Positions 1 to 18,893 of a DNA stretch of 18,893 nt are shown here, piece by piece; position 1 is the stretch's first letter, and each line of letters begins with the position of its first letter. This DNA is from Candidatus Acetothermia bacterium (lineage in GTDB: Bacteria; Bipolaricaulota; Bipolaricaulia; M55B111). The notes beneath the pieces were generated by a model. That model made no database searches. It was given only the letters and a program-made list of their open reading frames with translations, and had not been told where the DNA came from. The position numbers and the translations under genes were made by a program. Location: contig JBKGZT010000025.1 in NCBI GenBank assembly GCA_046543235.1, positions 1 through 18,893 on the forward strand. Reading direction: 5' to 3'.

Positions 1-83
1 ACAGTTGAAATTGGGAGCCCTTTTAGGGATGCTGGGTCTTTTTTTGTAAAAGAACAAGGTCTGCCGTTAAAGCTGTTTTTCTA

Positions 84-115
84 CAAGCCCCGTCCCTTGG
101 GGCGGGGTTCTTGAC
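84..115 (+). mobile_element. Putative IS200/IS605-family right end (subterminal hairpin); the element would extend left out of the window
   Basis: CAAGCCCCGTCCCTTGGGGCGGGGTTCTTGAC is a GC-rich imperfect hairpin (CCCCGTCC / GGGCGGGG) ending in TTGAC. It resembles the AAGCCCCG..CGGGG..TTGAC ends of tnpB/iscB elements. No transposase or nuclease gene is in the window. Confidence 0.65.
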
Positions 116-195
116 ACAGTTGCTTCTACACTATCTCGAAAACCCCGGCTATCGTCTATTTTAAAAACTTCCCTGCCCTAAGGTTTCTTGAGATC

Positions 196-248
196 CAATT
201 TTTAACGCCAAAAATCATATGGTGATTTATGATGGCGTAAGAATTGAG
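196..248. repeat. Imperfect palindrome; diverged member of the intergenic repeat family
   Basis: CAATTTTTAACGCCA (196-210) pairs with TGGCGTAAGAATTG (233-246), with inner stem AAATCAT/GTGATTT. Positions 231-248 (GATGGCGTAAGAATTGAG) match 14121-14138 (GATGGTGAAAGAACTGAG) at 15/18. Confidence 0.5.
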
Positions 249-338
249 CGGTATTGATTGCTTTCGGGTGCAAAAGCTTTGAGTATAAGTAACGTAGCTG
301 TTGCCCAAATAGCGAGGCCTGTAAACACCAGGAATTAA

Positions 339-364
339 CGGTCTAAGAGTAGAGGATTGGACCG
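339..364 (-). terminator. Hairpin just downstream of ychF, possible weak terminator
   Basis: CGGTCTAA (339-346) / TTGGACCG (357-364) inverted repeat 6 nt after the stop codon. Only a short AT run follows on the minus strand. Confidence 0.3.
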
Positions 365-370
365 ACCTAC

Positions 371-1438
371 CTACTTTGAAGTCTCGAAGTGTATCACGTC
401 GCCGTCCCGAACTTCGTAGTCCTCTCCACGCCGCTTCAGAAGACCGTCGTCTTTGGCGCCTTTTACGTCGCCGTGTGATAGCAACTCGTCGATAGGGACG
501 ACTTCCGAATGGATAAAGCCCTCGGCGAAGTCGGTGTGTACCTTGGCGGCCGCCTCCAGCGCGGTGGACCCCTCCTCGATCGTCCAGGCTCTGACTTCCG
601 GACCGTCCGTCGTATAGAAAGTAACGAGGTCCAGCAGGTCGTAACCAGTTCTGACCAGCCTATCAAGTGCGGATTCCTCCAGCCCCCACTCCTCCAGGTA
701 CTCGTTCATCTCTTCCCTGTCCAGATCGAGGCCCCTGACCTCGGCCTCGATTTCCCCGTTGATTTCAAGGATTTCGGCGCCGTCCTCGTTTGCCTTTTCC
801 TTTACGGCTTTCACGCATTCTTCGGGAGAATCCTCGCTGGCGTTGGCCACGTAAAGCACCGGCTTTGCCGTCAGCGGGGATAGTCCTTTGAGTTCTTCCT
901 TTTCGTGGGGGCTGAACTCGTGATCCCTGATGGGCACCCCGGTTTCCAGGTCGCTTTTTAGCTCTTCGTACATTTCTTCGAGCTGGGTTTCTCCTTGCTC
1001 CAGGCTTCCCAATCTTTTCTCCACGGTCTCGAGGTCCTTGAGAAGAAGTTCTGCTTCGATCGTTTCGATTCTCTCGATCGGGTCACCTTTGACTTCACTC
1101 GGTACGTCGGAATTCTGAAAGCACCTGACCACGTGAACCAGAGCGTCGACGCCCCGAATCTCGGCGAGAAACTGGTTCCCCAGGCCCTCTCCATGATGGG
1201 CCCCCTTTACGAGCCCCGCGAGGTCGTAAAATTCTATGTCCGTATATACTTTTTCCTTCCCTGGAAAGAGTTCTGCCAGGCGGTCGAGCTTCTCGTCGGG
1301 TACCTTAACCGTCCCGACCTGGGCTTCCGTGGTGCAGAACGGATAAGCCTCGACGTCCGCACCTGCAGCTGACAGGGCATTGAATAATGTCGACTTACCT
1401 ACGTTGGGTAGACCGAGAAAACCACAGCTAAAACCCAT
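371..1438 (-). CDS. ychF: Obg-family ribosome-binding ATPase YchF
   Basis: GLPNVGKSTLFNAL, YPFCT, DLAGLVKGA..GEGLGNQFL, NxxE-type G4 (ANASE), C-terminal TGS domain (EVRAWT, HTDFAEGFI, YEVRDGDVIHF). SD GGAGGTG upstream. Confidence 0.96.
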   Translation of the reverse strand: MGFSCGFLGLPNVGKSTLFNALSAAGADVEAYPFCTTEAQVGTVKVPDEKLDRLAELFPGKEKVYTDIEFYDLAGLVKGAHHGEGLGNQFLAEIRGVDALVHVVRCFQNSDVPSEVKGDPIERIETIEAELLLKDLETVEKRLGSLEQGETQLEEMYEELKSDLETGVPIRDHEFSPHEKEELKGLSPLTAKPVLYVANASEDSPEECVKAVKEKANEDGAEILEINGEIEAEVRGLDLDREEMNEYLEEWGLEESALDRLVRTGYDLLDLVTFYTTDGPEVRAWTIEEGSTALEAAAKVHTDFAEGFIHSEVVPIDELLSHGDVKGAKDDGLLKRRGEDYEVRDGDVIHFETSK

Positions 1439-1491
1439 TTTGTCACCTCCGAGAATCCGGCAATACCATTTGGGATTAGTCCAAGGAAACC

Positions 1492-2247
1492 CTATAGAGT
1501 TTCAAGCATTACATCGTCTCCGGAAACTACTTTCCTGTTAACGACCGCCACTTTCCTGCTCGTCCCGTAAGCTGACGAGGTGAATATGGTAATGCAACGC
1601 CCGTTCAGGGTCCTAGTCGGGACGTTCGGCTGGTGGGACCTGATCAGAACTTCTTTTTCCAGATGTTCCATGGCCTGGTTAAAGTAATCGGAGCCCAGCT
1701 GTGGCCGTCCAAACCCGCCGCCGAGGATGTAACCCGGAACCTCGTTCCAGTCTCCCCAGGTAATCTTCTCCCAGTTCGAGTCGCCCCCCTCGATTTGTCG
1801 TATCTCCTCCAGGCTCTGGACGTCCGGCAAACCACCGTGAGCTGCCACGAGGTCTCGCCAGGAAAAGACTAGAGGCAGTTTCGCGAGCAAGGTCTCGTAC
1901 TTTTCCCTCTTCCCCGGGGTAAGAGAGCTCCAGAAATCGACCGGGCCAAATTCCCTGTACATCATACCTTCGTGGTTTCCCTGCAGCAGGTAGATCCCTT
2001 TCGGGTTCTTCGTCTTCTGTTTTAGAAGAAAGTTTAAGTTCTCTTCGGATTTCGGACCTCTGTCCACGTAATCGCCGAGGAAGACTATCGTCGTATCCGA
2101 ATCCTGATAGCGGTCGAACACGGTTCGGGAGGCCTGGAGGTCGCCGTGGGTGTCGCCGACGAAAACCAGCCTATCGGGATCCTCCGCCGTCACCAGGTTT
2201 CCTTCCGACTCAAATACCTCCTCTAGTTCTTCGAAGTTCGTTTCCAT
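1492..2247 (-). CDS. PPP-family Ser/Thr protein phosphatase-like metallophosphoesterase
   Basis: GDTHG, GDYVDRG, GNHE, HGG, W-G-D, RSHQ and TIFTSSAY motifs. Start moved to ATG 2247 (METNFEE), supported by the promoter directly upstream. Confidence 0.88.
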   Translation of the reverse strand: METNFEELEEVFESEGNLVTAEDPDRLVFVGDTHGDLQASRTVFDRYQDSDTTIVFLGDYVDRGPKSEENLNFLLKQKTKNPKGIYLLQGNHEGMMYREFGPVDFWSSLTPGKREKYETLLAKLPLVFSWRDLVAAHGGLPDVQSLEEIRQIEGGDSNWEKITWGDWNEVPGYILGGGFGRPQLGSDYFNQAMEHLEKEVLIRSHQPNVPTRTLNGRCITIFTSSAYGTSRKVAVVNRKVVSGDDVMLETL

Positions 2248-2255
2248 AACAAAGA

Positions 2256-2284
2256 ATTTTAGTCCAGCTGACGGTTCAGTACAA
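2256..2284 (-). promoter_or_regulatory. Sigma70-like promoter for the phosphatase (and probably ychF), leaderless-type
   Basis: Minus strand reads TTGTAC (2284-2279), 17 nt, TAAAAT (2261-2256), 8 nt, ATG. No SD. Confidence 0.65.
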
Positions 2285-2355
2285 ATATTTGGGCTTCGGT
2301 TATCTGCTGAGTCCGAACCTATCAAGTCGAGTCCACGGAAAGATGGCCGGTGCTT

Positions 2356-3228
2356 TTATCTTTTCACGGCGGAGCGCGAGAGTCGGGGATCAAGAAGGTC
2401 CCGCAAACCGTCGCCGACGAGGTTAAATCCCAGGACCGTCAGAACTATCGAGAGACCGGGAAATATCGCCGGCCAGGGGGACAGACCCATGAATGTCTGT
2501 GCCTGTTTGAGCATCAATCCCCAGGAGGGATGCGGAGGCTGGATTCCCAGCCCCAGGTAACTGAGAGCAGCTTCGGCCAGTATTGCCAGTGCAAACTGGG
2601 TGGTGGCCTGAACGAGGATCGGCGAACTGATGTTGGGCAGGATATGCCGAGTCACCACTGTAAGTTCTGATCGACCAGTCGCTCTTGCGGCCTCTACGAA
2701 GTTGGACTCTTTTGTGGAGAGGAAGTTACCCCGGGAGATCCGGGCGAAGATCGGTACGTTAAACAGGCCAATGGCGATCATCGAATTGATCAAGCCGGGA
2801 CCGAAGAGCGACGTAATTAAAACCGCCGTGATTACCGGAGGAAAGCCGTAGAGCACGTCCATGGCCCGCATCAGGGTGGAGTCTATCCCTCCACCCGTGT
2901 AAGCGGAAAGGGAGCCGACAGGGACTCCGAGACCGATTCCCAGGAAAACCGCGAGTAACCCCACGTAGAGGCTATTTCTGGAGCCCGCGATAACCCGACT
3001 AAATACGTCCCTGCCGTACTGATCTGTGCCGAACCAATGGGAGGAGGACGGAGGCAACAGTCTGTCCCCGATATTCATTCGGGAAGGCACGTAAGGGGTG
3101 GCGATAAAACTCATGATCGTGGCAACCAGGACGAGTCCGATTAGCAGGCCACCCAAGATCAAATGAGGAGAGGCCCATTTCCTAGAGTACTTTCGGGGTG
3201 ATTCGCCTTCCACTTCTTTTACCTCCAC
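2356..3228 (-). CDS. Peptide/nickel ABC transporter permease, DppC/OppC-like
   Basis: HWFGTDQYGRDVFSRV, EAA loop (FVEAARATG), HILPN, EAALSYLGLG..P.PSWG, NLVGDGLRDLLDPR. Confidence 0.93.
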   Translation of the reverse strand: MEVKEVEGESPRKYSRKWASPHLILGGLLIGLVLVATIMSFIATPYVPSRMNIGDRLLPPSSSHWFGTDQYGRDVFSRVIAGSRNSLYVGLLAVFLGIGLGVPVGSLSAYTGGGIDSTLMRAMDVLYGFPPVITAVLITSLFGPGLINSMIAIGLFNVPIFARISRGNFLSTKESNFVEAARATGRSELTVVTRHILPNISSPILVQATTQFALAILAEAALSYLGLGIQPPHPSWGLMLKQAQTFMGLSPWPAIFPGLSIVLTVLGFNLVGDGLRDLLDPRLSRSAVKR

Positions 3229-3238
3229 GGATCGCCGT

Positions 3239-4183
3239 TCATGACAATCGGATCCTCGGATCCAGCCAGCTATAGCCCAAATCGACGAGGAAATTGATGA
3301 GTATTATTCCTCCGACCAGTAGAGTGACTATTCCCTGGACCAGCGGGAGGTCGCGCTGCTGAACGGCGAGGATCAGCAATCGGCCGAGTCCGGGCAGGTG
3401 GAAGACCATTTCGACCACGACCGCTCCCGCCAGCAGCTGTCCGAACTGTAGACCGATCAAAGTAAGGACTGAAATCACGGAATTTCGCAGAACGTGTTTG
3501 TAAAGGACCCTGCTTTCCCTCAAGCCCTTTCCCCGGGCGGTCGAAACGAAATCGCTGGAGAGGATGTCCAGGGTTGCTGATCGGGTCATTCTGATCAGAG
3601 CGGCCGACTGAATTAGGGCAAGCGTAGAAACCGGGAGGATGAGGGATTTGAATGCCCCGATCGGATCCGCCGTCCAGCCAGGAAAACCGCCGGATGGTAA
3701 AAGGTTTAGCTCGACCGAAAAAGCCAGAAGGGCGAGCATGCCCAGCCAGAACGAAGGTATCGATAACCCTATCTGTGAGAAGGTTATAACGCCGAAATCA
3801 CCGATTCCACGGTGGTGAGTGGCGGCAAACGTTCCCAGCGGTATGGCGACGACCGTCGATAACAGGATTGCCAGAAACGCCAGCGGCAGGGTTACCCCCA
3901 GACGGGCGCGGATAAGGTCGCCGACTCCTTTTTCGTAAAAAACGGAGTTTCCGAGGTTACCGGTTAACAAACCGGCAAGCCAGTTCCCGTACTGGACGTG
4001 GAGAGGCCTGTTCAATCCGAGTTGCTCGCGTAAGGAGGTCAGTTCCGCCGGTTTCGCGTTGACTCCAAGTATGACCTGTGCCGGGTCGCCCGGTAGGACT
4101 TTTACCACGAGAAAGACTACAAGGGAGACCACCAGAAGGGTAGCAACGAGCTCGAGCAATTTCCTGGTTAGGTAACCTACCAT
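3239..4183 (-). CDS. Peptide/nickel ABC transporter permease, DppB/OppB-like
   Basis: PGDPA, LGLNRPLHVQY, PSFWLG, TARGKGL, KHVLRN, RDLPLVQG, LDPRIR. Confidence 0.93.
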   Translation of the reverse strand: MVGYLTRKLLELVATLLVVSLVVFLVVKVLPGDPAQVILGVNAKPAELTSLREQLGLNRPLHVQYGNWLAGLLTGNLGNSVFYEKGVGDLIRARLGVTLPLAFLAILLSTVVAIPLGTFAATHHRGIGDFGVITFSQIGLSIPSFWLGMLALLAFSVELNLLPSGGFPGWTADPIGAFKSLILPVSTLALIQSAALIRMTRSATLDILSSDFVSTARGKGLRESRVLYKHVLRNSVISVLTLIGLQFGQLLAGAVVVEMVFHLPGLGRLLILAVQQRDLPLVQGIVTLLVGGIILINFLVDLGYSWLDPRIRLS

Positions 4184-4204
4184 TGTACCGAAATCCCGGG
4201 TGGT

Positions 4205-5716
4205 TTATTTCTCTTTCCAGACTCTCGTTACGTCTACTACGGGGAGCGGGTAGTCCTCCCACCAGTTTCGAACTTCGTTTTTCATCGCCGGAAGGCTGGG
4301 CGCAGAGAAGAGGAAAGCGGAAGCCGCGTCCTCGGCAATTATCCATTGGGCGATTCCGTAAAGGCCTCTGCGGGTTTCCTCGTCGGTTTCCCCTTCTGCC
4401 CGTCGAATGACCTCCCGGAACCTCTCGCTATCGTAACGGAAGTAATAGCTGGTGTCCGCGTAGATTGAGATATCGAAGGCTTCGGCGTGTCCGATGACGG
4501 TGAGATCGTACCGGGCGCTGGAAAACACCCTCTCGAGCCACTGGGCCCAGCTGATCTTTTCTATTTCCAGCTCAATGCCCGTTCGTTTAAGTTGGTCGGC
4601 AATTATCTTGCCGGCCCTGAGGGAGTAGTCGTAAGTAGCGGGCAGGGTCAGCTTAGCCTGGAAACCTTCCGGATACCCGGCCCGTTCCAAAAGTTCTTTC
4701 GCCTTTTCCGGATCGTGAGGGTAAAGCCAGGATAGGTCCACGTAGTTGGGGTTGGAGGGGGACATTAAGCTTCCTATCGGTTTGCCGAAGCCGAAGGTGG
4801 CGCCCTCGATTATTTCTTCCTGGTCGATCGCGTAGTTGATCGCTTTTCTCACGAGCGGGTCGGAAAAGGGTTCGCGTGAGTTATTCATCGACATCACGAC
4901 CTCCCAGGTGGTAACCCCCTCCAAAACCTTTAAGGATTGGTCCTCCTTTATTGACAGTGCGTGTTCCGGGCTGCTCAGGTAGGCGATGGCGTCGATTCCC
5001 CCGCTTCTCAAACCCGAAATTCTGGTTCCCGGATCCCCGATAAACTCGAAGGCCACCTCTTCCAGGTAGGGGAGGCTTTCCTCGTAGTAGTCCTCGAACC
5101 TCTTCAAGGTGACGCTGTCTCCCCGCTTCCATTCGTCGAATTCGAAGGGGCCGGTCCCAACCGGTACGGTTGATGGTTTGCTTATCCCTTCCGGCAGGAT
5201 AACCGAGTCCCCCCTGGCGAGGTCAAACAGAAAGGAGGAGCTGGGGCGAGAAAGCCTGATCTCGACGGTTAGTCGATCAGTTGCTTTTACTTCCTCGATC
5301 GGGTCGAAGTACTCCGGGTTAGGAACCGTGGTCTCCTCTCCTCGAGCCCTATTCAGGGTAAATACGACGTCCGCGGAGCTAAATTTCTCTCCGTTATGAA
5401 AAAGTACGTCCTCCCTCAGGTGGAATCTGTAAAGCTTTCCTCCTTCAAGAATTTCCCAGTCCCTGGCGAGAGAAGGGACGATCTCTCCTTTCCTGTTGAT
5501 CCTGACCAGGCCCTGGTAAACGTTGTTGTAGAGTACCCGGTCTATTACTGCAGCCGTATTGGTTGTCGGGTCAAGCCCCGGCGGTTCTGTCGGGAGAGCG
5601 ACGGTTAGTTTTCCTCCTCTCGTCGGTTCTTCCGTTTCGGCTGAGAGATTTAAGGGAATTAGCGAGAATAGAAGGATCAACAGAATGGCAGTTGCCCTGC
5701 GGTTTGGAAAGTTCAT
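4205..5716 (-). CDS. ABC transporter substrate-binding protein, family 5 (peptide/nickel/opine)
   Basis: N-terminal signal peptide, LDP, PSLARDW, FHLREDVLFHNG, PVGTGPF, VRKAINYAID, HDPEKAKELLERAG. SD GGGAGG. Confidence 0.92.
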   Translation of the reverse strand: MNFPNRRATAILLILLFSLIPLNLSAETEEPTRGGKLTVALPTEPPGLDPTTNTAAVIDRVLYNNVYQGLVRINRKGEIVPSLARDWEILEGGKLYRFHLREDVLFHNGEKFSSADVVFTLNRARGEETTVPNPEYFDPIEEVKATDRLTVEIRLSRPSSSFLFDLARGDSVILPEGISKPSTVPVGTGPFEFDEWKRGDSVTLKRFEDYYEESLPYLEEVAFEFIGDPGTRISGLRSGGIDAIAYLSSPEHALSIKEDQSLKVLEGVTTWEVVMSMNNSREPFSDPLVRKAINYAIDQEEIIEGATFGFGKPIGSLMSPSNPNYVDLSWLYPHDPEKAKELLERAGYPEGFQAKLTLPATYDYSLRAGKIIADQLKRTGIELEIEKISWAQWLERVFSSARYDLTVIGHAEAFDISIYADTSYYFRYDSERFREVIRRAEGETDEETRRGLYGIAQWIIAEDAASAFLFSAPSLPAMKNEVRNWWEDYPLPVVDVTRVWKEK

Positions 5717-5788
5717 GGTTACCTCCCGGTCGTTGAAATGGGTCTGAGCATATTAACGCCGCTGGATTGAACACCCCGGAACATGGAA

Positions 5789-6577
5789 CTATCTACGGCT
5801 CAACCCGGGCGGGTTCTGTCTCTTGTGTTCCGTCCCCTTTACCAGGTTATATGCGCGTTCAACCAGCTTTGAGTCCAGGTTCAACCCCTCCTTGGCTTCC
5901 TCGGTCGTAAGAGAGAGTTCGTGTTTACAGAACAGCGCCTTGTCTAAGTCCTCGTAACTGCCCCCGAGTTCCTCTTCGTCCGTCTGACCGTCCCAGAGAC
6001 CTGCGGACGGTGGCTTTTCGATTACCTCCTTGGGTAGCTCAAGGTAGCGGGCAAGCTGATTTACTTCGGTTTTGAAGAGGTGAAGTATTGGTGTGATGTC
6101 CGCGGCCCCGTCGCCGTATTTGGTGAAGTACCCGAGTAGCCATTCCGACAGGTTACCGGTACCGACAACTACACCGTTCTTTTCGTTGGCAATAGCGTAA
6201 AGAAGCATCATCCGGACTCTGGCCTTTACGTTGGCTTCTGTAAGGTCGGAGAGGTCGGGAAACTCTCGGCTGAAGACGGAGACGTAGTCATCTATTCCGA
6301 TAGTCCTAACCTCCAGGTTGAACCGGGAGGTCAGCTTTTCCACGTCTCGTTCGTCCTCCTCGGGTGTCGTCCTCTCCGGCATAAAAACCGGCTCGAGTTG
6401 ATCCGTCGATAGAGCTTTTTGTGTCAAGACGGCCGTTAGGCTTGAATCTATACCACCGGATAAGCCGATTACCGCGGTCTCGAAACCGATCTTATCGCGT
6501 TGATCCCTGATAAAACTCGTAATTTTGTCTACTTCTTTTCGAGGGTTTTCCAGCTCGATTTTAATCTCATCCCGCAT
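5789..6577 (-). CDS. nadE: NH3-dependent NAD+ synthetase (no glutaminase domain)
   Basis: GLSGGIDS, NVKARVRM, GTGNLSE, GYFTKYGDG, KPPSAGLWDGQTDEEELG, EHKR; 262 aa. SD GGAGG. Confidence 0.95.
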   Translation of the reverse strand: MRDEIKIELENPRKEVDKITSFIRDQRDKIGFETAVIGLSGGIDSSLTAVLTQKALSTDQLEPVFMPERTTPEEDERDVEKLTSRFNLEVRTIGIDDYVSVFSREFPDLSDLTEANVKARVRMMLLYAIANEKNGVVVGTGNLSEWLLGYFTKYGDGAADITPILHLFKTEVNQLARYLELPKEVIEKPPSAGLWDGQTDEEELGGSYEDLDKALFCKHELSLTTEEAKEGLNLDSKLVERAYNLVKGTEHKRQNPPGLSRR

Positions 6578-6593
6578 TTGTCTTCCTCCTCCT

Positions 6594-8726
6594 TTACCCC
6601 TTAAGGTCTTCGAGTTTATTCTGAACCGTTTCCTTTCTTTCTCGCAGGCTTTCGCGGGAGGAACGCAAGTCGCCCAGGTCTTCTACCCCTACTTCTCCCG
6701 AAAGCTCCTCCTCGATCCTCTTTAGCTTCTTGTTAATTATCTCAAGGGCCCTGTTATACTTCTCTATTGCGTCGGACCTGTTTTCCCTGTGGCTGGCGAT
6801 GTCTCCCTGGAGTATTATGGCATTTTCGTGGTTCGAATCCCTTTTCAGGATCCACTTTAAGTGCTCCTCCGCCTCCCCGATGTTTCCCCGTCTAATCGTA
6901 ATTAGGCTCAGGTAGTACGTGGCCTCGATTTGATGTTCTCGTTTCGGGTCCATTGAGAGGATTGCCTTAAAGTCTTCTTCTGCTTTATCCAGTTTTCCCT
7001 GATTCAGGTAGAGGGATCCCAGATGTAAAAACAGCTGGTAAGGCTCAAACTGTCCCCTGGACCTTTCGAAGTACTTAAGAGCCTCTTCGTTGTTGCCTAA
7101 CTGGCGTTCTGTAAGCCCGAGGTAATAGTAGGTCTGTCTCGGTTGGAAGTCCAGGGATAGGCTCCGACGGAAGCTTTCCTTGGCCAGGTAGAAATTGCCT
7201 CTATCCATCTGGGTCTGGCCCTGGCCTCTCAGGACGTTTGCGCGCCAGTCCCTATAAGCGAAGACGGAGACCGCCAGGACCAAGGCCGCGAGGACGGCGA
7301 AAACCACGTAACGGGTCAGCCCCCTTAGGGATACCTTCAATTGCCTCTCTCCGAAAATCCTTGAGTTGATCAGGCCGAGGAAGGTGACGAAGGCGAACGA
7401 TGACGCCGGCAGGTGGGCGGGGAAACTTACTGCCGAGTGGAGGAGGAACCCCAGAAGACCGGCGATCAGGGCGAAACCGAGGAGTCGATTTGGGTCCTCC
7501 TGCGTCCGTAACACCCTTCGAAGGACGTTGGCCATGAGAATCAGGAGGCCGATAATAATGGCGGTTACGCCGACCGCGCCCAGCTCCGCCGTGAACTGGA
7601 CGTACTCGTTGTGGGCCTGGGCTCCTCTGGAGATATACCCGCCGAAGCCCTCGCCCTGGGGAGAGCTCAAGAGCTTTGCCCGGTACTCGAGGAACTTGAT
7701 CTTGTAGTTGCCCAGCCCGATGCCTACAAATGGGTGGTCCTTGAGCATCTTCAGGCCTATTTTCCAATCCTCTATCCTGGCACCACCTTCTTCTACGAGC
7801 TCCTGTTCCAGGCGGTCCACGAAACCGGTGAGTATTCTCCAGGGCTCACGGAGTTGATCCGACGAAGGTAGCCCCAGGTTGAAACTTAGCGGGTTAGGAG
7901 TAGGTGCTATCAGGTAGACCGCAACCAGGATAACAAGCGTTACTGTCAGGGCAACCAGGGCGTCTTTCCTCCGGAACCCGCTCAAGGGCCTGTAATAAAG
8001 CAGAGAAAAGACGAAGAAGAGCCCGCCAAGTGTAAGAGCTAGCCAGGAGCCCCGTGATCCTATAGGAAACAGTAGGAAGAAGAAAGACCCGAGGGCGAGC
8101 GAAAGGTACAACTTGATGAGTTTTGACCTGGAGGATATGACCAGGGCAAAAGCGGGTACGAATAGATAAGCCACAAAACCTCCAAGGTAGTTCCGGTTGC
8201 CCATGACGCTGATTATGTTTCCGGCTCCTCCGCTGTAACCGTGAACTCCACGAACTACGCCGTAGAACTGGAGTACCCCGTAAATGGTTGCACCGACGCC
8301 CGACGTGATCAGGGCAATTAGCAGGTATTCTCCCTCCCTTTTCGTCTGAACGGTGTTGGCGACGAGTAGATAGATCAGGTAAAAGTACACGAGCAGGCCG
8401 AGGCTCTGTAGCACCGCCCCTTTGCTCGGGGCGTTCTTTAAGGAGAGGAGGCCTGAAACCAGGAGCAAGGCCACGGGGACAGACAGTTCCGTCAGGGCCA
8501 GTGTTAATTTCTCTTTCAGTATTAGTTCGACAGCCCAGAGGAGGAACAGGAAGGAGACGTAGATATAGGTATAGATCGTCTTCGTGTAGCCATACTCCGT
8601 GTTCCCCAGGTAAATCACCAGGGGCATGGTCAGGGTAAAGAAGAGCAAAAAATAAAATCTGACCTTACGGAAGCCGGGAAAAACCTCTCTGGTTTTCTTC
8701 AGAATCTCGTCACTGGAGAATTCCAA
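6594..8726 (-). CDS. O-antigen ligase (Wzy_C)-like multi-pass membrane protein with C-terminal TPR repeats
   Basis: Many hydrophobic helices; GNRNYLGG, SRGSW, HPFVGIGLGN and AHNEYVQ motifs. C-terminal TPR-like helical repeats (YYYLGLTERQLGNNEEALKYF etc.). TTG start with AAGGTGG upstream. Confidence 0.85.
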   Translation of the reverse strand: MEFSSDEILKKTREVFPGFRKVRFYFLLFFTLTMPLVIYLGNTEYGYTKTIYTYIYVSFLFLLWAVELILKEKLTLALTELSVPVALLLVSGLLSLKNAPSKGAVLQSLGLLVYFYLIYLLVANTVQTKREGEYLLIALITSGVGATIYGVLQFYGVVRGVHGYSGGAGNIISVMGNRNYLGGFVAYLFVPAFALVISSRSKLIKLYLSLALGSFFFLLFPIGSRGSWLALTLGGLFFVFSLLYYRPLSGFRRKDALVALTVTLVILVAVYLIAPTPNPLSFNLGLPSSDQLREPWRILTGFVDRLEQELVEEGGARIEDWKIGLKMLKDHPFVGIGLGNYKIKFLEYRAKLLSSPQGEGFGGYISRGAQAHNEYVQFTAELGAVGVTAIIIGLLILMANVLRRVLRTQEDPNRLLGFALIAGLLGFLLHSAVSFPAHLPASSFAFVTFLGLINSRIFGERQLKVSLRGLTRYVVFAVLAALVLAVSVFAYRDWRANVLRGQGQTQMDRGNFYLAKESFRRSLSLDFQPRQTYYYLGLTERQLGNNEEALKYFERSRGQFEPYQLFLHLGSLYLNQGKLDKAEEDFKAILSMDPKREHQIEATYYLSLITIRRGNIGEAEEHLKWILKRDSNHENAIILQGDIASHRENRSDAIEKYNRALEIINKKLKRIEEELSGEVGVEDLGDLRSSRESLRERKETVQNKLEDLKG

Positions 8727-8962
8727 CTTTACCCACCTTAAAAGTTAAGATAACCTCCTTTGAAGCGCCGAGATGCGGAAAACTTTATCTTTCAGTTCCT
8801 TTGCTTACCTAGTGATTAGACCCTCAACCGTAAACTCGATGGTAAACTCGGGTTTAGTTGTCACCTCAAACTCTTTTACTCGTGTTCAATCATGAGTACC
8901 CGAACCTATCTTCCGAGGTCTATTTACCATAAGGATTCCTTTGTAAAAGCGAAAGATACGAG

Positions 8963-10252
8963 CTATGTAAAGAACCGAATTATGTCCCTATAGGTTATGA
9001 AGATCATCAGTCCTATCAGAATAAAGAAACCAACCGTGTTTATTAAGCCCTCTTTCTCCGGCGGAATTGGTTTTCCGCGGATTAGTTCGTAGGTCGCGTA
9101 CCCTATCCGACTGCCGTCCAGAGCCGGAAACGGAACCAGATTGATCAAGCCAAGGTTGAGGCTGATGAGAGCGACCATGAAGAAGAGCGAGTAAAGGCCC
9201 TGGCTTGCGCTCTGTCCGAGCAGGTTGGCAATACCCACCGGGCCCGTGACGGCTTCGCCGGCGGCGACCTGCCCCCCGATAATCATCCTGAGGCCCTGAT
9301 AGGTCAGCACGAGTATCGTCCCTATCTGCCTGACTCCCCGCCTCACTGCGGTTAGAGGTCCAACGGGGTCGCGAACGGTGTTCAAAGAGATCCCCGTAAA
9401 CAGGTTTTCGGGGGAATCCGGGGTGGTGGATAGGGTGATCTCCTCCCCGTTTCGGTCCAACCGGATGGTTACTTCCTGGCCTTCCTCCAATTCCTCTATG
9501 GAGCGGACCAGCGAAGCCATGCCCTCCACCGGTTCTCCGTTGATCCCGGTTATCCTGTCGCCAGCCTGGACCCCGATCTCGGCCGCCAGAGAACCCTCCT
9601 GCACCTGAACCACTTCGTTTGTCATTGCGGTACCGAGCTGAACGCCGAGCATGTATTGCCCCTGTTCCTCGTAGTACTTTGGTTCCACGGATACTTGTAG
9701 TTGTCTTCCATCCCGAAGTACGGTTATCGGAACAGGCCCGGCTCGATCTCCGTCTATGGCGGCGCTTATCTGGTTTCTGTCGAAGATATCCCTTCCGTCG
9801 ATACTCAGTACCTGGTCGCCCAGTTCAAGTTTCTCTGCGGAAGGAGAATCCTCCATAAATCCGTAGATAGAAACCCTCGGCGTCCCCGTCGCTCCTATGA
9901 CCAGGATCATTATCAGTACGGCGGCTAGGACGTTCATAGCCGGGCCGGAGACGGAGATGAACATCTTAGTGAAGGGGTGCTGGGAATAAAACTTGCGTTC
10001 CTCGGGAACTACTTCGTCCCGTTCCGCGTCCTCCCCCACGTCCTCTCCGGCCATTTTGACGTAACCTCCGAAAGGGATCGGTTTTATCGCGTAGGTGGTT
10101 TCGCGAAACTTCTTGCTGATTAAGCTCGGCCCAAACCCGATAGCGTATTCGTGGACCCAGACGCCGGAAAGTTTTGCGGAGAGCAGGTGACCGCCCTCGT
10201 GAATTGCGATCAAAAAAGACAGTACAGCGAGAAATATCAGTACCGTAGTCAT
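8963..10252 (-). CDS. rseP: Site-2 intramembrane zinc metalloprotease RseP (M50) with two PDZ domains
   Basis: HEGGH (HExxH), IGFGP, PFGGYVKMAGE, GPAMN, two PDZ-like segments, NLVPFPALDG. ATGA overlap with the tilS stop. Confidence 0.94.
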   Translation of the reverse strand: MTTVLIFLAVLSFLIAIHEGGHLLSAKLSGVWVHEYAIGFGPSLISKKFRETTYAIKPIPFGGYVKMAGEDVGEDAERDEVVPEERKFYSQHPFTKMFISVSGPAMNVLAAVLIMILVIGATGTPRVSIYGFMEDSPSAEKLELGDQVLSIDGRDIFDRNQISAAIDGDRAGPVPITVLRDGRQLQVSVEPKYYEEQGQYMLGVQLGTAMTNEVVQVQEGSLAAEIGVQAGDRITGINGEPVEGMASLVRSIEELEEGQEVTIRLDRNGEEITLSTTPDSPENLFTGISLNTVRDPVGPLTAVRRGVRQIGTILVLTYQGLRMIIGGQVAAGEAVTGPVGIANLLGQSASQGLYSLFFMVALISLNLGLINLVPFPALDGSRIGYATYELIRGKPIPPEKEGLINTVGFFILIGLMIFITYRDIIRFFT

Positions 10253-11643
10253 GGTTTAACCGCCTTCATTATCATCCCTTCTTCCGTTGTTTGATCTATC
10301 TTGTACCGCTCGTTCAGCCGATGCCCGACGACCCAGATGATCCCCCTTCTGTCACATACGAGCGGGATTTCCCCCCTTTTTTCATAGGGTACTTTGGCAT
10401 CTATGAAGTAGTCCTTTAATTTTTTCCTCCCCTCCATGCCCAGCGGGACCAGTCCGTCGCCGTTCCTTCTGTTTCTGACTGAGAGCGGTTGTTCAACCTT
10501 ACCCCAATCAACGATCTCGGTCAAATTATCCCTCGAAAAACCCCTAGGGTTCAAAGCCCCGGGATCGGACGTAAGCTCGAACCGGAGCTTCAGGTCCGCT
10601 TCGACGACTTTCACTTCCTCTCCGGGTTCTACCCGATAACTATAATCCTCGGTCTCCCCAGGGGAATAATCCTTTACGAAACAGCCATAATCCCGCCTTA
10701 AAACGAATGTGATCCCGGGAAGGTCGATCCTGGTGCGGGCCGGGCGTTCCTCCACTTTGTCTAATACCTTCTTAACGTGGTCCAGGCCAATGTCCTTCAA
10801 GTCCCCCTTCTCTCTTTTCATCAGGTCCCTCGATACCGCCTTTTTCATGTAAGGACTAAGCTCTGAGAGTTTTTCAGTGTCGAAGCAGGTCCCGCTATCT
10901 GATTTTCTCGTGAGGATTTTACGGGCTGATTTTTTAGTGTTTTTTTTCAGGTAGGATCTAGCTTCCCGTATCAGGCTTCCCGTTTCGGCTAGTCTCTCCT
11001 TAATATTTGGATTGTATTTGTCCTCGAGTTCGGGGATCAATTCGTGCCTTATTCTGTTGCGGGTGTAACGTGTATTCCTGTTTGTCTCGTCCTTTCGGTA
11101 GTCCAGATCTCTGGATCGGGCGTAGTCCTCGATTTCCTTTCTCCCTGTTCTCAATAGCGGCCGGATAAAGAGGTCGCGAACTTCTTCCATTCCGCCGAGA
11201 CCCCTTAACCCCGTCCCCCGGATGATGTGCATGAGAATAGTCTCGGCCTGGTCGTCTCTGTTGTGGCCGAGGGCGACGTAATCCGCGGATAGTTCTTCGG
11301 CGGCACTTGAGAGGAACTCGTACCTGACCTTTCTGGCTGCCTCTTCCAGGGAAAGCCCTTTTTCTTCTGCCAATTCTTTCGCGGACCTCGAAGCGACGAT
11401 CGAATCCAGGTCGAATTCCTGGGCCGTTGACCTTACGAACTCCGCGTCTTTGGTCGCGTCTTCTCCGCGGATTCCGTGGTCGAGATGGGCCACGGAGAGC
11501 TCCAGGTCGAAATCTTCCCTTTCCTCGAGCAATACGTGGAGGAGAGACAGCGAATCGACCCCGCCCGATACGGCTACCAGCACTCCACATTCTTTAATCG
11601 AGTGTTCCGTCAGGAACTCCCTGACGGCAGGTACTATTTTCAT
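10249..11643 (-). CDS. tilS: tRNA(Ile)-lysidine synthetase
   Basis: AVSGGVDS PP-loop, HLDHGIR, EEAARKVRYEFL, GHNRDDQAET, IRPLL, RNRIRH, and a TilS C-terminal domain (KKLKDYFID.KVP). Start set to ATG 11643. Confidence 0.95.
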   Translation of the reverse strand: MKIVPAVREFLTEHSIKECGVLVAVSGGVDSLSLLHVLLEEREDFDLELSVAHLDHGIRGEDATKDAEFVRSTAQEFDLDSIVASRSAKELAEEKGLSLEEAARKVRYEFLSSAAEELSADYVALGHNRDDQAETILMHIIRGTGLRGLGGMEEVRDLFIRPLLRTGRKEIEDYARSRDLDYRKDETNRNTRYTRNRIRHELIPELEDKYNPNIKERLAETGSLIREARSYLKKNTKKSARKILTRKSDSGTCFDTEKLSELSPYMKKAVSRDLMKREKGDLKDIGLDHVKKVLDKVEERPARTRIDLPGITFVLRRDYGCFVKDYSPGETEDYSYRVEPGEEVKVVEADLKLRFELTSDPGALNPRGFSRDNLTEIVDWGKVEQPLSVRNRRNGDGLVPLGMEGRKKLKDYFIDAKVPYEKRGEIPLVCDRRGIIWVVGHRLNERYKIDQTTEEGMIMKAVKP

Positions 11644-11652
11644 TATCAAAAA

Positions 11653-11681
11653 ATTATAGCTACCTGGGACTGTCAGAACAA
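11653..11681 (-). promoter_or_regulatory. Sigma70-like promoter for tilS-rseP, near-leaderless
   Basis: Minus strand reads TTGTTC (11681-11676), 17 nt, TATAAT (11658-11653), 9 nt, ATG. No SD. Confidence 0.65.
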
Positions 11682-11736
11682 TCTGTAACGGGATTTAACG
11701 GAAAGGGCCAGCCCCTGCTCCGCAAAGAGTAGTTAT

Positions 11737-11793
11737 CTCTTAGCCGGTCCGACCAGCGGTCAAGTTCGGGTTAACGGTGGTGAAAGAGTTGAG
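11737..11793 (+). repeat. Intergenic palindromic repeat, copy A
   Basis: CTCTTAGCCG-GTCCGACCAGCGGTCAAGTTCGGGTTAAC-GGTGGTGAAAGAGTTGAG. Aligns along its length with 14081-14138. Confidence 0.75.
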
Positions 11794-11859
11794 CCAAAGA
11801 TATTTTGTTCCCTGTATTCCGGGGAGATTGGTCCCGCGCGAGAGAATCGCCCGACCCGG

Positions 11860-11888
11860 TTGGAGTTGGGGGCGGTTTCTTATATACT
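11860..11888 (+). promoter_or_regulatory. Possible sigma70 promoter for the racemase-like gene
   Basis: TTGGAG (11860-11865), 17 nt, TATACT (11883-11888). Confidence 0.45.
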
Positions 11889-11953
11889 GAAGGGAGTTTC
11901 TTGATGCCGCTGTAACCAGAAGACGGAAAATTTACCCGGATGGTGATTGGGGG

Positions 11954-12904
11954 ATGGACGGACCGGTACCATTTGTCAAGGGACATATGGGGGGGAACGA
12001 GATAGTACTCGTCAACCGGGAGTATTTGCCGGAGAGCGGGGAGTTAGAACTTGGGTTGAGAATACTTAATGCCCCGCACGTCCGCGGCGACCAGCTGGGT
12101 CTAATCCACGAGGGCGACGACCGGGATGGCGGGATCGGCGTAAAAATCATCGACAACAATTCCCGTGACTACCTGCCGGTCTGCGGGGGTTTGACTCAGG
12201 TCTTTGGTAGGGCTTATAGCGACCTTCAACTTGGTAGAGTCCTCGATATCGAATTACCCGGCGGGCTGGAGGAGGTAGATCTCGAAATGGAGCTGGGAAC
12301 CTTCCCTGTATCGATACGGAGTGGCTCCGGTTTGGGAAACGTCGTTTCGGTTATGGATTCCTTTCTCGATAAGATATATGAGGATGGAGTGGAGCAAGGA
12401 TCGGTGGCCGGCGTCAGAAGTTTTCGGGTCGGCCATTTTTTCGTCACTTTTGCGGAGGAGATAAGCCGGGAGTACCCGGATGCGAACTTTCACCCCCTCG
12501 ACGAATACACGAAAGGACTTCTGATCAACTTACAGCGGGAGTACAGGGAGGTATTCCATACCGGAAAACCAAATAGGGACTTCGCCATCGTGGATCCGTC
12601 GAAGGAGGGTGGAATGGATGGAGGTTTGATCTTCCCCCATGATCCCTCACGCGGGTTGATCGAACAGTCCTGTGGTTCGGGGACCGTCGCAGTTGTCGTG
12701 GCATTGGCGGAGAGTGGAGAGGTTTCTGGTTCCGGAACGGGGGAACTCGAATTCGCCTCGGGAGGCGAAAAGGAAGTGCTCGGTGGACCGGAATCGACCC
12801 GCGTGGAATTCCAGCTGACCGGCGGAAGGGTGGAAAGCATCAGCTTCACCCATAGCCTGGTTGAAGTACTGGCCCGAGGAGAACTCTTTTTACCCGAGCG
12901 TTAG
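11954..12904 (+). CDS. DapF/proline-racemase-fold, PLP-independent amino-acid racemase/epimerase (CntK-like)
   Basis: N-terminal FVKGHMGGNEIVLV. Two catalytic-type Cys motifs, PVCGGLT and EQSCGSGTVA. C-terminal VEVLARGELFL strand typical of the fold. Confidence 0.72.
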   Translation: MDGPVPFVKGHMGGNEIVLVNREYLPESGELELGLRILNAPHVRGDQLGLIHEGDDRDGGIGVKIIDNNSRDYLPVCGGLTQVFGRAYSDLQLGRVLDIELPGGLEEVDLEMELGTFPVSIRSGSGLGNVVSVMDSFLDKIYEDGVEQGSVAGVRSFRVGHFFVTFAEEISREYPDANFHPLDEYTKGLLINLQREYREVFHTGKPNRDFAIVDPSKEGGMDGGLIFPHDPSRGLIEQSCGSGTVAVVVALAESGEVSGSGTGELEFASGGEKEVLGGPESTRVEFQLTGGRVESISFTHSLVEVLARGELFLPER

Positions 12905-13858
12905 CGCCCAGGCTATGGCTCCTGAGAGAACGTTGTCCTCGTCAAGAGGCGTGATCAGGATTTCCGGCACCTCGTTCTGGGTGTGGTCACTGATCCGTTC
13001 TTTAATTGGGTTTAACACGAGTTCCGGGTTATTGAGAGCAACTCCTCCCCCGACCGTTATTAACTCCGGGTCGTAAGCTTCCGTGACGGTAGCGAAACCA
13101 ATGGCGTTTAACCTGCCCATCTCCTCTACCAGTTCCAGGGCGACTTCGTCACCCTCTTTGGCCAGGTCGAACAGGTCCTTTGGCCGGAAGTCTTCGAAAC
13201 TCCCAGGGGTGTATTTCTCGAGCTTGCTGTCCCCCTTCTGGAGATTTTTTTCTTCCAGTTTCATTTCGACGAAGCTGGGGATATTTGATCCCGAACAGTA
13301 AGCTTCCCAGTGTCCGCGGCGCCCGCAACCGCAGATCTGGTCACCTTTCTCGTCGATGGTAAAGTGTCCTATTTCGGCGGCGTTACCGTTTTTGCCGATC
13401 AGCAGGTTGCCGTCGACGATGACTCCGCCGCCGATCCCGGTACTTATGGTTACATAGACGATGTTCTCGTAATCCTGGCCCGCCCCGTACTTGCTCTCCG
13501 CCAGAACGGCCGAAACGCCGTCGTTGATGAGCTCCACCTCCGTATCGAATTCCCGTTCCAGGGGGTCGGCCAGCGGTACGATCTCCAGAGGTATGTTTGA
13601 AGGGTTGGTCAATTCACCTTCCTTTCGGTTCATCGGACCGGCCGAAGCTATACCAATTCCGACAAGCTCCTTCCGGGAACGACCCGTCTGCTTGCAGAGT
13701 TGGCTGCCAAGGCGGCTGATCTGACGGCTCACACCTAATTCGTCCGACGTTTGTATTTTTTCTTTTTCTCTCGCGAGGATATTTCCTTGGGTGTCGGCAA
13801 GAGCGACTCTGACCCAGGTGGCTCCTATATCAACTCCAAGCGCGTGTTCTTGCTTCAT
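12890..13858 (-). CDS. ROK-family sugar kinase (glucokinase-like)
   Basis: GVDIGAT, IND, ISTGIGGG, EIGH, CGCGRRGHWEAYCSG, VGGGV. No N-terminal HTH. SD AGGAGG. Convergent 15-nt overlap with the racemase-like gene. Confidence 0.92.
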   Translation of the reverse strand: MKQEHALGVDIGATWVRVALADTQGNILAREKEKIQTSDELGVSRQISRLGSQLCKQTGRSRKELVGIGIASAGPMNRKEGELTNPSNIPLEIVPLADPLEREFDTEVELINDGVSAVLAESKYGAGQDYENIVYVTISTGIGGGVIVDGNLLIGKNGNAAEIGHFTIDEKGDQICGCGRRGHWEAYCSGSNIPSFVEMKLEEKNLQKGDSKLEKYTPGSFEDFRPKDLFDLAKEGDEVALELVEEMGRLNAIGFATVTEAYDPELITVGGGVALNNPELVLNPIKERISDHTQNEVPEILITPLDEDNVLSGAIAWALTLG

Positions 13859-13965
13859 CTTCTCCTCCTGAGACTGGTGTTTTCGAATGTCGAACTCAGT
13901 TTAAGGCAAAACGGGAGTTTCTTAAACACCTTCCGGGGGGCAACGGCTTTCAAGGGGAAATGTAA

Positions 13966-14138
13966 CTCAGTTCTTTCACCTCTACCAACCTCATTTGAGT
14001 TGCCGGCTAAGTAAGCCCTGGAAAAGGTCCGGGTATGTCCGATCGAGCGTTAGCGAGGGAGTTCGAGGAACCGAGCCAGAGCTTTCTTAGCCGACCCGGG
14101 CGGTCATAGCCTGGATTGTCGATGGTGAAAGAACTGAG
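13966..14138. repeat. 173-nt element made of two inverted copies (C 13966-14016, B 14081-14138) of the intergenic repeat; MITE/BIME-like or structured RNA
   Basis: Perfect 15-bp terminal IR CTCAGTTCTTTCACC / GGTGAAAGAACTGAG. Second IR CGGCTAAGTAAGC (14004-14016) / GCTTTCTTAGCCG (14081-14093) at 12/13, continuing into CTGG/CCAG. Inner hairpin TCGAGC/GTTCGA. Confidence 0.8.
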
Positions 14139-14182
14139 ACCTAATTTCGATACCACCTCTTGGTTTCCCAATCTGTCGGTAG

Positions 14183-14211
14183 TTGTTACTCTCGTTACTG
14201 GAAGCTAAAAT
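14183..14211 (+). promoter_or_regulatory. Sigma70-like promoter for hydrolase-recF-dciA, leaderless-type
   Basis: TTGTTA (14183-14188), 17 nt, TAAAAT (14206-14211), 8 nt, ATG 14220. No SD. Confidence 0.65.
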
Positions 14212-14219
14212 TAAAAGTC

Positions 14220-15155
14220 ATGATGGGAAAGGTGAGCGGAGAGAAATTTTATTTTAACATGTTGCCCCTTTTAGTGTTGCTGGGCCTGCTTAGTACCGGC
14301 CAGGCACTGTATAGAATCAACGCGACCATAAACGGGCAGATTTACGATACCCCCGGCGGTGAGGTGGGGGAATTGACGCCCGGTGATTGGGGATTACCTT
14401 ACGAAGAAGTCTCGTTCAAGACGAACGACGACCTGACTATAGAAGGCTGGTTCGTTAATCGGAGGGATACCGACCGAGCGGTGATACTGGCACCGGGACG
14501 TGGAACCAATAGGTGGGACATACTTGAGAACGCACCAGTAGGTTATCTTCACGATCACGGTTTCGAGATACTTCTGTTTGATCCCCGGACGACAGGCCTG
14601 AGCGAAGGCGATATGTACGGGTTCGGTTACTTTGAGAGTCAGGATATAGTCAACGCCGTCAGGTTTTTGAAGGAGGAGAAAGGGGTAAAAAAAGTTGGGG
14701 TCTGGGGTGGTTCGGCAGGAGCGTCCGCGGCCATCATGGCCAGCCTGGAATCCGACGAGATAGGTGCAGTTGTAGCGGATAGTCCTTACGCCAATTTGCG
14801 GATGGCCGCCACGAGTTACGGTGAGAACAAGAACGACGCCCTGATGCAGGCGTTTTTCCCTTTTTACATGGGGGTTGCCAGGTTCACCCTCAACTTCGAC
14901 ATTTCCCAGAAGACAAACCTGGTGGAGAGGGTCAGGGACCTCGAAACTCCGCTTTTTCTAATACACGGCCTGGAGGATCGGGCACTGAAGCCCGAAAACT
15001 CTCAGTTGCTGTACGAAAACGCCGGAGGGTCAAAACGAATTTGGCTTGCCGAAGGTGCCTGGCACGTTGGTGCCCACGAACTGTATCCGGAGAGGTACCA
15101 GGAAGACGTAACCGAGTTTTTTGATAGCTATCTTGATAGGGGCAGGGGAAGCTAA
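14220..15155 (+). CDS. Membrane-anchored/exported alpha/beta-fold hydrolase
   Basis: N-terminal hydrophobic segment, EEVSFKT.D.LTIEGWF, FDPRTTGLSEG, nucleophile elbow GGSAG, VADSPY, IHGLED, AWH. Start moved to ATG 14220. Confidence 0.85.
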   Translation: MMGKVSGEKFYFNMLPLLVLLGLLSTGQALYRINATINGQIYDTPGGEVGELTPGDWGLPYEEVSFKTNDDLTIEGWFVNRRDTDRAVILAPGRGTNRWDILENAPVGYLHDHGFEILLFDPRTTGLSEGDMYGFGYFESQDIVNAVRFLKEEKGVKKVGVWGGSAGASAAIMASLESDEIGAVVADSPYANLRMAATSYGENKNDALMQAFFPFYMGVARFTLNFDISQKTNLVERVRDLETPLFLIHGLEDRALKPENSQLLYENAGGSKRIWLAEGAWHVGAHELYPERYQEDVTEFFDSYLDRGRGS

Positions 15156-15162
15156 CCTTAAA

Positions 15163-16251
15163 ATGAAAGTGCAAGAAGTTAAACTCAGAAATTTCCGGAA
15201 CCTGGCCGATCAGAGGATAAATCTGGACCCCAGCCTGAATTTGTTGTTTGGGCCGAACGGTTCGGGCAAAACCAACTTGTGTGAGGCGATTGCCTTCGTT
15301 TCAACCGGCGATAACCTGAAAGGTAACAGACAGGGCGAGCTAATAAAATGGGATTCTTCCTTCGCGCTCGTCCAGCTGATGACCTCGAAGGAGGACAGGA
15401 TCGTGGTCTACTTGAAAAAGGGTGATGGGAAGGAAGTAAAGGTCAACTCGAAGACTAAACGCCAGTCTGATCTGAATAACTTGATTCCGGTTCACACGTT
15501 TGTTCCGGAAGACCTATATATCTCCAAGGGAAGTCCGCGCCGGAGGCGGGAAACCCTGAACTATCAAATCAGCTCCCTGGATCATGATTACAAAAAGTCC
15601 CTGTCGGATTACCGGGCGGAACTGAAGAAGAAAAATACACTGTTAAAAAAGGAAGAGATAAACGAGGAGTTCCTGGAGGTACTGGGTCAGAGGCTGGTCG
15701 AGCTTGGAGCAAAGCTCGTGGTCAAGAGAAAGGGCTACCTGGAAAAGCTAAACGATCTCTTGCCCGAGTACTATCGAAAGTTCGTCAGCGGCGGGGGAAA
15801 GCTCAGCCTCGACTACGGGGAGGACCTTCCGGCGGAGGTGACGGAGAAAAACGTAAGGGAACTGCTTGAGGAGAGAATGGAAAGCCACCGTGAAAAAGAA
15901 CTGGAGCGTGGTACTTCCGTAGTCGGCCCCCACAGGGATAAGTTTCGCTACAGGCTGGATGGCAGGGATTTGAGAAAGTACGGGTCCCAGGGCGAATTGA
16001 GGACGGCGGTGATTTCAACCTACCTGGCTTATCTCGATCTTTACGAAGCGGAATTCGAGGACTGGCCTATATTGATCCTGGACGACATCCTAAGCGAGCT
16101 GGACAGGGATAGAGGGGAGTCGTTTCTGGAGAACCTCCCGGAGGAACCCCAGGTTATAATGACTACGGCGACGCGGAATCCGGCCTTCACCAAGCTATCC
16201 GGAGACTTTTCCGTCTTTGAAGTAGAGGAAGGAAGGGTTGAGGTGAGATGA
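15163..16251 (+). CDS. recF: DNA replication and repair protein RecF
   Basis: LRNFRN, Walker A GPNGSGKTN, P..RR, GPHRD, GSQGE signature, Walker B ILILDDILSELD. Start moved to ATG 15163. Confidence 0.93.
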   Translation: MKVQEVKLRNFRNLADQRINLDPSLNLLFGPNGSGKTNLCEAIAFVSTGDNLKGNRQGELIKWDSSFALVQLMTSKEDRIVVYLKKGDGKEVKVNSKTKRQSDLNNLIPVHTFVPEDLYISKGSPRRRRETLNYQISSLDHDYKKSLSDYRAELKKKNTLLKKEEINEEFLEVLGQRLVELGAKLVVKRKGYLEKLNDLLPEYYRKFVSGGGKLSLDYGEDLPAEVTEKNVRELLEERMESHREKELERGTSVVGPHRDKFRYRLDGRDLRKYGSQGELRTAVISTYLAYLDLYEAEFEDWPILILDDILSELDRDRGESFLENLPEEPQVIMTTATRNPAFTKLSGDFSVFEVEEGRVEVR

Positions 16252-16793
16252 CTCTGAAAATGAGTGCACTCCGGGCTGTTTTCAGGAAGAATAACTTGCT
16301 GAGCGAGTACGAAGAGCAGGAACCGGTATTCGTCTGGAACCAGGTGGCTGGAGAGGTCGGTAAGATCGCCAGGCCCAAGGAAGTGCGCGGTGATAGTCTG
16401 ATCCTGGAAGTACCGTCGGCAGCGGCCAAACAGGAACTATCCTACCTGGAAGATCAGTTTCTGGAAAAGCTAAACGAGGCACTTGAGAACAAGAAGATCC
16501 AGAAACTCAAGTTCCAGCTGGGTCGTTTTCCTTCACGGGAAAGGGCCTCCGAAGAAGACCTCGATCTGGAGGAAGTCTCCCTTTCCGAGGAGGAGAAGGA
16601 TAGAATAGATAACGCGGTTTCCGAAACCGGGCTGGATCCGCAAACGCGGGAGAGCTTAAAGCGCTTATTAGTTACGCAGAAAAAGAAAAGGAAGGTAAGA
16701 ATCGAAAACGGCTGGAACGAATGCCCTTCTTGTGGCGGCGTTTACCCGGGAGGTAAATGCCCTTATTGTGGTTCTGTAGTTCCTTCAAGTTGA
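16248..16793 (+). CDS. dciA: DciA/DUF721-family protein with C-terminal Zn ribbon
   Basis: W.QVAG...ARP.....L.LEVPSAAAKQELSY....LEKLN pattern. ATGA-coupled to recF, its usual neighbour. C-terminal CPSC...CPYC. Confidence 0.75.
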   Translation: MTLKMSALRAVFRKNNLLSEYEEQEPVFVWNQVAGEVGKIARPKEVRGDSLILEVPSAAAKQELSYLEDQFLEKLNEALENKKIQKLKFQLGRFPSRERASEEDLDLEEVSLSEEEKDRIDNAVSETGLDPQTRESLKRLLVTQKKKRKVRIENGWNECPSCGGVYPGGKCPYCGSVVPSS

Positions 16794-16928
16794 TACGGCA
16801 CCGGGGAGTCCGTAAACTTCTACGATTACAGCAAAGTTGCCTTGAGCTTGGCAACGAAACGAGAAAAATTCGCTGTTAACGGATGGTTTTCAAACTAATT
16901 TTTATAGAGAAAAGGGGCAAATTATATC

Positions 16929-17501
16929 ATGTCGATCCGGGAAAACCGTAAGAACCAAGAGAGCGTAGAAGCCACGACGATTATCGCCATAAGATCGACG
17001 GACGAGCGCAAGTCGGTAGTTGCATCGGACGGACAGGCAACCATGGAAGATACCGTGGTAAAGAACAATACCAACAAGGTCAGGGTGCTTTATGGGGGAA
17101 AGGTGCTTGCGGGCTTTGCCGGTTCGACGGCCGATGCGATGACCCTTTTCGACAAGTTCGAGGGAAAGCTGGAGCAGTACAGCGGAAAGCTCGAGAGGGC
17201 GGCCGTTGAACTAACCAAGGAATGGCGGACTGATAAAATCCTGAGGAAACTGGAGGCCCTTATGGTCGTGGTAAACGACGATTCCCTGCTCTTGATCTCC
17301 GGGGCGGGGGATGTGCTTAGGCCCGATCATAACGTGATAGGTATAGGTTCCGGCGGGTCGTATGCCCTGGCCGCCGGCAGGGCTCTGCTCGATAATTCCG
17401 AACTCAGCCCGGAGGAAGTCGCTAGAAAGGCCCTGGAAATTACTTCTTCGATAGATGTTTACACTAACGACCAGGTTTCGCTAGAAACGGTCGAATGGTA
17501 A
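16929..17501 (+). CDS. hslV: ATP-dependent protease peptidase subunit HslV
   Basis: TTIIAI..SDGQAT, AGFAGSTADA.TLF, WRTDKILRKLEA, IGSGGSYA, DVYTN. Confidence 0.96.
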   Translation: MSIRENRKNQESVEATTIIAIRSTDERKSVVASDGQATMEDTVVKNNTNKVRVLYGGKVLAGFAGSTADAMTLFDKFEGKLEQYSGKLERAAVELTKEWRTDKILRKLEALMVVVNDDSLLLISGAGDVLRPDHNVIGIGSGGSYALAAGRALLDNSELSPEEVARKALEITSSIDVYTNDQVSLETVEW

Positions 17502-17522
17502 AAGGAATTAGGAGGAAGTAGA

Positions 17523-18893
17523 ATGGTGAACTTGCCGTCGGTGAGCGATAGAGGGGAAAAGGACCTGACTCCCCGCCAGATCGTCGAGAGGCTGGACGAG
17601 TATATAATTGGCCAGGACGAGGCAAAGCGTTCGGTCTCCATTGCACTGCGGAACAGGGTGAGGAGACAGCGGGTCGAGGGCGAGATAAAAGAAGAGATAA
17701 AGCCGAAAAACATCCTGATGATCGGACCGACCGGAGTCGGGAAGACGGAGATCTCGCGCAGGCTGGCCAGGGTGGCACGGGCTCCTTTCCTTAAGGTGGA
17801 AGCTACGAAGTTCACGGAAGTAGGGTACATGGGCAGGGACGTGGAATCGATGATACGGGACCTCCTCAGCCGGGGAATAGAGATGGTGCGCCAAAGCGAG
17901 GTCGAGGAAGTTGAGGAAGATGCCCGAAAGATGGTGGAGGATAGAATCCTTGACAAGCTGCTTCCTGCCGAGGAAGCGAAGGAGGAAAGGTCCGATAGCC
18001 TGGAGCGGACCAGGGACAAGTTGAGGAGGAAACTTCGGCAGGGAGATCTTGACGAGCGGTACATTGAGGTTTCGGTTAAACAGTCCAGTTCTCCCCAGGT
18101 AGAGGTATTTTCAGACCAGGGGATGGATCAGATGGGGATCAATATGGGAGACATGCTGGGGAACATATTCCCCTCAAAGGAGGAGACGAAAAGGGTCAAG
18201 ATAAAGGAGGCCCGGGATCTCCTGTTTGACCAGGAGGTAGATAAGCTCCTGAACGAGCAGGAGATCAAACGCCGCGGCCGGGAACTGGCGGAGGAAGCAG
18301 GGATAATCTTTTTGGACGAGATAGACAAGATCGCCGGAGACAGACCGGGTGAATCGGGGGGAGAAGGTCCGGGAGTCTCCCGACAGGGCGTGCAGCGGGA
18401 CATCCTTCCCCTGCTGGAAGGTTCGACCGTGAGGAGCAAGCAGGGGACGATCAATACGGAGAACATCCTATTTATAACCGCGGGTGCCTTTAACGTCTCG
18501 AAACCGTCGGATTTGATTCCCGAGCTCCAGGGAAGGTTGCCCATCCGGGTAGAGTTGGATAGCCTGGGTGTGGACGAATTCAAGAGGATTCTGACCGAAC
18601 CCAAGGATGCTCTGGTAAAACAGTACAAGGCCCTGATGGACGTGGAGGAACTCCAGCTGGAGTTTACGGATGGTGCCATCGACGAGATTGCGCGGGCCTC
18701 GGCGCAGTTAAACGAAACTACTGAAAACATCGGTGCTCGTCGGTTGGAGACCGTGATGGAGAAGTTAATGGAGGAGATCTCGTTTGACGCTCCGGAAATG
18801 GAAAAGGGGATCATGGAAATAGACCGGGGTTACGTGAAGGACAAGCTGGAGAAGATCATCGAGGACAGGGATCTTTCCAGGTATATTCTGTGA
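17523..18893 (+). CDS. hslU: ATP-dependent protease ATPase subunit HslU
   Basis: LTPRQIV..LD.YIIGQ, GPTGVGKTE, KFTEVGY, IIFLDEIDK, GVQRDILP, ENIGARRL, C-terminal SRYIL with the stop at the window end. SD AGGAGG. Confidence 0.97.
   Translation: MVNLPSVSDRGEKDLTPRQIVERLDEYIIGQDEAKRSVSIALRNRVRRQRVEGEIKEEIKPKNILMIGPTGVGKTEISRRLARVARAPFLKVEATKFTEVGYMGRDVESMIRDLLSRGIEMVRQSEVEEVEEDARKMVEDRILDKLLPAEEAKEERSDSLERTRDKLRRKLRQGDLDERYIEVSVKQSSSPQVEVFSDQGMDQMGINMGDMLGNIFPSKEETKRVKIKEARDLLFDQEVDKLLNEQEIKRRGRELAEEAGIIFLDEIDKIAGDRPGESGGEGPGVSRQGVQRDILPLLEGSTVRSKQGTINTENILFITAGAFNVSKPSDLIPELQGRLPIRVELDSLGVDEFKRILTEPKDALVKQYKALMDVEELQLEFTDGAIDEIARASAQLNETTENIGARRLETVMEKLMEEISFDAPEMEKGIMEIDRGYVKDKLEKIIEDRDLSRYIL

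What the first reader, a model, noticed from the sequence alone, without database searches (positions are those of the whole stretch)
11737..11793. Unrecognised dispersed palindromic repeat family with fixed asymmetric arms and a variable central hairpin
Seen: copy A (11737-11793, +), copy B (14081-14138, +) and copy C (13966-14016, -) all read CTTAGCCG-[variable]-GGTGAAAGARYTGAG. A and B also share GCGGTCA internally. The interiors differ but each folds (A GTCCGA/TCGGGT; B CCGGGC/GCCTGG; C CTCA/TGAG). The arms pair imperfectly with each other, with a compensatory change (A CTCTT/AAGAG, B TTCTT/AAGAA). All three sit in spacers between divergent genes. I do not recognise it as a REP (no GTAG foot), attC, CRISPR repeat or known riboswitch. 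Inference: conserved mismatched arms around a variable loop suggest a folded ssDNA/RNA substrate for a recombinase, HUH nuclease or RNA-binding protein. Three to four copies in 19 kb would imply an abundant genome-wide element.
Basis: partly seen in the sequence, partly recalled or inferred. Interest (0 to 1): 0.75.

Follow-up and report, generated by a model that had tools for sequence, protein, structure and literature searches.

The report
Miniature transposons of an IS701-like element
The repeats are copies of a small gene-less jumping element (a MITE) that shares its ends with an IS701-like insertion sequence found in related bacteria, which makes it an ordinary kind of selfish DNA and not a new folded RNA or single-strand recombination site.

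Summary
Copies C and B are the two ends of one 173-bp element (13966-14138). Its ends are a perfect 15-bp terminal inverted repeat, CTCAGTTCTTTCACC / GGTGAAAGAACTGAG. Copy A (11737-11793) is a solo right end.

The family is abundant, with 62 loci in this 1.32-Mb, 87%-complete MAG. It is almost always intergenic and has no orientation bias towards gene starts.

Elements with two ends carry 5-bp target-site duplications: 11 of 21 are perfect, against 2 of 420 for permuted partners.

The same 15-bp ends bound a 1,120-bp insertion sequence in a sister genus. It encodes a DDE transposase whose best profile hits are IS701-family models. Copy A is the best match in this genome to that IS's right end.

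The terminal motif occurs in 12 of 14 other genomes of the same taxonomic family and in 0 of 46 from other families of the class.

Orthologous spacers in same-genus relatives lack the elements.

Verdict: a MITE family mobilised in trans by an IS701-like (ISAba11-like) transposase. It is a new member of a known kind. This scan has already reported IS701-type MITEs on other DNA (Patescibacteria, Saccharibacteria, Poribacteria). One curiosity is that the central core is found in both orientations.

The parts
13966..14138 (.). Complete long-form MITE (173 bp) in the spacer between the divergent ROK-kinase and alpha/beta-hydrolase genes.
   Evidence: Perfect 15-bp TIR. Full-length relatives at 60-77% identity on 8 other contigs. 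Aligned. Its flanks TGTAA / ACCTA are not a duplication.
13966..13980 (-). Left terminal inverted repeat, CTCAGTTCTTTCACC on the + strand
   Evidence: 12 of the 15 positions are invariant across 18 IS and MITE ends.
13966..14021 (-). L-type end module (TIR, subterminal part, inner inverted repeat CCAGGGCTTACTTAGCCG)
   Evidence: nhmmer L-end profile, E=2e-13. It resembles the IS left end.
14022..14075 (.). Asymmetric central core between the inner inverted repeats. It is found in either orientation in other copies.
14076..14138 (+). R-type end module (inner inverted repeat CCAGAGCTTTCTTAGCCG, subterminal part, TIR GGTGAAAGAACTGAG at 14124-14138)
   Evidence: nhmmer E=4e-17. CM R1 scores 58.5 bits.
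11737..11793 (+). No left partner was recognised upstream.
   Evidence: CM R1 hit at 11736-11793, E=3.4e-11. 11767-11793 is the only BLASTN match of the sister-genus IS in this genome (24 of 27 bases, to the IS right end). The four usable relatives' tilS spacers have no counterpart of it (part of G005's spacer is withheld).
1..248 (+). Possible end of another element with a degenerate TIR (GGCGTAAGAATTGAG, 234-248) that runs off the contig start. Membership is uncertain.
   Evidence: A 2-mismatch hit. It shares ACACAGTTGCTTNTACACTATC with the contig-end copy on C88. 39-114 is a high-depth repeat at which metagenome contigs break.
14183..14211 (+). Host promoter of the hydrolase gene (TTGTTA-17-TAAAAT). 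It lies outside the element and is left intact by it.
   Evidence: The only promoter-like site in 11600-14300. Conserved in all 8 aligned same-genus spacers, G000 included.

Best explanation
The repeats are non-autonomous miniature inverted-repeat transposable elements (MITEs). Each complete element is a stretch of double-stranded DNA of 56-173 bp. It is bounded by a 15-bp terminal inverted repeat (CTCARWTCTTTCACC ... GGTGAAAGAWYTGAG) plus about 10 bp of subterminal sequence. These ends derive from the left and right ends of a 1.1-kb IS701-like insertion sequence. A DDE transposase supplied in trans binds the two ends, excises or copies the element, and inserts it at a 5-bp staggered cut. Repair of the cut leaves a 5-bp direct repeat.

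In the window, 13966-14138 is one full long-form copy. It landed in the dispensable gap between two divergent host promoters. 11737-11793 is a one-ended remnant.

Shown here: the repeat family, the TIRs, the 5-bp duplications, the shared ends with a transposase-bearing IS in sister genera, the restriction to one taxonomic family, and the absence from orthologous spacers.

Inferred: that this transposase is the mobilising enzyme, and that mobilisation in this genome depended on an IS copy that is now lost or was not assembled.
For: 1. Anatomy. C and B are the ends of one 173-bp element with a perfect 15-bp TIR. Nine long-form copies (158-173 bp taken), one of them cut short at its right end, align end to end. 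Short forms of 56-84 bp lack the centre.

2. Abundance and placement. There are 62 loci in 1.32 Mb, and 30 of them carry family-1 modules. Of 84 motif hits, 63 are intergenic in a genome that is 89% ORF-covered. Fifteen of the 62 loci lie within 300 nt of a contig end, against 4.4% of the genome, so the assembly breaks at them.

3. Target-site duplication. Eleven of 21 two-TIR elements, in G000 and six related genomes, have a perfect 5-bp direct repeat. Permuted partners give 2 of 420. No element has a 6-bp repeat, and no pair matches at flank positions 6-10.

4. Parent IS.
- G015:C108:87-1206 is 1,120 bp and is bounded by CTCAGCTCTTTCACC and GGTGAAAGAGTTGAG.
- A second copy, G015:C74, has the left TIR followed by an ORF of 328-342 aa that is open to the contig end.
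- A third copy lies in G018.
- The protein matches Pfam DDE_5 (5.4e-12, above the cut-off). Its best NCBIfam hits are the IS701-family models NF049999 (7.7e-31) and NF033540 (1.4e-28).
- It is 25-28% identical over 85-99% of its length to plasmid genes, some of which are annotated as IS701 family transposase.

5. Shared ends. Twelve of 15 terminal positions are invariant across 4 IS ends and 14 MITE ends. L-type MITE ends continue like the IS left end, and R-type ends like the IS right end. The IS's only BLASTN hit in G000 is window copy A.

6. Distribution. The exact TIR pattern occurs in 12 of 14 other genomes of family f1 and in 0 of 46 genomes of nine other families of the class. The reversed control pattern gives 1 hit in all. 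Counts run up to 59 (G002) and 46 (G008).

7. Insertion. The orthologous rok-hyd spacers of 7 same-genus genomes lack the element. Four usable tilS spacers have no counterpart of copy A, one of them partly withheld.

8. Precedent. ISAba11 is placed in the IS701 family (PMC9771954, passages). It is 1,101 bp long (PMC7760358, passage) and makes 5-bp direct repeats, TATAG and ATTTA (PMC7885321, passages).
Against: - No transposase of this kind is present in the G000 assembly: tblastn finds nothing below E=1, and. It is also missing from G014 and G016, which both carry the MITEs. So mobilisation in this genome is inferred, not shown.
- The window's own full copy has no target duplication (TGTAA against ACCTA). 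The same is true of 10 of the 21 elements.
- G000 copies are only 60-77% identical to one another, so they may be old and immobile.
- Contigs from four metagenome runs that hold this genome show no empty-site allele at either locus.
- The transposase scores below NCBIfam's curated cut-offs (107 bits against 170).
- The IS differs from classical IS701 in size, duplication length and end signature (PMC2266710, passages).
- Only one IS copy shows its right end. That copy carries an in-frame stop and has no flanking duplication.
Confidence: 0.9

Rival explanations
1. A REP/BIME-like palindromic repeat handled as folded single-stranded DNA by a RAYT or other HUH (Y1) enzyme.
For: The elements are intergenic, abundant, modular and mosaic, with hairpin-forming interiors. 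A second subfamily carries GNRA-loop hairpins with covarying stems.
Against: 5-bp target duplications of variable sequence flank the elements; from general knowledge, HUH elements make none. The conserved part is a double-strand TIR shared with a DDE-transposase IS. No Y1_Tnp (PF01797) match exists in the genome, while the control genomes do ring. No TnpB Zn-ribbon match either. The MAG is 87% complete, so absence is not proven.
Confidence: 0.02
2. A structured cis-regulatory RNA (leader or riboswitch) or a multi-copy small RNA transcribed from the spacers.
For: All three window sites point towards a downstream gene start. The interiors can form small hairpins (reader).
Against: 0 Rfam matches at E<=1. 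Genome-wide the motif faces gene starts 30 times and gene ends 28 times. RNAalifold gives 0 consensus pairs. The elements are absent from orthologous leaders in same-genus relatives, where the promoters are conserved. No promoter-like site lies inside the element.
Confidence: 0.03
3. The elements are MITEs by origin but are now fixed and retained by the host for a function, such as a protein-binding site, a spacer insulator between divergent promoters, or an invertible core.
For: The ends are far better conserved than the interiors. Both window loci are fixed in four samples. The core occurs in both orientations in 14 scored copies and in an unrelated subfamily of G008.
Against: End conservation is expected from transposase selection alone. 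Placement shows no bias relative to genes. Same-genus species do without the elements at the same sites. No binding protein or recombinase was identified.
Confidence: 0.05

Closest known systems
MITEs derived from IS701-family insertion sequences, with ISAba11 of Acinetobacter as the named autonomous comparator
   Same: A DDE transposase with DDE_5 / IS701-family profile hits. The IS is 1,120 bp against 1,101 bp for ISAba11 (PMC7760358 passage). Both make 5-bp AT-rich direct repeats; TATAG and ATTTA occur here and for ISAba11 (PMC7885321 passages). Both have short TIRs. Non-coding derivatives keep only the ends.
   Different: The transposase is only distantly related. The best plasmid-borne relatives are 25-28% identical, from Deinococcus and cyanobacteria, and Acinetobacter is not among the ten most frequent genera named. 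It scores below NCBIfam's curated cut-offs. The host lineage is Ca. Acetothermia/Bipolaricaulota. I did not compare the TIR sequence with ISAba11's. ISfinder could not be queried.
Classical IS701 family as defined by De Palmenaer et al. 2008 (PMC2266710, passages read)
   Same: It belongs to the IS4-related 'emerging' DDE families, which make duplications of about 5 bp. It has a single transposase ORF and TIRs.
   Different: That paper gives 1,400-1,550 bp, exactly 4-bp duplications and the end signature ---YACT-Y--YR. Here the IS is 1,120 bp, the duplication is 5 bp and the ends read CTCAATTCTTTCACC.
Correia elements (Neisseria) and other bacterial MITEs such as RUP and MITEAba12
   Same: They are about 100-200 bp, have TIRs, are intergenic and abundant, come in long and short (internally deleted) forms, and often sit next to promoters (recalled; MITEAba12 seen only as a search listing).
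   Different: The TIR sequence, the duplication length and the parent transposase family all differ. No promoter or IHF site was shown here.
REP/BIME elements with RAYT
   Same: A mosaic of modules in alternating orientation, intergenic and abundant.
   Different: REP/BIME elements have no TIR-plus-duplication signature and depend on an HUH enzyme (recalled). Here there are TIRs and 5-bp duplications and no Y1 transposase.

Membership tests
Bacterial MITE | Short non-coding element | tested here: met
   The elements are 56-173 bp in G000 and 84-313 bp in the relatives sampled, besides one 896-bp gene-less element with the same ends in G012. The only ORF of 80 aa or more that overlaps the window element (13751-14014, +, 87 aa) starts inside the opposite-strand rok gene and looks spurious.
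Bacterial MITE | Terminal inverted repeats | tested here: met
   The 15-bp TIR is perfect in the window copy. 12 of 15 positions are invariant over 18 ends.
Bacterial MITE | Target-site duplication of fixed length | tested here: met
   11 of 21 elements have a perfect 5-bp repeat; permuted partners give 2 of 420; no 6-bp repeats. The window copy itself lacks one.
Bacterial MITE | Many dispersed copies | tested here: met
   62 loci in 1.32 Mb, and up to 59 exact TIRs in a relative.
Bacterial MITE | Ends shared with an autonomous, transposase-encoding IS | tested here: met
   G015:C108:87-1206, G015:C74 and G018:C126. These lie in sister genera, not in G000.
Bacterial MITE | Presence/absence at orthologous sites | tested here: met
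   Absent from the rok-hyd spacer of 7 same-genus genomes. Four usable tilS spacers have no counterpart of copy A, one of them partly withheld. The flanks are too diverged to show an exact empty site. No empty allele appears in contigs of 4 runs.
IS701 family (parent IS) | Transposase homologous to IS701-family DDE transposases | tested here: inconclusive
   Pfam DDE_5 scores 46.3 bits, above the 27-bit cut-off. The best NCBIfam hits are IS701 models, but at 107 and 100 bits they are below the curated cut-offs of 170 and 150. tblastn gives 25-28% identity to genes that include 'IS701 family transposase'.
IS701 family (parent IS) | 4-bp duplication, 1,400-1,550 bp, ends ---YACT-Y--YR (De Palmenaer 2008, PMC2266710) | tested here: not met
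   5 bp, 1,120 bp, ends CTCAATTCTTTCACC. These values do match ISAba11, which is placed in IS701 (PMC9771954) and has 1,101 bp and 5-bp repeats (PMC7760358, PMC7885321).
IS701 family (parent IS) | DDE catalytic triad without the YREK motif | not tested
   I made no residue-level alignment to characterised members.
REP/BIME with RAYT | A Y1 (HUH) transposase gene in the genome, and no target duplication | tested here: not met
   No PF01797 match (MAG 87% complete). 5-bp duplications are present.
IS200/IS605 PATE | No TIR, no duplication, a fixed target tetra/pentamer, TnpA/TnpB relatives | tested here: not met
   TIRs are present, and the duplications vary in sequence. No PF01797 or PF07282 match. 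The IS200/IS605-type relic reported upstream of rho in this genome is a different sequence.
Rfam cis-regulatory RNA or riboswitch | A match to a curated covariance model, or conserved structure with covariation, in sense orientation upstream of genes | tested here: not met
   0 Rfam matches. 0 consensus pairs. No excess covariation. 30 gene starts against 28 gene ends.
Integron attC | Arrays of cassettes next to intI, with R''/L''...L'/R' core sites | not tested
   The copies are dispersed singly between housekeeping genes. I did not search for an integrase.

The most novel reading that the evidence does not exclude
The central core of these MITEs may be a recurrently inverting ('flip-flop') segment. 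In G000, 8 of 14 right ends abut one arm of the core and 6 abut the other. A G008 subfamily with an unrelated core shows the same exact inversion between near-identical copies. If the inversion recurs at individual loci, this MITE superfamily would pass through, or be acted on by, a hairpin/cruciform or template-switch step, or by a dedicated invertase. That has not been described for IS701-type elements. It could also toggle whatever the core binds or encodes.
Probability: 0.08. Interest if true: 0.5.

Novelty: new member of a known kind. Interest (0 to 1): 0.2.

Why it matters
The main value is for annotation. About 60 intergenic loci in this genome, and up to about 90 terminal-repeat matches (two per complete element) in one relative, can be masked as MITEs. 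That stops them being mistaken for riboswitches, small RNAs or recombination sites. The family also explains many of the contig breaks in these Ca. Acetothermia/Bipolaricaulota MAGs.

It documents an IS701-like insertion sequence and its miniature derivatives in a little-studied, uncultured lineage from hypersaline mats. My two searches found no paper that describes MITEs in this phylum.

The family-restricted distribution, with very uneven copy numbers (0 to 59 exact ends per genome), gives a marker for recent transposon bursts in these populations.

Tried and rejected
- **Rfam.** Scans of the window and of seven other loci gave nothing relevant. The one weak hit, STnc380 at E=0.009 and half the gathering score, is a terminator-like hairpin.
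- **Strict pattern in relatives.** It was too strict and was replaced by a sequence-only CM and a TIR-only pattern.
- **Slow regex.** A fuzzy regex with 12 errors timed out and was replaced by nhmmer.
- **C13:8227-10032.** I suspected this 1.8-kb stretch between inverted TIRs was the parent IS. It holds an ordinary minus-strand gene that my crude ORF caller missed. Rejected.
- **Collection scans for the TIR.** The genome-contig scan gave four matches in one Ca. Acetothermia MAG plus 9 singletons that look like chance. The metagenome-contig scan gave 11 singletons with none of the family's subterminal sequence. Neither led to a parent IS.
- **Transposase families in G000.** PF01797, PF01609 and PF07282 gave no matches.
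- **Earlier-scan note.** The IS200/IS605 relic reported upstream of rho is a different sequence, with no BLAST similarity to this family.
- **Reads.** Contigs of four runs show no joint across either MITE locus and no strand-changing joint in the core. Contigs drop rare variants, so this is not evidence against polymorphism.
- **G012 element.** The 896-bp element with the same TIRs has no transposase similarity. It is not an intermediate deletion derivative.
- **Papers.** Moffatt 2011 (PMC3101452) is not held, so the original ISAba11 description was not read.

Full report
**Observation**

The three stretches exist as described.
- GGTGAAAGARYTGAG occurs exactly at 11779-11793 (+), 14124-14138 (+) and 13966-13980 (-).
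- A fourth, 2-mismatch site lies at 234-248.
- Shuffles give 0.18 matches expected, and 0 of 200 reach four.
- The 5' word alone is not above chance.

The surrounding genes are ordinary chromosome genes: YchF, a peptide ABC importer, NadE, RseP, TilS, a 316-aa ORF with no Pfam match, a ROK kinase, an alpha/beta hydrolase, RecF, DciA and HslVU.

**Re-parsing the copies**

Copies C (minus strand) and B (plus strand) lie 65 bp apart and face outwards. Together they bound one 173-bp element, 13966-14138. Its termini are a perfect 15-bp inverted repeat, CTCAGTTCTTTCACC ... GGTGAAAGAACTGAG.

BLAST of this element against the window's own genome finds full-length relatives on eight other contigs at 60-77% identity, plus many partial ones. 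That genome is G000, with 97 contigs, 1.32 Mb and 87% completeness.

An alignment of nine long-form copies, one of them cut short at its right end, shows the layout:
- an L-type end, made of the TIR, TCTACCAA..TTGATTGCCGG, and an inner inverted repeat;
- an asymmetric core of about 54 nt;
- an R-type end, made of the inner inverted repeat CCAGAGCTTTCTTAGCCG, a variable stretch, GGATTAAC, and the TIR.

Short forms of 56-84 bp lack the core. Copy A (11737-11793) is an R-type end with no recognisable left partner.

**Census and placement**

- Profile searches give 30 R-end and 23 L-end hits.
- The 15-mer with at most 2 mismatches gives 84 hits. Of these, 63 are intergenic, although a crude ORF call covers 89% of the genome.
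- Merged, these make 62 loci. Thirty carry family-1 modules. Thirty-two carry only the terminal motif, and these are other subfamilies or chance.
- The motif faces a gene start 30 times and a gene end 28 times. The window's pattern of pointing at genes is therefore an accident of two divergent spacers.
- Fifteen of the 62 loci lie within 300 nt of a contig end, against 4.4% of the genome. The assembly breaks at these repeats, and the count is a lower bound.

**Testing the folded-strand idea**

- Rfam gives no match at E<=1.
- RNAalifold on 22 aligned R-ends predicts no pair.
They pair in 63.3% of cells against 63.4% in shuffles. The covariation score is 0.161 against 0.162, and 255 of 500 shuffles reach it.
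- The one C-G in place of U-A at the outer arm pair is window copy A alone, 1 of 22 sequences.

**Mobility signature**

I took every element with two TIRs (at most 2 mismatches each) in G000 and in loci fetched from six related genomes.
- Eleven of 21 have a perfect 5-bp direct repeat immediately outside the TIRs. Examples are ACCAT, TCCAA, CTTCA, ATGAT, TTAAA, TCGAT, TTGAT, AAAAA, TAAAA, ATTTA and TTAGG.
- Two more match at 4 of 5 positions.
- Permuted partners give 2 of 420.
- No element has a 6-bp repeat, and the next five flanking bases never match.
- By eye, three further G000 copies with slightly damaged TIRs also have duplications: TATAG and TTTCA, and 4 of 5 for C68.
- The window's own copy has none (TGTAA / ACCTA).

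Duplications of fixed length but variable sequence indicate staggered cleavage by a DDE-type transposase. They argue against HUH (REP/RAYT, IS200/IS605) mechanisms. No PF01797 or PF07282 match exists in G000.

**The parent IS**

G000 has no DDE_Tnp_1 match. A scan of the 19 genomes of the taxonomic family found six matches to that profile in four genomes. Two of them, both in G015 (a sister genus), are flanked by the exact terminal motif.
- G015:C108:87-1206 is a 1,120-bp unit. It is bounded by CTCAGCTCTTTCACC and GGTGAAAGAGTTGAG, and its transposase frame carries one in-frame TAA.
- G015:C74 has the left TIR at 216-230, followed by an ORF of 328-342 aa that is open to the contig end.
- G018:C126 holds a third copy, 85% identical, with the TIR 87 nt upstream of the ORF.

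The protein was compared in three ways.
- It matches Pfam DDE_5 (5.4e-12), DDE_Tnp_2 and DDE_Tnp_1.
- Its best NCBIfam hits are the IS701-family models NF049999 (7.7e-31) and NF033540 (1.4e-28), both below their curated cut-offs.
- By tblastn it is 25-28% identical over 85-99% of its length to genes on Deinococcus and cyanobacterial plasmids, some annotated as IS701 family transposase.

An alignment of four IS ends with 14 MITE ends has 12 of 15 terminal positions invariant. L-type MITE ends continue like the IS left end (CACC-T.TA..AA). R-type ends continue like the IS right end (CACC-ACC.T.AA.CC). The only BLASTN hit of the IS in G000 is window copy A, 11767-11793, at 24 of 27 bases to the IS right end. 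In G015 itself, a 313-bp MITE with the duplication AAAAA has both ends matching the IS right end.

**Distribution**

- The exact pattern GGTGAAAGAWYTGAG occurs in 12 of 14 other genomes of family f1 (three genera). It occurs in 0 of 46 genomes from nine other families of the class. The reversed control pattern gives one hit overall.
- Counts are very uneven: G002 59, G008 46, G000 14, G012 10, G014 9, G005 7, and 0-5 in the others. With one mismatch allowed, G008 has 87 and G014 has 31.
- The R-end model built from G000 finds 27 hits in G000, 4 in G016, 1 in G014 and none in the 38 other relatives.
- G008, G002, G014 and G015 carry about 180-310-bp MITEs with the same ends but different interiors.
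- So the ends are the constant feature and the interiors are lineage-specific. This is what is expected if the transposase recognises the ends.
- The transposase itself was found only in G015, G018 and, as a fragment, G008. It was not found in G000, G014 or G016.
- A public record with four matches is titled 'MAG: Candidatus Acetothermia bacterium'. Four runs that hold the window are labelled hypersaline-lake or microbial-mat metagenomes.

**Orthologous sites**

Gene order tilS, 316-aa ORF, rok, hydrolase, recF is conserved in the genus.

In the rok-hyd spacer, all eight aligned genomes (G000 included) keep two blocks:
- one upstream of rok, CTCAGTTTAAGG..TTCTTAAAC;
- the hydrolase promoter, TTGTTA-17-TAAAAT (14183-14211).

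The 173-bp element sits in the variable gap between these blocks and has no counterpart in the seven relatives. Copy A likewise has no counterpart in the four usable tilS spacers, one of which is partly withheld. The relatives are different species, with 70-80% protein identity. The flanks are too diverged to read an exact empty site.

Contigs of four runs bridge both loci with the element present and show no empty-site joint. One run's contigs break inside the element, at 14065-14094. Short contigs from other copies share 14045-14095.

**Mechanism**

This is a MITE family mobilised in trans by an IS701-like DDE transposase that makes 5-bp staggered cuts.

Shown:
- the repeat family;
- the TIRs;
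- the duplications;
- the ends shared with a transposase-bearing IS;
- the family-restricted and patchy distribution;
- absence at orthologous sites.

Inferred:
- that this particular transposase is the mobiliser;
- that G000 once had, or still has unassembled, a copy of it.

The low identity among G000 copies and the missing duplications in half of them suggest that many are old.

**Comparison with what is known**

De Palmenaer et al. 2008 (PMC2266710, passages) give IS701 as 1,400-1,550 bp with exactly 4-bp duplications and a different end signature. The same paper says the IS4-related 'emerging' families make repeats of about five base pairs. ISAba11 is placed in the IS701 family (PMC9771954, passages). 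It occupies 1,101 bp (PMC7760358, passage) and makes 'characteristic' 5-bp repeats, TATAG and ATTTA (PMC7885321, passages).

The present IS (1,120 bp, 5-bp AT-rich repeats) therefore works like ISAba11. By sequence it is only a distant relative of named members.

My searches for MITEs or transposases in this phylum found five papers mentioning Acetothermia with transposase, none of which looked relevant from its title or abstract opening (listings only). They found none for Bipolaricaulota with 'miniature inverted-repeat'.

This scan's earlier notes report IS701-type MITEs in several other phyla (unchecked by me).

**Verdict**

The finding is real and abundant, and it is ordinary. It is a new member of a known kind. 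The one feature I cannot explain fully is that the core between the inner inverted repeats occurs in both orientations. Eight of 14 scored R-ends abut one arm and 6 the other, and an unrelated G008 subfamily shows the same exact inversion. Recombination or template switching between the inner repeats is the simplest reading.

Noticed in passing
window 14022-14075, and G000 copies on C7, C81, C68, C62, C54 against C10, C88, C60, C23, C26, C82, C91; also L101/L102 against L103 (G008): The core between the inner inverted repeats is exactly inverted in some copies relative to the asymmetric L and R ends. Eight R-ends abut arm Y and 6 abut arm X. A G008 MITE subfamily with an unrelated core shows the same flip between otherwise near-identical copies.
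   Followed up: partly
window 39-114: A 76-nt stretch is covered by contigs at depth 199-420 in four metagenome runs, against 31-56 for the rest of the window. Long contigs start at position 96. It is a separate multi-copy repeat and explains why the contig starts here.
   Followed up: no
G000:C13:8227-about 8400 (L059:327-500); G015:C125:4963-5275 (L109:64-376); also G000 C19, C23, C24, C59, C68: A second MITE subfamily has the same 15-bp end. It carries hairpins with a GGAA loop whose stems covary (GCGGGGCT/AGCCCCGC, GCGGCCCT/AGGGCCGC, GGGGGT/ACCCCC). The G015 copy has the duplication AAAAA.
   Followed up: partly
window 14183-14223: The hydrolase gene's conserved promoter (TTGTTA-17-TAAAAT) ends only about 9 nt before the conserved ATG at 14221. 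This suggests a leaderless or near-leaderless mRNA. The block is conserved in all eight same-genus genomes aligned (G000 included).
   Followed up: no
G012:C58:7851-8746 (L113:52-947): An 896-bp element has the same perfect TIRs and the duplication ATTTA, but no similarity to the transposase. It is a large non-autonomous element with unknown cargo.
   Followed up: partly
G000:C54:4953-5131: An element with R-type modules at both ends (R, core, R). This shows that ends and core assort as modules.
   Followed up: no
G015:C108:1192-1260 (L095): The transposase reading frame runs through the right TIR (encoding ...GGERVE...) and stops 54 nt into the flanking DNA. The protein's C-terminus may therefore depend on the insertion site. 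Only this one (pseudogene) copy shows the right end.
   Followed up: no
window 11954-12904: A 316-aa ORF has no Pfam match yet is conserved in synteny (47-66% identity) between tilS and rok across the genus.
   Followed up: no
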